From positions 615 to 64,614 of the forward strand of contig JAFYQP010000058.1 in the NCBI GenBank assembly GCA_017559855.1: a stretch of DNA of 64,000 nucleotides. Direction: 5' to 3'. A program made the position numbers and the translations under genes. Position 1 is the first letter of the stretch, and every line of letters begins with the position of its first letter. The DNA is from Clostridia bacterium (GTDB taxonomy: Bacteria > Bacillota > Clostridia > Oscillospirales > JAAYXM01). This document shows, piece by piece, positions 1-64,000 of the stretch. Under the pieces are notes generated by a model. It had not been told where the DNA came from. It searched no databases and worked only from the letters and a program-made list of their open reading frames with translations.

Positions 1-1075
1 TACCGAGGAAACAAGTAAACACACAAATGAAAACAACCATGCCGAGTTTACCCATATGCATTGATTCGATAAACATTTCCATCTCGGTTGCAACGTCAAC
101 GGTTGCAAAAAGTGCACCTATCATATAGCCAATAACGCAGACTCCGATTGCCGGTGCTATTGACTTGATTCCTTTTGCAAACATATCCGCAAGTTTTGAC
201 GGTGTGAAATTCTTTTTATCCTTTGCTATAAGAAGTGCATACATAGCCGCAATACCGGGAATAAAGATAAGCAAACTTGAAGAGAAGTTTTTGGCACCGT
301 TTTCGCCAAGACGTGCGGTAAAAAGTGTGCTTTTGAACAGATAATCAAGCAAAAACGGCAAAAGAATAATTACAGGAAGAAGAAGTCCCTGCCAATTTAA
401 CTTTAACGTTTCCTTTAAATCCGGCAATTCTTCTTTGCTCATAGGTTTAACTTTATAATATTTGCAGAAACCATATATCATAAGAACACGTTGTAAAATG
501 AACCAAATGGAAATGCCCCAGAGAACAATCCAGAACTGCCCTGTCGTCATTTCAACTGCAGGATAAAGTGCGGTAAATGCACCGAGTGCCGCAACGATAT
601 TTGAAGACGGAGGAATCATATTCCCCATATAACTTGAATTGCTCTCAACGTTTGCCGCGAGTTCAGGTGGAAATCCACTTTTTTTCATTGCGGGGATGGT
701 AATTACGCCCGTTGCCATAACATTTCCGGGCCCACTTCCGGAAAGTGCGCCCATAAACGCACTTGCAATTACAGAAACATATCCGGCACCGCCGGTAACC
801 CTACCAAGTAGTGCCATAATAACGTTTATACATCCGTCGATTACCTTCGTTTTGGTAAGTATTATTGACATTGCAACAAAGGCCGTCATCGAGTACAACA
901 ATGATGTTGACAGACTTTTATCAACATACCCAAGCAAGTCTCCCCACGTGTTTGTTACCGTAAGCAAGATAACAAAACTTATGAGCATTGCCTCATAGAC
1001 AGGTCTTTTAAATATCATAAACCAAAGGATTACTACAAGAAGTAAAATCCCAAGATATAAAAATGTCGATGGCAT
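1..1075 (-). CDS. TRAP-type transporter large permease (DctM family), N-terminal part only; C-terminus lies beyond the left window edge
   Basis: Absent from the ORF track because there is no stop in the window. Manual reverse translation from the ATG at 1075 (GAGGAGA upstream) gives an open multi-TM ORF MPSTFLYLGILLL.... The motif ALSGSGPGNVMATGVITIPAMKKSGF...IPPSSNIV fits the DctM signature region. The + ORF 639..998 is its antisense shadow. Confidence 0.75.
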   Translation of the reverse strand, partial: MPSTFLYLGILLLVVILWFMIFKRPVYEAMLISFVILLTVTNTWGDLLGYVDKSLSTSLLYSMTAFVAMSIILTKTKVIDGCINVIMALLGRVTGGAGYVSVIASAFMGALSGSGPGNVMATGVITIPAMKKSGFPPELAANVESNSSYMGNMIPPSSNIVAALGAFTALYPAVEMTTGQFWIVLWGISIWFILQRVLMIYGFCKYYKVKPMSKEELPDLKETLKLNWQGLLLPVIILLPFLLDYLFKSTLFTARLGENGAKNFSSSLLIFIPGIAAMYALLIAKDKKNFTPSKLADMFAKGIKSIAPAIGVCVIGYMIGALFATVDVATEMEMFIESMHMGKLGMVVFICVFTCFLG

Positions 1076-1093
1076 AAAATTCTCCTCTGAAAC

Positions 1094-2290
1094 TTATTTC
1101 AAAAAGCACGATTTAACAGTATCTATAATCACCTTCTGCTCGTCTTCCGTGATTTTATTATCACTAGGTAAACACAGACCACGCTCAAAAAGATCCATAC
1201 CCACGTCAACCCCGTCGTCACTTGCTTTGATAAAAGGACAGTCTTTAAAAATTGGTTGTGCGTGCATCGGTTTCCAAATCGGTCTTCCCTCTGCATTAAG
1301 TTTGGAAAGTGCTTCCAAAATTTCATCGGGGCAAGTTTTTCCATCTTCTGTGGTATAGGTACTTTCAAGGTCTCCCCTTACCTGCTTTGTCATATGATCC
1401 TTATCAATCAACATACAAGACAGCCAGAAATTTGGAACGGCTCTTTCTTCATCAAAAGGATTCATCGTGATTGGTAAATCCGCAAAACCTTCTTTATAAC
1501 GCTTATAAATCGCCTTTTTCTGTGCGATATGCTCGTCTAAGTGTTTAAGTTGTCCTCGTACAACACCGGCAATTACATTGCTCATACGATAGTTATATCC
1601 CAACTCCTCATGTTGGTACCACGGTGCCGGTTCACGGCTTTGAGTTGACCATTTGCGAACTTTCTTAGCCGCATCCTCATCATTAGTTAAAAGCATACCG
1701 CCGGAAGAACCGGTGATAATCTTATTGCCGTTGAATGAAATAATGCCGATGTCACCAAACATACCTGTTTGTCTGCCGTCATATGTTGCACCAAACGACT
1801 CTGCCGCATCTTCTATCATAATCGCATTGTGCTCTTTACATATTTCGCAGAGTTCCTGCATTTTTCCGGGTGTACCGTAAAGATTTACGACAACAACAAC
1901 CTTTGTCTCCGGATAAAGTTCAAATGCACGACGAAGGGCAATCGGATCCATATTCCACGTGTCGTACTCGGTATCAATAAAAACGGGAGTTGCCTTTTCG
2001 TAAGCAACCGGATTTACAGTTGCTGCAAAAGTAACATCAGAGCAGAAAACGGTGTCACCCGGCTGAACTCCTGCAAGTTTTATTGCCATATGCAGTGCCG
2101 CGGTGCCGGAAGAAAGAGCGACCGCACACTTGCAACCGATTTTCTCCGCAACAATCCGCTCTACCTCGTTAATGTTTTCACCAACGGTAGACATCCAATT
2201 TGTCTCATATGCCTTCTGCATATATGTCAGTTCTTCACCATGCATTGTAGGTGATGATAAATATATCTTTTTTTCAAATGGTTTAATCAT
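1094..2290 (-). CDS. DegT/DnrJ/EryC1/StrS-family PLP aminotransferase (EpsN/PglE-like sugar aminotransferase)
   Basis: 398 aa. The N-terminus LSSPTMHGEELTYMQKAYETNWMSTVGENI and the PLP-lysine region SFNGNKIITGSSGGMLL are typical of the family. The stop lies 19 nt upstream of the TRAP permease start. Confidence 0.88.
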   Translation of the reverse strand: MIKPFEKKIYLSSPTMHGEELTYMQKAYETNWMSTVGENINEVERIVAEKIGCKCAVALSSGTAALHMAIKLAGVQPGDTVFCSDVTFAATVNPVAYEKATPVFIDTEYDTWNMDPIALRRAFELYPETKVVVVVNLYGTPGKMQELCEICKEHNAIMIEDAAESFGATYDGRQTGMFGDIGIISFNGNKIITGSSGGMLLTNDEDAAKKVRKWSTQSREPAPWYQHEELGYNYRMSNVIAGVVRGQLKHLDEHIAQKKAIYKRYKEGFADLPITMNPFDEERAVPNFWLSCMLIDKDHMTKQVRGDLESTYTTEDGKTCPDEILEALSKLNAEGRPIWKPMHAQPIFKDCPFIKASDDGVDVGMDLFERGLCLPSDNKITEDEQKVIIDTVKSCFLK

Positions 2291-2340
2291 AAAAAAGCCT
2301 CACCCTTATCATTTTTTTAGGCACAATCATAGATATTATC

Positions 2341-2369
2341 ATTTTATCACTCCAAACGCCAAAAGTCAA
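2341..2369 (-). promoter_or_regulatory. sigmaA-type promoter for the DegT-TRAP unit
   Basis: On the minus strand: TTGACT, 17-nt spacer, TAAAAT, with TGa giving an extended -10. Confidence 0.5.
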
Positions 2370-2398
2370 CGATTTACGATACCTTTATACAAAAAAAT

Positions 2399-2428
2399 AG
2401 TGCAGGAAAACATTGGTTTTCCTGCACT
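2399..2428 (-). terminator. intrinsic terminator downstream of the EF-G paralog
   Basis: 13-bp perfect stem (agtgcaggaaaac/gttttcctgcact) with a 4-nt loop, followed by a T-run on the minus strand. Confidence 0.75.
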
Positions 2429-2444
2429 AAAATATAATTTAATT

Positions 2445-4517
2445 TTATTCGTCTGCAAGGAGGTGTGCACGTTCTGCAACAACCTTCTCCTGAACGTTCA
2501 TCGGTGCTTCTTCATAACGTGCAAACTCAAACACAAACATACCTCTACCCTGTGTCATAGAGCGAAGATCAATTGTGTAAGTGTGCATTTCTGCCATAGG
2601 AACTTCTGCATCAATTGTCGTGTGACCTGCTTCAGCAGGAGTCATGCCAAGAACGCGTCCGCGACGCTTATTTAAATCGCCGATAACGTCGCCCATATAA
2701 CTATCCGGAACGGTAACTGCAAGAGTTCCGATCGGTTCAAGAAGAACGGGGTTTGCCTGCGGTAGACCTGCCTTATAAGCAAGGGATGCCGCCATCTTGA
2801 ATGCCATTTCAGATGAGTCAACGTCGTGATAAGAGCCGTCGACAAGAGTTGCCTTTAAGTAAACTACAGGGAATCCTGCAACAACGCCCTTTGAAATGCA
2901 CTCACGGAGACCTTTTTCAACAGCTGGGAAGAAGTTCTTCGGTACAGCACCGCCAACTACCTTCTCTTCAAATACTAAATCTTCCTGATCGCCGGGCTCA
3001 AATTCCATCCAAACGTCACCATACTGTCCGTGACCGCCTGACTGTTTCTTATGCTTACCCTGAACGCGAACTTTTCTTCTGATCTTCTCACGATACGGTA
3101 CACGGGGAGCCTCAAGTTCTACCTCAGCACCAAAACGTGCTTTAAGACGTGAGCAGAGAATGTCAATATGCATATCACCGCAACCGGTAACGATATACTG
3201 ATGTGTTTCGTTATTATTTACCGCAGTAAATGTCAAATCCTCTTCCGCGAGACGTGCAAGACCTGCAGCGATCTTCTCTTCGCCGCCTTTCACCTTGGAA
3301 AGAACTGCCTGAGCATATGTAGGTTTGGGCAGGTCGAAACCGCCAAGAGCAACAACCGCATCTGCCGCACAGAAGGTATCACCTGTCTTAGCATCGCCGA
3401 ATTTGCTTATTGCACCAATATCGCCAAAGCCAACCATCTTTGCTTCAACACGGTTCTTACCGCGTACAAAGTATAAATGACCAACCTTTTCTGCCTCACC
3501 GGTACGAGCATTTATAAGTGTCATATCATCTGTAACCTTACCGGACATAACCTTAAAGTAAGATACTTTACCATATTGATCAGAAACAGTTTTGAAGATT
3601 AAAATTCTTGTGGGAGCTTTTTCTGTACGCTCAATATCAACAAGTTCGCCATTTGCATCTTCGCCGATTTCTGCCGGCATATCAAACGGTGACGGAGCAT
3701 AGTCAATAAGACCGCGAAGGAGTGCAAGAGAACCGATACCGGTCATTGCAGAACCGCAGAATACCGGAGTAAGGCTTCCCTGCATAAGACCGATGTTGAT
3801 ACCGTGAACATACTCGTCGGTGGTAAATTCCTCACCGTCAAAGAACTTGTTCATGTATTCTTCACTTGTCTCGGCAACACTTTCCTTAATCTGTTCGCGA
3901 ACTTCGTCAACCTTAGCCTGCATCTCTGCCGGAATGGGCATCTCAACAGCAGCACCGTCTTTAAGTTCGTATGCTTTGAGTTTTACAACGTCAACGATAC
4001 CGACAGTCTTACCGCCAACAATTGCCGGAATAACTATAGGACATACGGAAACGCCGAACTTTTCACGAAGACCGTCGAAAGCCTTGTAATAATCAGCATT
4101 TTCTTCATCAATCTTTGAAATGTAAATCATTTTGGGAATCTTGCGGGCAGCGGTACGCTTCCATGCAAGTTCAGTACCTACGCCGACGCCGTTCTTTGCA
4201 CTGCAAACGATAACCGCACAGCCGGCAACTCGGAGTGCCTGTTGACGTTCGCCGCCGAAATCGAGGTAACCCGGTGCATCGAGCACGTTAATCTTATGGT
4301 CATTGAACTCAATCGGTACAAGGGATGCCGAAACGGAAATTTTTCTCTTAATTTCTTCCGGATCATAGTCGGAAATTGTATTTCCATCTGCAACTTTACC
4401 CAAACGGTCGGTTGCCTTGGTCATAAATAAAAGACTCTCAGTCAGAGAGGTTTTACCGTCGCCTCCGTGACCAAGAAGACAAATATTTCTTATTTTTTCT
4501 GCGGGATAAGTTTTCAT
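2445..4517 (-). CDS. elongation factor G family GTPase (divergent EF-G paralog, not canonical FusA)
   Basis: 690 aa with EF-G five-domain length and C-terminal domain IV/V similarity. The G motifs are non-canonical: G1 GHGGDGKTS, G3 DAPGY (canonical DTPGH), G4 SKID (canonical NKxD). Confidence 0.85.
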   Translation of the reverse strand: MKTYPAEKIRNICLLGHGGDGKTSLTESLLFMTKATDRLGKVADGNTISDYDPEEIKRKISVSASLVPIEFNDHKINVLDAPGYLDFGGERQQALRVAGCAVIVCSAKNGVGVGTELAWKRTAARKIPKMIYISKIDEENADYYKAFDGLREKFGVSVCPIVIPAIVGGKTVGIVDVVKLKAYELKDGAAVEMPIPAEMQAKVDEVREQIKESVAETSEEYMNKFFDGEEFTTDEYVHGINIGLMQGSLTPVFCGSAMTGIGSLALLRGLIDYAPSPFDMPAEIGEDANGELVDIERTEKAPTRILIFKTVSDQYGKVSYFKVMSGKVTDDMTLINARTGEAEKVGHLYFVRGKNRVEAKMVGFGDIGAISKFGDAKTGDTFCAADAVVALGGFDLPKPTYAQAVLSKVKGGEEKIAAGLARLAEEDLTFTAVNNNETHQYIVTGCGDMHIDILCSRLKARFGAEVELEAPRVPYREKIRRKVRVQGKHKKQSGGHGQYGDVWMEFEPGDQEDLVFEEKVVGGAVPKNFFPAVEKGLRECISKGVVAGFPVVYLKATLVDGSYHDVDSSEMAFKMAASLAYKAGLPQANPVLLEPIGTLAVTVPDSYMGDVIGDLNKRRGRVLGMTPAEAGHTTIDAEVPMAEMHTYTIDLRSMTQGRGMFVFEFARYEEAPMNVQEKVVAERAHLLADE

Positions 4518-4549
4518 GGGACATCGCTCCTTACCTAAGATTTGATAAT

Positions 4550-4578
4550 ATTATACAATAATTACCCTTTGTGCACAA
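4550..4578 (-). promoter_or_regulatory. sigmaA-type promoter of the EF-G paralog
   Basis: On the minus strand: TTGTGC, 17 nt, TATAAT. The -35 lies inside the palindrome TTGTGCACAA. Confidence 0.5.
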
Positions 4579-4629
4579 GTGATAGTATGTAAAAATAACC
4601 AATTATTTTTTGTGCACTATGACGAAAAA

Positions 4630-4654
4630 AGAGCAATGGCATAGCCATTGCTCT
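4630..4654 (-). terminator. intrinsic terminator of the 7859-4672 operon
   Basis: 11-bp stem agagcaatggc/gccattgctct with a 3-nt loop. It is flanked by A6 and T5, so it could act in both directions. Confidence 0.75.
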
Positions 4655-4671
4655 TTTTTACTTATTTAGTA

Positions 4672-5541
4672 TTAGAGGCCGATTTCCTCTGCAAGTGCCT
4701 TAAAGTAACCAATGTCGTTGCGTACAAACCATACGCGGTCGCCGCCACGAGGTGCTTCAATACCGATAGGACCGGTGTAGCCCATTTCTTTGATTGCCTT
4801 AAGATATGCACGGTGATTGATGTCACCCTCTGCAAGGGATGTGGGCATACGGCATCCTGCAATATTTACTGCATTTTTAAGATGCATGTAGTACAGTTTC
4901 TCGCCGTATAACTTGGCAACGTCTGCAGGAGACGGCATATTGATAAAATATGCGGTGTTGCCGTAGTCCATATTGATACCAACCGCAGGAGAGTCGATTA
5001 AATCAACTAATTTACGGGCGCACTTGGGAGTATCGTGGAGATAACTCATATGTGTCTCAAAAGCGATCTTCATACCGATTTCTGCACACGCAGCACCGAT
5101 TTGCTTATAACTGTCAACGCCGAATTTCCAATCATCCTCGGTTGCACAGAAAGAACCTGTAAGGTTGAAGTTCTCACCTGCTGCCGGATTAGGATAGAAT
5201 TCGCTGAAAGCGTTACATACGGTGGTACCGCAGATTTCTTTTGCCTTACGGTAGAACTCGATAATACCTTCAACCGCTTTTGCACGTTCGGATTCATCCT
5301 TGTTGGATGTGCCGGTGCCAGGAACGCCGAACATAACTTCAATGCCGGTTTTCTCCTTAGCATCTGCGATTTCCTTTAAGTATGTATCGCGGTCTTTGGT
5401 GTAGTTGTTGGGAAGTTTTCCTCTATACTCAACACCGTCGAAGCCGAAACGCTTCGCCATCTGAGCCGCCTCTAAAACGGACATACCTAAAGTCTCATAT
5501 GAACTCTCGGCATAGTTAATGTGCATAATGATAGGATTCAT
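4672..5541 (-). CDS. sugar phosphate isomerase/epimerase (xylose-isomerase-like TIM barrel; IolE/IolI-like)
   Basis: 289 aa. The pattern FGFDGVEY...GMKIAFETH...GIEAP is typical of the AP-endonuclease-2/xylose-isomerase-like TIM barrel family. Confidence 0.8.
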   Translation of the reverse strand: MNPIIMHINYAESSYETLGMSVLEAAQMAKRFGFDGVEYRGKLPNNYTKDRDTYLKEIADAKEKTGIEVMFGVPGTGTSNKDESERAKAVEGIIEFYRKAKEICGTTVCNAFSEFYPNPAAGENFNLTGSFCATEDDWKFGVDSYKQIGAACAEIGMKIAFETHMSYLHDTPKCARKLVDLIDSPAVGINMDYGNTAYFINMPSPADVAKLYGEKLYYMHLKNAVNIAGCRMPTSLAEGDINHRAYLKAIKEMGYTGPIGIEAPRGGDRVWFVRNDIGYFKALAEEIGL

Positions 5542-5552
5542 AATTACACCTC

Positions 5553-6590
5553 TTAGTTATTCAAATATACTGTCTTACCGGTCTTGGAAGACTCGTAAAT
5601 CGCAAGGATGATTTCAACCGGAAGTTTGCCGTCGTACTGAGTAACCATAGGCTCACGATTGTTACGGATAGCGTCAACCATATCAGTAAGCTGACGGATA
5701 TGACCGGTAATAGCAAAGTTTGTGGGATCGTTAGAAGTATCAACTGCATTATCAGGATCAAACATAGCATCCTTGGGCGGAAGTTCACCTTCTACGTTCC
5801 AAGCGGTAATCTTATCCTCAACCATAGTGATAACGCCGCTGTCACCGGAAATTTCGGTAACACGGGGGCTACCCGGATTGATAGATGTTGTGCCTACAAT
5901 CTGACCGAGGGCACCGTTCTCAAACTCTAAAATAGCAACCGCGGTATCCTCTACCTCGATGTTGCGAACGAGAGTTCTTGCAAGTGCGGAAACAGACTTA
6001 ACCGGACCCATAAGATAACGGAGAATGTCGATACCGTGGATACCCTGATTCATAAGAGCACCGCCGCCGTCCATCTTCCATGTGCCTCTCCAGCCGCCCT
6101 TGTCGTAGTATTCCTGTGATCGGTAGAACTTCATACGAAGATCTGCGTGAACGATCTTGCCAAGTCTGCCTTCCTCGATTGCACCCTTGAGTGCCTGAAC
6201 ACCGGGAGCAAAACGAAGTTGTGAAATAACAGCCATCTTAACGCCGTTATCCTTACAAGCAGCAAGAAGATTATCAATCTCCTCATGAGTGAGTGCCATA
6301 GGTTTCTCAACAACGATGTTCTTACCTGCATTTGCAGCAGCGATCGCAAGCGGTGCATGTAAGCCGCTGGGTGTGCAGATACAAACAACGTCAATCTCCG
6401 GATCTGCGAACATAGCATCGGTAGAATCATACGCCTTTACGCCGTACTTTTCTGCAAATGCAAGTCTAGCCGGCTCGTAAACGTCGGTAACACCAACGAG
6501 TTCCGCACCGTCGATAGACTGTACAGCCTGTGCGTGCCAATTGGAAATTACGCCGCAGCCGATAATACCAAACTTAATAATTTTTTCCAT
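5553..6590 (-). CDS. Gfo/Idh/MocA-family NAD(P)-dependent oxidoreductase
   Basis: 345 aa. N-terminal Rossmann motif KFGIIGCGVISNWHA, plus the EKP motif (VVEKPMAL) characteristic of the family. Confidence 0.9.
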   Translation of the reverse strand: MEKIIKFGIIGCGVISNWHAQAVQSIDGAELVGVTDVYEPARLAFAEKYGVKAYDSTDAMFADPEIDVVCICTPSGLHAPLAIAAANAGKNIVVEKPMALTHEEIDNLLAACKDNGVKMAVISQLRFAPGVQALKGAIEEGRLGKIVHADLRMKFYRSQEYYDKGGWRGTWKMDGGGALMNQGIHGIDILRYLMGPVKSVSALARTLVRNIEVEDTAVAILEFENGALGQIVGTTSINPGSPRVTEISGDSGVITMVEDKITAWNVEGELPPKDAMFDPDNAVDTSNDPTNFAITGHIRQLTDMVDAIRNNREPMVTQYDGKLPVEIILAIYESSKTGKTVYLNN

Positions 6591-6602
6591 CTCTTTTTCT
6601 CC

Positions 6603-7859
6603 TTATAAAATTGCAGCAGCAACTTTTCTGATACCTGCAATACTGTCCTCAATGTCTTTTTTGGTGTGAAGAACACCGATGGTCATTGTAACGGTACGCG
6701 GCATAAGATCAACCGCAACAGGACACATATCCTCGGAATATACGATTTCTTCATCAAACTGATTGAAGGGGAAGCCGCTGGGATCAACAGTCTTCTTATA
6801 GAATAACTGAGGAATCATATATGTAGGACGACCGCCATATAAGCAGAAGCAACGAATGTTCTCTGCATTAAGTGCAGCGATGAACTTCTCACAAGTTTCC
6901 TTGTCCTTTAACATAAACTGAGTTGTGCAACCGCACTCACCCTCAGGATCGTTGATATGTACAAGTTCAATACCGTCAATTTCAGAAAGAGCGTCAACCA
7001 TCATCTTCTTATACTCACGGAACTGTTCAATCATACCGGGAAGTTTAGAAAGCTGAACAGATGCGATAGCACCGGTAATCTCGCTCATACGATAGTTCTG
7101 ACCGAGGAAGATATCATCTTCTGCATTAGTTGCAAGGAAGCCTTCCTTCTCACGGAACATACCGTGGTCGTGATAACGAACTGCACGCTCGTAAAGTTTT
7201 GCGTCATTGGTACTTACCGCACCGCCCTCACCTGTGGAGATCATCTTGTTGATCTGGAGTGAGAAACAAGCGAGGTCGCCCCATGAACCGGACATCTTGC
7301 CCTTGTAGGAACTACCCATAGACTGAGCAACGTCCTCAATTACGATAAGGTTATACTTCTTAGCCTCAGCAACAACCTCGTCCATACGGCAGGGATTACC
7401 GAGAATCGGTACCGCAATGATAGCCTTGGTGTACTTATCTACACAAGCACCAATCTTTGTAGGATCGATGGTAAAACTCTTGTCGATGTCGCAGAATACA
7501 GGAACTGCACCTGCAGCAACAACAGCACCTGCGGATGCGATGAAAGTACAAGCCGGAACGATTACCTTATCACCGGGGCCGATACCTGCAGCCTTGAGTG
7601 CACAAACGATGGAAGCGGTACATGAAGTAACACCAACAGTATACTTTGTACCGATATATTCGGATAAGTTTTTCTCAAACTCTTTTGCCTTACCTAAAAC
7701 TTTTTCCGGACCGTAGTAGCGGAAAGGAGACTGTGCACGGATAACTTCAGCCGCAGCCTCAACCTCACGCTCATCATATGCAGATGCACCGGGATACGGA
7801 GCAGGAAGCGGATTAGGTCTCACGGGAGTGCCACCATTGATTGCTAATTTTTCAGACAT
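6603..7859 (-). CDS. DegT/DnrJ/EryC1/StrS-family PLP aminotransferase (long form, scyllo-inosose-aminotransferase-like)
   Basis: 418 aa. PLP-lysine region FSLQINKMISTGEGGAV. First gene of a tightly spaced three-gene operon. Confidence 0.85.
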   Translation of the reverse strand: MSEKLAINGGTPVRPNPLPAPYPGASAYDEREVEAAAEVIRAQSPFRYYGPEKVLGKAKEFEKNLSEYIGTKYTVGVTSCTASIVCALKAAGIGPGDKVIVPACTFIASAGAVVAAGAVPVFCDIDKSFTIDPTKIGACVDKYTKAIIAVPILGNPCRMDEVVAEAKKYNLIVIEDVAQSMGSSYKGKMSGSWGDLACFSLQINKMISTGEGGAVSTNDAKLYERAVRYHDHGMFREKEGFLATNAEDDIFLGQNYRMSEITGAIASVQLSKLPGMIEQFREYKKMMVDALSEIDGIELVHINDPEGECGCTTQFMLKDKETCEKFIAALNAENIRCFCLYGGRPTYMIPQLFYKKTVDPSGFPFNQFDEEIVYSEDMCPVAVDLMPRTVTMTIGVLHTKKDIEDSIAGIRKVAAAIL

Positions 7860-8033
7860 AATGAATTACCTCCTAAATTACTTTGTGTTAATTGTAACCC
7901 ATAGATTTTTTAATTTCTTTGCCTTTTCTGTTATTCTTTTGTTCTTTTCTCCTAGAGTGACAATAAAACTATTCTATATTATATTGTATCATATAATGCA
8001 GAAAGTTCAAGTATTTATTTGCATATATCTCAC

Positions 8034-8450
8034 TTAATTCTTTTTTTGATAAATCCAATATAAAATCCAATAAATTACCAGAAGAAAACAAATCGTCGAA
8101 CCAATCAATCGGGCTATGTCGTGCATTTTTAGAACTGACAAAACAATAACCGTTACACACGCAATCATAATATATATCGAAAAAGCGGAACTTTTCGCCT
8201 TTCGTATAATGGCAATAGTCCTTTCATCGTTTTCTGCAATCTCTTGTTTTCTGACTGTTTCATTATCTTTCGTAATTATGCGATAATTTCGCATGCGAAC
8301 AATACCCATTATAACCATAACAAAACCAAAAGATGAGAAGAAAGAATCTTCTGTTTTGATGATGAATCCTCCCACCATCAGCATTACGCCAAGTGCGATG
8401 TATACATATGATGTATATAATCTTGTTTTCAATTTCTTTTTAAACTCCAT
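8034..8450 (-). CDS. small 4-TM membrane protein co-transcribed with the XRE regulator
   Basis: The likely start is MEFKKKLK at 8450, with GAGGAGG upstream. It directly abuts the regulator stop (8452). Four hydrophobic segments. Confidence 0.65.
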   Translation of the reverse strand: MEFKKKLKTRLYTSYVYIALGVMLMVGGFIIKTEDSFFSSFGFVMVIMGIVRMRNYRIITKDNETVRKQEIAENDERTIAIIRKAKSSAFSIYIMIACVTVIVLSVLKMHDIARLIGSTICFLLVIYWILYWIYQKKN

Positions 8451-8451
8451 A

Positions 8452-8649
8452 TTAATCCTCCTCAAAAATAAAAACGTCTTCTATCTTCAAATCAAAATAT
8501 CGGGATATTTTGTGTGCAAGTTGCAGTGATGCGGTATACCTCCCGCTTTCTAGCGATATAATCGTCTGCCGTGTAACTCCCACAGCACTTGCCAGGTCGT
8601 CCTGCGTTACTCCATTTCCCTTACGCAGTTCTTTTATTTTGTTATTCAA
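8452..8649 (-). CDS. XRE-family helix-turn-helix transcriptional regulator
   Basis: The HTH region KIKELRKGNGVTQDDLASAVGVTRQTIISLESGRY is typical of short Cro/CI-type regulators. I prefer the TTG start at 8649 (GGAGG 7 nt upstream) over the track ATG at 8676, which lies inside the operator palindrome. Confidence 0.8.
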   Translation of the reverse strand: MNNKIKELRKGNGVTQDDLASAVGVTRQTIISLESGRYTASLQLAHKISRYFDLKIEDVFIFEED

Positions 8650-8666
8650 AACATCACCTCCATTGA

Positions 8667-8684
8667 TGTAAAGCATGCTTTACA
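8667..8684. promoter_or_regulatory. operator O1: perfect 18-bp palindrome TGTAAAGCATGCTTTACA
   Basis: Read directly from the sequence. It lies between the -10 and the RBS of the XRE gene. Confidence 0.6.
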
Positions 8685-8689
8685 TTTGT

Positions 8690-8718
8690 ATTGTATCACA
8701 CCTTACCAAAAATGTAAA
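8690..8718 (-). promoter_or_regulatory. sigmaA-type promoter of the XRE-membrane protein operon
   Basis: On the minus strand: TTTACA, 17 nt, TACAAT, with a TGa extended -10. The -35 overlaps operator O2. Confidence 0.5.
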
Positions 8719-8730
8719 GTATCTTTTACA
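8713..8730. promoter_or_regulatory. operator O2: imperfect palindrome TGTAAAG-tat-CTTTTACA
   Basis: It has the same half-site as O1 and lies 46 bp away, overlapping the -35 of the XRE promoter. Confidence 0.5.
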
Positions 8731-8751
8731 TTTTAATTTCCAGATATATTG

Positions 8752-8780
8752 TTGCCATAAGAGAAAGTTTGCGGTATAAT
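8752..8780 (+). promoter_or_regulatory. sigmaA-type promoter of the amidohydrolase pair
   Basis: TTGCCA, 17 nt, TATAAT. Confidence 0.5.
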
Positions 8781-8800
8781 ATAGAAAAACTATAGAAACG

Positions 8801-9574
8801 GTGATGAATATGCAAAAGTTAAGTTTTTTCGACTGTAACGCTTACTTCGGGCCCAGAAAACTCTGTATGCCCGGTTCTTTCTCAACCAAGGAAGAACTAT
8901 TTGCCAACATGGACTTATACGGCATTGACCGTGCACTTGTAACTCACGCATTTGCACGTGAACTCGATCCTGTAGAGGGCAATGCTCGTCTTATGGACGA
9001 GATTAAAAACGACGAAACCCTATCTCCTATGTGGGTTGCACTTCCCCATCATACCGGCGAATTTGCAAAGCCTGATATGTTAATCAGAATGATGAAAAAA
9101 CAGAACGTTCGTGCAGTTACTCTTCTTGCAAGTCCCGCTTATTATTTCTTCTCACTTCAGGAATGGAATTGCGGCGAGTTGTATTCTGCCCTTGAGGATG
9201 CGAGAATTCCGTTATTTTTAGGTTATCCTCAACTTGATCCTAATCTTGACGGTCTTTACACCATTCTCAAAAACCATCCCAAACTTCCCCTTGTACTCAC
9301 CAATGCAAATTACCGTATTGCTCGCAACCTCTATCCCCTGCTTTCCCGCTTTGACAATCTCTATGTAGAGACTTTCGGTTTCAAGGCACAGGACGGAATT
9401 GAGGATATCTGCCAGAAATTCGGTGCAGAGCGTCTTATTTTCGGCTCCGGTATGCCCGATTCATCCGGTGGCGGTGCAGTTGCAATGATCACCTATGCTG
9501 ACATTTCCTTCGAAGAAAAGCAAATGATTGCAAGTGGTAACTTAGAGAAACTTTTAGGAGGTGTGAAGTTCTAA
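8801..9574 (+). CDS. amidohydrolase-2-like TIM-barrel protein with a degenerate metal-binding motif
   Basis: 257 aa, similar in length and pattern to the neighbouring gene. It carries FFDCNAYFG where the neighbour has IIDCHDHMG. The start is ambiguous (GTG 8801, ATG 8804 or ATG 8810). Confidence 0.65.
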   Translation: MMNMQKLSFFDCNAYFGPRKLCMPGSFSTKEELFANMDLYGIDRALVTHAFARELDPVEGNARLMDEIKNDETLSPMWVALPHHTGEFAKPDMLIRMMKKQNVRAVTLLASPAYYFFSLQEWNCGELYSALEDARIPLFLGYPQLDPNLDGLYTILKNHPKLPLVLTNANYRIARNLYPLLSRFDNLYVETFGFKAQDGIEDICQKFGAERLIFGSGMPDSSGGGAVAMITYADISFEEKQMIASGNLEKLLGGVKF

Positions 9575-10368
9575 TGGATATCAGAGAAAAGATTTTAACA
9601 GGAACTCCCATTGACGATTTCAGAATTATCGACTGTCACGACCACATGGGACGTTGGAACGCATTTTATATTCCTCAGGACGGTTCTGCCGATCAAATGG
9701 TTGCATCTATGGACAGATACGGCATTGATCAGGTTTTTGCGACCGCACATTCCGCAATCGGCCCTGATTACGTCCACGGCAACGATATGATTGCCGCTGC
9801 TTGTGATAAATACCCCGACCGCATTTGGGGCTACTGTACGGTTAACCCCAATCACATGGAGGATATGAAGGCAGAACTTGAACGCTGCTTTGCGAACTCC
9901 GGTTTCAAAGGTATTAAGTTCCATCCTGCATGTCACGGCAGAGCGATTTCCGACAAAAACTACACCCCCGCTCTTGAATATGCTGATGATAAAAAACTTC
10001 CCATTCTCATTCACGTGTGGGGTTCCGGTGACGTTGCTCAGGTAGATACCCTTGCAAAAAACTACCCCAACGCACGTTTTATTATGGGACATTCAGGTGC
10101 TGACCTTTATGGTATTTCCCTTGCAATTGACACTATGAATAAGCGTGACAACGTCTATGGTGACACCGCACTTTCAACCGCAATGCAAGGTCAGATTGAG
10201 TGGTTAGTCAAGGAGGCCAATCCAAAGAAAATCGTGTTCGGTTCGGACATGCCTTTCTATGATCCCGCTCCCACCGTTGGCCGAATCGCTCTTGCAGATA
10301 TTCCTTTGGAAACAAAAATTGACATTTTCGGAAGAAATATGGCAGAGGCTATGGGAATCAAATATTAA
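9574..10368 (+). CDS. amidohydrolase family protein (Amidohydro_2 / COG2159-like metal-dependent hydrolase)
   Basis: 264 aa. The motifs DCHDH, KFHPACHG, GHSG and GSDMPF match the metal ligand pattern of the family. The start overlaps the upstream stop (TAATG). Confidence 0.8.
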   Translation: MDIREKILTGTPIDDFRIIDCHDHMGRWNAFYIPQDGSADQMVASMDRYGIDQVFATAHSAIGPDYVHGNDMIAAACDKYPDRIWGYCTVNPNHMEDMKAELERCFANSGFKGIKFHPACHGRAISDKNYTPALEYADDKKLPILIHVWGSGDVAQVDTLAKNYPNARFIMGHSGADLYGISLAIDTMNKRDNVYGDTALSTAMQGQIEWLVKEANPKKIVFGSDMPFYDPAPTVGRIALADIPLETKIDIFGRNMAEAMGIKY

Positions 10369-10376
10369 ATAAAAAA

Positions 10377-10401
10377 AGATGCTTTCCAAAGGAAAGCATC
10401 T
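10377..10401. terminator. bidirectional intrinsic terminator (amidohydrolase operon / obg)
   Basis: 11-bp stem agatgctttcc/ggaaagcatct with a 3-nt loop, flanked by A7 and T7, between convergent genes. Confidence 0.8.
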
Positions 10402-10405
10402 TTTT

Positions 10406-11680
10406 TTATTTTACGTATTCAAACTCTAAATCGTAGATGATGATTGTATCGCCCTCTTCAACGCCTCTTGCTTCAAGTTTATCGAAAACTTCCTTCTTGC
10501 GAAGTAGGTTTTCGAAATAAAGTCGGGATTCGTGGTCGTCAAAGTTAACAGAGCCCATAGCACGTTTGATCCAATCCGCCTCCACCATATAGACGTCACC
10601 GTCAAGACGGGTAATCTCGATATTGTAGTCATTATCAATCTCAATAATTGGTGCTACATACTCCGGCTCATAGGTTTTTATAGGCGGGAGTTTAGAGAGA
10701 CTCTCCGCTATTTGATTTAAAAGTTCGTCAACACCATTTCTTGTTGCAGCAGACATTTCAAAGAAGGGATAGCCTTTTTCCTCAATATACTTCTTGAAAG
10801 TATCAATTTGCTCACGATCATACACAAGATCGCACTTATTTGCCGCAACAATCATAGTACGTGCCGCAAGTTCAGGATTGTACCTTTCAAGTTCTTCGTT
10901 TATCTTCTCGAAATCGTCAATAGGATCTCTTCCCTCACTACCGGAAACATCAACAATGTGCACGATAAGACGGCATCTGTCAATATGACGAAGGAAGGTA
11001 TGGCCAAGACCGGCACCCTCACTTGCACCCTCAATAATACCGGGGATATCTGCCATTACATAGGAAAACTCCTCATTAACACGGACAACACCTAAATTAG
11101 GTGTAAGTGTGGTAAAGTGGTAGTTTGCAATTTTCGGTTTTGCCGCACTTACCATAGATAAAAGCGTGGACTTACCAACATTAGGGAATCCTGCAAGACC
11201 GACGTCAGCAAGGAGTTTCAGTTCAAGACGAACGGACATTTCCTGACCGTCAAGTCCCGGTTTTGCAAAGCGTGGAGCTTGTCTGGTAGGAGTAGCGAAA
11301 TGTTGGTTACCCCAACCGCCACGACCGCCTTTGCAGATGACGAAACGGTCGATATTGGACATATCGCAAACAAGTGCTCCACTCTCCTGGTCATAGACCA
11401 AAGTGCCTCGCGGCACACGGATAACAAGGTCCTGTCCCGCTTTACCGGAGCATTTTTTACCGCCGCCCGGTTCGCCGTTTTGTGCTACGTATTTCTTTTT
11501 ATAGCGGAACTCAACAAGGGTTGACATATGGTCGTTCACTTCTAAAACAACATTTCCGCCGTTACCGCCGTCTCCGCCGTCAGGACCGCCGTTTGCAACA
11601 TACTTTTCACGGTGGAATGCTACCGCACCGTCACCTCCGCGTCCTGCACGTAGATATATTTTAGCAACGTCAACAAACAT
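10406..11680 (-). CDS. obg: GTPase Obg/CgtA
   Basis: 424 aa. Glycine-rich Obg fold MFVDVAKIYLRAGRGGDGAVAFHREKY...GGPDGGDGGNGG, G domain GFPNVGKST, and a C-terminal OCT domain. Confidence 0.97.
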   Translation of the reverse strand: MFVDVAKIYLRAGRGGDGAVAFHREKYVANGGPDGGDGGNGGNVVLEVNDHMSTLVEFRYKKKYVAQNGEPGGGKKCSGKAGQDLVIRVPRGTLVYDQESGALVCDMSNIDRFVICKGGRGGWGNQHFATPTRQAPRFAKPGLDGQEMSVRLELKLLADVGLAGFPNVGKSTLLSMVSAAKPKIANYHFTTLTPNLGVVRVNEEFSYVMADIPGIIEGASEGAGLGHTFLRHIDRCRLIVHIVDVSGSEGRDPIDDFEKINEELERYNPELAARTMIVAANKCDLVYDREQIDTFKKYIEEKGYPFFEMSAATRNGVDELLNQIAESLSKLPPIKTYEPEYVAPIIEIDNDYNIEITRLDGDVYMVEADWIKRAMGSVNFDDHESRLYFENLLRKKEVFDKLEARGVEEGDTIIIYDLEFEYVK

Positions 11681-11715
11681 TAATATTTCCCTCCTTTTTC
11701 GGGGATAATAAAAAT

Positions 11716-11742
11716 GGGGCTTACCGTTTCTCGGAAAGCCCC
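11716..11742 (-). terminator. intrinsic terminator after rpmA
   Basis: Stem ggggctt/aagcccc with an inner stem, followed by a T-run on the minus strand. Confidence 0.65.
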
Positions 11743-11755
11743 AATTTCTTGTTAA

Positions 11756-12034
11756 TTACTGTGCAACGATGGATACTTTCTTGCGATCGCGACCCATACG
11801 CTCGAATTTAACAATACCGTCAGCCATAGCGAAAAGTGTATCATCAGAACCCTTGCCAACGTTTGTGCCCGGGTGAATCTTTGTTCCGCGCTGACGAACA
11901 AGAATGTTGCCTGCGAGAACGAACTGACCGTCCGCACGCTTTACACCAAGACGCTTGGACTCAGAGTCACGACCGTTCTTGGTAGAACCAACACCCTTCT
12001 TATGTGCGAAAAACTGAATAGATAATTTAAGCAT
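11756..12034 (-). CDS. rpmA: 50S ribosomal protein L27 with N-terminal propeptide
   Basis: 92 aa, [30 protein letters not shown].... The track ORF (139 aa) is over-extended into prp. The ATG at 12034 lies 4 nt after the prp stop. Confidence 0.95.
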
Positions 12035-12038
12035 GGAA

Positions 12039-12347
12039 TTACACCTCCAAAACCTCGATATATTCCGAATATTCATCTCTGAGTGCAACCAAATGTAACA
12101 TAAGACCTGAGATAACATCTCTTGCCTTCTCGTTATCCGCAGATAATCTAAGATAAACGGATGCATCTTTCTCATTCACCTTAACGGTTGCCTCCGCACC
12201 TATCACATCGGTAATGGTGCATTCACAAAGACCAACCGCACTTGAAACCGCGGCACATACAATGTCCGATCCTGCCTCTGCATAACCGGAATGGCCTGAA
12301 ATTTCAAAACCCGGAAGCCCTTGCGTAAAAAACTTTGCCGTAATCAT
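12039..12347 (-). CDS. prp: ribosomal-processing cysteine protease Prp
   Basis: 102 aa. The pattern [22 protein letters not shown] (His/Cys dyad region) and its position between rplU and rpmA are diagnostic. Confidence 0.92.
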
Positions 12348-12658
12348 TAGCCGTTGATCTTTTCGATCTGGATCTTGGTGTACGGCTGTCTGTGGCCCTG
12401 ACGACGGCGATAGTTCTTCTTCGGCTTCATCTTGAAGACGAGAACCTTCTTGCTCTTACCGTTCTTAACTGCCTTTGCAGTAACGGTTGCGCCGGAAACC
12501 ACGGGAGTACCAATCTTGGTGTTCTCACCATCGATAAGCATTAAAACGTTGTCAAAGGTAATTGCTGCATCAGCCTCAACGTTGAGCTTCTCAACGAAGA
12601 TAACATCACCCTCAGATACCTTGTACTGCTTACCACCGGTAACGAAAATTGCCTGCAT
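12347..12658 (-). CDS. rplU: 50S ribosomal protein L21
   Basis: 103 aa from [25 protein letters not shown]. The track start at 12691 adds 11 unlikely residues. Confidence 0.95.
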
Positions 12659-12741
12659 TTTGTTGCACCTCTCTCTCATTTTTAGAGTCACGCTCCGATA
12701 GGTACGAGAAACCTCGTTTTATAACCCACCCAGATGCGGCT
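12659..12741 (-). promoter_or_regulatory. possible L21 ribosomal-protein leader (5' UTR of rplU-prp-rpmA)
   Basis: About 85-nt UTR between a strong promoter and rplU, with small hairpins (ggct-aa-agcc; acgag-gttt-ctcgt). Firmicutes are known to carry an L21 leader here, but I cannot confirm the structure by eye. Confidence 0.3.
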
Positions 12742-12747
12742 TTAGCC

Positions 12748-12776
12748 ATTGTAGCATAGATTTATATCAATGTCAA
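12748..12776 (-). promoter_or_regulatory. consensus sigmaA promoter of rplU-prp-rpmA
   Basis: On the minus strand: TTGACA, 17 nt, TACAAT. Confidence 0.7.
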
Positions 12777-12783
12777 CACTTTT

Positions 12784-13635
12784 TTATTCTGCGGTAAGTT
12801 CTGCCGCACGAAGAGTATTCTGCATAAGCATTGTGATAGTCATAGGACCTACGCCACCAGGAACAGGAGTGATATAAGATGCAATCTCTGCAACCTCATC
12901 GTACGCAACGTCGCCTCTGAGTTTACCCTCTGCGTTTCTGTTCATACCAACGTCGATTACAACCGCACCGGGTTTTACCATATCAGCGGTTACAAACTCA
13001 AGTTTGCCGATAGCGGCAACAAGAATATCTGCCTCACGGGTAATTTCCGCCAAGTTCTGTGTGCGGGAATGGCAAACGGTAACGGTTGCATTCTTATGTA
13101 AAAGAAGCATAGCCTGGGGTTTACCCACGATATTTGAACGACCGATAACAACCGCACGCTTACCGGTAACGTCAATACCATATTCATCAAGCAGTGCCAT
13201 AACGCCTGCAGGTGTGCAGGGAACGAACTCATAGTCGCCCGTCATAATAGCACCTACATTCTGCTTATGGAAAGCATCAACGTCCTTTTCCGGACGGATG
13301 GTAAGGATAACCTTATCCTCGCTGATATGTTTAGGAAGCGGAAGTTGAACGAGAATGCCGTTAATATCACGTCTCTCGTTGAGTTCACGTACCAAAGTCA
13401 AGAGTTGCTCTTCGGTTGTCTCCTCAGGCAATGCGTATTCCTCACTGTAAATGCCGCATTCAGCACATGCTTTTTTCTTATTGTTTACATACACACGACT
13501 TGCAGGGTTATTGCCTACAATGATTACCGCAAGACCGGGAGTAATTCCACGTGCCTTAAGAGCCTCTACCTTTTCAAGGATTGCACCACGCATTTTAGCG
13601 GATGTTGCCTTGCCGTCAATTATCTTTGCTGCCAT
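12784..13635 (-). CDS. folD: bifunctional methylenetetrahydrofolate dehydrogenase/cyclohydrolase
   Basis: 283 aa, MAAKIIDGKA...PGLAVIIVGNNPASRVYV...GRSNIVGKP...TPVPGGVGPMT. Confidence 0.96.
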   Translation of the reverse strand: MAAKIIDGKATSAKMRGAILEKVEALKARGITPGLAVIIVGNNPASRVYVNNKKKACAECGIYSEEYALPEETTEEQLLTLVRELNERRDINGILVQLPLPKHISEDKVILTIRPEKDVDAFHKQNVGAIMTGDYEFVPCTPAGVMALLDEYGIDVTGKRAVVIGRSNIVGKPQAMLLLHKNATVTVCHSRTQNLAEITREADILVAAIGKLEFVTADMVKPGAVVIDVGMNRNAEGKLRGDVAYDEVAEIASYITPVPGGVGPMTITMLMQNTLRAAELTAE

Positions 13636-14431
13636 AATTTTCTTTCTCCTTTTTTCTATACATAATTACTAAAGCGGCAACAGAACTTACAAATGCCACT
13701 ATTGCTACTACCTGAGATACAAGCAGGTTTGTTCCTGGGATAACGTATTCTCTCGCCTTGATACTCTCGATAATTGCTCTGCCCAAGCCATACCACGCAG
13801 TATAAAGCAGGAATATCTCACCTTTAAACTTTCTTCTCTTAGAATAGAAATGCAAAATCACAAAACCGACTGCATTCCACAATGATTCATACAAAAATGC
13901 AGGATGTGCGGACACACCGTTTACCACCATTTCCCACGGAAGATCGGTTGCAATGCCGTATTCCTCACCGTTTACAAAATTGCCCCAACGTCCGATAGAC
14001 TGACCGATAAGAAGTCCTAATGCACCCACATCCATCATTGCAGGAAGACAGGCCTCTTTTTTTCGTTTTGCGTAGATAATAAACGCTAACATCGCACCGA
14101 TTATTGCACCGTATATGGAAATGCCGCCTTCCCATACATACAACACGGAAACAAGGTTATGCCTGTAACTTTCAAAATCGAATGCTACGTGATATATTCT
14201 CGCACCGATTATTGCCATAGGTACCGCGAGAAGAAGCGCGTCAAGCAGATGCTCCTGATCCGTGCCCAACTCCTTCGCTCTCTTCATTCCGTAGAACGTG
14301 GCAAGGATAAAACCGGTAACGATTATAAGTGCATACCAATATATCACCGGTCCGAAACCTAAATCAATCGCCCGTCGGTCGATAATAAAATCCAGGCCGA
14401 GGCCGGGGAATTCTATATGATTTTTAAACAT
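13616..14431 (-). CDS. lgt: prolipoprotein diacylglyceryl transferase
   Basis: 271 aa polytopic protein with the Lgt signature GRWGNFVNGE. Its 3' end overlaps the folD start by 20 nt. Confidence 0.93.
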   Translation of the reverse strand: MFKNHIEFPGLGLDFIIDRRAIDLGFGPVIYWYALIIVTGFILATFYGMKRAKELGTDQEHLLDALLLAVPMAIIGARIYHVAFDFESYRHNLVSVLYVWEGGISIYGAIIGAMLAFIIYAKRKKEACLPAMMDVGALGLLIGQSIGRWGNFVNGEEYGIATDLPWEMVVNGVSAHPAFLYESLWNAVGFVILHFYSKRRKFKGEIFLLYTAWYGLGRAIIESIKAREYVIPGTNLLVSQVVAIVAFVSSVAALVIMYRKKEKENYGSKDN

Positions 14432-14433
14432 AC

Positions 14434-15699
14434 TTAAACCTCTTCGTTTTTAGGTAAAACCTTTGACATTGTCATTGACTTTTCCCAAGGGAAACTTTCA
14501 ACGAATTTCATTATATCACGTTTTGTGATTTTTTCAAAGATGTTAAAAGTATCAAAATAATCGAAATTTGCAAATTCAGCTTCGGCAATACTGCGACAAA
14601 GAGACGCAAATCTGTCTGACCTGCGGATTTTCATACCGTAAATTGCACGTTTTATTCTTTCAAAATACTCGTCATCAATATTATGCGAGACCTTGAGCAC
14701 CGCTTCCTTTACAAGTTCGGGATTTCTGCTCTCACCCGAAAGGACAATTGCAATACATCCGGGATAGAATATCGCCTCGGCACCAAACTCCTGATTTATA
14801 ATGCCTTTTCCGTAAAGTTCAGAATAAAACGCAGACCCCTCACCGAAAAGCAGTTCACACGCCATGGATGCACAGGCTCTGTTGGCTGCACCCTCATCAC
14901 CCGATGTCTCCGCAAGTTTTTTAAATCCGAGTGCAAAAATCGGAAGATTACATTCCATAGTTTGGCAAATTTCCGCACATGCAACATCACAAGGTTCAAC
15001 GCCGTAATCACGCTTTGGTGGTGTTGTATACTTTTTATCAAGCATCGCCTCTGCGGTTTCAATTATCTTTTTCGCATCAACGTCTCCCACAACGGTAAGA
15101 AGCATATTTGAGGGAATATAGAAAGTTCTGTAGCAATCATAGAGCACGTTACGGTCAATATTTCCGATACTTTCAACCGTTCCTATTATGGAATCACGTG
15201 CGGGGTGGACTTTAAAAAGATTTGCCATAAGGTTCTCATACACCTTAAAATCCGGCTTATCATTTACCATTCCGATTTCCTGCCCGATTATTCCCTGCTC
15301 CTTACTTACGTTCTCCTCGGTAAAATGAGGTGAACTTACGAAGTCTAAAAGAATTTCAAGATTACGCTCGAAATTTTCGGTACAGGAAAAATGGTATGCG
15401 GTCATATTTTTACTTGTAAACGCATTTGGTGATGCACCTGTCTGTGCAAAGGTAGTAAGTGCATTGCCCCCGTCCGGCTGTTCAAAAACCTTATGCTCTA
15501 AAAAATGTGCAACACCTTTGGGAGGTACGACTATACCTTTACCTGCATCAAATGCCGCATCAATGGAGCCGTAATGCACCGACAGTTGTGCGTATGCTTT
15601 GGTGAAACCGGGTTTTGGCACGATAACTATTTTAAGTCCGTTTGCAAGTGTCTCGGTAATGACTTTTTCATGAATTCTGGGGTAAACCTTTTCTTGCAT
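14434..15699 (-). CDS. M16-family zinc peptidase (active subunit; HxxEH present)
   Basis: 421 aa. The inverted zinc motif HFLEH occurs in GVAHFLEHKVFE. Confidence 0.88.
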   Translation of the reverse strand: MQEKVYPRIHEKVITETLANGLKIVIVPKPGFTKAYAQLSVHYGSIDAAFDAGKGIVVPPKGVAHFLEHKVFEQPDGGNALTTFAQTGASPNAFTSKNMTAYHFSCTENFERNLEILLDFVSSPHFTEENVSKEQGIIGQEIGMVNDKPDFKVYENLMANLFKVHPARDSIIGTVESIGNIDRNVLYDCYRTFYIPSNMLLTVVGDVDAKKIIETAEAMLDKKYTTPPKRDYGVEPCDVACAEICQTMECNLPIFALGFKKLAETSGDEGAANRACASMACELLFGEGSAFYSELYGKGIINQEFGAEAIFYPGCIAIVLSGESRNPELVKEAVLKVSHNIDDEYFERIKRAIYGMKIRRSDRFASLCRSIAEAEFANFDYFDTFNIFEKITKRDIMKFVESFPWEKSMTMSKVLPKNEEV

Positions 15700-16969
15700 A
15701 AGGAGTCTCCTTTCCTGTGAGAACGTATGTCATACAGTTTTTCAGGGAATTTGCGGCATCAACAACCGCCTCGATATCAACCGCCATAATTCTTGCAATA
15801 CGGAAGTCAACTTCACGGGACAGTCCCATAACACTCTCGCTAAGCCAATATGCTTCAAGTCCTACGGCAGAGTCACCGTTTGTTTTAAAACCGTCGATAA
15901 TATACCTTTTTGCGTTTTGAAGTTCCTCGTCGGTTATTTTTCCTTCCTGACAGTCAATAAGTTGCTTTAGCATTTCCCCTCTCGCCTCTTCGACTTTTTG
16001 AGGATCAACACCGCTATACATAAATATAGTCTGTAAATACTTGTCGTATTTCGCTCCAACATAGTAGCACAGAGACTTTTCCTCACGAACGTGGGTAAAG
16101 AGTTTTGATGCCGTGCCACCGCCTAAAATTGTCGTCAGAACCTGAACCGCAGGTTGGTTTGTGCTACCTGCACGGCAAGGTGTGTAAAGACCTATAAGAA
16201 GATTTGCCTGCAGAACGTCAAATTGTGTGCATATCTCGTTCTCCTTCGGTTCTGCCGGCTTGTCCAAAACGATGAAATTATCATATTCACGGGGAAGATT
16301 TAAAAGTGCAGGTTTGATACACGCCTCAATTTCCTCAAAACTTGCATCGCCGCAGAAGAAAATTTCAAGTGGTGCGTGTAAATACACCTTTTTATAATGT
16401 TCGTACAGAGATTTATGAGTGACTTCAGAAATTTTTGTCACGTCACCGTCTTCGTTAACGCCAAATCCCGTACCCTCAAAAAGAGCCTCAACAGATTTGC
16501 CGTAAGCATAACTTAATTTTTCATTGATTGCACCGTTTAAATAATCGACAAGATTTTCTTTTTCGCTTTCCACGTATTCCTTTATAAAAGCGTCACCACT
16601 TATAACGGGATCTAAAAGAACCTCAAGGGCGAGATGTAATGTTTCCTCCAACATTTTTTCGCCGTCGGTAACACATTTTGAATTTATCAGATCGCAAACC
16701 ACGCCACTTGCCTGAACGTTGCCATATTTACGCACAAGAGGTTCTACCCTTGCACCGTAAAGTGAATCAAGAGCAGACGTAAGCCTTGTCATATCGGGAT
16801 ACCTTTTTGTTCCTCTTTTTAAAACAGACGGAATAAGTGCATTCATTGTTGCACTCTCAAAGGTGAGTGGCAACATAAAACTTGCGGAAAAGCAAGAAGT
16901 TTTAAACTTATCGGTACTTATAACACGAAGTCTCACGCCGGGAAGTATTTCACGATATACGTTTTGCAT
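15668..16969 (-). CDS. M16-family peptidase-like protein (no HxxEH; probable non-catalytic partner)
   Basis: 433 aa from MQNVYREILPGVRL (ATG 16969, AAGGAG 8 nt upstream). It has M16 architecture but no HxxEH near the N-terminus. Its 3' end overlaps the downstream gene by 32 nt. Confidence 0.8.
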   Translation of the reverse strand: MQNVYREILPGVRLRVISTDKFKTSCFSASFMLPLTFESATMNALIPSVLKRGTKRYPDMTRLTSALDSLYGARVEPLVRKYGNVQASGVVCDLINSKCVTDGEKMLEETLHLALEVLLDPVISGDAFIKEYVESEKENLVDYLNGAINEKLSYAYGKSVEALFEGTGFGVNEDGDVTKISEVTHKSLYEHYKKVYLHAPLEIFFCGDASFEEIEACIKPALLNLPREYDNFIVLDKPAEPKENEICTQFDVLQANLLIGLYTPCRAGSTNQPAVQVLTTILGGGTASKLFTHVREEKSLCYYVGAKYDKYLQTIFMYSGVDPQKVEEARGEMLKQLIDCQEGKITDEELQNAKRYIIDGFKTNGDSAVGLEAYWLSESVMGLSREVDFRIARIMAVDIEAVVDAANSLKNCMTYVLTGKETPYARKGLPQNS

Positions 16970-17057
16970 TATATCAACTCCTTTATCTGTATTATACACT
17001 TATAACGCCTTCTTCGCAACCGATTTTATTTTCTCTTATATATTTTGAAAATAAACC

Positions 17058-17086
17058 TTGACAACACCTTATCTCTCGTGTATAAT
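17058..17086 (+). promoter_or_regulatory. consensus sigmaA promoter of ylxM-ffh
   Basis: TTGACA, 17 nt, TATAAT. Confidence 0.7.
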
Positions 17087-17126
17087 TCATCTGTAAAGTA
17101 ATTCGACTTTACAAGGAGGGCTTGCT

Positions 17127-17495
17127 TTGACGAAAGAAAAGTCATATGAAATGACCATGCTGTTTGATTTCTACGGCGACGTTCTGACCGATAAGCAGCG
17201 TGAACTGTTTGATTTATATTATAATGAAGATTTATCTCTCGCTGAAATCTCCGAACATCTGGGAATTACCCGTCAGGGTGTGCGTGACGGCATCATCCGT
17301 GCCGAGGAGATTATAAAAAGTTTTGAAGAAAAACTCAATTTAGTTGCACGATTTGGTAAAATTTCCGAGGACGTCCGCATTATTTGCGACTCGGCCGAGA
17401 AGATAATTTCTTTGAATAATGCTAACTGCAGAAGCCCTGAACTTAACGCTTGTGCCGAGGAAATTCTTCTTCGTGCAAAGGGGCTTGCCGAATAA
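17127..17495 (+). CDS. ylxM: YlxM/p13-like putative DNA-binding protein (UPF0122)
   Basis: 122 aa. The sigma-70 region-4-like HTH is LSLAEISEHLGITRQGVRD. It sits in the conserved position immediately upstream of ffh. TTG start with AAGGAGG 8 nt upstream. Confidence 0.88.
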   Translation: MTKEKSYEMTMLFDFYGDVLTDKQRELFDLYYNEDLSLAEISEHLGITRQGVRDGIIRAEEIIKSFEEKLNLVARFGKISEDVRIICDSAEKIISLNNANCRSPELNACAEEILLRAKGLAE

Positions 17496-17510
17496 ATTGG
17501 AGGGTAATCA

Positions 17511-18860
17511 ATGGCTTTTGAAGGCTTAACCGAAAAACTTTCCGGTGCATTTAAACGTCTGCGTTCTAAAGGTCGCCTTACCGAAAGGGATATTAAAGAG
17601 GCTATGCGTGAAATTCGTATGGCACTTTTGGAAGCCGACGTAAACTATAAGGTCGCGAAGGACTTTATCGCAAAAGTTTCCGAACGTGCGGTGGGTAACT
17701 CCGTTCTTGAAGGACTTAATCCCGCACAACAGGTTGTTAAAATCGTAAATGAAGAACTCGTTGCTCTTATGGGTTCCGAGAATTCAAAACTCAAATTCAA
17801 CTCCAGACCGCCTACTATCGTTATGTTCGTGGGTTTGCAAGGTGCAGGTAAAACAACAAACATTGCAAAACTTGCAAGTTATTTATCCAAAAGCAGAAAC
17901 CGCCCGCTTCTCGTAGCGTGTGACGTGTATCGTCCCGCTGCTATCAAGCAGTTGCAGGTTGTTGGCGAACAACTTGGCATTCCGGTTTTTGAACAAGGGC
18001 AGGGCGATCCGATAAAAATTGCAAAAAATGCAATTGAACACGCAAAAAAATACGGCAATGATCTTGTTTTTATCGATACTGCAGGTCGTCTCCACGTTGA
18101 CGAAGAACTGATGGCAGAACTTCAGGGTATCAAGTCGGCAATAGAGCCGGATGAGATTATACTCGTTCTTGACGCCATGACAGGTCAAGATGCTGTAAAT
18201 GCTGCAAGTACTTTTAATGAGATGCTTGACATTGACGGCGTATTCCTTACAAAACTTGACGGTGATGCTCGTGGCGGTGCGGCACTTTCCGTACGTGCTG
18301 TTACCGGTAAGCCGATTAAGTTTATAGGTGTTGGCGAAAAATTAGACCAGATCGAACCCTTCCACCCTGAACGTATGGCATCCAGAATTCTCGGCATGGG
18401 CGACGTTCTTTCATTCATTGAAAAAGCACAAAACGCCTTTGATGAAAAGCAAGCCGAGGAACTTCAGGAAAAGTTAAAGAAAAACACTTTTACTCTCGCT
18501 GATTTTTATGATCAGATGAAGCAGGTTCGTAAAATGGGTTCCATGACCGATCTTTTGGGTATGATTCCCGGTGTAAAAGCATCTGCACTCCCCGACTCTG
18601 CCACTACCGAAAAGGCACTTTCAAAAACCGAGGCAATCATCCTCTCCATGACTCCTGCCGAGCGTGAAAACGTAAGCGTTATCAACCACTCTCGAAAGAA
18701 GAGGATTGCGGCCGGAAGCGGAACGAAGATTGAGGATGTTAATCGTCTGCTAAAACAGTTTGAAGCATCCCGAAAGATGATGAAGAAACTCACCGGTGAT
18801 CAAATGGATCCCAAGAAGTTGAGACGTCATGGCTTTGGCGGAATGAAATTCCCCTTTTAA
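17511..18860 (+). CDS. ffh: signal recognition particle protein Ffh
   Basis: 449 aa. NG domain with GLQGAGKTT and DTAGR, plus a Met-rich M domain. Confidence 0.97.
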   Translation: MAFEGLTEKLSGAFKRLRSKGRLTERDIKEAMREIRMALLEADVNYKVAKDFIAKVSERAVGNSVLEGLNPAQQVVKIVNEELVALMGSENSKLKFNSRPPTIVMFVGLQGAGKTTNIAKLASYLSKSRNRPLLVACDVYRPAAIKQLQVVGEQLGIPVFEQGQGDPIKIAKNAIEHAKKYGNDLVFIDTAGRLHVDEELMAELQGIKSAIEPDEIILVLDAMTGQDAVNAASTFNEMLDIDGVFLTKLDGDARGGAALSVRAVTGKPIKFIGVGEKLDQIEPFHPERMASRILGMGDVLSFIEKAQNAFDEKQAEELQEKLKKNTFTLADFYDQMKQVRKMGSMTDLLGMIPGVKASALPDSATTEKALSKTEAIILSMTPAERENVSVINHSRKKRIAAGSGTKIEDVNRLLKQFEASRKMMKKLTGDQMDPKKLRRHGFGGMKFPF

Positions 18861-18915
18861 ATCAGTATAATGCAATGCATTAGATAAAGAGAAATCACTT
18901 AGGAGGTGAATATAA

Positions 18916-19155
18916 ATGGTTAAAATCAGACTTCGCAGAATGGGTGCAAAGAAGGCTCCTTTCTATCGTGTAATCGTTGCAGATTCCCGCTCACCGCGTG
19001 ATGGCAGATTCATCGAGGAACTTGGCACATACAATCCCCTTACCGAGCCGGCTGAAATCAAGATTGATACTGAGCGTGCTCTTGAGTGGATGAAGAAGGG
19101 TGCACAGCCCACTGACACTGTTAAGACTCTTCTTAAGCGTGTTGGTGCTCTCTAA
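18916..19155 (+). CDS. rpsP: 30S ribosomal protein S16
   Basis: 79 aa, [34 protein letters not shown]. Confidence 0.97.
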
Positions 19156-19175
19156 TGGAAACGAGGTATGAAACA

Positions 19176-19409
19176 ATGGTAGAACTTCTTACCTACATTG
19201 CGAAAAACCTTGTTGACAACCCGGACGAAGTTACCGTTACCGAAAATGTTCGCGAAGACGGTGAACACGTTTTTGAACTCCGTGTTGCTCCTTCCGATAT
19301 GGGCAAGGTTATCGGCAAACATGGTCGCATCGCAAAAGAAATCCGTGCGATTATGAAATCTGCCGCTATTCGCAGAGACATCAAAGTCTCCGTCGATATT
19401 GTCGACTAA
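19176..19409 (+). CDS. KH-domain RNA-binding protein (YlqC-like)
   Basis: VIGKHGRIAKEIR is a KH GxxG motif. I prefer the ATG at 19176 (GAGG 8 nt upstream, N-terminus MVELLTYIAKNLVD). The track start at 19155 is the alternative. Confidence 0.85.
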   Translation: MVELLTYIAKNLVDNPDEVTVTENVREDGEHVFELRVAPSDMGKVIGKHGRIAKEIRAIMKSAAIRRDIKVSVDIVD

Positions 19410-19418
19410 GTAAAGAGA

Positions 19419-19445
19419 AATTGCCTGATTTTAAGTCAGGCAATT
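19419..19445 (+). terminator. hairpin with T-run between the KH-protein gene and rimM (possible attenuating terminator)
   Basis: 10-bp stem aattgcctga/tcaggcaatt followed by cTTTTTT. Confidence 0.6.
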
Positions 19446-19515
19446 CTTTTTTATTTACTTATAAAATTAAATGTGGTAAGATATTCCTATAATTAACTTA
19501 CGGGAGAAATTAAAA

Positions 19516-20013
19516 ATGAAACTTAATCTTTTGGAATCCGGCGAAATAGTAAACACTCACGGCATTCGCGGTGAGGTTAAAATAAATCCGTGGTGCGACT
19601 CCCCCGATTTTCTGCTTGATTTCGATAAATTTTATATAGATGGTAAAGCGGTGCAAGTGCTCGGTGCCCGTGTGCATAAAAACTGCGTACTCGCTGCACT
19701 TAAAGGAATAAATGACATTAACGCCGCTATGGCACTGCGTGGCAAAATCATTTCGGTAAACAAAGACGAAGTTGAACTCGACGAAGGTCAATACTTCATC
19801 TCCGACCTTATCGGGCTTGAGGTATTTGATACCGAATCTGATTCTGTTGCAGGCAAAGTCGTCGACGTTTTAAACCTTCCCGCAAATGATGCGTATGTAG
19901 TGCGTGACGGCGACCTTGAATATATGATTCCGGTAGTTAAGGAGTTCGTTCTAAACGTTGATTTGGCTTCCGGTCGCATTACGGTAAAACTTATTCCCGG
20001 AATGAGAGGATAG
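19516..20013 (+). CDS. rimM: 16S rRNA processing protein RimM
   Basis: 165 aa. GEIVNTHGIRGEVKI and a C-terminal PRC barrel. Conserved position before trmD. Confidence 0.93.
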   Translation: MKLNLLESGEIVNTHGIRGEVKINPWCDSPDFLLDFDKFYIDGKAVQVLGARVHKNCVLAALKGINDINAAMALRGKIISVNKDEVELDEGQYFISDLIGLEVFDTESDSVAGKVVDVLNLPANDAYVVRDGDLEYMIPVVKEFVLNVDLASGRITVKLIPGMRG

Positions 20014-20016
20014 AAT

Positions 20017-20739
20017 ATGCAAATAGATATTATGACACTTTTTCCCGACGCCATAGATGCGATGCTGGGACAGAGCATTTTAGGCCGCGCGCAGGAAAAG
20101 GGCCTTATACGTATAACCGCACATCAGATTCGTGATTACACCACAAATAAGCAAAAGCAGGTAGATGATGCTCCTTACGGCGGCGGTATGGGTATGGTTA
20201 TGAACGCCGATCCCCTTTATCGCACGTGGCATTCCATTATTTCCGCCGCAGGACAGCAGATACATACAATTTATTTATCCCCACAAGGCAAGGTTTTCAA
20301 CCAAACTCATGCAAAACGACTTTTAAACGACTATGACCGTCTTATTCTCGTATGCGGTCATTACGAAGGTATTGACGAGCGATTCATTGAAGAATGTGTT
20401 GACGAAGAAATCTCCATAGGTGACTTCGTTTTAACGGGTGGTGAAATACCCGCCATGGCGGTTGCCGATGCTGTTTGTCGAATGGTGCCCGGTGTTTTAT
20501 CTGACGAGGAATGCTTTACCGAGGAAAGCCATTTTTCAGGTACGCTTGAATACCCGCACTACACCCGCCCCTATGAATGGCACGGCAGGAAGGTTCCGGA
20601 CGTTCTTCTTTCAGGTCACCACGCGAACATTATTTCTTGGAGGAGAAAGCAATCCTTACTCCGCACCAAGGAAAAACGCCCTGATATGTTCGAAAAATTG
20701 GAACTTTCAAAAAAAGACTTAAAACTCCTTGACGAGTAG
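20017..20739 (+). CDS. trmD: tRNA (guanine37-N1)-methyltransferase
   Basis: 240 aa, MQIDIMTLFPD...DDAPYGGGMGMVM...CGHYEGIDERF. Confidence 0.97.
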   Translation: MQIDIMTLFPDAIDAMLGQSILGRAQEKGLIRITAHQIRDYTTNKQKQVDDAPYGGGMGMVMNADPLYRTWHSIISAAGQQIHTIYLSPQGKVFNQTHAKRLLNDYDRLILVCGHYEGIDERFIEECVDEEISIGDFVLTGGEIPAMAVADAVCRMVPGVLSDEECFTEESHFSGTLEYPHYTRPYEWHGRKVPDVLLSGHHANIISWRRKQSLLRTKEKRPDMFEKLELSKKDLKLLDE

Positions 20740-20776
20740 TTTTTCGGTGATATAATAAACCACGAGGTGATTACTA

Positions 20777-21667
20777 ATGTTAGTTAAAAAAATTGATATT
20801 CACGTACACTGTGCCCTTGAGAAAGAAGTTCCCCGTTTTTGGGGCGACGGTGACGATTTTGCAACTCCCGATGAGATGCGTGTTATGTGGGACAGATGGG
20901 GTATAGAAAAAGGCCTCCAACTTCCCGTAATAACCTCTGATCACACAACTCATCCCCTTACCAACCAAGAGGCTATCCACTTAGTTGAGCAGTATCCTGA
21001 TATGTTCTATTGGTTCTGTAACGTTGATCCCCGTTGGGGCGAAAACAACGATAAGACCGACCATTCACAGTACTTAAATTGGTACAAGGCTCGTGGTGCT
21101 AAAGGTGTTGGTGAAATCACAAGCAATATGTATTTTGATGATCCCATTGTTTGGAACTTGTTCCGTCACGCAGAGAAATGTGAAATGCCCATCCTTTTCC
21201 ACATTGGAAATATGGGTAGCGATTACGGCTTGGTTGACGAGTTAGGCCTTCCCCGATTGGAAAAGACTCTCAAAGAGTTCCCCAACCTTCTCTTCATCGG
21301 TCATTCACAGAAATTCTGGGCTGAAATCTCCGGCGACTGTACCGAAGAAGGCAGAAACGGTTATCCCGAAGGCAAAGTTGCTCCCGGTGGTCGTGTTGTT
21401 GAACTTCTTGATAAATACCCCAACTTGCACGGTGATCTCTCCGCAGGAAGCGGCGGTAACGCAATTATGCGTGATGAAGAATTCGGCCTTTGGTTCTTGG
21501 AAAAATATCAGGACAGACTTTATTTCGGCACTGATATTTGCTCACCTAAAAACGTTTTCTTACTCCCCGACTATCTTGATGAATGTGTAAAGAGCGGCAA
21601 ACTTTCCGTTACCGCATATAACAAAATCTGTCGCGAAAACGCACTCAGATTACTTGAAGGTAAATAA
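20777..21667 (+). CDS. amidohydrolase family protein (metal-dependent TIM-barrel hydrolase)
   Basis: 296 aa. It has the N-terminal IDIHVH motif, later FHIG, GHSQ and GTD. It occupies the slot usually held by rplS after trmD. Confidence 0.75.
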   Translation: MLVKKIDIHVHCALEKEVPRFWGDGDDFATPDEMRVMWDRWGIEKGLQLPVITSDHTTHPLTNQEAIHLVEQYPDMFYWFCNVDPRWGENNDKTDHSQYLNWYKARGAKGVGEITSNMYFDDPIVWNLFRHAEKCEMPILFHIGNMGSDYGLVDELGLPRLEKTLKEFPNLLFIGHSQKFWAEISGDCTEEGRNGYPEGKVAPGGRVVELLDKYPNLHGDLSAGSGGNAIMRDEEFGLWFLEKYQDRLYFGTDICSPKNVFLLPDYLDECVKSGKLSVTAYNKICRENALRLLEGK

Positions 21668-21726
21668 AAAAATCCCCATCTGTTATTCTGGCAGATGGGG
21701 AAAAATATTAAAAGAGAGTGTTTGCT

Positions 21727-22908
21727 ATGAAACTTAAAAATTTCGCAATAGTTCTTTTCGTCTGTATTATGATGTTTTCTACATCGGCATCTGCACTTAC
21801 AATCACGGTTGTGCCCAGTGACAGAACTACCTTTTCAGATGTCCCGTCAAGTCATTGGGCGTATAGATACGTAATGACAATGGCGGACAAAGGCATCCTT
21901 AAAGGAACAAGTACTCCGGTAAACGGTGTGGGTACTTATTCTCCAAACGGCAAGGTTACCGTTGGCGAGTTTCTGACAATTGCAACGCGCCTTGTAGCAT
22001 CAAACAATATAAAAACGAGTGGTAATTTCCCCCATTGGGCAATCCCCTATTACCATGCAGCGGTGAGTGTCGGACTAATTACATCTGATCAATTTGACTG
22101 CACATCATACGTTCTCAACACTCCGATATCAAGAGAGGATATGGCAAGTATTTTGGTTGAAGTCGCACGGGTTAACGGCGAAACTTTACACATCACACCC
22201 GACATCGAATATAATATGTTAGACTACAACACAATCACTGATGATAAAAAGGACGCCGTGTGTGCAGCATATTCAAACGGGCTTTTAACCGGCAAAAGCG
22301 GCCATTTATTTGCACCTAAAGACAATTTGACTCGTGCTGAAGTTGCCACGGTTTTCTGTCGTGTAATGAATTATATTGAACGCGAAAAGGTTGTTCTCAC
22401 CTACGTTGGCACAGAACGTGGTAAATACGTTGTTACCGAGCCCGTGGAAACACAAAACATGTTACGCCCCGTTTATTCTGTACAGTTTGGCAAAGATGCA
22501 CTTAACGGTGTACGCTACGGTGTTGACGAAAAAGGCATTTATGTTGAAGTAACCGCACCCATTTTACCGAATGTAATTAACGACGAATACTTTTTTGACT
22601 ATTCCTTTGATGTATACAGAGCAAATGGCGATTACTTTGCCGAGGGAATATGGTTTATATTAAAACCGGGAGAATCGGCAAAAGCACATTTCGTATCTTT
22701 TGAAGAGACAAGTGTATCCCTTAAAATGCTTGGTAATGGTTATGCCAAGGCGGGTGTCATGATTATGAGTAACAAAACCAACAGATACCCCATATTCACG
22801 GCTAACAACCTTTATCCCAACAGAATGGTCATCCAAAGGTCCGATAATATGAGTGTCGAGGCGGTAGACTATAACAGCAGTCACATTTGGAAAGGCATCG
22901 GAAAATAA
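21727..22908 (+). CDS. secreted SLH-domain protein (three N-terminal SLH repeats plus an unknown C-terminal domain)
   Basis: Signal peptide MKLKNFAIVLFVCIMMFSTSASA. SLH-like repeats FSDVPSSHWAYRYVMTMADKGILKG, HWAIPYYHAAVSVGLIT and AYSNGLLTGKSGHLFAPKDNLTRAEVATV. GTG 21718 is an alternative start. Confidence 0.8.
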   Translation: MKLKNFAIVLFVCIMMFSTSASALTITVVPSDRTTFSDVPSSHWAYRYVMTMADKGILKGTSTPVNGVGTYSPNGKVTVGEFLTIATRLVASNNIKTSGNFPHWAIPYYHAAVSVGLITSDQFDCTSYVLNTPISREDMASILVEVARVNGETLHITPDIEYNMLDYNTITDDKKDAVCAAYSNGLLTGKSGHLFAPKDNLTRAEVATVFCRVMNYIEREKVVLTYVGTERGKYVVTEPVETQNMLRPVYSVQFGKDALNGVRYGVDEKGIYVEVTAPILPNVINDEYFFDYSFDVYRANGDYFAEGIWFILKPGESAKAHFVSFEETSVSLKMLGNGYAKAGVMIMSNKTNRYPIFTANNLYPNRMVIQRSDNMSVEAVDYNSSHIWKGIGK

Positions 22909-22911
22909 AAC

Positions 22912-22940
22912 AAACCCGCAAGATTTTATCTTGCGGGTTT
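22912..22940. terminator. bidirectional intrinsic terminator
   Basis: 12-bp stem aaacccgcaaga/tcttgcgggttt between convergent genes, with T-runs on both strands. Confidence 0.75.
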
Positions 22941-22956
22941 ATTTTATTTGTTTAAA

Positions 22957-24270
22957 TTACTTGCCCTGCTGCATTTCAGCAACTGACTCAAGTACGGCAT
23001 TTGCCATGTACTCAAGTTGCTCGTCGCTTAAGCCGTAAAGCGGTAAGTGAGTAAATCTCTTGTAGAATACTTCCTCACAGTTGGGGCAGGTCTTTGCGAT
23101 TTCGTCAGGATCGAAACCTAATAAATCGCTTACAACCTTGAAGCGGTAAAGCGGACCGAAGTGAGCGATCTGGGTAACACCCTTCTCTTCAAGTTTCTTC
23201 TTAAGAACCTGAATATCTCCGCCTGCCTTAGCCGGATCAATCTGTAATAAGTAAAGATGGAATGAAGGTCTGATATTCTCATTACCTAAATCCTGCGGGA
23301 TGATAGCATCGTTTGCCGCAAATCTCTCGGTGAGGTACTTAGCAGCAGCGGTACGCTTTGCAAGAATTTCCTCATTTCTTGCTACCTGTAAACTAAGGCC
23401 TAAGCCCTGAATTTCGGTAGTAGAAGAGTTACCTGCCATAAAGGGCTTCTCTTTACCCTGAATAGGAGTAATGTTGTAGAGCCAATCCTTAATCGGGCAG
23501 CTGAAGTCGAGACCTAAGAAACGTGCTCTCTTCATATCGGGACCGAAACCGGGAATGGTGGTAGTAAGAATACCGCCCTCACCGAATGAGGTGATGTTCT
23601 TAACCTCGTGCATTGAGAATGCAGCGAAGTCACCGATTGTACCGATCTTCTTGCCCTTATACATTGCACCGAATGCATGAGCAGCGTCCTCAAGAACGAG
23701 GATGTCATGCTTTCTTGCGAGTTCCATAATCGGATCCATATCAACAGGATAGCCGCCGATATGTACCGGAACAATCATCTTGGTTTTATCGGTAATCTTG
23801 CGTGCAACGTCTGCAGGATCCATATTGATGGTCTTGGGATCAACGTCTGCAAAAACAAGTTTACAACCGATTGCAAGAGGATATGCCATAGTAGCAACGA
23901 AGGTGATTGCAGGAACGATAACTTCATCGCCTGCCTTTAAGTTTGCATACTTGTATGCAATCTCAAAACCTGCGGTTGCGTTGGTAACAAATGTGGAGGT
24001 ATCTGTGCCGAGGTATGCGTTACATGCTTCCTCTGCTTCTTCTACCTTGCTGCCAAGGGAGAGTTTGCCCGGAGGTGTTGCAAGAGCATCAAGTTTCTTA
24101 ACCTGCTCCCAAACTGCCTCAAGTGCAGCATCATATTCCTTACCCTCACCCTGCATTAAGAAGCGGATGATTTCCATAAGGTCGTTTACATTGTAGTTTT
24201 CTCCGACTGCAGCCCACGGTACTTTGGTAGCACCAGTGTTGTATCTGAAGTCTGTAGTTTTCTTTGCCAT
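22957..24270 (-). CDS. DegT/DnrJ/EryC1/StrS-family PLP aminotransferase (third paralog in the window)
   Basis: 437 aa from MAKKTTDF (ATG 24270, AAGGAG 9 nt upstream). PLP-lysine region FSMHEVKNITSFGEGGIL. Confidence 0.85.
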   Translation of the reverse strand: MAKKTTDFRYNTGATKVPWAAVGENYNVNDLMEIIRFLMQGEGKEYDAALEAVWEQVKKLDALATPPGKLSLGSKVEEAEEACNAYLGTDTSTFVTNATAGFEIAYKYANLKAGDEVIVPAITFVATMAYPLAIGCKLVFADVDPKTINMDPADVARKITDKTKMIVPVHIGGYPVDMDPIMELARKHDILVLEDAAHAFGAMYKGKKIGTIGDFAAFSMHEVKNITSFGEGGILTTTIPGFGPDMKRARFLGLDFSCPIKDWLYNITPIQGKEKPFMAGNSSTTEIQGLGLSLQVARNEEILAKRTAAAKYLTERFAANDAIIPQDLGNENIRPSFHLYLLQIDPAKAGGDIQVLKKKLEEKGVTQIAHFGPLYRFKVVSDLLGFDPDEIAKTCPNCEEVFYKRFTHLPLYGLSDEQLEYMANAVLESVAEMQQGK

Positions 24271-24285
24271 AACTAACAACTCCTT

Positions 24286-24840
24286 TTAATTTTTTCTGTA
24301 TTCTTTTCTACCTGTTTCAAACAGGTTGTTTCCAAAGGTATCAATTGCGACGGTTGCCGGGAAATTCTCCACCGTCATTTTTTTAACCGACTCGCAGCCA
24401 AGTTCGTCAAAAGCAATAACTTCTGCTTCTTTAATTGCCTTTGCAACAATTGCACCTGCACCGCCTACTGCACAAAGGTAAACAGCACCAAACTGCTTCA
24501 TTGCATCGACAACACCCGCATCACGTTCACCTTTACCTATCATACAAGTAAGTCCAAGTTGTATAAGGCGTGGAGCGAATCCGTCCATTCGTCCGGATGT
24601 TGTAGGGCCACAAGCACCGACAGGTCTGCCTCCGTGTCCCGGTGTGGGACCTGCGTAATATATTGCCGCACCTTCAAGTTCGAAAGGGAGTTCTTTTCCC
24701 GCATCAAGCAGTTCAAAAAGTTTCTTGTGTGCGGCATCTCGTGACGTATATATTGTACCGGTAAGAGATACCGTGTCTCCCGCTTTCAGCGTGGTGAGCA
24801 TTCCTTCAAGTTCGCTTGTATGTAAATCATAATGTGCCAT
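24286..24840 (-). CDS. Fe-S-type hydro-lyase beta subunit (class I fumarate hydratase / L(+)-tartrate dehydratase C-terminal domain)
   Basis: 184 aa. The pattern GTIYTSRDAAHKKL...IYYAGPTPG...GPTTSGRMD...MIGKGER matches the FumA C-terminal/TtdB family. Confidence 0.85.
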   Translation of the reverse strand: MAHYDLHTSELEGMLTTLKAGDTVSLTGTIYTSRDAAHKKLFELLDAGKELPFELEGAAIYYAGPTPGHGGRPVGACGPTTSGRMDGFAPRLIQLGLTCMIGKGERDAGVVDAMKQFGAVYLCAVGGAGAIVAKAIKEAEVIAFDELGCESVKKMTVENFPATVAIDTFGNNLFETGRKEYRKN

Positions 24841-24845
24841 AGGGT

Positions 24846-25616
24846 TTACTTATCCTCCCTGATGCTCTTGCAATCTGCAACAAGCACATTGAGTGCATCT
24901 TCAACGTTGAGGCTAGAATCAGACAAACTGTCAATTTCACGTGCAAGTTCAGTAACAACCGCTTTGAAACCAACTTTAAAATCGCCAACTGCACTCTTCG
25001 TATTCTCATAGGATGCTGCCATTTTTGCAACAAGTGCCTCAATTTCACAAATCACCATTTCACGGTGTTCTTCAAGTTTTCGTTTTTCATCTTCTATGTA
25101 TTCTTTATGTGCCGCACGTTCTTCTTCCATACGTGCTTTTGCAGTTTCCTCTATCTGCTCTGAACGCTTTCTTGCATCAAGTTCAAGATTTGCAATCTGC
25201 TCTTTATTACGTCTGACCTCCTGCTCGTGCGACTGGTACTGTGCAATTTTTGCATCCCTTGCAGAAACCTCATTTCTAAGATTTGAAATTTCCTCCTCAA
25301 GGGTTTCCTTCTCACTTTTAACAGTACTAAACTCCTCTTTTAAAGCGTCAAGTTGTGCCTTTGTTATTTCACCATCTTCCGCTTTTACTGAAAGTTCGTC
25401 AACACTTGCATTAAGTTCTTTAATTTTCTTCTGATCCTCTGCACTCTTCCGTTCCATTTCGGTAATCTTATTCTGTGCAGATTCAATCTCACTTCTAAGG
25501 GCTTCAACTTCTCGTGCGTGTTCTTCCGCTAATTCCGCAATATATGTTGCAACGTCTTCACGTTTGAAGCCACCCATAAACGATTTTTTAAAGAGTTTCT
25601 TTGATGTGTTATCCAT
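24846..25616 (-). CDS. DivIVA-domain coiled-coil protein
   Basis: N-terminal FKKSFMGGFKREDVATYIAEL (DivIVA-like), followed by about 200 aa of E/K-rich heptads. I prefer the ATG at 25616 to the GTG at 25631. Confidence 0.7.
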   Translation of the reverse strand: MDNTSKKLFKKSFMGGFKREDVATYIAELAEEHAREVEALRSEIESAQNKITEMERKSAEDQKKIKELNASVDELSVKAEDGEITKAQLDALKEEFSTVKSEKETLEEEISNLRNEVSARDAKIAQYQSHEQEVRRNKEQIANLELDARKRSEQIEETAKARMEEERAAHKEYIEDEKRKLEEHREMVICEIEALVAKMAASYENTKSAVGDFKVGFKAVVTELAREIDSLSDSSLNVEDALNVLVADCKSIREDK

Positions 25617-25676
25617 CCTGATAACCCCCACTCACTTTGTATTTAATATTATATCACAAATTTTCTCGCCTTGCAA

Positions 25677-26543
25677 TCAAAAAATTGTACAAGTTTTTGC
25701 AATATAGGTTTCTTTGTACTTCTCCTTTAAACTCTGACACGCAAGTTTAGCCTTTTCCTCATCGTCGAAGATACCAAACGTCGTACTTCCGCTACCACTC
25801 ATAACCGCACCAAGTGCACCGAAGGAGAGTAATTTTTCTTCTATGGTTGTAATACTTTTCTTCTCACTTGCAACGATTTCCTCAAGAACGTTGTACATAT
25901 TTTCCGCTATTTCACGCACGTTTTGTGCATCAAGTGCCGCAATAACTCTGTCGGTATCCGGATGTTTTGCAATCTCGTCAACTTTAAGTGAGCCAAAAAC
26001 CTTTGCGGTAGACATACCATAACCCGGTTTACAAAGAACGATGTAACATTCGGGCATTGCAGTAAGCGGTGTCAGAATCTCACCTACCCCTTCTGCAAGC
26101 ATAGTTCCGCCACATATGCAGAAAGGTACGTCCGCACCTACTTTAAGTCCGATACTGCAAAGTTCCTCCATGCTAAGCCCCGCATTATAAAGTTTGTTCA
26201 ATGCACGCAGAACCGCCGCACCGTCGGTACTTCCACCCGCAAGACCTGCGGCTACCGGAATATTTTTCTCTATGGCTATGTGAACGCCGTCACACTCAAT
26301 ACCGGTTGCGTCAAAAAACGCACGTGCGGCTTTTACCGCAATATTGCGGTCATCGTCGGGTAAATAGCCTAAATTACTTACAGACTTAATACCTTCACCC
26401 GTACCGATTCGCACGGCAATATTATCGTGCAACGTAACGGTTTGCATAATCATTTTCAAATCGTGATAGCCATCAGGACGCTTTGCAATAACGTCGAGCG
26501 TTAAGTTTATCTTAGCGTACGCTTTTTCAAAACAATGCTTCAT
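25677..26543 (-). CDS. ispE: 4-diphosphocytidyl-2-C-methyl-D-erythritol kinase
   Basis: 288 aa. AKINLTLDV and the GHMP kinase motif PVAAGLAGGSTDGAA. Confidence 0.95.
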   Translation of the reverse strand: MKHCFEKAYAKINLTLDVIAKRPDGYHDLKMIMQTVTLHDNIAVRIGTGEGIKSVSNLGYLPDDDRNIAVKAARAFFDATGIECDGVHIAIEKNIPVAAGLAGGSTDGAAVLRALNKLYNAGLSMEELCSIGLKVGADVPFCICGGTMLAEGVGEILTPLTAMPECYIVLCKPGYGMSTAKVFGSLKVDEIAKHPDTDRVIAALDAQNVREIAENMYNVLEEIVASEKKSITTIEEKLLSFGALGAVMSGSGSTTFGIFDDEEKAKLACQSLKEKYKETYIAKTCTIF

Positions 26544-27667
26544 TTTTTAACAATCCTTTTAAATCCAATTGCCTTTGGCGGGCAAAGTTCATGACAACAA
26601 TAACATTTGACACACTGTGAATAATCGATTTTCGCCTTACCTTCCACAATCTCTATGGTATGCATCGGACAGGTTCGTGCACAAGCACCGCAACCGACAC
26701 ACTTTTTCTCATGAATTTGCGGATAAGGAGTTACAAGGCAACCTATAAGCCGTCTGAACTTTTCAGGCACAAGACGGATTAAGAAACCTGGCACCTTGCT
26801 CGATGCAGGGATAAAATACAGTTCGTGCATTTTGGGATCGTCACCTAAGTATTCCAACTCATAAGGTGTTTTGGGAATAAGTCCTCGCTCCTGTGCATCA
26901 TAAATCGTGGGTACGTCCTCGGACTTAAAGCCCATAACGCGGATTCCCGCAAGGTCTACCGCATGTGGATTGACACCGCCCAAAAGAAGTCCCGCTTCCT
27001 TTGCCGTACCACCGGACGGCCCTTTACCCTGCATTCCCACAACGCCGTCGATAACAGAAAAATCAGGTGATACCAACTGACACAAATCAACTATCATCTC
27101 ACAAAATTCTTCTTTTTCGGGGAATTTAGCATGGAACATAGGCTTTGTAAGGCCGGGAATAACTCCAAAAAGATTTTTAACCGCACCGGTATAATATGCA
27201 AAACCGTGGGTTTTAAGTTTTGCAACACTTACTATAAATTCCGCATCGTGCACGGGTTTGATTATTGGAACTTTACTGATTCTTTTTCCCGACGCATACT
27301 CCATTTCAACGTCGGAGGTATCGTAATTGAGTGTAGCACCGGTTTCCTCAGCAACTTTTGCCATTCCGGTAACCGAATATAATTTTTTAAGAATTTGTGT
27401 GGTATACATACCGCCGCAACTGTCCGCAATTGTAACCTCACAACCTGCATTCATAAACTCACGCACCAAAGCCTTTACAACCGACGGATGGGTGGTTGTG
27501 AAATCTCTCGGCTCACGTGCCATAAGCAAGTTGGGTTTTATAAGAACCTTTTTACCACCTGCAAGTTCCTTCGCACCGCCAAACTGAGCGAGCAGTCTAT
27601 GAATGGATTCCTCCACGATTTTTTCATCGTAGTTTTTACATTCGATAAGCGCTACACGTTTATCCAT
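26540..27667 (-). CDS. DUF362-domain protein with a C-terminal 2x[4Fe-4S] ferredoxin domain
   Basis: 375 aa. KKVLIKPNLL is DUF362-like. The C-terminus carries CVGCGACARTCP and CVKCYCCHELCP. It overlaps the ispE start by 4 nt. Confidence 0.8.
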   Translation of the reverse strand: MDKRVALIECKNYDEKIVEESIHRLLAQFGGAKELAGGKKVLIKPNLLMAREPRDFTTTHPSVVKALVREFMNAGCEVTIADSCGGMYTTQILKKLYSVTGMAKVAEETGATLNYDTSDVEMEYASGKRISKVPIIKPVHDAEFIVSVAKLKTHGFAYYTGAVKNLFGVIPGLTKPMFHAKFPEKEEFCEMIVDLCQLVSPDFSVIDGVVGMQGKGPSGGTAKEAGLLLGGVNPHAVDLAGIRVMGFKSEDVPTIYDAQERGLIPKTPYELEYLGDDPKMHELYFIPASSKVPGFLIRLVPEKFRRLIGCLVTPYPQIHEKKCVGCGACARTCPMHTIEIVEGKAKIDYSQCVKCYCCHELCPPKAIGFKRIVKK

Positions 27668-28843
27668 TTATTTTACACATCCTAACTTTTTAAGAAACGC
27701 CTCAATTCTCTCAAGTGCTTCTGTCAAATCACGCATTGACGATGCATAGCAGCAACGGACAAAACCTTCGCCGCACGCACCAAACGCGTTACCCGGAATT
27801 ACCGCAACGCCATGCTCTTTAAGCAAACGCTCACAGAATTCTTCGGAAGAGAGACCTGTAATCTCAATGGACGGGAATACGTAGAATGCACCTCTCGGTT
27901 CAAAGCAAGTAAGGCCGAGACTATTTAATCGGTCGCAAATTACACGACGACGACGGTTATATTCCTCACGCATCTCGGCGATGTCCTCATCACCGTTTTT
28001 AAGAGCCTCAACCGCTGCATACTGTGCGGTTGTCGGTGCAGACATAATAGCGTACTGATGGATAAGAGTCATCGGTTTGATAAGTTCACGAGGTCCTGTT
28101 GCGTAACCTAAACGCCAACCGGTCATTGCATACGCCTTTGAAAAACCGTTTACAACGATTGTACGCTCACGCATACCCGGAATTGACGCAGGTGTGCAAT
28201 GTTCAATGTCGTAGGTAAGTTCGGAATAAATCTCATCGGAAATCGCAATAAGATTATTCTCGATAATTACCTTTGAAACCGTTTCAAGTTCTTCTCTTGT
28301 CATAATTGCACCGGTTGGATTACACGGGAAAGGCAGGATAATAACCTTACTCTTCGGTGTAATTGCCGCCTTTAGCGCATCAGGAGTCAATTTGAAATTG
28401 GTTTCTTTAGTTGTTGCAATCGGCACAGGGGTTGCACCTGAAAGTGTTGCCATAGGACCGTAGCAAACGAAACTCGGTTCCGGAATAAGCACTTCATCCC
28501 CATTTTCAACAAGTGCACGGAGTGCAACGTCAATCGCTTCGCTTCCGCCTACGGTAACTAAAATCTCATCCTTGGGATCATATTCCATTTTTGTTTTTCG
28601 CTTTAAATAGTTGCTTATTTCACGGCGAAGTTCCATAGTACCCGCATTAGGCGTGTAGTGGGTGTAACCCTTTTCAAGAGAATAGATACCCGCATCACGG
28701 ATGTGCCAGGGGGTAACGAAATCCGGCTCACCGATACCAAGTGAAATCACGTCATCACGACCTACGAGAAGGTCGAAGAATTTACGGATACCCGACGGTT
28801 TTATATTTTTAAGCCTTGATGATAAAACATTATCGTAATTCAT
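27668..28843 (-). CDS. class I/II PLP aminotransferase (aspartate/aromatic type)
   Basis: 391 aa. The SKAYAMTGWRLGY lysine motif and the pairing with an AsnC-type regulator are typical. Confidence 0.9.
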   Translation of the reverse strand: MNYDNVLSSRLKNIKPSGIRKFFDLLVGRDDVISLGIGEPDFVTPWHIRDAGIYSLEKGYTHYTPNAGTMELRREISNYLKRKTKMEYDPKDEILVTVGGSEAIDVALRALVENGDEVLIPEPSFVCYGPMATLSGATPVPIATTKETNFKLTPDALKAAITPKSKVIILPFPCNPTGAIMTREELETVSKVIIENNLIAISDEIYSELTYDIEHCTPASIPGMRERTIVVNGFSKAYAMTGWRLGYATGPRELIKPMTLIHQYAIMSAPTTAQYAAVEALKNGDEDIAEMREEYNRRRRVICDRLNSLGLTCFEPRGAFYVFPSIEITGLSSEEFCERLLKEHGVAVIPGNAFGACGEGFVRCCYASSMRDLTEALERIEAFLKKLGCVK

Positions 28844-28858
28844 ACAATTCCCTCCCGA

Positions 28859-29338
28859 TTACAGAATAGTAAGACGTTCTTGTCCTTCGTCCTTCTGCTC
28901 AAATCTCACGCCGTGCTTTTTGAATTTCTGAAGAACAAAGTGCGTCGCAGTTGCAGTTACCTCTTTAAGCGGTGCAAGTTTTTCCGCAACGAACATGGCA
29001 ACTTCCTTGAGAGTCTTTCCTCGGATACTAACAAAAAGGTCGTATCCGCCGGACATAAGGTACACACTCTCCACCTCATCGTATTGGCTTATTCTGCGTG
29101 CAACACGCTCAAAGCCCTGACCTTGCTGCGGTGCAATGTGAATTTCAATAAGTGCGGATATTCGTTCCTTATCAACCTTTTCCCAATCGATAATCGGGCG
29201 GTAGCCGAGAATTATTTTTTCATCTTCCAATTTACGGATTTTCTCCTCAACTTCCGCAACCGTCATATCAAGCATACTTGCAATTTCACTTGCCGCAAGG
29301 CGGCAATCCTTATCAAGTAGTTCAAGAACTTTTCTCAT
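28859..29338 (-). CDS. Lrp/AsnC-family transcriptional regulator
   Basis: 159 aa. N-terminal HTH (LDKDCRLAASEIASMLDMT) plus a C-terminal RAM/AsnC domain. Confidence 0.9.
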   Translation of the reverse strand: MRKVLELLDKDCRLAASEIASMLDMTVAEVEEKIRKLEDEKIILGYRPIIDWEKVDKERISALIEIHIAPQQGQGFERVARRISQYDEVESVYLMSGGYDLFVSIRGKTLKEVAMFVAEKLAPLKEVTATATHFVLQKFKKHGVRFEQKDEGQERLTIL

Positions 29339-29350
29339 ATCATATACCTC

Positions 29351-30163
29351 CTAAATTGAGACCTTAATCGGCTCACTGTTTTTAAAATAAGTAAATTCAG
29401 AAAAACCTGCGGTTTTAATAAGTTTGCAGGCGTTATCAAATCCTGCTCCGATATCTTGTTTTGCGTGGGCATCGCTTCCTATGGTAATGTACTTTCCGCC
29501 AAGTTTGCGGTACATTTCAAGCACCCAAACCTCCATGCCGAGTTCTCCCATCCATTTACGCAGACCGCTTGTGTTTATTTCAAGCCCCATATCACGGTCA
29601 ACAAGCATTTGCAAAATTTCCTCGACCGTATCCTCATAGCCTTTGTAGGTCGGAAGCCCTGAATAACAATCCTTGAATCGTCTCATAATGTAGTCTAAAT
29701 GACCTAGCGTGTGGAATTTTCCGTGTTCTATCATTTCTTTAGTCTCGGCAAAATAGGTTTTAATATAAAAGTCCACGTTCTCAGGCGTATACTTTACATC
29801 GTATAAGTCCACATTTCCTTTAAAGAAATGAAGTGATCCCAAAATATAATCAAACTCAAATTCCTCAAGCACTTTTTTTGCGTACTCCGGATTCATGTGC
29901 GGTTGCCCCAATTCGCAGCCGAAAAGAAGGTCGATTTTACCCGCAAATTTAATACGAGCCGCCTCTACCTCTTCCTTTGCACCTAAAATACGTGCACGTT
30001 CAATATCATTATAGGGCACCTGCTCCATCGCCTCGGAATGGTCGGTAATAGTGAGCACGGAAACGCCTTTTTCAATTGCAGCAAGACACATATCTTCAAT
30101 TGATTCTGCACCGTCAAAAGAGTATTTTGAGTGTGTATGTGTGTCACAAAGCATAATTCTCAC
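29351..30163 (-). CDS. PHP-domain phosphatase, HisJ (histidinol-phosphatase) family
   Basis: 270 aa. CDTHTHSKYSFDG, later TDH, and GSDAH. The ATG at 30154 is an alternative to the GTG at 30163. Confidence 0.85.
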   Translation of the reverse strand: MRIMLCDTHTHSKYSFDGAESIEDMCLAAIEKGVSVLTITDHSEAMEQVPYNDIERARILGAKEEVEAARIKFAGKIDLLFGCELGQPHMNPEYAKKVLEEFEFDYILGSLHFFKGNVDLYDVKYTPENVDFYIKTYFAETKEMIEHGKFHTLGHLDYIMRRFKDCYSGLPTYKGYEDTVEEILQMLVDRDMGLEINTSGLRKWMGELGMEVWVLEMYRKLGGKYITIGSDAHAKQDIGAGFDNACKLIKTAGFSEFTYFKNSEPIKVSI

Positions 30164-30264
30164 CCCATTTTATTTATTATACTAAATCACGCTCTACTTT
30201 TCAATGAAAATATTGAATTTTTTTCTACTTTATGCTATCTTATTTTTACAAAGGAGGTTTTGCT

Positions 30265-30777
30265 ATGAAAAAGGGTGCTATGCGTGTTGCAACCATTGCT
30301 GTTTTAATTGCCCTTGCCCTCGCCCTTTCCGTCGCGGAGGGTTGGCTTCCTTTGGCATTTATCCCAATCCCCGGTGTTAAATTGGGACTCGCAAACATAA
30401 TTACACTGTTTGCACTTTGCTTTTTGAATTTCCGTGATGCAACGGTTATTTTAATGCTAAGATGCCTGCTTGCCTCCCTTTTCGGAAGCGGTATCGCCGC
30501 ATTTGCATTTTCGATAACAGGCGGTATTTTCGCCCTTGTCACAATGTATATTCTGCTAAAAAGCGGGAAATTCTCCCTTGCGGGCGTAAGTATTGCAGGG
30601 GCGGCAATGCACGGTGTCGGACAGATTATAGCATCGTTTTTTATGCTTTCTACGTTCTCCGTTGTTTTCTACCTGCCGTTTCTTCTTATCGCCGCAATAT
30701 TCACGGGCACTCTTACCGGCACGGTCTCCTACGTTCTGTTTAATCACCTTAAAAAAATATCAAAAACAAATGTTTAA
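30265..30777 (+). CDS. Gx transporter family membrane protein (heptaprenyl diphosphate synthase component I-like)
   Basis: 170 aa with five TM segments. LSVAEGWLPLAFIPIPGVKLGLANIITL is typical. Start at ATG 30265 with GGAGG 8 nt upstream. Confidence 0.8.
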   Translation: MKKGAMRVATIAVLIALALALSVAEGWLPLAFIPIPGVKLGLANIITLFALCFLNFRDATVILMLRCLLASLFGSGIAAFAFSITGGIFALVTMYILLKSGKFSLAGVSIAGAAMHGVGQIIASFFMLSTFSVVFYLPFLLIAAIFTGTLTGTVSYVLFNHLKKISKTNV

Positions 30778-30826
30778 AAAAGCCTTCTTGTGTCTATTCT
30801 TATAACACAAGGAGGCTTACATATTT

Positions 30827-31420
30827 ATGAAACGATTTTTTGAACCCGCACTTGCCATCGGGCTTGTTATCTCCCTCGTAATCGGTGCTCACGCCGATGT
30901 TATGCAAAAGGACATTTCAAACAGAGTTTTAAGACTTCATGTGATTGCAAATTCCGATAGTGAAGAAGACCAGGCGGAAAAACTTGCTGTTCGTGACATT
31001 GTTCTTGATAAAGCGAACATTCTTTTAGAAGATGCAAAATCCGTGGATGAAGTTAAAACCATCGTATCTGAAAACCTTGATATTTTTACCGATTGTGCTA
31101 AAACCGCTACCTCCCATCCCGTAAGAGCAGAACTTGTAGCAATGCACTTTCCTACCCGTGAGTACGACACCTTTTCCCTGCCCGCAGGTGAGTACGAGGC
31201 ATTGCGGATAATAATCGGTGATGGCGGCGGTCGAAATTGGTGGTGCGTAATGTTCCCTCCCCTTTGCTTAAGTGCCGCCGAGGCGGTAAAATATGCGGAA
31301 GAAGCGGGAATGAGTGACGATGAAATACGCTTTATTTCAGGTGGCGAAAATGAATACCGCTATAAATTCAAATTCCTTGAAATTCTGTCCGCAATCAGGG
31401 AAAAAGTTTGCAATTCGTAA
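30827..31420 (+). CDS. spoIIR: stage II sporulation protein R
   Basis: 197 aa. N-terminal anchor plus LRLHVIANSDSEEDQ and NWWCVMFPPLC, both signature SpoIIR motifs. Confidence 0.93.
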   Translation: MKRFFEPALAIGLVISLVIGAHADVMQKDISNRVLRLHVIANSDSEEDQAEKLAVRDIVLDKANILLEDAKSVDEVKTIVSENLDIFTDCAKTATSHPVRAELVAMHFPTREYDTFSLPAGEYEALRIIIGDGGGRNWWCVMFPPLCLSAAEAVKYAEEAGMSDDEIRFISGGENEYRYKFKFLEILSAIREKVCNS

Positions 31421-31471
31421 CCGAAGAATCCGCTTTTGCATAGGTTGATAGTAAGTCAGGAGGTATCATCT

Positions 31472-32527
31472 ATGGAAAGCGGATTCTTTTTAGGTGCAAA
31501 CTCAAAACACGGTTTCTATTCACTATACGACAATCTTATCGACCTTAAACGGGCAAAATGCGTGTATATTATAAAAGGCAGTCCCGGATGCGGAAAATCA
31601 TCTTTTATGCGAAAAATAAAAACCAAACTTGAGGAGAAATTTCACGTAGAGCAAATTTTCTGCTCCCTTGATTCAAATTCACTGGACGCAATTTTAATTG
31701 ACGAATTAGGCATAGCATTTGTAGACGGCACTTCCCCCCATGTTGTAGAGCCGAAATTCCCCATGGCGGTTGAGCGATACGTTAATTTAGGTGATTTTGC
31801 AGATGCAGACGCTCTTTCGGATAAAAAGAGTGAAATTATTGATATAACTGCAAAATATAAATCAGGCTTTGAGCGGATTTACAATTTCCTCTCCGTTGCA
31901 GGTGCAATTGAAAGCGAAATTTTTGATATCGCTTTAGGCGGTGTGGATATAAACCGTATCAAGAAAAAGGCGGTTGGCATTATCTCCCGTGAAATCACAA
32001 AACACGGAAGCGGTGGCAATGTTAAAAAGCGGTTTTTATCCTCAATCTCGGCAGATGGTTACGCCACAAACTTTGCCACAATTTCAGATATGGCAGATAA
32101 CGTGTACGTACTGGAGGATAATTTCGGGTTGGGTGCATTTTTACTCGCTCCCATTGCAGACGCGGCACGGGATGCAGGCTTTGACACAATTTTATGCTAT
32201 TCTCCCCTAACGCCTTCCCGCCTTGAACATCTTATAATTCCGGAATTAAAACTCGCTTTCGTAACATCCAAAAAGAGCGATGGTTACACCGGTGTATACA
32301 AAAGAAAAGTGCGGCTCGATGCATTGATCAATCAGGATATTTTACGAGACAAGAAAAAGAAAATTTCCTTCTCCCGCAAACTACTCCACGCAACAATAAA
32401 CGAGGCTTGTACGGCGCTAAAAGATTCCAAACTCATCCACGATGAAATCGAAGCACTCTACAACCCTCACATAGACTTTGACGGTGTGTACGCCCTTGCA
32501 GATAAAATTGCAAATGAAATAATTTGA
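31472..32527 (+). CDS. P-loop NTPase of unknown function (as I recall it, PRK06851-like)
   Basis: 351 aa from MESGFFLG (AGGAGG 8 nt upstream). Walker A GSPGCGKSS. The family name is from memory and was not verified. Confidence 0.7.
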   Translation: MESGFFLGANSKHGFYSLYDNLIDLKRAKCVYIIKGSPGCGKSSFMRKIKTKLEEKFHVEQIFCSLDSNSLDAILIDELGIAFVDGTSPHVVEPKFPMAVERYVNLGDFADADALSDKKSEIIDITAKYKSGFERIYNFLSVAGAIESEIFDIALGGVDINRIKKKAVGIISREITKHGSGGNVKKRFLSSISADGYATNFATISDMADNVYVLEDNFGLGAFLLAPIADAARDAGFDTILCYSPLTPSRLEHLIIPELKLAFVTSKKSDGYTGVYKRKVRLDALINQDILRDKKKKISFSRKLLHATINEACTALKDSKLIHDEIEALYNPHIDFDGVYALADKIANEII

Positions 32528-32630
32528 TTCCCGTTACTATAGTTTCATTATTGGCTTCCCCTTGAGGGGAAGGCTTTCACGTTATGATTTTTTCATTGGT
32601 AATAGCCATATTTGATTTTCATTATAAAAA

Positions 32631-32660
32631 GGACGGTTGTGGTTTTCCCCACTACCGTCC
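32631..32660. terminator. bidirectional intrinsic terminator closing the TIR operon
   Basis: 12-bp stem ggacggttgtgg/ccactaccgtcc (one mismatch) with a 6-nt loop, flanked by A5 and T6, 7 nt past the TIR gene stop. Confidence 0.75.
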
Positions 32661-32667
32661 TTTTTTA

Positions 32668-35600
32668 TTAATAGTCTTTTGGTTTGCCGCATTTTACACA
32701 CTTTTTGAAAAGCAGTCCTTTAAGTTCACCACCACAGTACTGACACACACCTGCGTTGCGGTACTGTTCTTTTTGCTGTTCAATTAAACGTAGTTTCTCA
32801 GCTCTCGCTGCAGAAAGTTCTCTTCTCTTTTCTTGCAATTCTGCAACAGATTCCGCTTCAATAGGTAATTGAATATCCTGCCATGCACCCACATTAGACT
32901 TTCCTCTATAATTGCTTCCTGCGGCAACAACCGTACCGTCACGTTTTAGACCAACAGTGTGGCAATCACCTGCAGAAATCGCAACTATATTCTCCCAATG
33001 CGATACATCGCACTGTCCGCAGTAATTATTACTGTACCCTACATATTTCGTGGCAACAACCGTACCGTCACGTTTTAGACCAACAGTGTGGCAATCACCT
33101 GCAGATATTGCAACAATATCCCGCCATTCGGAAACATTACATTGGCCACTCTTGTTATTTCCAACTGCAACAACAGTACCATCAGATTTAAGACCTACCG
33201 TGTGATAATAACCTGCTGAAATGGCTACTATATCCTTCCAATGTGACACTTCACACTGACCACTATTAGAACTGACAATCGAATCCAAAGAATCTGCAAT
33301 ATACTTTGTGGAAACAACAGTACCATCATATTTAAGTCCTACCGTGTGACAAGAGCCCGCAGAAACAGCGGCTATATCGTTCCAATCCGACACCTCACAT
33401 TGACCATTTCTACTGCTGCCAATAGCAACAACAGTTCCGTCAAACTTAAGACCTACCGTATGAAAGTTTCCCGCAGAAAAAGCAGCAATATCTCGCCACG
33501 AAGATACGTTACATTGGCCATTCTCGTTATTTCCAACTGCAACAACAGTACCATCAGATTTTAATCCTACCGTGTGACAGGAACCCGTAGCAACCGCAAC
33601 GATATCACTAAAATCTGATACTTCACATTGGCCGTAGTAAGATTTCTTGTCACCAATATACTCTGTTGCAATAACTGTACCATCAGATTTAAGACCAACC
33701 GTGTGGTAACAGCCTACGGCAATAGAATTTTGCGAGGTCATTACCAAGTTTTTTTCAAGTATCGGATAGAACTCTTCCTTTTTACTTTGCAGTTCTCTTT
33801 CCCTTTGTTTTAAAACTTCTCTGCGTTTAGCAAATAATTCTTCAACGCTCTCCGCTTCAATTGGAATTTGAATATCCTGCCAATCAGAAACATCGCATTG
33901 ACCGTGATAATTTATACCAACGGCAACCACGGTGCCATCATTCTTAAGTCCAACAGTGATGCAACGTCCTGCGAATACGGCAACCATATCAGTCCAATCT
34001 CTTACATCACACTCACCATCATCATTGTCACCAACGGCAACTACAGTGCCATCATTTTTAAGTCCGACAGTGTGACAAGAGCCTGCGGATATAGCGATAA
34101 TGTCTATCCAATCTCTCACATCGCACCGACCGTAATAATCATCACCAACGGCAACAACGGTGCCATCATTCTTAAGTCCGACAGTGTTGCAATCACCTGC
34201 AGATACGGCAACGATGTTTTTCCAAGAGGAAACCTTGCACTCACCGCAAGTGTTACTGCCTACCGCAACAACCGTGCCGTCACCTTTAAGTCCGACAGTG
34301 TGGTGATCACCTGCGGATACGGCAACTATATCAGTCCAATCTCTTACATCGCACTGACCGTGATCATTGTCACCAACAGCAACAACGGTGCCATCATTCT
34401 TAAGTCCGACAGTGTGGTGATAACCTGCGGATACGGCAACCATATCAGTCCAATCTCTTACATTGCACTGACGGTGATCATTGTCACCAAGGGCAACCAC
34501 GGTGCCATCATTCTTAAGTCCGACAGTGTGGTGATAACCTGCGGATACGGCAACCATATCGGTCCAATTTCTTACATTGCACTGACCGTCATCATTGTTA
34601 CCAACAGCAACAACGGTGCCATCATTCTTAAGTCCGACAGTGTGACAATTACCTGCAGAAATTACGCTTTGCAAATTTTTAGCCGCGTTTTTTTCTAATA
34701 TTGGGCGGAATTCCGCTTCTCTTTTCTCTTTCTCTTTGCGGCGTTTTTCCGTCTCTTCCTTAATACGTTCTTCTATACAGTTTATGTAACCTTCAAGTTC
34801 TTTTTTCAAGGCATCATCGCCGAATCGGATAACTTTTTGATAATTTGGATTCTCTTCAAAGGTTTCTTCACACTTTGACAAATCTTCACGAACTCTTATA
34901 TGTAATTCCGCCATAAGTTTGCCTAAGTACGCTTCTGCAAACTTGGCGTCGAAATTAAGCACTTTTTCAAAGAAATCGTCGGCTTTCTCCCACTCACCGT
35001 CTTCAAGTGCCATAAAACCACGCTCTAAAAGTGCGGTGAGGTTTCCGTTTGCGTTTTCTGCTGTTTGTGTTGCAGTTGTTACCGTTTCCTGCTTTGTTTC
35101 CGGGGTTGTAACCTTTTTAATACCACGGACAACGTCGTTTATAAAGCCGATTTTCGCCATATCCTGTGCCTGAAGGTGTGCAAACTCTTCGGGCAGTTCA
35201 TATGCGTCCATATCACGGTAGCAAGGAATTAAAAGTTTTGAACGATCTTTTTCTATTATTTTAAGGAATCGTGACCACTCGTTCTTTACCCATACCGCAC
35301 TGAAATATTCGGGCTTTGTACCGATAACAAGCATTACCTTTGCAGAGTTAAGTGCCGCAAAAATACACGGTTCGTAAGATTTTCCAAGTTTATCCTCAAG
35401 CGTTATTGCCGCATAGAAAACCTTTAAACCTTCATTGGTAAGTTGGTGGTATATATCATTTGCGATTACGGAATCCTGAGTTCTAGCACCCGATGCGTCG
35501 GTTTCCTTATAGCAGATAAAAACGTCGTAGTTCTCCTCACTTTGTGCAAGGGCGAGAATTTCTTTCTGTATTCTGTCGATCTCACGTGCTTCCGACTCGT

Positions 35601-35994
35601 AAATACTTCTCTGCGTTGTATCTGCATACTCAATGGCGGACTTATAGTCCTCATCACTTACAACCGCATCATATGACGCTCTATGGCAGGTGGGAATTCG
35701 TTTGAAGGTTTGCGGATCCTCCACATACTCAATACCGTATTTACACAGAATGAGTCCCCAATAAGCCTCTGCCTGAGTTTCATCACTTGCGATAATTTTC
35801 TCATAAAGGCGTTCTGCCTTGTCAAATTCGCACTTAATTCTCAAAGTATTTGCACGGTTAAAAAGATTCTGCAGATTTTCATCTCTGCTTGAGGGTACGG
35901 TTTGTGTTGTTCCGCAAAACTCGCACTCGCAGATTTTTTCATCTCCTGCAATATTCAATTCACCGCCACACATTTTACACTTAAAAAATGCCAC
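32668..35994 (-). CDS. 1108-aa multidomain TIR-domain protein: N-terminal zinc ribbon, helical region, TIR, coiled coil, 7 RCC1-like blades, coiled coil, 7 RCC1-like blades, C-terminal zinc ribbon
   Basis: Single uninterrupted ORF. GTG start at 35994 with AGGTGG 7 nt upstream. Domain assignments come from motifs read in the translation (see sub-features). No signal peptide or TM segment. Confidence 0.9.
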   Translation of the reverse strand: MAFFKCKMCGGELNIAGDEKICECEFCGTTQTVPSSRDENLQNLFNRANTLRIKCEFDKAERLYEKIIASDETQAEAYWGLILCKYGIEYVEDPQTFKRIPTCHRASYDAVVSDEDYKSAIEYADTTQRSIYESEAREIDRIQKEILALAQSEENYDVFICYKETDASGARTQDSVIANDIYHQLTNEGLKVFYAAITLEDKLGKSYEPCIFAALNSAKVMLVIGTKPEYFSAVWVKNEWSRFLKIIEKDRSKLLIPCYRDMDAYELPEEFAHLQAQDMAKIGFINDVVRGIKKVTTPETKQETVTTATQTAENANGNLTALLERGFMALEDGEWEKADDFFEKVLNFDAKFAEAYLGKLMAELHIRVREDLSKCEETFEENPNYQKVIRFGDDALKKELEGYINCIEERIKEETEKRRKEKEKREAEFRPILEKNAAKNLQSVISAGNCHTVGLKNDGTVVAVGNNDDGQCNVRNWTDMVAVSAGYHHTVGLKNDGTVVALGDNDHRQCNVRDWTDMVAVSAGYHHTVGLKNDGTVVAVGDNDHGQCDVRDWTDIVAVSAGDHHTVGLKGDGTVVAVGSNTCGECKVSSWKNIVAVSAGDCNTVGLKNDGTVVAVGDDYYGRCDVRDWIDIIAISAGSCHTVGLKNDGTVVAVGDNDDGECDVRDWTDMVAVFAGRCITVGLKNDGTVVAVGINYHGQCDVSDWQDIQIPIEAESVEELFAKRREVLKQRERELQSKKEEFYPILEKNLVMTSQNSIAVGCYHTVGLKSDGTVIATEYIGDKKSYYGQCEVSDFSDIVAVATGSCHTVGLKSDGTVVAVGNNENGQCNVSSWRDIAAFSAGNFHTVGLKFDGTVVAIGSSRNGQCEVSDWNDIAAVSAGSCHTVGLKYDGTVVSTKYIADSLDSIVSSNSGQCEVSHWKDIVAISAGYYHTVGLKSDGTVVAVGNNKSGQCNVSEWRDIVAISAGDCHTVGLKRDGTVVATKYVGYSNNYCGQCDVSHWENIVAISAGDCHTVGLKRDGTVVAAGSNYRGKSNVGAWQDIQLPIEAESVAELQEKRRELSAARAEKLRLIEQQKEQYRNAGVCQYCGGELKGLLFKKCVKCGKPKDY
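32683..32751 (-). other. C-terminal CxxC-x11-CxxC zinc-ribbon motif
   Basis: Residues 1082-1104: GVCQYCGGELKGLLFKKCVKCGK. Confidence 0.7.
32869..33726 (-). repeat. coding tandem repeat block 2: seven RCC1-like blades (38-49 aa units)
   Basis: Residues 757-1042. Units of xxHTVGLKxDGTVVAxGxNxxGQCxVSxWxDIVAxSAG. Three units carry insertions (TEYIGDKKSYYGQC, TKYIADSLDSIVSSNSGQC, TKYVGYSNNYCGQC). A 54-nt exact DNA repeat starts at 32923 and again at 33052. Confidence 0.85.
33871..34662 (-). repeat. coding tandem repeat block 1: seven 38-aa (114-bp) RCC1-like blades
   Basis: Residues 445-708. Units such as YHHTVGLKNDGTVVAVGDNDHGQCDVRDWTDMVAVSAG. A 60-nt exact DNA repeat occurs at 34387-34446 and 34501-34560. 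Confidence 0.9.
35125..35529 (-). other. TIR domain (residues ~156-290)
   Basis: YDVFICYKETD (betaA), LKVFYAAITLEDKLG (betaB/BB loop), SAKVMLVIGT, and AVWVKNEWSRF, which fits the WxxxE motif with the putative catalytic Glu239 (codon 35278-35280). Confidence 0.8.
35905..35985 (-). other. N-terminal zinc-ribbon motif
   Basis: Residues 4-30: FKCKMCGGELNIAGDEKICECEFCGTTQ (CxxC...CxCxxC). Confidence 0.7.
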
Positions 35995-36007
35995 GTTAAC
36001 CCCACCT

Positions 36008-37669
36008 TTACTTCATACTTAAAACCTTCTTTATCTTTCCGTCACTTTCGGTATCGTAGGTAATTTCCACCACGTCGCCTACGTTTAACGTTACCGCACG
36101 TTGGTCGTCACTTGCGGATATTGCGTAATAGTTTTCGCTACCTTCAAGTTTAAGATAATACACGGTGTTACCCTCGATAACCGCATCACGGATTTCAACG
36201 ATTTTACCGCTTACACCGTCTTCAATAGGTGTTACCTCTTGGGTAATGTTGTTCTGTGCTAAAAGTTTAATATAGTTTTTCTCACATTCTGCCAAAGACG
36301 CACCGGTTGCAACTACCTGATACTGCTCTACATTTACCATTGCATACATTTTTACAAGTTGTGCATTGTCCTTAAGTGCAACGAAATACGTAGGTTTTGT
36401 AGAAACGTTAAGAAGCAGCGGGAAGGTTGCTCTATAACCTAAATGCTGTACGACACCCTCCGCGGATGACATTGCAGAATACTCGGTTGCACCCGCAACG
36501 GTATAGTATTTCGTATCCTTTGTTCTCTGGTTGCAGAGGATAAAACCAACGTTTGACTGGTCACTACCTGCAGAGGTGATTCCGGTATATACGTAAACGT
36601 CATCGTTAAGTGCGATATAGTTATAGCCTGTTGTGGTGACAGTTACGTTCTTTTGTCCGAAAATAGAATTTAAAAAGCCGTTTATATAAGTGCCGTGATA
36701 ATCGTACTGTTGCATAATAAGACTTGCATTATACACGTGGTCAACCCATGTGGGTACTTCTTCAAAATACTCACACTCACCGGTTATCGCATCAACAAGT
36801 ACCGCACCGTTTATATCAACACCGCCGAAAAGGCCTATTTTCTTCACGATTCGGGGACATACCCAATAAGGCTTACCCTCTTCGTCTATTTCGAAATTTG
36901 CCTCTGCGAACATAAAGGTAGGATAATTAAATCGCAAGTGACGTTCTAACTTTCTGCCGAAATGTTCCGAGGGTGAATACTTGATACCGTCGGTAAGTCT
37001 TACAACGTCAACCTCCTGAGTTACCATATCTATAACAAGATACGCAGGAAGTCCCGCACCTCTGTTGTTAAACCACTTAATAAGGTCGCCGTATTCAAGG
37101 GGTGTTACACGAACGGGGCGGTTTTTAAAATTAATTTGAGTATAATTGTCCGCGACTTCAAACTGACTTACCATATCGGAAAGTTCGCCAAGTTTTCTAT
37201 CGCCCAAACGCTTTGCACTTTCAGAGTCAAGCATTGGAATTTTGTTGTATGAAATTTCCTTAACATCGGTTGCAAAATCGCCGTTTTCTACGGTTATAAG
37301 GTCACGGTACGCACCCGCTCTTATAACCTCCCAAGAGGTAATTCCGCCAAAGACGGTGATAATAACCGCAAGAACAAGAACTATTGCGGGAATTTTACAC
37401 TGTTTTTTAACAAAACTGCCGTACTCACTCAATCCACCTTCAAGTTTTATTCCCGACGTAACGAGAGACAGTGCCATATAAACTACCGCAAGAGTGCCGA
37501 TGAAAAAATAAAACTCGCTATCTTGCAAGTTAATTGCCGGAAGTTTTACATAAAAATACACGAAACCAAAAATCAACGTGATCACTATGTTTATAAGCAC
37601 ACGAAGAAAAGGCGTCTTAATTGTAAAACGCCCCATATCCTTTGCTTTGGAATAATCAAAACTTGCCAT
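36008..37669 (-). CDS. 553-aa membrane protein of unknown function (3 N-terminal TM helices plus a ~440-aa probably extracytoplasmic domain)
   Basis: ATG 37669 with AAGGAG 9 nt upstream. The TM helices are at about residues 22-42, 53-73 and 92-112. I recognise no enzymatic motif. The stop lies 13 nt before the TIR gene start, and the TIR RBS begins at the last base of that stop codon. Confidence 0.85.
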   Translation of the reverse strand: MASFDYSKAKDMGRFTIKTPFLRVLINIVITLIFGFVYFYVKLPAINLQDSEFYFFIGTLAVVYMALSLVTSGIKLEGGLSEYGSFVKKQCKIPAIVLVLAVIITVFGGITSWEVIRAGAYRDLITVENGDFATDVKEISYNKIPMLDSESAKRLGDRKLGELSDMVSQFEVADNYTQINFKNRPVRVTPLEYGDLIKWFNNRGAGLPAYLVIDMVTQEVDVVRLTDGIKYSPSEHFGRKLERHLRFNYPTFMFAEANFEIDEEGKPYWVCPRIVKKIGLFGGVDINGAVLVDAITGECEYFEEVPTWVDHVYNASLIMQQYDYHGTYINGFLNSIFGQKNVTVTTTGYNYIALNDDVYVYTGITSAGSDQSNVGFILCNQRTKDTKYYTVAGATEYSAMSSAEGVVQHLGYRATFPLLLNVSTKPTYFVALKDNAQLVKMYAMVNVEQYQVVATGASLAECEKNYIKLLAQNNITQEVTPIEDGVSGKIVEIRDAVIEGNTVYYLKLEGSENYYAISASDDQRAVTLNVGDVVEITYDTESDGKIKKVLSMK

Positions 37670-37693
37670 AACACATCGCTCCTTTATGGGTTT

Positions 37694-37722
37694 ATTATAC
37701 CTCTTTTGGAATTATATTACAA
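37694..37722 (-). promoter_or_regulatory. sigmaA-type promoter of the membrane-protein/TIR operon
   Basis: On the minus strand: TTGTAA, 17 nt, TATAAT, about 25 nt upstream of the start codon. Confidence 0.55.
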
Positions 37723-37729
37723 GTATTAC

Positions 37730-37758
37730 TTGCCTATTAAATCGTTCTGTGTTAGAAT
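37730..37758 (+). promoter_or_regulatory. sigmaA-type promoter of the aminotransferase-trpS unit
   Basis: TTGCCT, 17 nt, TAGAAT, with a TGt extended -10. It is divergent from the TIR-operon promoter. Confidence 0.55.
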
Positions 37759-37783
37759 GTATTAAATATAGGAGGCGTATTTT

Positions 37784-38974
37784 ATGAATCTTCAATTTTC
37801 ACACAGAATATCATCTCTTCAGCCGTCGGCTATTCGTGAAATTCTCAAGGTAACTCAGGACCCGTCCGTAATCTCCTTTGCTGCGGGCAATCCTTCTCCC
37901 GAAACTTTCCCCGTTGCCGATATGTCAAAAATCGCTGAAGATATTTTTACTAATCATTCCGCCACTGCTCTTCAGTATGGCGTAAGTGAGGGCTACGCCC
38001 CTCTTCGTGAACTTACTTTCAACCGTATTAAAACCAAATACGGCATCGGTAAGGATTTCGACGATTTAATCATTACAAGCGGCGGTCAGCAGGCAATTGA
38101 ACTTGCGACAAAACTTTTGGTAAACGAGGGCGACACCATCCTCTGCGAATCGCCTAGTTTTGTCGGTTCTCTCAATGCTTTCCGTTCATATAAGGCAAAC
38201 CTTGTCGGCGTTCCCATGGATCGTGACGGTATGGATATGAACGCTCTTGAAGAGGCACTCAAGACTCAGCCCAACGTTAAACTTATCTATACTATCCCCA
38301 CGTTCCAGAATCCATCAGGTTGCACTTTAAGCATCGAGCGTCGCCGCAGAATGCTTGAACTTGCAGAGCAGTATGACGTGCTTATTTTAGAGGACAACCC
38401 ATACTTCGAACTCCGCTACAGCGGCGAGTACGTTCCGCCCATCAAGAGTATGGACGAGAACGGTCGTGTAATTTACGCAGGTTCATATTCCAAGGTTCTC
38501 TCACCGGGTATCCGTGTAGGTTTTGCTTGTGCTCACCGTAATATTATCTCCAAGATGACCGTTTGTAAGCAGGTTTCCGACGTGCACACAAACCTTTTCT
38601 TCCAGATGCTTTGTGCAAAATATCTTGAAACCTGCGACATTGATGCACATATTGAAACAATAAGAAAACTCTACTCACACAGAATGAATGTTATGACCGA
38701 TGCTATGGATGCAGGTTTTGCAGGTCGTGCAACTTATATTAAACCCGACGGCGGTCTCTTCATTTGGTGTACACTTCCCGAAGGTAGTAACGGTATGGAC
38801 TTCTGCCGCATTTGCGGTAATATGAAGGTTGCCGCAGTGCCCGGTGCTTCCTTCTCGGTCGATGAAAGTGAGATTGTACCCACCTTCCGTCTTAACTTCT
38901 CACTTGCAGATGATGATACAATCCGCCGTGGCATTGCACTTATGTCACAGGCACTTGATGAATATTTGAAATAG
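37784..38974 (+). CDS. PLP-dependent aminotransferase, class I/II (aromatic/2-aminoadipate type)
   Basis: 396 aa. LQPSAIREILK, FAAGNPSPETFP, QNPSG and YSKVLSPGIRVGF motifs. Confidence 0.88.
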   Translation: MNLQFSHRISSLQPSAIREILKVTQDPSVISFAAGNPSPETFPVADMSKIAEDIFTNHSATALQYGVSEGYAPLRELTFNRIKTKYGIGKDFDDLIITSGGQQAIELATKLLVNEGDTILCESPSFVGSLNAFRSYKANLVGVPMDRDGMDMNALEEALKTQPNVKLIYTIPTFQNPSGCTLSIERRRRMLELAEQYDVLILEDNPYFELRYSGEYVPPIKSMDENGRVIYAGSYSKVLSPGIRVGFACAHRNIISKMTVCKQVSDVHTNLFFQMLCAKYLETCDIDAHIETIRKLYSHRMNVMTDAMDAGFAGRATYIKPDGGLFIWCTLPEGSNGMDFCRICGNMKVAAVPGASFSVDESEIVPTFRLNFSLADDDTIRRGIALMSQALDEYLK

Positions 38975-38990
38975 AAACAAGGTGTTTTAA

Positions 38991-39995
38991 ATGGATAATA
39001 ACGAAAGAAAAAAAATAGTTTTCTCCGGTGTTCAGCCCTCCGGTAGCATCTCTCTCGGCAACTACATCGGTGCACTCAGAAATTGGGTTGATATGCAGGA
39101 TATATACAACTGTCTTTACTGTGTTGTCGATATGCATGCAATTACCGTAAGACAAGATCCGAAGAAACTTCGTGAGCAGACACTGTCTCTCCTTGCACTC
39201 TATATTGCGTGCGGTCTTGATCCGGTTAAGAACATTATGTATATCCAGAGTCACGTGCCCCAGCACGCAGAACTTTCATGGATTTTAAACTGTTACACAA
39301 TGTTCGGTGAACTCTCCCGTATGACACAGTTTAAGGATAAGTCTGCAAAGCATGCCGACAACGTAAATGCAGGTCTTTTTGACTATCCCGTACTTATGGC
39401 GGCAGACATCCTTTTATACAAGACGGATTTAGTGCCCATTGGTCACGATCAAAAGCAGCACCTTGAACTTGCAAGAAACGTTGCTGAGCGTTTTAACGGC
39501 GTACACGGCAATACGTTTACCGTTCCCGAACCGTTTATTCCCAAGGTGGGCGGCAGAATTATGAGTCTTGCCGATCCGGAGAAGAAGATGTCAAAATCCG
39601 ACGAGAACCCCAATGCCATCGTGCTTCTTCTTGATAAGCCTGAAGATATCATGAAGAAATTCAAACGTGCGGTTACCGACAGTGAGGCTGTTGTTGAATA
39701 CCGTGAGGGCAAAGCGGGCATTAACAATCTTATGACTATTTACTCAATAGCAACCGGTAAAACAATGGACGAAATTGCAAACGAGTTTGCAGGTCGTGGA
39801 TATGGTGATTTCAAAGTTGCGGTTGGCGAGTCTGTTGTAGAAATGCTCCGTCCCATCCGTGAAAAGACAGAGGAACTCTTAAAAAGTCCCGACTATCTTG
39901 AATCCATTTATAAAGAAAATGCACTCCGTGCAAGTGTACTTGCCGAGCGTACTATGGAAAAAGTTCGCAAAAAGGTTGGTTTCGTTAAAAAGTAA
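38991..39995 (+). CDS. trpS: tryptophan--tRNA ligase
   Basis: 334 aa. The GVQPSGSISLGNYIGA (HIGH-like) and KMSKS motifs are present. Confidence 0.96.
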   Translation: MDNNERKKIVFSGVQPSGSISLGNYIGALRNWVDMQDIYNCLYCVVDMHAITVRQDPKKLREQTLSLLALYIACGLDPVKNIMYIQSHVPQHAELSWILNCYTMFGELSRMTQFKDKSAKHADNVNAGLFDYPVLMAADILLYKTDLVPIGHDQKQHLELARNVAERFNGVHGNTFTVPEPFIPKVGGRIMSLADPEKKMSKSDENPNAIVLLLDKPEDIMKKFKRAVTDSEAVVEYREGKAGINNLMTIYSIATGKTMDEIANEFAGRGYGDFKVAVGESVVEMLRPIREKTEELLKSPDYLESIYKENALRASVLAERTMEKVRKKVGFVKK

Positions 39996-40007
39996 GGAGT
40001 TTTGACT

Positions 40008-41102
40008 ATGCTTGTTATCGATATTAAGTTTATCCTTTTAGCACTTGCCGCTTTTGTCTTATCGTCCGTTATCTCATTTGCCGCCACTCCCCTTGTAAAG
40101 CGTCTTGCACACAAGGTAGGTGCGGTGGACGTTCCTAACGATGAAAGACGAATGCACAAGGTGCCCACTCCCCGAATGGGCGGACTTGCAATATTTCTTG
40201 CTTTTCTGTTCTCCGTCCTTCTTTTTGTTGATATAACGGTACAGTTAAGGGGTATTTTGATTGGTGCGGTTGTCATCGTTGTTTTAGGAATTGTGGACGA
40301 TATCGTCCCTCTTCCCGCACTCTTTAAATTTGCCGTACAAATCGTTGCTGCATACATAGTTGTTGCACACGGCACGGTTATTTCAACCTTCACAAACCCC
40401 AATGTTTTCAGTGCATCTCCCTTTATTGATCTCGGTAATTGGGGTATTCCGGTAACAATCTTCTGGATTGTTGCAATCACCAATGCGGTTAACCTGATTG
40501 ACGGTCTTGACGGTCTCGCCGTCGGTGTTTCTTCAATCTCCGCATTTTCGCTTTTACTTATTGCAATCGTCCTTCCGGAATACAACATTGCACTTCTTAT
40601 GGCGGCACTTGCAGGTGCGTGTATCGGCTTTATGCCATACAACCTCTCACCCGCTAAAATCTTTATGGGCGACACCGGCTCTACCTTTCTCGGTTTCCTT
40701 CTTGCGTGTGTTTCCATTCAAGGTCTTTTCAAGTTCTACGCAATTGTTTCATTTGCAGTTCCTTTCCTCATCGTGGGACTACCCCTGTTCGACACAATTT
40801 TCACTTTCAGCCGTCGAATTATGAAAGGACAGAATCCCATGAAGGCAGACCGTCTGCACGTACATCATCGTCTTGTAGACATGGGCTTTTCTCAGAAAGA
40901 AACCGTTACCATTCTCTATATAATGAGTGGCCTTTTAGGTCTTGCTGCGGTTGTTCTTGCAACAACCGGTGAATTCCGTTTCTTACTTCTCATTCTCGCC
41001 TTCTGTCTCGCATTTATTTTAGGCGGTAAGGCTTATATTGAATCGAAGAAGAGCAAAGAAGAAGCAGAAAAGAAAAAAGCAGAAGAAAAATCAGAAGAAT
41101 AA
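40008..41102 (+). CDS. glycosyltransferase family 4 polyprenyl-phosphate sugar-1-phosphate transferase (MraY/WecA/TagO-like)
   Basis: Polytopic protein. DVPNDERRMHKVPTPRMGG, NAVNLIDGLDGLA and FMGDTGS motifs, with a K/E-rich C-terminal tail. I prefer the ATG at 40008 (AAGGAG 8 nt upstream) to the TTG at 40002. Confidence 0.9.
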   Translation: MLVIDIKFILLALAAFVLSSVISFAATPLVKRLAHKVGAVDVPNDERRMHKVPTPRMGGLAIFLAFLFSVLLFVDITVQLRGILIGAVVIVVLGIVDDIVPLPALFKFAVQIVAAYIVVAHGTVISTFTNPNVFSASPFIDLGNWGIPVTIFWIVAITNAVNLIDGLDGLAVGVSSISAFSLLLIAIVLPEYNIALLMAALAGACIGFMPYNLSPAKIFMGDTGSTFLGFLLACVSIQGLFKFYAIVSFAVPFLIVGLPLFDTIFTFSRRIMKGQNPMKADRLHVHHRLVDMGFSQKETVTILYIMSGLLGLAAVVLATTGEFRFLLLILAFCLAFILGGKAYIESKKSKEEAEKKKAEEKSEE

Positions 41103-41105
41103 AAA

Positions 41106-41160
41106 AGAAAGGTGTCAAAACCGACTTCTCCCTAAGAGAAGACGCCGTTGGCACCTTTCT
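41106..41160. terminator. bidirectional terminator (long hairpin with an inner stem)
   Basis: Outer stem agaaaggtg/cacctttct and inner stem cttctc/gagaag, flanked by A6 and T5, between convergent genes. Confidence 0.6.
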
Positions 41161-41164
41161 TTTT

Positions 41165-41836
41165 CTATATTACGTAAAGCCAAATACTTAAAAATTGGAG
41201 TATACTTCCCACGAGAACAAATAGATGGAAAATGCTGTGCATATATCTGTGTTTCTTACCCATTCCATAAAGAATGGCACCGATTGTATACGCAATTCCG
41301 CCTACGAGCAAAAGCATTACTCCCGGCATTGCGACCGCTTGCAGGAAGTAGTTTGCCGCAAACACAATGCACCATCCCATACCGATATAGCATATCATTG
41401 AAAACACGGTATACTTTTTCAAATCAATTGCAGTAAAAGTTATCGCGAGTGCCGCAATGCCCCATACAACGCCAAAAAGCAACCAACCCACAGTAGGAGA
41501 TACAATTCTTATCGCACAAAGAGTTACCGGTGTGTATGAGCCGCCAATAAGAAAATATATAGTACAGTGGTCGATAATCTGAAGTACTTTTTTCGCAGTT
41601 GACGGCCTCAAACCGTGATACACGCTTGACATCGTATACAGAGCAATAAGCGATACTCCGTAAATACAACTACTTACAATTCCCCATGCATCACCATAAA
41701 GAGCAGAGGTTATAACGCAGGCAACAAGTGCTATTACGCCAAATCCACCACCCACGATGTGGGAAACCATATTGAAAATTTCCTCGCCTTTCGTGTAATC
41801 AGGCAAAGTTCTGTCCGCTAGTTTCGTTCTCTGCAA
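41165..41836 (-). CDS. hemolysin III family (PAQR) membrane protein
   Basis: 223 aa with seven TM segments. EEIFNMVSHIVGGGF, SSVYH and HLFVL are typical Hly-III motifs. Confidence 0.9.
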   Translation of the reverse strand: MQRTKLADRTLPDYTKGEEIFNMVSHIVGGGFGVIALVACVITSALYGDAWGIVSSCIYGVSLIALYTMSSVYHGLRPSTAKKVLQIIDHCTIYFLIGGSYTPVTLCAIRIVSPTVGWLLFGVVWGIAALAITFTAIDLKKYTVFSMICYIGMGWCIVFAANYFLQAVAMPGVMLLLVGGIAYTIGAILYGMGKKHRYMHSIFHLFVLVGSILQFLSIWLYVI

Positions 41837-41837
41837 G

Positions 41838-44678
41838 TTACTTTGCCTCCTTGCCTAAAATTTTACCCAGATAATGTCCGGTATATGATTTTTTGCACTT
41901 TGCCACCTGTTCGGGAGTGCCCGTACAAATAACCTTACCGCCCATATCTCCGCCCTCCGGGCCTAAATCAATCACATAATCTGAAGTTTTGATAACATCC
42001 AAATTATGCTCGATTACCACAACGGTATTTCCCGCTTCAACAAGACGGTCAAGCATTTCAATAAGTTTATGAACGTCGGCAATATGAAGTCCCGTTGTCG
42101 GCTCGTCTAAAATGTATATTGTCTTTCCTGTACTGCGTTTTGCAAGTTCGGTTGCAAGTTTCACTCTCTGTGCTTCGCCGCCGGATAGTGTGGTAGATGC
42201 CTGGCCTAACTTTACATATCCCAGACCTACTTCGCAAAGAGTATCTATTTTTCGTGCAATTTTGGGTATGTTTGCAAAAAATGCACTTGCCTCCTCGCAG
42301 GTCATATCCAAAACCTCATAAATATTCTTGCCTTTGTATCGTACCTCTAACGTCTCTCTGTTATAGCGTTTACCGCCACAAACGTCGCAGGGCACGTAAA
42401 TATCAGGTAAAAAGTGCATTTCAATCTTAAGCAGGCCGTCACCCGCACACGCCTCACATCTACCGCCACGGACATTAAAAGAAAAACGCCCCGCATTATA
42501 TCCTCGCATCTTCGCATCGGGAGTTGATGCAAAAAGCGTTCTTATATCATTGAAAACCCCCGTGTAGGTTGCAGGATTTGATCTCGGTGTTCGCCCGATT
42601 GGCGACTGGTCAATGTCGATGACCTTGTCAAGATGTTCAAGACCTTCCATATCCGCAAACTTACCCGGTTTTATCTTGGCACGATTTAGTTTAAGTGCAA
42701 GATGCTTATACAAAATCTCATTGACAAAAGAAGATTTACCCGAACCGGACACACCTGTTACACAAGTGAGTGTGCCCAGAGGAATCTCAATATCAACATT
42801 CTTAAGATTGTTCTCTCTTGCACCGATAACCTTTATCTTTTTACCGTTACCTACTCTTCTGGTTTTGGGAACGGGTACTTCTTTTCTCCTTGAAAGGTAC
42901 TGTCCCGTAAGGGATTTATCACAAGCGACGATGTCATCCACCGTACCTGCACACACGATTTCGCCGCCATGCACACCTGCACCCGGGCCAATATCAATAA
43001 TATAGTCCGCGGCTCGCATGGTATCCTCGTCATGCTCTACAACAAGCAAAGTATTTCCCAAGTCACGAAGGTTCTTGAGTGTATCAAGAAGTTTGTCGTT
43101 ATCCCTCTGATGCAGACCTATTGACGGCTCGTCAAGGATATACAAAACACCCATAAGGGACGAACCTATTTGTGTTGCAAGACGGATTCTCTGACTCTCA
43201 CCACCTGAGAGTGTTCCTGCACTTCTTGAAAGCGTCAGGTATTCAAGACCTACACTCTTAAGAAAACCTAACCGTTCGCAGATTTCCTTCAAAACCCGCT
43301 CTGCAATCTTCATCTCTCTCGGCGTTAAGTTTTCTTTAAGTTTCTCTATAAAATCGAGTCCGTCCTTTACGGAAAGTTCAGTAAAGTCTGCAATGCTGAT
43401 ACCGCCAACGGTTACTGCAAGTGCTTCTTTTTTCAGTCTTTTACCCTTGCATTCAGGACAGACAATATTTGACATGTATTCTTCAATTTCAGAACGCATA
43501 AACTCACTATTGGACTCATGGTACCTACGCTCTAAATTTCGTATAACACCATCAAAACTCTGCGTATATGTTCCTTTACCGTAGGCTTTGTCATATGAGA
43601 GTTCTATTTGATTTCTGCCCGTACCGTAAAGAATGGCATCAACCGCCTCTTTCGGCAACTCACCGATAGGTGTCCTCAAATCAAAACCATAGAATTTTGC
43701 AAGTCCGTCGTAATACATACGCGCCATAGTTCCCGGATCAGCGTGTACCCAACCTGTAACCGCAATGCCACCTTCCAAGATTGAAAGTGACTTGTCGGGA
43801 ATTACAAGTTCAGGATCAACTTTAAGCCACGTACCAAGACCGGTACATTCAGGACATGCACCATACGGGTTATTGAAGGAAAAAAGTCGAGGCGTTAACT
43901 CCTCAATGCTTATACCGCAGTCGTCGCATGCGTAATTTTGCGAAAACATATGCTCTTCGCCGCCGATAACGTCGATAATCACAATGCCACCTGCAAGTTT
44001 TGATGCAATTTCAACCGAGTCGGTAATTCTTGTCCTCGCCTCTTCTTTTACAATAAGTCGGTCGACAACAATTTCAATATTGTGTTTTTTGTTTTTGTCT
44101 AATTTAATTGTTTCAGACAAATCATAGATATTGCCGTCCACACGTACACGAACATAGCCTGATTTTGTTGCATCTTCAAAAACCTTTGCATATTCGCCCT
44201 TACGTGCCCGTACTACCGGAGCAAGTACCTGAAACTTAGTACCTGCCGGCATTCTCATAATATGATCAATAATCTGGTCTATAGTCTGCTGTTCGATAAC
44301 CTTTCCGCATTTCGGACAATGTGGCACACCTATACGTGCCCACAAAAGACGCAGATAGTCGTAAATTTCGGTTACCGTTCCCACGGTTGATCGTGGATTT
44401 TTTGACGTTGTCTTCTGATCAATGGAGATTGCAGGAGAGAGTCCTTCAATATAGTCAACATCCGGTTTTTCCATCTGGCCCAAAAATTGACGTGCGTATG
44501 AGGACAGCGACTCCATATAACGTCTCTGCCCCTCTGCATAAATTGTATCGAAAGCAAGGCTTGACTTTCCCGAACCGGAAAGTCCCGTAATCACGACAAG
44601 TTTATCACGTGGTATTTCCACGTCGATATTCTTTAAGTTGTGCTCACGTGCACCTTTTACAAAAATATTATCACGCAT
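41838..44678 (-). CDS. uvrA: excinuclease ABC subunit A
   Basis: 946 aa. Two ABC modules (GLSGSGKSS; GVSGSGKSS) and zinc-finger CxxC pairs. Confidence 0.98.
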
Positions 44679-46643
44679 TTATTTATCTCCTTCGCCACGT
44701 AATTCTATTATCTTATCACGCAGCATCGCAGCATATTCGAAATCAAGGAGTTTTGCCGCTTCCTTCATATCCTCTTCTAATTTTCTTATAAGTTCAACCT
44801 TCTCGGTCTTGCTCATCTTCTTTTTCTTGCCCGTGCCCTCTGCCGCCGACGAAATTTCTATAAGTTCATGGATGGTCTTCTTAACGGTTTTGGGCGTAAT
44901 TCCGTGCTCTTCGTTATATTGTCCTTGGATTTCACGACGACGGTTTGTCTCCCCTATCGCACGTTCCATAGAATCGGTAATCTTATCTGCATACATAATT
45001 ACTTTACCGTGATCGTTTCGTGCGGCACGGCCGATAGTCTGTATAAGAGATGTCTCGGAGCGTAGGAAACCTTCCTTGTCCGCATCAAGAATTGCGACAA
45101 GTGACACTTCAGGTATGTCAAGGCCTTCGCGTAGAAGGTTTATTCCAACAAGTACGTCAAATTCACCCAGACGAAGTGAGCGGATAATTTCCATTCGCTC
45201 AATAGTCGCTACGTCGTGATGCAGATATTTAACCTTAATCCCCGCACCTTCCAGGTATCCGGTCAAGTCCTCTGCCATTTTCTTTGTAAGCGTCGTCACA
45301 AGCACACGCTCTCCCGCTTCCACACGGGCGTTTATTTCACCGATAAGGTCATCAATCTGACCTTCCGTGGGACGAACGTCAATTTCCGGATCAAGTAGAC
45401 CTGTCGGACGTATAATCTGCTCCACCACCTGTGCCGATCTTGACCGCTCATACTCACCCGGTGTTGCAGATACATAAACCACTTGATTTATATGCTCATT
45501 GAATTCCTCGAAATTTAAAGGTCTGTTATCGAATGCTGACGGAAGTCTGAAACCAAAGTCAACAAGAGTTTCCTTTCTTGCACGATCACCTGCGTACATT
45601 CCTCTTACCTGCGGAAGTGTAACATGTGATTCGTCTACAACAAGAAGGAAATCATCGGGGAAATAGTCTAAAAGTGTATATGGTGGGCTTCCCGCTTCCC
45701 TTCCGCTTATAATTCGAGAATAGTTTTCAATTCCCGTACAATAGCCGATCTCTTGCATCATTTCCACATCATACAGTGTTCTCTGACGGATTCTTTGTGC
45801 TTCAATGAGTTTGCCTACAGCCTCAAACTCCTTTACTCTTGCTTCCATTTCGCAGATGATCTCTTCCATTGCTTTTGCCATTTTTTCAGGAGTTGATACA
45901 TAATGTGATGCAGGATAAATCGCCACGTGGAAAAGCTCTCTCTTCGGCATACCCGTAACCACGTTAATCTCCGATATTCGTTCCACCTCATCACCGAAAA
46001 ATTCGACTCTTATTGCACTGTCGCTGGAATATACGGGAAAAATTTCGACAGTGTCTCCTCGCACCCTGAATTTATTTCGTTCAAATGCTATATCGTTGCG
46101 TTCATAACGTATTTCTATAAGTTTCCTGATAACCGCATCACGGTCATAAGTCATACCCGGTCGCAGGGATATAACCATGCTGTTATAATCAATGGGATCA
46201 CCAAGACCGTAAATGCACGACACACTTGCAACTATTATTACGTCACGGCGTTCTGCAAGGGAGGATGTTGCACTGTGGCGTAAACGGTCGATTTCCTCAT
46301 TTGTCGCAGAGTCCTTTTCAATGTACGTGTCCGTGTGTGGAATATACGCCTCAGGTTGGTAATAATCGAAGTAAGAAACGAAGTATTCAACCGCATTGTC
46401 AGGGAAAAACTCGCGAAATTCAGAACAAAGTTGTGCCGCAAGAGTCTTATTGTGAGCAAGAACGAGTGTGGGCTTATTTACTCGCTCAATAAGATTTGCA
46501 ATCGTATATGTCTTACCCGAACCGGTAACGCCCAAAAGAGTCTGCTCTTCAAGGCCTAACTCCACACCTTTTGCAAGTTTATCTATCGCCTGCGGTTGGT
46601 CTCCGGTGGGCTTATATTCTGAATGTAGAACAAATTTTTCCAT
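44679..46643 (-). CDS. uvrB: excinuclease ABC subunit B
   Basis: 654 aa. GVTGSGKT, the DESH box, and a C-terminal UVR domain ([12 protein letters not shown]). Confidence 0.98.
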
Positions 46644-46652
46644 AATCGCAAG

Positions 46653-47336
46653 TTACCTCATATACTTCGCCATAAATTCAAAAACAGATACGTAGTCATC
46701 CTCCGAAACGACTATGTGATCCTCTAACTTTACGCCGATTTTACCAAGTTCTTCATTTAATATTCGTGTAGTTTCACAGTCTTTTGGCGAGGGAAGAGCG
46801 TTTCCTCCAACGTGATTATGTGCAACTATAACACGCATCGCTTTATAAAGCACAGCCAACTTAATAACCTCGTAAACGCTGACGTGTACCGCATTTACCG
46901 AGCCTTTTGATACTCTGTCAACATGCAAAACCCCGCCGTTATCCGCAAGGCAGACTACGATAAACTCCTCTTCGTCGCAACCGATGAATTTATCCACGAT
47001 AAAATCACGCACGTGTTCGCTATTTTTCAAAACCTTGCTTTTACTGCCGTCCTGCCATTTGGACAGACGGTATTTGCGGTAGAATTTCGGAATCAGTTTA
47101 ATCTGTGCAGCGGCAGCCTCACCTACACCGGGGAAATTTTTAAGCAACTCGTATGGTGCATCCATAACGGCAAAAAGTGAGCCGAACTCCCCGATTAACT
47201 GCCTTGCGATTTCGCAGGTGTCACGGCGTTGAATTGCACCTGCCAAAATCATTTCAAGCACTGCATATTCGGGAATTTCATCAATATCCTCTTCCATAAG
47301 TCTTTTTCTCAGTCGTGCTCTGTGTCCTTCTGCCAT
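46653..47336 (-). CDS. radC: RadC-family JAB/MPN-domain protein
   Basis: 227 aa. N-terminal HhH region and the C-terminal motif AHNHVGGNALPSPKD. Confidence 0.9.
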   Translation of the reverse strand: MAEGHRARLRKRLMEEDIDEIPEYAVLEMILAGAIQRRDTCEIARQLIGEFGSLFAVMDAPYELLKNFPGVGEAAAAQIKLIPKFYRKYRLSKWQDGSKSKVLKNSEHVRDFIVDKFIGCDEEEFIVVCLADNGGVLHVDRVSKGSVNAVHVSVYEVIKLAVLYKAMRVIVAHNHVGGNALPSPKDCETTRILNEELGKIGVKLEDHIVVSEDDYVSVFEFMAKYMR

Positions 47337-47448
47337 TTTTCATTCACCTTTAAATTAATATTATCTGCTATATTTTATCATATTTTTAAATTTTTCTCAA
47401 TAGTTCTCATATCCATTTTTTATTTTTTACAATCGCTTAAAAAATAGT

Positions 47449-47476
47449 TTGTTTTTTGTAGAATATATGTTATAAT
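47449..47476 (+). promoter_or_regulatory. sigmaA-type promoter of metK
   Basis: TTGTTT, 16 nt, TATAAT, with a TGt extended -10. Confidence 0.5.
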
Positions 47477-47515
47477 ACTTTTGTATATCTCCGTAGAAAT
47501 GGAATGGTGAAAAAT

Positions 47516-48706
47516 ATGGCACATTACAAATTTACATCTGAATCAGTTACCGAAGGACATCCGGATAAGGTCTGCGACCAAATTTCCGACGCTGTCCTTG
47601 ATGCTATTCTCGCAGAAGATCCCATGTCCCGTGTCGCTTGTGAAAGCGTTGTTACAACGGGTATGGCACTTGTTATGGGTGAAATTTCCACAAATTGTTA
47701 TGTGGACATCCCCTCTATCGTTCGCAAGACAATAACCGACATTGGATATGACAATCCCGAAGTTGGTTACAACGGCAACACTTGTGCGGTGCTTACTTCA
47801 ATTGATGAACAGTCATCTGATATAGCACTCGGCGTTGACAACGCCCTTGAAATCAAGGCAAATGACGTTGATGCCGCAAACCAGATCGGTGCAGGCGACC
47901 AGGGTATGATGTTCGGCTTTGCTTGTGATGAAACCCCCGAACTTATGCCCGCACCCATTACTTACGCTCACCGTATGGCTCAACGCCTTACCGCTGTGCG
48001 TAAATCCGGCGAGGTGGACTTCATCCGCCCCGACGGTAAAACTCAGGTTACCTTTGAATATGACGAAAACGGTAAAATCGTTCGTTGCGATGCTGTTGTA
48101 CTTTCTACCCAGCATTCCCCCGACGTTTCTCTCGAAGTCGTACGTGATGCGATGTTCGAAACCGTAATCTCCCCTATCCTTCCGCAGGAATACATTGATG
48201 CAAATACAAAGATTTACATCAACCCCACCGGCCGTTTTGTAACAGGCGGACCGCAGGGCGACTCCGGCCTTACCGGTCGAAAAATTATCGTCGATACATA
48301 CGGCGGTTATGCTCGTCACGGTGGCGGTGCATTCTCAGGAAAAGATCCCACAAAGGTTGACCGTTCCGCTGCATATATGGCACGTTATATCGCAAAGAAT
48401 ATTGTTGCGGCAGGTCTTGCAAAGCGTTGTGAACTTCAGGTTGCATATGCTATCGGTGTTGCACATCCGGTTTCCGTACTTGTTGAAACTCAGGGTACAG
48501 GTATTATTCCCGACGAGCAGATTGCACGTCTTGTTTCGGAGAACTTTGATATGCGTCCTGCTAAGATTATCGAGCAGTTTGATCTCCGTCGTCCCATTTA
48601 CAAGCAAACCGCGGCTTACGGTCACTTTGGCCGTCCCGAACTCGACCTCCCGTGGGAACTTGTTGACAAGGCTGACCTTCTCCGCGATTGTGCAGGAATT
48701 AAATAG
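47516..48706 (+). CDS. metK: S-adenosylmethionine synthase
   Basis: [38 protein letters not shown] prefer the ATG at 47516 to the one at 47504. Confidence 0.97.
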
Positions 48707-48713
48707 TAATCTA

Positions 48714-48742
48714 TGTCGCGAGCATTTTTTGCTTGCGACATT
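48714..48742 (+). terminator. hairpin after metK
   Basis: 11-bp stem atgtcgcgagc/gcttgcgacat. The T-run is weak, so readthrough into the next gene is possible. Confidence 0.5.
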
Positions 48743-48761
48743 TACTTAAAGGAGCAAAACT

Positions 48762-49787
48762 ATGTCTAAAATAAAATACCTTCTCCGTCGTCTTTTCCGC
48801 ATCAATTTAAAAGGTATGCCTGAGCGAATAAATGAGGCACATAAAAGATCCGGTAAAAACCGTCTTTTCATATTCTTTGATATGATAAACTGTGCTATTC
48901 GTTATCAGGCCGGATATATTGAATACGTTATATACGGTATGTACGATATGAATGCAAAACAGAGAGAAACCGTGCTTACCGCAGGAAAAAACAACCGCTA
49001 CGTCGCGGCACTTAACAAAAAATCCGATTGGGACTTTTTCGAGAACAAAATCAAGTTCTTAAACACGTTCCGTGCGGAAACCGCACGAGACTTTCTTGAT
49101 TTGACTTGTGCAACGCTTGATGAATTCAAGGCGTTTATTGCAAAACATCCTACTTTTATGGCAAAACCATTTGACGGCATTTGCGGTAAAGGAATTGAAA
49201 AAATAGACTCCCTCGAACAAAACGCAGATGATTTATATCAAAGTTTAAAATCCTCCGGACAAACACTTTTGGAGGAAGTAATCATTCAGCACCCCGAACT
49301 TAACAAATTAAACCCCTCTGCAATCAATACAATACGAATCGTTACCATCGTAAAAGACAACCTCCCCCACGTTGTTTTTGCAGGACTCCGTTGCGGAAGA
49401 GCTGGTTTTGTCGTTGACAATTTTGTTGCAGGCGGCATGACCGTGCCCATAGACATAGAAACGGGTGTTATAAACAACGTTGCGGTTGACAAGGTCGGAA
49501 ATGTTTTCGACATACACCCGGATACGAAAACCCCGTTCCATGGTTTAAAACTTCCCGATTGGGACGCGGTTATCGCCCTTGCAAAAACCGCTGCACTCAG
49601 AGTAGAAACGGTAAAATACGTAGGATGGGACATTGCATCAACCCCGACAGGTCCGATTCTTGTTGAGGGAAACCATTTCCCCGGCCAGGTACTCTACCAA
49701 TTAAAAGCACAAACGCCCGATAAAATCGGTATGCTCCCCGCTTATGAAGCGGTTATCCCAATGAAAGATTTAGTACCGTTAAAATAA
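48762..49787 (+). CDS. ATP-grasp family protein (sugar-transfer-associated ATP-grasp type)
   Basis: 341 aa. KPFDGICGKGIEKI, NTIRIVT and RCGRAGFVVDNFVAGGMTVPIDIETG resemble the ATPgrasp_ST family. This is from memory and was not searched. Confidence 0.7.
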   Translation: MSKIKYLLRRLFRINLKGMPERINEAHKRSGKNRLFIFFDMINCAIRYQAGYIEYVIYGMYDMNAKQRETVLTAGKNNRYVAALNKKSDWDFFENKIKFLNTFRAETARDFLDLTCATLDEFKAFIAKHPTFMAKPFDGICGKGIEKIDSLEQNADDLYQSLKSSGQTLLEEVIIQHPELNKLNPSAINTIRIVTIVKDNLPHVVFAGLRCGRAGFVVDNFVAGGMTVPIDIETGVINNVAVDKVGNVFDIHPDTKTPFHGLKLPDWDAVIALAKTAALRVETVKYVGWDIASTPTGPILVEGNHFPGQVLYQLKAQTPDKIGMLPAYEAVIPMKDLVPLK

Positions 49788-49790
49788 AAA

Positions 49791-49817
49791 AGAAGCAGAG
49801 GTCTTGCCTCTGCTTCT
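49791..49817. terminator. bidirectional intrinsic terminator
   Basis: 11-bp stem agaagcagagg/cctctgcttct, flanked by A5 and T6, between convergent genes. Confidence 0.8.
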
Positions 49818-49820
49818 TTT

Positions 49821-51662
49821 TTATTCTCGTTCTTCAAATTGGCTATTGTAAAGTTCTGCGTAAAAACCGCCCTTATCTAAAAGTTGCTCGTGTGTACCAC
49901 TCTCCACTATATCACCGTCACGCAGCACCAATATAAGGTCTGCGTTTTTGATGGTTGAAAGTCTGTGGGCGATTACAAATGACGTGCGATTTTTCATAAG
50001 TTCATCCATCGCATTCTGGATAACAAGTTCCGTGCGTGTATCAACCGAACTTGTCGCCTCATCTAATATGAGCATCGGTTTATCCGCAATCATTGCCCTT
50101 GCAATGGTGAGTTGCTGTTTCTGGCCCTGAGATAAATTCACGTGGTCATCGAGCACGGTATCATAACCTTTTGACAACGTACGCACAAAATGGTCAATTC
50201 CAACCGCCTTACAAGCACGAATCATCTGTTCATCCGTCACATTTTCCGTGCAGTAAATTAAGTTTTCACGCACAGTTCCCTCAAAAAGCCATGTATCCTG
50301 AAGCACCATGCAAAACTGTTCATGTACTTGCTCACGGGTTAAATCCTTAATGGATACACCGTCTATTTTTATGTCGCCGTTCTTAATCTCATGGAAACGC
50401 ATAAGAAGGTTTACCATAGTCGTCTTTCCTGCACCGGTGGGACCGACAATTGCTATTTTCTGTCCGGGAAGTGCTCTCGCGGAGAAATCCTTAATTACAA
50501 TCTTATCCGAATTTTCATACCCGAATTCAACGTGCTCAAACTCTACCTTTCCACGCACCTCAAACCCGGTATTGTTTTTATGACTTTCGTCTTCCATTTC
50601 CTCGCTTTCCAAAAATTCAAACACACGCTCTCCCGCTGCAGCTGCAGATTGCATGGACTGTACCGCCTGTGCTATCTGCGATAACGGCTGGGTGAAGAAT
50701 TTTATATACATCATAAATGCGACGATGACTCCAAAGGAAATATGTCCGTACATTACAAGGACAGCACCTACAATACATACCGCAACATATCCTAAATTCC
50801 CAATAAACGTCATAAGCGGCATCATAAGGCCGGAAAGACTCTGTGCCTTGAACGCACTATCTCTGAGCGTTCTGTTCATTTCATCAAATGTAGCTTTTGC
50901 TTCATCCTCACCATTATACGCCTTCATCACCGTATGTCCTGCGTACATTTCCTCAATATGTCCGTTTAACTGACCGAGCCAATGTTGCTGACGTTTAAAA
51001 TATTTCTGCGAATTTTTTGTTATCAAACGCATAAGAACAAAACCAATAATTGTTGATATTATTGCGGTTGCAGTCATAATCACATCGGTAAATATCATCA
51101 TTATAAGTGAACCTACCATAAGTGTCACAGAGGAAATAAGATTTCCCACACTCATATTAAGTGTATGACCTATTGTGTCAACGTCATTAGTTACACGGGA
51201 AAGGATATCACCGGTGGTTGTATTATTGTAAAACCAAATTGGCAGACGGTTGATTTTCGTCGATATATCACGGCGGAGCATCTTTGTAATACTCTGTGTC
51301 ACCGTTGCCATAACAAATCCTTGAACTGCCGAGAGCGTAGCACTAAGTGCATATATCACCACAAGAGTTATACCCACGGTGTATATTGCGTCCATATCAA
51401 TACCGACGCCCATTCCCTTTTCAATAATGCTTGTCAATTTTGAGATTCTATCGGGACCTATAAGTGCCAGAACGGTACTGAAGAATGCACACGCAAGAGT
51501 GAGTATAATCGCTGCAATATGCTTTTTTGAATATTTTAAAAGTTTAAGCCATGTTCCCTTGAAATCTTTTGGTTTTTCAACTATTCGCATTCGGTGAGCA
51601 CCCGGTCCTCGCATTGGACGGGACGTGCCTTTTTGTCCGAAATCATACTCTTTGTTTTTCAT
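49821..51662 (-). CDS. ABC exporter, fused permease/ATPase (type I exporter half-transporter)
   Basis: 613 aa. Six-TM domain, Walker A GPTGAGKTT, signature LSQGQKQ, Walker B LILDEA. Confidence 0.93.
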   Translation of the reverse strand: MKNKEYDFGQKGTSRPMRGPGAHRMRIVEKPKDFKGTWLKLLKYSKKHIAAIILTLACAFFSTVLALIGPDRISKLTSIIEKGMGVGIDMDAIYTVGITLVVIYALSATLSAVQGFVMATVTQSITKMLRRDISTKINRLPIWFYNNTTTGDILSRVTNDVDTIGHTLNMSVGNLISSVTLMVGSLIMMIFTDVIMTATAIISTIIGFVLMRLITKNSQKYFKRQQHWLGQLNGHIEEMYAGHTVMKAYNGEDEAKATFDEMNRTLRDSAFKAQSLSGLMMPLMTFIGNLGYVAVCIVGAVLVMYGHISFGVIVAFMMYIKFFTQPLSQIAQAVQSMQSAAAAGERVFEFLESEEMEDESHKNNTGFEVRGKVEFEHVEFGYENSDKIVIKDFSARALPGQKIAIVGPTGAGKTTMVNLLMRFHEIKNGDIKIDGVSIKDLTREQVHEQFCMVLQDTWLFEGTVRENLIYCTENVTDEQMIRACKAVGIDHFVRTLSKGYDTVLDDHVNLSQGQKQQLTIARAMIADKPMLILDEATSSVDTRTELVIQNAMDELMKNRTSFVIAHRLSTIKNADLILVLRDGDIVESGTHEQLLDKGGFYAELYNSQFEERE

Positions 51663-53422
51663 CAGGCAAGTTCCTCCTTTGAAAGTTGTGAAAGAGCTAT
51701 GTTCTGATAGACCTCACAGTTTTTCATAAGTTGGTCGTGGCGTCCTATACCTGCAACCTTACCCTCATCCAATACAATAATTTTATCCGCATCACGGATT
51801 GTGCCAATACGTTGTGCAACAATAACGTGAGTTGCACCCTTACACTTTTCATCCAACGCACGACGTAGTGCTTTATCCGTCTTATAGTCAAGTGCCGAGA
51901 AAGAGTCATCGAAAATAAATATGTCCGGTTTTCTGCAAACGGCACGGGCTATAGATATTCTTTGTCGCTGACCACCTGATAAGTTCATGCCGCCTTGTGC
52001 CACGTATTCCTCATACTTATTCACTCTTTCCTCAACAAAGTCGGTTGCCTGTGCGGTAGCAACTGCACTTATTACATCCGCCATATCCGCATCATCTTTG
52101 CCGTTTGAACCGTAGTTTACATTACTTAAAATTGTACCTGAGAACAAAATTGCACGTTGAGAAACGTAGCCGATACCGTTTCGCAGAGTTTTCTGTGCAT
52201 AGTTGCGGACGTTAATTCCACCAACTAAAACCTCGCCCTCCGTTACGTCGTAAAATCTGGGTATAAGATTTACAACGGTGCTTTTACCGCAACCGGTAGC
52301 ACCAATAATGGCAACCTTCTCCCCTTTTCTGACAGAGAACGATACATTTTCAAGCACATAATCCTCTGCATCGGGATATTTGAAACTTACATTTTTAAAT
52401 TCAATTTCGCCACGATGCTCTTCCGGAATTTCCGAAACCTCACCGTCTTTAATAGACGCTTTTACGTCAAGTACGCCATTTACACGCTTTGCAGAAACAA
52501 GTGCTCGCGGCAGCATATTTCCGACGAAAATAAGAGACATAAAAGACATTACAACCTGCATTGCGTACGAAACGAACACTACCATATCCGAGAAAAGGTT
52601 TAATTTATCCGCCATATTTACCGCATTGCTGATTAAAATAGCACCAATCCAATAAACCGCAAGTGTAAGTCCGTTATTCACAAGACTTGTACCCGGATGC
52701 ATAAAACTCATAACCCGTGTACCGAAAAGATGTGTGCGGCAGAGTTCATCGTTTGCACCTTCAAATTTTTCTTCCTGATATTCCTCCGCATTATATGCAC
52801 GAACAACACGAAGACCGGTTAAATTTTCTCTTGTAACACGGTTTAAATTGTCGGTAAGTTTCTGTAATTTTTTAAATTTCGGTGTTGCAAGAGACAGACA
52901 AGTAAGCATTATTACAACAAGTGCACCAACTGCAATTAATGTAGCATAAGTCCAATACCAATTTGTGTTTGCTATTTTAAATACCGCCCACAATGCCTTG
53001 ATAGGTGCCTTGACAATTACTTCAAGGCCCATTACGATTATCATCATTACCTGCGTGACGTCATTTGTTGTACGGGTAATCAGACTTGCGGTGGAGAAAT
53101 TGCCGATTTCTTGCATTGAAAAACTCTGCACTTTACCAAATAGTTCTCCTCTTAAATTAGCGGAGAAATTTGATGCGATTTTTGAAACGCAAATTGCAGT
53201 TGCCACTTGAGCCAAAAGACTGCCAAGTGCACAAAGAAGCATATTTCCGCCTGCAATCAAAATGGCGTTCATCGTACTTTGTTTGGTTTTGACAAGACTT
53301 GTTACCACTTTCATATAATCGGGTAACTTTAAGTCAAACCAAACCTGCACAACGATAAGAACTATCGTAAGCACCGTGAACGCCCAATCTTCTTTCTTAA
53401 ATTTTCCAAGTAATTTAAACAT
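51662..53422 (-). CDS. ABC exporter, fused permease/ATPase (heterodimer partner)
   Basis: 586 aa. Walker A GATGCGKST, signature LSGGQRQ, Walker B FIFDDS. Overlaps the downstream partner by 1 nt. Confidence 0.93.
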   Translation of the reverse strand: MFKLLGKFKKEDWAFTVLTIVLIVVQVWFDLKLPDYMKVVTSLVKTKQSTMNAILIAGGNMLLCALGSLLAQVATAICVSKIASNFSANLRGELFGKVQSFSMQEIGNFSTASLITRTTNDVTQVMMIIVMGLEVIVKAPIKALWAVFKIANTNWYWTYATLIAVGALVVIMLTCLSLATPKFKKLQKLTDNLNRVTRENLTGLRVVRAYNAEEYQEEKFEGANDELCRTHLFGTRVMSFMHPGTSLVNNGLTLAVYWIGAILISNAVNMADKLNLFSDMVVFVSYAMQVVMSFMSLIFVGNMLPRALVSAKRVNGVLDVKASIKDGEVSEIPEEHRGEIEFKNVSFKYPDAEDYVLENVSFSVRKGEKVAIIGATGCGKSTVVNLIPRFYDVTEGEVLVGGINVRNYAQKTLRNGIGYVSQRAILFSGTILSNVNYGSNGKDDADMADVISAVATAQATDFVEERVNKYEEYVAQGGMNLSGGQRQRISIARAVCRKPDIFIFDDSFSALDYKTDKALRRALDEKCKGATHVIVAQRIGTIRDADKIIVLDEGKVAGIGRHDQLMKNCEVYQNIALSQLSKEELA

Positions 53423-53444
53423 AAGGAACCACCTCTTTCGGGTA

Positions 53445-54032
53445 TTATTTACCCTGTTTTTTTATCCCCGAAACCACGTAAATTTCATCTTCTACACATA
53501 CGTCAACCGTGAAATGCGGTGCAAAAAGTTCCCCCAGTTTTTTACATTCCATAAGTTCGTTTGAAATGCCCGCAGGACATCCTTTGTGATGATTATTGAT
53601 TTCATCACGACTCATCCCGTGGGCAATTGTAAGCCGTCCGCCATCCTTTAATTTTTCCGAAAGGTTTTCTATTAAGCGTGCAGGATTTTCAAAATGCGGA
53701 AAAGCATTATACACAACGCATACGTCAAATCCGGAAATCGCCAGTTTCTCAACATCGGAACAAATGAATTTCACATTGGGGAAGTTAAACTTCCCCCGTG
53801 CAATTTCAATCATTTTAGATGATATATCCACACCACAAACTTCTCCCACGTTCCGTGCAAGATAATCAGGGACAAGAACACCGGTGCCGCAGGCAACGTC
53901 AAGAACTTTCATACCTTGAGCAACACCTGCATAATCCAAAATTCTGTAAACCCGGTCGGCGGACTTAATTTCAAGTGCATCCCATTTTTCGGCTACACTG
54001 TTAAAAAATTCTGTTACAAGGTCTTTATTCAT
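53445..54032 (-). CDS. class I SAM-dependent methyltransferase
   Basis: 195 aa. Motif I VLDVACGTG. Confidence 0.88.
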   Translation of the reverse strand: MNKDLVTEFFNSVAEKWDALEIKSADRVYRILDYAGVAQGMKVLDVACGTGVLVPDYLARNVGEVCGVDISSKMIEIARGKFNFPNVKFICSDVEKLAISGFDVCVVYNAFPHFENPARLIENLSEKLKDGGRLTIAHGMSRDEINNHHKGCPAGISNELMECKKLGELFAPHFTVDVCVEDEIYVVSGIKKQGK

Positions 54033-54037
54033 TTTCT

Positions 54038-54898
54038 TTAGCGAACATCCTCAACTTTGCTCTCAAGTCTCTCCTCCATACGGGCAGGATTCTTAAGAAA
54101 CTTCTTCATCATCTTAAGCGAGCGTGCAAAATATAACCCGTCACACACACGCTCATCGGAAACGAAGCCGAAACTGATATGCTTCTGAGGTACAATTTCT
54201 CCTCCGTCAACAACCGCAACCTTCTTCTCCTTACCCATAGCAAGGAAAAGTCCGGTTGTGCCAAATTCATAAATATGATGGAATACATGATTTATTCCAA
54301 GTGATTTTAAGTTCGTTATAAAAAGAGATGTATGGAAGGGACTTGCCTCGATAACCGCTTTGGGCATAATGTTATGTCTGTCCATGAACATAAGCGTATT
54401 TACAATTAAGCGGATAATTGGTGACGGAACACGGGTAATCACCTTTGCAAGGGTATCGGTTGAATTCTCATCACCCTTATGTGCGGTGGTTTCCTTAACA
54501 ACCGCATCGTGAATTGCATCTGCAATTTCGTCCAGACTTTCGGTACCGTCAAAGCAGAGTTTAATCGTTGTTTCCTCTTGCTCCGTTCTGAATGAGTGAT
54601 GAACCGCAAAACTTACCCATATTTTATTTCTTGCATATATTCTGCCGTTCATAATGAAACGGTTCATCTGCGGACGAAGTGCGATTGTACGCACTGCCGC
54701 TGCAATCCAAAGTTGCATATAATCAAGTTTCTTACCCTCTGCCTCACGCTTTGCAATATATGCGTCCATACCGTCACATGGGATACTCTCTTCAAACATT
54801 GTCATAGAGTCGGTTCTTGTTTTCATAATATAAGGCATAATTTTTGCAAATGGATCAACATTTTTCACAAGACGTCCATCATATCTTTTTCCGAACAT
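54038..54898 (-). CDS. stand-alone 2-oxoacid-dehydrogenase-E2/CAT-like acyltransferase domain protein
   Basis: 286 aa. The C-terminal SDERVCDG aligns by eye to the DHRxxDG (E2) and HHAVCDG (CAT) catalytic motifs, with Glu in place of His. Confidence 0.65.
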   Translation of the reverse strand: MFGKRYDGRLVKNVDPFAKIMPYIMKTRTDSMTMFEESIPCDGMDAYIAKREAEGKKLDYMQLWIAAAVRTIALRPQMNRFIMNGRIYARNKIWVSFAVHHSFRTEQEETTIKLCFDGTESLDEIADAIHDAVVKETTAHKGDENSTDTLAKVITRVPSPIIRLIVNTLMFMDRHNIMPKAVIEASPFHTSLFITNLKSLGINHVFHHIYEFGTTGLFLAMGKEKKVAVVDGGEIVPQKHISFGFVSDERVCDGLYFARSLKMMKKFLKNPARMEERLESKVEDVR

Positions 54899-55009
54899 AA
54901 ATCTTCCCCTTTTTTTAATTCATATGTTATTATTTTACACAATTTCTGTTAAATAATCAAGTTATTTATTTTACACTTTTCGCATTTTCCAAAACATATA
55001 ATAACAAAA

Positions 55010-55037
55010 CCCCTCAGGATGCATTGATCCTGAGGGG
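55010..55037. terminator. bidirectional intrinsic terminator
   Basis: 11-bp stem cccctcaggat/atcctgagggg with a 6-nt loop, flanked by A4 and T5. On the minus strand it follows the 36-aa peptide gene. Confidence 0.8.
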
Positions 55038-55078
55038 TTTTTAGGTACATTATTCTTCACTTTTGTATTTACATTGGT

Positions 55079-55189
55079 TTAGCAGCACTCGTTGCCACAG
55101 AAGCCCCAAATTACGATAACCGCAATAAGGATAACAAGCCATGTGCAGTTGTTTGCTCCAAAGATACCGTTGTTGTCTTTACATAACAT
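55079..55189 (-). CDS. 36-aa Cys-rich hydrophobic peptide (MLCKDNNGIFGANNCTWLVILIAVIVIWGFCGNECC)
   Basis: Below the ORF-track size cutoff. ATG at 55189 with GGAGG 9 nt upstream and TAA at 55079-81. It has its own terminator (55010-37) and promoter-like elements, and sits in an otherwise empty 350-bp gap. Confidence 0.6.
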   Translation of the reverse strand: MLCKDNNGIFGANNCTWLVILIAVIVIWGFCGNECC

Positions 55190-55220
55190 AAAACGAAACC
55201 TCCTAAAAGTGTTCTCACTT

Positions 55221-55247
55221 TATATTATGCCAGAGGTTTTTTATGGT
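55221..55247 (-). promoter_or_regulatory. possible sigmaK-type (mother-cell, late sporulation) promoter for the 36-aa peptide
   Basis: On the minus strand: AC, 16 nt, CATAATATA. This fits the B. subtilis sigmaK consensus AC-16/17-CATAnnnTA. A weak sigmaA reading (TGTAAC-17-ATAATA) is also possible. Confidence 0.3.
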
Positions 55248-55253
55248 TACAGT

Positions 55254-56645
55254 TTAAACCCTATGGCTCATCCATTTATCGCCACGCATTCGCATAGTGG
55301 CAAATGCCATTCGCATTATCTGATCCACAAAAAGACCTATCCACGCGCCAATAACTCCAAGCCCCACCGGATAGCACAGTATCCAACTGATAATCGGACG
55401 TACAATCGCAAGGTTAATCATCGAGATAAACGCCATATATTTAGCATCTCCCGCACCTCGCAGACATCCGCCGTAAATAACCTGCGGCACCTGGAAGAAT
55501 ACGGTGGCAACTGAAATAGGAAGCAATTTCATACACAACGAGAGAACGGCGGCATCATCGGTGTAAAGTGAGTACATAAAGTGTCCTGCGGTAAAATAAA
55601 ACGTCGCTATTAAAATGGTTAGCAGTACACCTATACGCAACGTTGCACGCGTATAAATTCTTGCAAGGTCTCGCCTCTTTGAGCCCAAACTCTGTCCAAC
55701 AAGTGCAATGGATGCACCGCTCAAGCCATCACCGAATGCAAAAGATAGACTGAGTACGTTAATTGCTATCTGATGTGCCGCAAATGAGTCGGTACCCAGA
55801 TCTGCAATAATACGTGAATACAGAAGAAATCCTATTCTCATAAAAATCTGTTCGGTCAACGTACTTGAACCTAAACTTAAAATCGACTTCATTGTTTCAG
55901 CGTCAAATATAATCCTCTTTACACCTCTGAGTGTAAGGAACGATTTTTTGCTCATAACCGAGAAAATACTCATACCGCAACCGATAATAATACCGACCAC
56001 GGTTGCAATAGCCGCACCTTGTATTCCAAGTCGAGGAAATCCAAGATTACCGCCGATGAGCAGATAGTTTAAGACAACGTTTGTCAGGTTTGCAACGATG
56101 TTTGTACGCATCGAGATTTTCGTGTTGCCCGCACCTCGTTGTGCCGCATTTATAACAAGCATAATAACCTGAAAAATCATGCCCATCATTATAATTTTAA
56201 AGTAGGATGCGGCAAGTTGGTGTGTGTCTGCTTGCGTTCCCGCAAGTTTTAAGATAGGACCGGCAAAAACAATACATAACACGGAAATAATCGCCGCAAG
56301 GCACACAACAATCACGAGTGCCTGAACAAGCACACGTTGTGCACTTTCCTTGTCATTCTGTCCTCTTCTGTGTGCAACAATCGCACTTATTGCAACGTTT
56401 AATGACATAAAAAGGCAGAGTGCTATAAATTTCGGTTGCGTGGTGAGACCTACGGCGGCAATCGCCTCTTTACCCAAAGAACCCACCATCATCATGTCTA
56501 TCATTCCGACAAGGAATACCAACACGGATTCCGCAACCGCAGGCCAGGCTATTCTCAGCGTTTTTTTGAGAATTTCATTGCCCTGAGGTATCTCTCCCTC
56601 GACATTTACGCCACGAGATAAACTTTTAACGTCAAAAAGTCCCAT
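55254..56645 (-). CDS. MATE-family efflux transporter
   Basis: 463 aa with twelve TM segments. The N-terminus ILKKTLRIAWPAVAESVL is typical of MATE/NorM-like proteins. Confidence 0.92.
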   Translation of the reverse strand: MGLFDVKSLSRGVNVEGEIPQGNEILKKTLRIAWPAVAESVLVFLVGMIDMMMVGSLGKEAIAAVGLTTQPKFIALCLFMSLNVAISAIVAHRRGQNDKESAQRVLVQALVIVVCLAAIISVLCIVFAGPILKLAGTQADTHQLAASYFKIIMMGMIFQVIMLVINAAQRGAGNTKISMRTNIVANLTNVVLNYLLIGGNLGFPRLGIQGAAIATVVGIIIGCGMSIFSVMSKKSFLTLRGVKRIIFDAETMKSILSLGSSTLTEQIFMRIGFLLYSRIIADLGTDSFAAHQIAINVLSLSFAFGDGLSGASIALVGQSLGSKRRDLARIYTRATLRIGVLLTILIATFYFTAGHFMYSLYTDDAAVLSLCMKLLPISVATVFFQVPQVIYGGCLRGAGDAKYMAFISMINLAIVRPIISWILCYPVGLGVIGAWIGLFVDQIMRMAFATMRMRGDKWMSHRV

Positions 56646-56668
56646 ACTGTATCACCGATTAAATTATA

Positions 56669-58882
56669 TTATTTTTCAATATTAAGTTCAATACGTCGCT
56701 TCAGAGCACTGTATCTGTTTCGTGCCTTGTTATTCTCCACCATTGTACCTATGGTATGGGGGTTGCTTACAAGAATAAGAAGTTCTTTCGCACGGGTAAT
56801 CGCCGTATATAAAACGCTTCTGTGTAAAAGTCTCTTCGCACCGCCAAGTGCCGCAAACACAACCGCACGGAATTCGCTTCCCTGTGCTTTGTGCACGGTC
56901 ATTGCATAGGCAAGTTCAAGTTCGTTAAGCATTGTAAATGCGTAATGACAAACCTTGTCATCGTACTTTACACTAAGTATCTCATCACCTACGTCAATGC
57001 TGATAATTTCGCCAACATCGCCGTTGAAAACACCCATTCCGTTTTCTTTTCCGTCTATACTGTACCACGGCAGGTCGTAATTATTTCTTATCTGCATTAC
57101 CCTGTCCCCTTCACGGAACAGTTTCTCGCCCAAGCGTTTCTCGTTTTTATCCTTTGACGGCGGATTAAGTGCCTCCTGAAGTTTTCGATTCAAAATCACC
57201 GTACCAACCTCAAATTTTCTGCTTGGGGTAAGCACTTGTATCTGATTTGAAGGTATGTCCATTTTATTCGGCAAACGGTTAACGCAAAGATCAACCACTG
57301 TGTCTACAACCTCGTTCACACCTTCACGACGAAGGAAGAAAAGGTCTGTATCCTTTCTCGAAAAGTCCGGATACTCGCCGTTGTTTATTGCGTGTGCACC
57401 AACGACAATATTACTTTCCGCCGCCTGACGGAAAATTTCGGTCAGACGCACGGTTGGTATATACTCCGATGTCACAAGATCCTTTAAAATGTTACCCGCA
57501 CCGATTGACGGCAACTGATCGGCATCGCCAACTAAAATCAAGCGGCAATCCGGTCTCATTGCATCAAGAGTTGCACGCATAAGCATTATATCAATCATTG
57601 ACACCTCGTCCAAAATAAGAACGTCGGCATCAAGAGGATTATCACGATTAATACCGAAATTCGGGAACATTCCTCCTTCGGAATAGTCCATCTCCAACAT
57701 TCGGTGAATTGTTTTCGCCTCCATACCGCAGAACTCGCTCATTCTCTTTGCTGCACGTCCGGTCGGGGCGGCAAGTTGCACCTTAAGCCCCATTTTTTCA
57801 AACATAGCAAGGATGCCGCAAATTACCGTGGTTTTACCCGTACCCGGACCACCCGTTATTACCATAACCGCATTGTTTGCCGCAGATTTTATCGCCTCTT
57901 TTTGAAGCGGTGCATACTGTATATTGTTGGCCTTCTCGATTTTTTCTATTATACGAGCGGCATCGGCCTTTTCCCCGTCATAACTTGCCATGAGTCTTAC
58001 AAGGCGTTTTGCGATAAAACACTCCGCCTCATACAGATGTGAAAGATAAACCGCAAATTCTCCGCTTATCTCCTCTATCATAATAAGGCCATCCTCGTAA
58101 AGACCGTCAATTGTGTCCTCGACAAGTTCTATATCAACGTCAATTAAATCAGCAGTTGCAAGGGATAGTTTTCGTCTGGGAATAAAGGCATGTCCTCCCT
58201 CCGCATTGTAGGAAAGTTCATAAAGCACCGCCGCTTCAACACGCTCCATGGAGTTGCCACTCATACCCAATTTATCGGCAAGACTGTCTGCTTTTGAAAA
58301 TTCAACACCCAACTCCATATTGGTAAGAAGGTAAGGATTATCCCTGATAAGCCCAATGGATGCCACGCCGTAAAGGGAATACAGACGCAGAGCGATAGAC
58401 GGCTCGATGTCATTTTCCACCAAAAATTCGATAAGTCGTGAAATAGCGTTTTGCATTTGAAAATCCTTCGATATTTCCTCTGCTTTACGCACGGTAATAC
58501 CTGAAATTTCAGTCAAACGCATAGGATCGTTTTCTATTACGTCAAAGGAATCCTTGCCGAAACGCTCTACAATTTTTACCGCGGTTTTCCTTCCTATTCC
58601 ACGCACGGTTCCGGATGAAAGATACTCAAGAATCGCACCTTCGGTTGCAGGGAGAGACCGTTCACATTCTTCAATTTTAAATTGCTCACCATATGCGGGA
58701 TGACGTATCCACTGCCCCACAATCGCAAGATGTTCGCCCACACCTGCACGGGGTACGCAACCCACCGCGGTAAAAGCGTCGCCACCGGCGGTATTTATAC
58801 GCAACACGGCATAGCCGTTATCATCGTTACGAAAGATAACCGCCTCGCAAACACCTTCAATTCTTATCATTTCCTCTGACAT
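56669..58882 (-). CDS. recD2: ATP-dependent RecD2-like SF1B DNA helicase
   Basis: Walker A GGPGTGKTT, LILVGDADQLPS, and the C-terminal motif TVHKAQGSEF. I prefer the ATG at 58882 (GGAGGA 11 nt upstream). Confidence 0.93.
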   Translation of the reverse strand: MSEEMIRIEGVCEAVIFRNDDNGYAVLRINTAGGDAFTAVGCVPRAGVGEHLAIVGQWIRHPAYGEQFKIEECERSLPATEGAILEYLSSGTVRGIGRKTAVKIVERFGKDSFDVIENDPMRLTEISGITVRKAEEISKDFQMQNAISRLIEFLVENDIEPSIALRLYSLYGVASIGLIRDNPYLLTNMELGVEFSKADSLADKLGMSGNSMERVEAAVLYELSYNAEGGHAFIPRRKLSLATADLIDVDIELVEDTIDGLYEDGLIMIEEISGEFAVYLSHLYEAECFIAKRLVRLMASYDGEKADAARIIEKIEKANNIQYAPLQKEAIKSAANNAVMVITGGPGTGKTTVICGILAMFEKMGLKVQLAAPTGRAAKRMSEFCGMEAKTIHRMLEMDYSEGGMFPNFGINRDNPLDADVLILDEVSMIDIMLMRATLDAMRPDCRLILVGDADQLPSIGAGNILKDLVTSEYIPTVRLTEIFRQAAESNIVVGAHAINNGEYPDFSRKDTDLFFLRREGVNEVVDTVVDLCVNRLPNKMDIPSNQIQVLTPSRKFEVGTVILNRKLQEALNPPSKDKNEKRLGEKLFREGDRVMQIRNNYDLPWYSIDGKENGMGVFNGDVGEIISIDVGDEILSVKYDDKVCHYAFTMLNELELAYAMTVHKAQGSEFRAVVFAALGGAKRLLHRSVLYTAITRAKELLILVSNPHTIGTMVENNKARNRYSALKRRIELNIEK

Positions 58883-59144
58883 ATAAATCAAATTCCTCCG
58901 GTGAAAATACCATTACGTTTTCGGGGACAACGCCCTTAACATCCACATTAGTAACTACAATAACTTCTTTAAAAACCGCACTGAGTGCAACAGCACTTCC
59001 GGCTATATCACTTGCATCATCACTTATGATAACGCCTGCAACGTGTGTATCTTTATGTACTCTCGGTTGAAACAATGCCCAGAAAGTAACCGCAATTCCG
59101 GCACAACACAGAAAAGCCACAATTGCATCATATAAAATCGGCAT
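58857..59144 (-). CDS. hypothetical small membrane-anchored protein
   Basis: 95 aa with one N-terminal TM helix (AIVAFLCCAGIAVTFWALF). The GGTGAG RBS lies in the 3' arm of the upstream hairpin. Its 3' end overlaps the recD2 start by 26 nt. Confidence 0.5.
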   Translation of the reverse strand: MPILYDAIVAFLCCAGIAVTFWALFQPRVHKDTHVAGVIISDDASDIAGSAVALSAVFKEVIVVTNVDVKGVVPENVMVFSPEEFDLYVRGNDKN

Positions 59145-59147
59145 AAA

Positions 59148-59188
59148 AAACTCACCTCTGTGACCATCTTATGCCATGAGGTGAGTTT
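59148..59188 (-). terminator. hairpin between the export-protein gene and the 95-aa ORF
   Basis: 11-bp stem aaactcacctc/gaggtgagttt with a 19-nt loop and a T-run on the minus strand. Its 3' arm contains the RBS of the 95-aa ORF. Confidence 0.5.
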
Positions 59189-59192
59189 TGGT

Positions 59193-59663
59193 TTATAAGA
59201 TAAAATTTAAAAACCCAAGAAAACCATAGGATACGCCACCCACCAAAAGACCTGCGATAACAACACCTGCAAAAATCGCAGGCAAGGAGGTCTTAAGTCG
59301 GATGTCAAGCAACGCAGCAAGTAGTGCACCACTCCACGCACCCGTGCCCGGAAGTGGGATTCCCACAAAAATTGCAAGACCTATCGCCTCATATTTTTTA
59401 ACAACAGCACTTTTTTTCATAACTCTGGTTTCAAGCCAGGTTATCTGTTTGGTAAGCCAATTCTTTTTACGACAAAAATCAAATATTTTTCTTATGAATA
59501 AGATGATAAAAGGTACAGGTAAAAGGTTAGCAAGAATTGCAATTATTACACATTCCCAAAAAGGTAAATCCATCGCCGCACCATAGGGAATGCCTCCCCT
59601 TAATTCAATAAACGGTACCGCAGATATAAGCATAAGTATAATTGCATGTTTTAAATTCGTCAT
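59193..59663 (-). CDS. small multidrug-export-like membrane protein (COG2426 / Sm_multidrug_ex family)
   Basis: 156 aa from MTNLKHAIILMLISAVPFIELRGGIPYG (GGAGG 5 nt upstream). The track start at 59696 lies inside a TATAAT box. Confidence 0.8.
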   Translation of the reverse strand: MTNLKHAIILMLISAVPFIELRGGIPYGAAMDLPFWECVIIAILANLLPVPFIILFIRKIFDFCRKKNWLTKQITWLETRVMKKSAVVKKYEAIGLAIFVGIPLPGTGAWSGALLAALLDIRLKTSLPAIFAGVVIAGLLVGGVSYGFLGFLNFIL

Positions 59664-59710
59664 AATATCCTCCAGGCAAATTTTACATACACTCATTATA
59701 ACATAAAAAT

Positions 59711-59739
59711 GTCGGGAAACAAATACCTGTTTTCCGACT
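59711..59739 (-). terminator. intrinsic terminator after ribU
   Basis: 11-bp stem gtcgggaaaca/tgttttccgac with T-runs on both strands. Confidence 0.75.
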
Positions 59740-59747
59740 TTTTAAAA

Positions 59748-60293
59748 TTATTTTTCAATTCTTTCAATAAGGCGACGAAGGGGTTTATATAAGAAGTAGG
59801 TTATACAAGCATTTCCTCCCGCTTTTATCAAATTAAATAAAATTATAAACGGCAATAACTGCACAACCGCAGAAACCGGAATTCCCATATAATACGGTAA
59901 AACAAGAAGATCCCATAAAACCATTGTGCACACCATTGCCAAAGTGCCTGCAATCAATGCTATGCGTGCGGTTTTTCTGGTCTTGTTTCTTTTGTAGATA
60001 AATCCTGCGGATATTACGAAACTTCCGGTTGCAACAACGTGCATTATAATACCTACAATTCCGTCCTTAACACAAACCGTAACACCTTGAATTATACTTG
60101 CCACTGCGGTAAGTGCAAGTCCCCACCAAGGGCCAAACATAAACGAACCGATAAAGATCGGTATATCTGCAGGATCATACTCCATAAAAGGTATCACCGG
60201 GAATATCGGAAAATGTACAAACCATATCAGGATAACCGATATTGCCACAAACATAGCAAGTGTAACCAATCTGACAATTTCTTTTCTCTTCAT
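59748..60293 (-). CDS. ribU: ECF-transporter S component, riboflavin-specific (RibU-like)
   Basis: 181 aa with six TM segments. It lies directly downstream of an FMN riboswitch. Confidence 0.85.
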   Translation of the reverse strand: MKRKEIVRLVTLAMFVAISVILIWFVHFPIFPVIPFMEYDPADIPIFIGSFMFGPWWGLALTAVASIIQGVTVCVKDGIVGIIMHVVATGSFVISAGFIYKRNKTRKTARIALIAGTLAMVCTMVLWDLLVLPYYMGIPVSAVVQLLPFIILFNLIKAGGNACITYFLYKPLRRLIERIEK

Positions 60294-60318
60294 AAAACCA
60301 TATCTCCCTTTTGGGCAT

Positions 60319-60345
60319 AAAAAATTGCCCTGAAATTTTCAGGGC
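60319..60345 (-). terminator. FMN-riboswitch expression-platform terminator
   Basis: Stem gccctga/tcagggc followed by aaTTTTTT on the minus strand, between the aptamer and the ribU RBS. Confidence 0.7.
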
Positions 60346-60365
60346 ATACAAAAAGACAAAGTTAT

Positions 60366-60500
60366 ACCGCATCTTCTTCCATCCGGACTATACCGTCGGC
60401 GTTGGAATCTCACCAAACTCAATTGCGTTATACGCAAGTCGCGGGCTTATCGGCTATACCGAATTACCGCCGGTGGGGAATTACACCCCGCCCTGAAGAT
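60366..60500 (-). promoter_or_regulatory. FMN riboswitch (RFN element)
   Basis: The minus strand reads ucuucagggcggggugUAAUUCCCCACCGGCGGUAa...AGCCCGCGAc...gguGAGAUUCCAACGCCGACGGUAUAGUCCGGAUGGaagaaga. This matches the conserved RFN core (AAUUCCC-ACCGGCGGU, AGCCCGCG, AUUCC...GCCGAC-GU-UAGUC-GGAUG). Confidence 0.9.
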
Positions 60501-60506
60501 ACTATT

Positions 60507-60535
60507 AATATAACACACCTTTTATTACTGTGCAA
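60507..60535 (-). promoter_or_regulatory. sigmaA-type promoter driving the FMN riboswitch-ribU unit
   Basis: On the minus strand: TTGCAC, 17 nt, TATATT, placing the TSS at about the first riboswitch helix. Confidence 0.55.
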
Positions 60536-60576
60536 TACCTATGTGGGTAAAATTTAGAAAAAAAGTAAAAAAAGTA

Positions 60577-60605
60577 TTGAAAAACTTTTTCTTTTATGTT
60601 ATGAT
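60577..60605 (+). promoter_or_regulatory. sigmaA-type promoter of secG
   Basis: TTGAAA, 17 nt, TATGAT, with a TGt extended -10. Confidence 0.55.
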
Positions 60606-60657
60606 ATTTATCGCATAAGGCTTTATGCAAGTAAATTTAAAGAGGAGTTTTTAAACT

Positions 60658-60885
60658 ATGCAACTTATATTAACTATCGTGCAGGTTATTCTTTGCCTGT
60701 TTTTAATTGGTACCATCTTACTTCAGCCCAGCAAGCACACAGGCATTAACGGTACAATCTCCGGTGCTGCTGATTCCTTCCTTTCAAAGAATCAGTCCAA
60801 ATCCTGGGAGTCAATCCTTTCAAAGGTTACTACCGTAGTTTCCGTCTTATTTATCGTGTGCACATTGGCACTCTACATCCTGTAA
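60658..60885 (+). CDS. secG: preprotein translocase subunit SecG
   Basis: 75 aa with two TM segments. LFLIGTILLQPSKHTG is the typical SecG motif (LLQxxKG-like). Confidence 0.9.
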   Translation: MQLILTIVQVILCLFLIGTILLQPSKHTGINGTISGAADSFLSKNQSKSWESILSKVTTVVSVLFIVCTLALYIL

Positions 60886-60892
60886 AAGTCAC

Positions 60893-60917
60893 GGTCTTCC
60901 GCCTAAAGCGGAAGACC
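60893..60917 (+). terminator. intrinsic terminator after secG
   Basis: 10-bp stem ggtcttccgc/gcggaagacc followed by TCTTTT. Confidence 0.7.
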
Positions 60918-60952
60918 TCTTTTATGTCTGTCTTATGAGAGGAGCATTTTAC

Positions 60953-62776
60953 TTGAGAGATCAAACCATTCGCAACATTGCAATCATTGCACACGTTGAC
61001 CACGGCAAAACAACATTGGTCGACGAAATGTTAAAGCAAGGCGGCACTTTCCGTGAAAACCAAGTGGTTGCCGATCGTGTTATGGACTCAAATGACATTG
61101 AACGTGAACGCGGCATAACCATTCTTGCAAAAAATACCGCCATTGCATACAAAGATATTAAAATTAACATTATCGACACTCCCGGACACGCTGATTTCGG
61201 CGGCGAGGTTGAGCGTATTCTTAAAATGGTTGACGGTGTTATACTTTTAGTAGACGCCGCAGAAGGTCCTATGCCACAGACAAGATTCGTTCTTCAGAAA
61301 GCACTTGATTTAGGACATCGTGTAATAGTTGTTGTCAACAAAATTGACCGCCAGGACGCACGACTTGACGAAATTGAAGACGAAGTTTTAGAACTTCTTC
61401 TCGAACTTGACGCAAATGAAGAACAACTTGACTCCCCTATTCTCTACTGTTCTGCCCGTGCAGGTACTGCAAGTGAATCACCCGATTTTCCCGGTGTTGA
61501 CTTAAAACCCTTGCTTGACAAAATTGTAGATTATATCCCCGCCCCCGTTGCTGACAAAGAAGCACCTCTTTCAATGCTCGTCTCCTCCATTGACTATAAC
61601 GACTATGTAGGCCGTATTGGTATCGGACGAATTGAAACCGGTTTATTGAAGTTAAATCAAGAGGTTATGGTATGCGATTACCACGGTTTAAGAGAACCTA
61701 AGAAATCAAAAATTACCGCGATTTATGAATTTGAAGGATTAGAACGTGTACCGGTAACAGAGGCATCTGCCGGAAGTATCGTTGCATTTTCCGGTATGAG
61801 TGAAATCACAATCGGTGACACGGTTTGTGATCCGCTTGATCCCAAGCCGCTCCCCTTCGTTAAAATTTCAGAACCTACCGTCGAGATGACCTTCTCGGTA
61901 AACGATTCACCCTTTGCAGGTCGTGAAGGAAAGTTTGTAACCACAAGAAACCTTCGTGACCGCCTGCAACGTGAACTTTTAAAGGATGTGTCTCTCCGCG
62001 TTTCCGACGTTGAAGGCTCAATGGATTCATTCTCGGTAGCAGGTCGAGGTGAAATGCACCTTTCCATTCTAATTGAGACAATGCGTCGTGAAGGTTATGA
62101 ATTTCAGGTTAGCACACCCAGAGTTTTATACAAAGAGATAGACGGCGTTCTCTGCGAACCGATAGAACAACTCACAATAGACGTGCCTGAAGACTCCCTC
62201 GGCTCGGTTATGGAGAAGATGGGTTCCCGAAAAGCGGAACTTACACATATGACGCCCTTTGGCAGTCGTATGCGTGTGGAGTTTTTAATCCCGTCCCGTG
62301 GTCTTTTCGGTTACAGAAATGAATTTTTGACCGATACAAAGGGCGAAGGTGTGCTTAACACAATTTTCCACAGTTATGCACCTTTCAAAGGCGATATTCC
62401 CCGTCGAAACACCGGCTCGCTTATTGCCTTCGAGACCGGTGATGCTGTTGCATACGGACTTTTCAATGCACAGGACCGTGGTGCACTTTTCATTGATGCA
62501 GGCACTCCGGTTTATGAAGGTATGGTTGTTGGCGTATCGCCCAAATCCGATGACATCACGGTAAACGTGTGCAAACGCAAACAACTTACCAATATGCGTG
62601 CATCAGGTAGCGACGATGCTCTTCGGCTTATCCCGCCGAGAAGAATGAGTCTTGAGCAAATGCTTGAATTTTTAGCGGACGACGAACTTTTAGAGGTAAC
62701 TCCGGAAAACCTGAGAATTCGCAAAAGAATTCTCGACCACGCAAGCAGAATGAAAGCACTTAAAGGAAACAAGTAA
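60953..62776 (+). CDS. typA: translational GTPase TypA/BipA
   Basis: [33 protein letters not shown] prefer the TTG at 60953 (GAGGAG 9 nt upstream) over the ATG at 60935. Confidence 0.96.
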
Positions 62777-62781
62777 AAAAA

Positions 62782-62794
62782 CGGGCTTTGCCCG
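62782..62794 (+). terminator. intrinsic terminator after typA
   Basis: Stem cgggc-ttt-gcccg with A/T extension, followed by T7. Confidence 0.7.
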
Positions 62795-62859
62795 TTTTTT
62801 TATTGATTTTATGTACCTTTTAGTATAAAATATAAATATTATGCGGTGAGGTGATTGAG

Positions 62860-63666
62860 ATGTCTTTTTGTAAAAACCACAATGGTAATTTTCTTTATCT
62901 GACCATACCGTCTTTTTCCGAAACCGGACTTGTTAATCACGGCTTTACAAGCAGATTGGGTGGTGTAAGCAAGGCACCTTTTAATTCTATGAATCTGAGC
63001 ATAGGTCGTGGTGATGATCCTGACGCTGTAAAAGAAAACTATAAAATTGCAGGTGATGCAATCGATTTTAATCCCGACCGCCTTGTTTTCTTCCCTCAGG
63101 TACACAAAAATGATATATTTGTAGCACGTGAAGAAGATGCGGGAATGGGTTTTCGAACCGATCGTCCCGAATATGACGGAATTATAACAAACGTGAAAAA
63201 TCTCCCTATCGCCACTTTCCACGCAGATTGCACACCTATTTTTCTGCTTGATCCGATAAAAGAGGTCGTCGGTGTGGTCCACGCAGGATGGCGAGGGACT
63301 GCACTTCAAGCCGCAGGGAAAGCAGTTCTTAAAATGCAGGAGGTTTTTTCTTGTAAGCCGGAGAATATTCTCGCAGGAATCGGTCCGTGTGGCGGAAAAT
63401 GTTGTTATGAAACACACAAGGACGTACCCGATGCGTTCATCTCATCAATCGGTGATGAAGCGTCTGACTATTTTACACCTTTTGGCGAAAAATATTTAAT
63501 CGACCTTGCGGGACTTAACAGGTTTATACTTACCCGCAATGGCATTTTGGAAAAGAATATCACAATGAGCGGCATCTGTACTTGTTGCAATTCAGACACC
63601 TATTGGTCACACCGTGCAACCGGTGGTGTGCGTGGCGGAATGGCCGCAATAATTATGCTGAGGTGA
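62860..63666 (+). CDS. pgeF: peptidoglycan editing factor PgeF (YfiH/DUF152 laccase-domain protein)
   Basis: HGFTSRLGG, QVH, GVVHAGWRGT, and C-terminal CTCCN...YWSHR motifs. I prefer the ATG at 62860 to the GTG at 62851. Confidence 0.92.
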   Translation: MSFCKNHNGNFLYLTIPSFSETGLVNHGFTSRLGGVSKAPFNSMNLSIGRGDDPDAVKENYKIAGDAIDFNPDRLVFFPQVHKNDIFVAREEDAGMGFRTDRPEYDGIITNVKNLPIATFHADCTPIFLLDPIKEVVGVVHAGWRGTALQAAGKAVLKMQEVFSCKPENILAGIGPCGGKCCYETHKDVPDAFISSIGDEASDYFTPFGEKYLIDLAGLNRFILTRNGILEKNITMSGICTCCNSDTYWSHRATGGVRGGMAAIIMLR

Positions 63667-63671
63667 TTATT

Positions 63672-64000
63672 TTGAAAAAAATCCTCGCGCTACTCCTTTC
63701 TCTGTTTATCCTTTGCTCTTGCGGCACAAACGTTGCCGAAAATACCGACGAAACGGTTAAGAGCACAAACACAGAGTTTGGCGTTTCCATAGTACCCGAA
63801 ATGGGAATAAATCCATTTACTGTCAAGAGCAAGGAAAACCTTGAACTTTTCGGGCTTATATTCGAAGGGCTTTTTGAATTGGATGAAAAATTTGAGGCGG
63901 TAGCGGTTCTCGCTAATCAATACTCAAAAAAAGATAATATTTATACAATCACTATCAAAGGTGACCGTGTTTTTAGCGACGGAACCCCACTTACCGCAGA
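63672..64000 (+). CDS. lipoprotein, ABC-transporter substrate-binding protein family 5 (peptide/nickel type), N-terminal part; continues beyond the right edge
   Basis: Not in the track because there is no stop. TTG 63672 with GAGGTG 6 nt upstream. Signal plus lipobox MKKILALLLSLFILCSC, then INPF...LIFEGLFELDEKF...YTITIKGDRVFSDGTPLTA, typical of SBP_bac_5. Confidence 0.75.
   Translation, partial: MKKILALLLSLFILCSCGTNVAENTDETVKSTNTEFGVSIVPEMGINPFTVKSKENLELFGLIFEGLFELDEKFEAVAVLANQYSKKDNIYTITIKGDRVFSDGTPLTA

What the first reader, a model, noticed from the sequence alone, without database searches (positions are those of the whole stretch)
32668..35994. Giant cytoplasmic TIR protein with zinc ribbons at both ends and two 7-bladed RCC1-like propellers: candidate uncharacterised TIR sensor/defence-type protein
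The 1108-aa ORF can be read domain by domain. Residues 4-30 form a CxxC...CxCxxC zinc ribbon. Residues ~45-150 are helical and carry AEAYWGLILCKYGIEYVEDP...PTCHR. Residues 156-290 form a TIR fold (YDVFICYKETD; KVFYAAITLEDKLG; AKVMLVIGT; AVWVKNEWSRF). Residues 300-444 are a TPR-like and K/E-rich coiled coil. Residues 445-708 hold seven 38-aa repeats (HTVGLKxDGTVVAxGxNxxGQCxVxxWxDIVAxSAG). Residues 709-756 form a second coiled coil, and residues 757-1042 hold seven more repeats. Residues 1082-1104 form a second CxxC-x11-CxxC ribbon. There is no signal peptide or TM helix. Bacterial TIR domains are established NAD+-consuming or signal-producing modules of anti-phage systems (Thoeris ThsB, TIR-STING, TIR-APAZ/SPARTA), and repeat propellers are typical ligand-sensing modules. 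This fusion has none of the known partner genes nearby (no SIR2/SLOG ThsA, STING, Argonaute or caspase-like gene). From memory, the N-terminal zinc-ribbon plus TIR module recurs in gut Clostridia under the bare label 'TIR domain-containing protein', with no assigned function. I could not verify that here.
Basis: partly seen in the sequence, partly recalled or inferred. Interest (0 to 1): 0.85.

Follow-up and report, generated by a model that had tools for sequence, protein, structure and literature searches.

The report
Orphan cytoplasmic TIR–double-propeller sensor protein
This gene encodes a soluble member of a very large, unstudied family of gut-Clostridia proteins that join a near-constant zinc-ribbon/TIR 'head' to a highly variable ligand-binding 'tail'; most relatives span the membrane like Toll-like receptors and sit beside a flotillin-like gene pair, so the family looks like an undescribed sensing or immune system, but its function is untested.

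Summary
ORF 32668-35994 (-) encodes 1108 aa: N-terminal zinc ribbon, helical module, TIR domain with an invariant catalytic-type Glu (E239), TPR/coiled coil, two 7-bladed BLIP-II/RCC1-like propellers and a C-terminal zinc ribbon, with no TM helix. NCBI already lists it as 'TIR domain-containing protein'.

New here:
- The first ~295 aa are a constant 'head' (55-84% identical) shared by more than 4000 50%-identity clusters in gut/rumen Clostridia. Tails vary (DUF6273, TPR, RCC1, LRR, MORN).
- About 70% of members have one TM helix after the head, which predicts TLR-like topology. TM-less members such as this one often end in a zinc ribbon instead.
- Family genes form tandem paralog arrays around a conserved Band_7_1/SPFH zinc-finger gene plus a ~230-aa membrane-protein gene (at least 53/79 loci). 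That pair is absent from this window.
- The gene is a clean ~3.45-kb single-gene insertion into a housekeeping block and is missing from the collinear locus of two related genomes.

Best reading: a ligand-triggered TIR NAD+-cleaving or signalling sensor of an undescribed conflict or stress system. No enzymatic or phage data exist, and the clusters do not lie in clear defence islands.

The parts
32668..35994 (-). Complete ORF, 1108 aa, GTG start: ZnR - helical module - TIR - TPR/coiled coil - propeller - coiled coil - propeller - coiled coil - ZnR
   Evidence: 100% identical to P0389, NCBI 'MAG: TIR domain-containing protein [Clostridia bacterium]'.
35893..35994 (-). N-terminal zinc ribbon (res 1-34; C6, C9, C22, C24, C27)
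   Evidence: Read directly from the sequence. Four short strands in the AF2 model. C6/C9/C24/C27 are invariant or nearly invariant in alignments A1-A3.
35539..35892 (-). Family-specific helical module (res 35-152): a TPR-like pair of helices, a beta-hairpin carrying the invariant PTCHR motif (101-105), and a long helix
   Evidence: AF2 pLDDT about 85-95. Weak TPR_2 hit at 44-71. No structural match in the PDB. Invariant residues listed.
35107..35532 (-). TIR domain (res 155-296). The predicted catalytic Glu, E239, is encoded at 35278-35280.
   Evidence: Pfam TIR_2 at 42 bits, above the cutoff of 28. Foldseek hits to TIR structures. E239 aligns with the Glu of the TcpB 'WPARE' motif. N238-E239-W240 is invariant in 62 diverse representatives.
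34678..35046 (-). Post-TIR TPR-like helices (317-391) and a long, 53%-charged helix (394-439), a probable coiled coil. It occupies the position where most relatives have a TM helix.
   Evidence: AF2 model; charge fraction; family comparison.
33880..34662 (-). Propeller 1: seven ~38-aa RCC1_2 blades (res 445-705)
   Evidence: Pfam. AF2 pLDDT above 90. Foldseek match to BLIP-II, TM 0.82. 114-nt DNA tandem repeats, 6.7 copies at 79% matches.
33745..33846 (-). Inter-propeller long helix (res 717-750)
   Evidence: AF2 model. Part of the duplicated module.
32860..33726 (-). Propeller 2: seven blades with longer loop insertions (res 757-1045)
   Evidence: Pfam. AF2 model. 60% identical to module 1.
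32671..32847 (-). C-terminal long helix (1050-1080) and a CxxC-x11-CxxC zinc ribbon (C1084, C1087, C1099, C1102)
   Evidence: Among 120 TIR-RCC1 relatives, a C-terminal zinc ribbon occurs in 21 of 49 TM-less members and in none of 71 TM-bearing members.
36000..36007 (-). Shine-Dalgarno-like AGGTGGGG inside the 13-nt gap after the stop codon of the upstream CvpA-like gene. This suggests co-transcription.
   Evidence: Read directly from the sequence. Promoter-like sites occur only upstream of the CvpA-like gene, at 37740-37694; these are consensus matches only.
32626..32665 (-). Intrinsic terminator hairpin immediately after the stop codon
   Evidence: strand folding: dG -25.5 kcal/mol, z-score -8.0, and 0 of 200 shuffles fold as well.
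32528..36007 (.). Segment between the CvpA-like gene stop and the convergent P-loop gene stop. About 3.45 kb of it is present here and in L081 but absent from the collinear loci L083 and L085, where a 28-nt terminator spacer takes its place.

Best explanation
The gene encodes a cytoplasmic member of a very large, uncharacterised family of 'constant head / variable tail' TIR proteins from Clostridia.

Shown:
- The head (zinc ribbon, helical module with the PTCHR hairpin, canonical TIR with an invariant catalytic-type Glu) is under strong conservation.
- The tail is hypervariable between paralogs.
- Paralogs form tandem arrays around a conserved SPFH(Band_7_1)/zinc-finger gene plus a small membrane-protein gene.
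- Most members have one TM helix between head and tail.
- This copy has no TM helix. It carries two BLIP-II-like, protein-binding-type propellers and a C-terminal zinc ribbon.
- It is a single-gene insertion, apparently co-transcribed with a housekeeping membrane-protein gene.

Inferred mechanism:
- The tail is the ligand sensor. Here it would sense a cytoplasmic ligand, probably a protein. In TM-bearing paralogs it would sense an extracellular ligand.
- Ligand binding, helped by the coiled coils, clusters the heads.
- As in other TIR enzymes, head-to-head assembly completes the active site around E239. The result is NAD+ cleavage and/or production of an ADPR-derived signal.
- Where the SPFH-TM pair is present, it is the membrane scaffold or effector that organises or reads out the receptors.
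- The biological role is most likely conflict sensing (phage or other invaders), in the manner of a Toll-like receptor.

The window copy would act either alone, through NAD+ depletion, or with an SPFH-TM pair encoded elsewhere in the genome. The latter arrangement is seen in MAG RGIG7194, where two orphan copies coexist with one full cluster.
For: - Architecture.
- Catalytic-type Glu: it aligns with the TcpB motif and is invariant in diverse representatives.
- Family size and head conservation: 4135 50%-identity clusters at E<=1e-30, with heads 55-78% identical. There are at least 542 relatives in GTDB species genomes.
- Variable tails: Pfam census. Same-locus paralogs have heads with a median 62% identity, while the identical fraction of their tails has a median of 23%.
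- Tandem arrays and the conserved SPFH-TM pair in at least 53 of 79 loci. The pair is also adjacent to the closest same-architecture relatives, P0398 and P0173.
- Topology split: about 70% of members have a TM helix preceded by a K/R cluster. The C-terminal zinc ribbon is found only in TM-less members.
- Accessory status: insertion polymorphism at an otherwise collinear locus.
- No conserved neighbours. Recombinases are the commonest flanking family.
- Mobile or conflict-type genes occur in several loci: relaxase and recombinase in L001; a Lit-like Peptidase_U49 in L086; Fic, PIN-TPR-GreABC, Viral_Rep and FtsK in L088.
- RGIG7194 holds L002 and L024 (orphans) and L041 (with the pair).
- That TIR enzymes are activated by oligomerisation, and that the Glu is catalytic, is established knowledge (SARM1, AbTir, ThsB, plant TNLs).
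Against: - No biochemical or phage data exist for any member.
- PADLOC recognises only a weak TIR-level similarity (PDC-S66, 27 bits) and nothing for the SPFH or TM partners.
- NCBIfam Thoeris and retron-TIR hits are far below their cutoffs.
- The window is entirely housekeeping and has no defence genes.
- Flanks of family clusters are mostly metabolic genes, with few defence hits.
- The head was not found in the phage or plasmid collections.
- The SPFH-TM pair resembles the B. subtilis YdjGHI membrane-stress module (PMC8581546), which is not an immune system.
- The partner pair is not in this window, and the rest of the source genome could not be searched.
- TM calls rest on simple hydropathy, and gene calls in the loci are my own ORF scans.
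Confidence: 0.45

Rival explanations
1. This is a module for envelope or membrane homeostasis, or for environmental sensing, and not for immunity. By analogy with B. subtilis YdjG (zinc-ribbon membrane protein), YdjH (membrane protein) and YdjI (soluble Band_7 SPFH protein with a C-terminal zinc finger), the zinc-ribbon heads would dock an SPFH cage at the membrane. The variable tails would read cell-wall, polysaccharide or host cues, much as the multi-paralog RsgI anti-sigma sensors of cellulolytic Clostridia do. The TIR domain would serve as a second-messenger generator or as an interaction scaffold that controls physiology.
For: - Conserved SPFH(Band_7_1)+TM partner pair.
- The YdjGHI architecture and interactions are described in PMC8581546 and PMC9239133.
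- Tails include typical surface-type repeats: LRR_5/BspA, DUF6273, RCC1_2.
- There is no clear defence-island context.
- The family is abundant in fibre-degrading Ruminococcus and other Oscillospirales.
Against: - The invariant catalytic-type Glu and the canonical TIR motifs argue for an enzyme and against a pure scaffold.
- The extreme expansion of paralogs, the presence/absence polymorphism between close relatives and the association with recombinases are more typical of conflict systems.
- No PspA gene was seen in the clusters.
Confidence: 0.25
2. This is a stand-alone, single-gene abortive-infection NADase. The window protein needs no partner. Its propellers bind a phage protein in the cytoplasm, and the TIR domain then depletes NAD+. 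In this view the association with SPFH-TM in other loci concerns only the membrane-bound paralogs.
For: - The gene is an isolated insertion with its own SD and terminator and no partner within 64 kb.
- It is TM-less and fully cytoplasmic.
- BLIP-II-like propellers are high-affinity protein binders.
- It has a weak similarity to the PADLOC single-gene candidate PDC-S66.
- 24 family ORFs lie in loci with no SPFH gene within 10 kb.
Against: - The closest TM-less TIR-RCC1-ZnR relatives (P0398, P0173) are encoded directly beside the SPFH-TM pair.
- In RGIG7194, orphan copies coexist with a complete cluster.
- The rest of the source genome could not be seen.
Confidence: 0.17
3. This is a secreted or host-directed TIR effector of the Tcp/Btp type, which would interfere with host TLR signalling in the gut.
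For: - The best sequence match in the PDB is Brucella TcpB.
- The organism lives in the gut.
Against: - There is no signal peptide or secretion-system context.
- Zinc ribbons at both ends imply a cytoplasmic location.
- In TM-bearing relatives the TIR head lies on the predicted cytoplasmic side.
- The TcpB match is weak (E 0.002) and reflects only the shared TIR fold.
Confidence: 0.03
4. This is a non-functional remnant or a purely structural repeat protein. The orphan copy would be decaying after transfer.
For: - It is separated from the usual partner pair.
- The recently duplicated 114-nt repeats could be neutral expansion.
Against: - The 3.3-kb ORF is intact.
- All family-invariant head residues are retained.
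- A second sample of the same species carries the same gene, with 99.875% nucleotide identity over the 17.7-kb locus and only two amino-acid changes in the protein.
- It has a good SD and a good terminator.
Confidence: 0.05

Closest known systems
Thoeris ThsB and other bacterial sensor TIRs (TIR-STING, SPARTA TIR-APAZ, AbTir)
   Same: Canonical TIR fold with the catalytic-type Glu in a W-x3-E context. It is fused to a presumed sensing module. The gene is accessory and variably present.
   Different: - There is no ThsA-type effector (SIR2/SLOG or Macro-TM), STING, Argonaute or SAVED partner in the window or in any related locus.
- NCBIfam Thoeris and retron-TIR models score far below their cutoffs.
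- The family-specific N-terminal zinc-ribbon/helical module has no known counterpart.
- The partner is an SPFH protein plus a small membrane protein.
Animal Toll-like receptors (LRR ectodomain - TM - cytoplasmic TIR)
   Same: Across the family, a repeat-type ligand-binding domain (including LRR_5 and LRR_8) is separated from a cytoplasmic TIR by a single TM helix. The genes form multi-paralog repertoires with a constant signalling part and a variable sensing part.
   Different: - The order is inverted: the TIR is N-terminal and the membrane orientation is type II.
- The TIR keeps an enzyme-type Glu.
- The window protein itself has no TM helix.
- Common descent of the architecture is not implied by this comparison.
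Plant TNLs / bacterial TIR-STAND (Avs, bNACHT) receptors
   Same: An N-terminal TIR followed by C-terminal repeats that probably bind ligands. Activation by oligomerisation is expected.
   Different: No NB-ARC, NACHT or STAND NTPase lies between the TIR and the repeats. Coiled coils and TPR-like helices take that position.
BLIP-II (Streptomyces beta-lactamase inhibitor protein II) and RCC1-like domains (UVR8, RCC1, HERC, ACR4 ectodomain)
   Same: Seven-bladed propeller with short ~38-aa blades. TM 0.82, rmsd 2.2 A and 30% identity to BLIP-II. Pfam RCC1_2 and WD40_RLD match.
   Different: There are two propellers in tandem, they are cytoplasmic, and they are fused to a TIR head. The ligand is unknown.
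B. subtilis PspA-YdjGHI membrane-stress module
   Same: The family's partner pair has the same parts list: a soluble Band_7_1 SPFH protein with C-terminal zinc fingers, a small polytopic membrane protein, and single-pass proteins that start with an N-terminal zinc ribbon.
   Different: - YdjG has no TIR domain.
- No PspA gene was seen in the clusters.
- Homology of the TM partner to YdjH was not tested.
- The pair is absent from this window.
Brucella TcpB/BtpA and other Tcp virulence TIRs
   Same: This is the best PDB sequence match to the TIR domain, and the catalytic Glu is aligned.
   Different: The similarity is weak (E 0.002). There is no secretion context, and the rest of the architecture is entirely different.

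Membership tests
TIR domain superfamily (Pfam TIR_2, PF13676) | Profile match above the curated threshold | tested here: met
   42 bits against a cutoff of 28, residues 158-280. TIR_2 matches 62 of 62 family representatives.
TIR domain superfamily (Pfam TIR_2, PF13676) | Flavodoxin-like TIR fold | tested here: met
   The AF2 head model (pLDDT 86) matches Roq1, AbTir, TRIF, MyD88, TcpB, MAL, SPARTA and TIR-STING TIR domains, with target-normalised TM up to 0.74.
Enzymatic (NADase/signal-generating) TIRs | Catalytic glutamate in the W-x3-E motif of helix alpha-C | tested here: met
   E239 in AVWVKNEW aligns with the Glu of the TcpB motif QWPARE. It is invariant in alignments A1, A2 and A3.
Enzymatic (NADase/signal-generating) TIRs | NAD+ cleavage or cADPR-isomer/ADPR-conjugate production | not testable with these tools
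   This needs biochemistry on the purified protein, with an E239A control.
Thoeris (ThsB + ThsA) | Adjacent ThsA-type effector (SIR2-SLOG, Macro-TM or equivalent) | tested here: not met
   None in the window and none in the related loci inspected. NCBIfam ThcB4 scores 17 bits against a cutoff of 220.
Known/candidate defence systems in PADLOC-DB v2 | Significant match of the protein and of its partners to a system model | tested here: inconclusive
   The only hit is PDC-S66, at 27 bits over the TIR part. The SPFH and TM partners have no hits. No complete system is present in the window.
RCC1-like / BLIP-II seven-bladed propeller | Seven repeats of ~38-50 aa that form a closed propeller | tested here: met
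   RCC1_2 in 13 stretches and WD40_RLD. AF2 gives 7+7 blades at pLDDT above 90. Foldseek matches BLIP-II at E 4e-25 and TM 0.82.
STAND/NLR-type TIR receptors (TNL, Avs, bNACHT) | Central NB-ARC/NACHT/STAND NTPase domain | tested here: not met
   There is no P-loop domain in the protein. Residues 300-444 are TPR-like and coiled-coil helices.
Clostridial ZnR-TIR 'constant head' family (undescribed; defined here) | N-terminal ~295-aa head: zinc ribbon, PTCHR hairpin and TIR with the NEW motif, at least 55% identical to other members | tested here: met
   The window head is 55-84% identical to thousands of proteins. All invariant columns are retained.
Clostridial ZnR-TIR 'constant head' family (undescribed; defined here) | Adjacent SPFH(Band_7_1)-zinc-finger gene and ~230-aa membrane-protein gene | tested here: not met
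   There are no tblastn hits to either partner anywhere in the 64-kb window. The pair is present in at least 53 of 79 related loci and next to P0398 and P0173. Whether it occurs elsewhere in the source genome could not be tested.
Toll-like-receptor-type topology (sensor - TM - TIR) | A single TM helix between the TIR and the sensing domain | tested here: not met
   The window protein has a maximum hydropathy of 1.22 and no TM helix. The feature is met by about 70% of family members and by 71 of 120 TIR-RCC1 relatives.

The most novel reading that the evidence does not exclude
The window protein is the soluble form of a vast, unrecognised repertoire of bacterial Toll-like TIR receptors in gut Clostridia. 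The repertoire would consist of a constant cytoplasmic zinc-ribbon/TIR signalling head, hypervariable extracellular or cytoplasmic ligand-binding tails (RCC1, LRR, DUF6273, MORN and others), and a dedicated SPFH-cage plus membrane-protein partner. Together these would form a new kind of surface- and cytoplasm-surveying immune or signalling system that works through TIR-made nucleotide signals at membrane microdomains.
Probability: 0.35. Interest if true: 0.85.

Novelty: new variant of a known kind. Interest (0 to 1): 0.64.

Why it matters
TIR domains are the shared signalling currency of immunity in animals, plants and bacteria. The known bacterial TIR systems are cytoplasmic.

This family would supply thousands of bacterial proteins with a receptor-like layout: a variable repeat ectodomain, one TM helix and a cytoplasmic TIR. 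It also includes soluble variants such as this one, and it is linked to a flotillin-like SPFH partner. It is abundant in human and animal gut Clostridia, where defence systems are poorly charted.

If the family is functional as proposed, three things follow:
- It would show that sensing with TLR-like topology exists in bacteria.
- It would connect SPFH membrane microdomains to TIR signalling.
- It would offer a natural library of BLIP-II/LRR-type binders with unknown ligands.

If instead it is an envelope-homeostasis module, it would give TIR enzymes a non-immune role in bacteria. Either outcome can be tested with standard NADase assays and heterologous expression.

Tried and rejected
1. Exact look-up of the window protein failed, most likely because the GTG start is translated as V. 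The protein was later found as P0389.
2. The first homolog search suggested short proteins of 300-520 aa. The exhaustive search and the genome loci show members of 436-1900 aa.
3. Hypothesis: TM-less paralogs are 'adaptors' that always sit immediately upstream of the SPFH gene. Rejected, because TM-bearing and TM-less copies occur in all positions.
4. Hypothesis: the adjacent CvpA-like 553-aa gene or the P-loop 363-aa gene is a functional partner. Rejected. Both are conserved in relatives that lack the TIR gene, and neither ever neighbours family members elsewhere.
5. A profile search of the head against PDB sequences gave only spurious WD40 and TPR repeat matches.
6. The head gave no tblastn hit in the phage or plasmid collections. 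These collections contain few gut Clostridia elements, so this negative is weak.
7. Pfam and PADLOC searches on the ~230-aa TM partner gave no SLATT or other effector family. The SPFH partner has no close solved structure.
8. Literature searches for TIR+SPFH, Thoeris+SPFH, TIR+RCC1 in bacteria, and gut Clostridia TIR NADases found no description of this family.
9. No target-site duplication or inverted repeat was evident by eye at the insertion junctions. The mechanism of insertion remains unknown.

Full report

Yes. The ORF listing returns a 1108-aa ORF at 32668-35994 on the - strand with a GTG start. An AGGTGGGG Shine-Dalgarno-like motif lies in the 13-nt gap after the upstream gene's stop. 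The N-terminus MAFFKCKMCGG matches the MA(L/F)FKCKMCGG start of homologs.

Pfam gives RCC1_2 in 13 stretches (E 8.7e-97), WD40_RLD (4.8e-71), TIR_2 at 158-280 (42 bits, cutoff 28) and a weak TPR at 44-71.

An AF2 model of residues 1-300 (pLDDT 86, pTM 0.82) and a full-length model (pLDDT 86; pTM 0.43, as expected for domains on flexible linkers) show the following parts:
- a four-stranded zinc ribbon;
- a helical module containing a beta-hairpin that carries PTCHR;
- a TIR alpha/beta domain;
- a disordered linker (299-316);
- TPR-like helices and a long charged helix (394-439);
- seven blades (445-705), a helix (717-750) and seven more blades (757-1045);
- a helix (1050-1080) and the terminal CxxC-x11-CxxC ribbon.

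Foldseek matches the TIR part to solved TIR domains: Roq1, AbTir, TRIF, MyD88, TcpB, MAL, SPARTA and TIR-STING. It matches the propellers best to BLIP-II (E 4e-25, TM 0.82, rmsd 2.2 A, 30% identity), then to UVR8, RCC1, HERC and the ACR4 ectodomain.

The two propeller modules are an internal duplication, 60% identical over 305 aa. At the DNA level the blades are 114-nt tandem repeats. No TM helix is predicted; the maximum 19-residue Kyte-Doolittle mean is 1.22.

**2. What family is it?**

The exact protein is already deposited as 'MAG: TIR domain-containing protein [Clostridia bacterium]' on a 64,925-bp contig (P0389).

The first ~295 residues are a near-constant module. An exhaustive HMMER search of 1.84 billion cluster representatives finds 7115 proteins at E<=1e-3 and 4135 at E<=1e-30. 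Their heads are 55-78% identical and their total lengths run from 436 to 1591 aa. A scan of one genome per GTDB species finds at least 542 relatives. Most are from Oscillospirales (Acutalibacteraceae, Oscillospiraceae, Ruminococcus), with some Lachnospiraceae and Erysipelotrichaceae from gut and rumen, and there are often several per genome.

In 62 diverse representatives TIR_2 is universal. The remainder varies: extra TPRs (54), DUF6273 (19), RCC1 (5-6), LRR_5 (4), LRR_8 (3), MORN, FNIP and WG repeats. The invariant head residues include C24/C27 of the ribbon, P101-T-C-H-R105, the D157-x-F-x-C-Y-K beta-A motif and N238-E239-W240. E239 aligns with the Glu of the Brucella TcpB 'WPARE' motif. 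From the literature on BtpA, SARM1, AbTir, ThsB and plant TIRs, that Glu is the catalytic residue.

Among paralogs that share a locus, heads have a median identity of 62%, whereas the identical fraction of tails has a median of 23%.

**3. Topology of the family**

About 70% of the 263 family proteins examined have one strongly hydrophobic segment 320-760 residues from the N-terminus, usually preceded by a Lys/Arg cluster. This predicts a cytoplasmic head, a single membrane pass and an extracellular tail.

Among the 120 closest TIR-RCC1 relatives, 71 have such a helix, and in 62 of them it precedes the first blade. None of those 71 ends in a zinc ribbon. Of the 49 TM-less relatives, 21 end in a CxxC...CxxC ribbon, as the window protein does. 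This mutual exclusivity is what one expects if TM-less tails are cytoplasmic. The window protein therefore belongs to a real, recurrent soluble sub-architecture, with either a single or a double propeller.

These TM calls are simple hydropathy estimates. They do not come from a dedicated predictor.

**4. Genomic context**

The window itself is core housekeeping: uvrB-uvrA, hlyIII, a GT4 glycosyltransferase, trpS, aminotransferases, spoIIR, EF-G-type GTPases, SRP54, TrmD, Obg, MetK and FolD. It has no tRNA genes, no recombinases and no complete PADLOC system.

The upstream 553-aa 'CvpA family' membrane protein is a widespread, core-like gene of Oscillospiraceae. I compared the locus in three other assemblies:
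- In a second sample of the same species (L081, 99.875% nucleotide identity) the TIR gene is present, with two amino-acid differences.
- In two related genomes (L083 and L085, CvpA-like orthologs 83% and 81% identical) the entire block is collinear but the TIR gene is missing. There the CvpA-like stop is followed by a 28-nt terminator hairpin and then by the convergent P-loop gene.

The gene is therefore a ~3.45-kb single-gene insertion. It has its own SD and a strong terminator (dG -25.5 kcal/mol, z -8), and it is probably read through from the CvpA-like promoter (consensus matches only). No repeats or mobile-element genes mark the junctions.

**5. The family has a conserved partner pair that the window lacks**

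In 79 related loci I called 123 family ORFs, often in tandem (up to five in 20 kb). None of the window's neighbours recurs there.

Clustering all flanking ORFs reveals two recurrent, co-directional genes. One is a 370-650-aa protein found in 53 loci, and the other is a ~230-aa membrane protein found in 47 loci. They are arranged as [TIR]n - SPFH - TM - [TIR]n. Many loci are cut by contig ends, so these counts are lower bounds.
- The first is a Band_7_1/SPFH protein (E 2.5e-37). It often has four N-terminal zinc ribbons and three or four C-terminal W-x-C-x-C...C-x2-C zinc fingers.
- The second has 3-4 TM helices and a helical cytoplasmic domain with a YSDPVS motif. It has no Pfam or PADLOC match.

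The two closest relatives with the window's own architecture are encoded directly beside this pair. These are P0398 (1102 aa, double propeller, TM-less, C-terminal ribbon) and P0173 (839 aa, single propeller).

The window has no homolog of either partner and no second family copy. Orphan copies do coexist with a complete cluster in at least one MAG: RGIG7194 holds L002 and L024 (orphans) and L041 (with the pair). I could not search the rest of the source genome.

**6. Is it a defence system?**

The evidence for:
- a canonical enzyme-type TIR;
- a constant-head, variable-tail design;
- tandem paralog arrays;
- insertion polymorphism between close relatives;
- recombinases as the commonest flanking family (7 of 127 immediate neighbours);
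- mobile or conflict-type neighbours in the loci inspected in detail: relaxase and recombinase, a Lit-like Peptidase_U49, and Fic, PIN-TPR-GreABC, Viral_Rep and FtsK.

The evidence against, or missing:
- PADLOC sees only a 27-bit TIR-level match to PDC-S66.
- NCBIfam hits are far below threshold.
- Most flanking genes are metabolic, and defence hits are sporadic.
- There are no copies in the phage or plasmid collections.
- No paper in the searchable library describes a TIR+SPFH system or this family.

The SPFH-TM pair has the same parts list as B. subtilis YdjG/H/I, a membrane-stress module that recruits PspA (PMC8581546, PMC9239133). This keeps a non-immune envelope-sensing role in play.

**7. 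Most likely mechanism**

Shown: the architecture, the conservation pattern, the topology split, the partner pair and the accessory status.

Inferred:
- The tail binds a ligand. BLIP-II-type propellers are high-affinity protein binders.
- Binding, together with the coiled coils, clusters the heads.
- As in other TIR enzymes, TIR-TIR assembly completes the active site around E239, which gives NAD+ cleavage and/or an ADPR-derived signal.
- The SPFH cage and the small membrane protein scaffold or read out this event at the membrane.

For this soluble orphan, the output is either NAD+ depletion on its own or signalling to a pair encoded elsewhere. I put 0.45 on this ligand-triggered TIR sensor model in a conflict context. 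I put 0.25 on an envelope or environmental-sensing role, 0.17 on a strictly stand-alone Abi-type NADase, and small weights on a host-directed effector or a decaying remnant.

**8. Comparison with known systems, and novelty**

It is a member of the TIR superfamily and of the RCC1-like/BLIP-II propeller class; both were tested and met. It is not Thoeris, because it has no ThsA-type partner. It is not a STAND/NLR-type TIR receptor, because it has no NTPase domain. It does not match any PADLOC system.

Across the family the layout works like a Toll-like receptor (sensor, TM helix, TIR) with inverted domain order, but the window protein itself lacks the TM helix.

I rate it a new variant of a known kind. 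The protein is already catalogued under a generic name. The family-level organisation appears to be undescribed: the constant ZnR-TIR head, the split between TM-bearing and soluble tails, and the SPFH-TM partner.

Interest is 0.64. It is still substantial because of the size of the family, its TLR-like topology and its testability.

Noticed in passing
window 60367-60504 (-): FMN riboswitch (RF00050), 115.9 bits and full-length. It lies upstream of the small ORFs at 59748-60293 and 59193-59696 on the same strand.
   Followed up: no
window 33868-34698 (+): A 276-aa antisense ORF lies entirely inside the RCC1 repeat region. It is almost certainly a by-product of the 114-nt repeats lacking stop codons on the opposite strand, and not a gene.
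   Followed up: partly
window 36008-37669 (-): A 553-aa membrane protein that NCBI names 'CvpA family protein' has no Pfam hit at all, yet it has at least 8000 homologs (60-100% identical) across Oscillospiraceae. It is a conserved core gene of unknown function. One homolog carries a PASTA domain.
   Followed up: partly
window 31436-32527 (+): A 363-aa P-loop protein (only sub-threshold AAA/STAND-like hits) is conserved next to spoIIR in all relatives examined, convergent with the CvpA-like gene. It is not linked to the TIR gene, and its function is unknown.
   Followed up: partly
L025:6365-8215, L017:4372-6333, L057:7447-9300 and others: The SPFH partner proteins carry four N-terminal CxxC zinc ribbons. 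They also carry 3-4 C-terminal repeats of W-D-C-x-C-G-x3-I/V-x-G-N-F-C-x2-C-G-x-K/R-R-P, which resemble RanBP2-type zinc fingers. A Gly-rich hydrophobic stretch precedes these repeats.
   Followed up: partly
L088:12538-16508: In the P0173 cluster a DUF4760 gene lies between the TIR-RCC1 gene and the SPFH gene. A 543-aa RCC1-only protein without a TIR head follows the TM partner. Tails can therefore exist as separate genes.
   Followed up: no
L086:2368-3552 / L087:4793-5977: A 394-aa protein with a weak Peptidase_U49 (Lit-like abortive-infection protease) hit and an Endonuclease_NS gene lie a few kb upstream of the Band_7_1-TM-TIR-RCC1 cluster.
   Followed up: no
L030, L038, L077: Some loci come from MAGs labelled Chloroflexi, Sodaliphilus or Alistipes although their heads are 66-76% identical to Clostridial ones. 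This could be binning contamination or horizontal transfer across phyla.
   Followed up: no
The search for homologous proteins seems to list only hits up to about 1.75 times the query length. A 297-aa query returned nothing longer than 520 aa, which made the family look short. This is an inference from the results, but it is worth knowing when reading such tables.
   Followed up: yes
window 21718-22908 (+): An SLH-domain (S-layer homology) protein of 396 aa lies among biosynthetic genes. The same kind of SLH surface protein recurs near family clusters in 8 of 79 loci (cluster 'c4').
   Followed up: no
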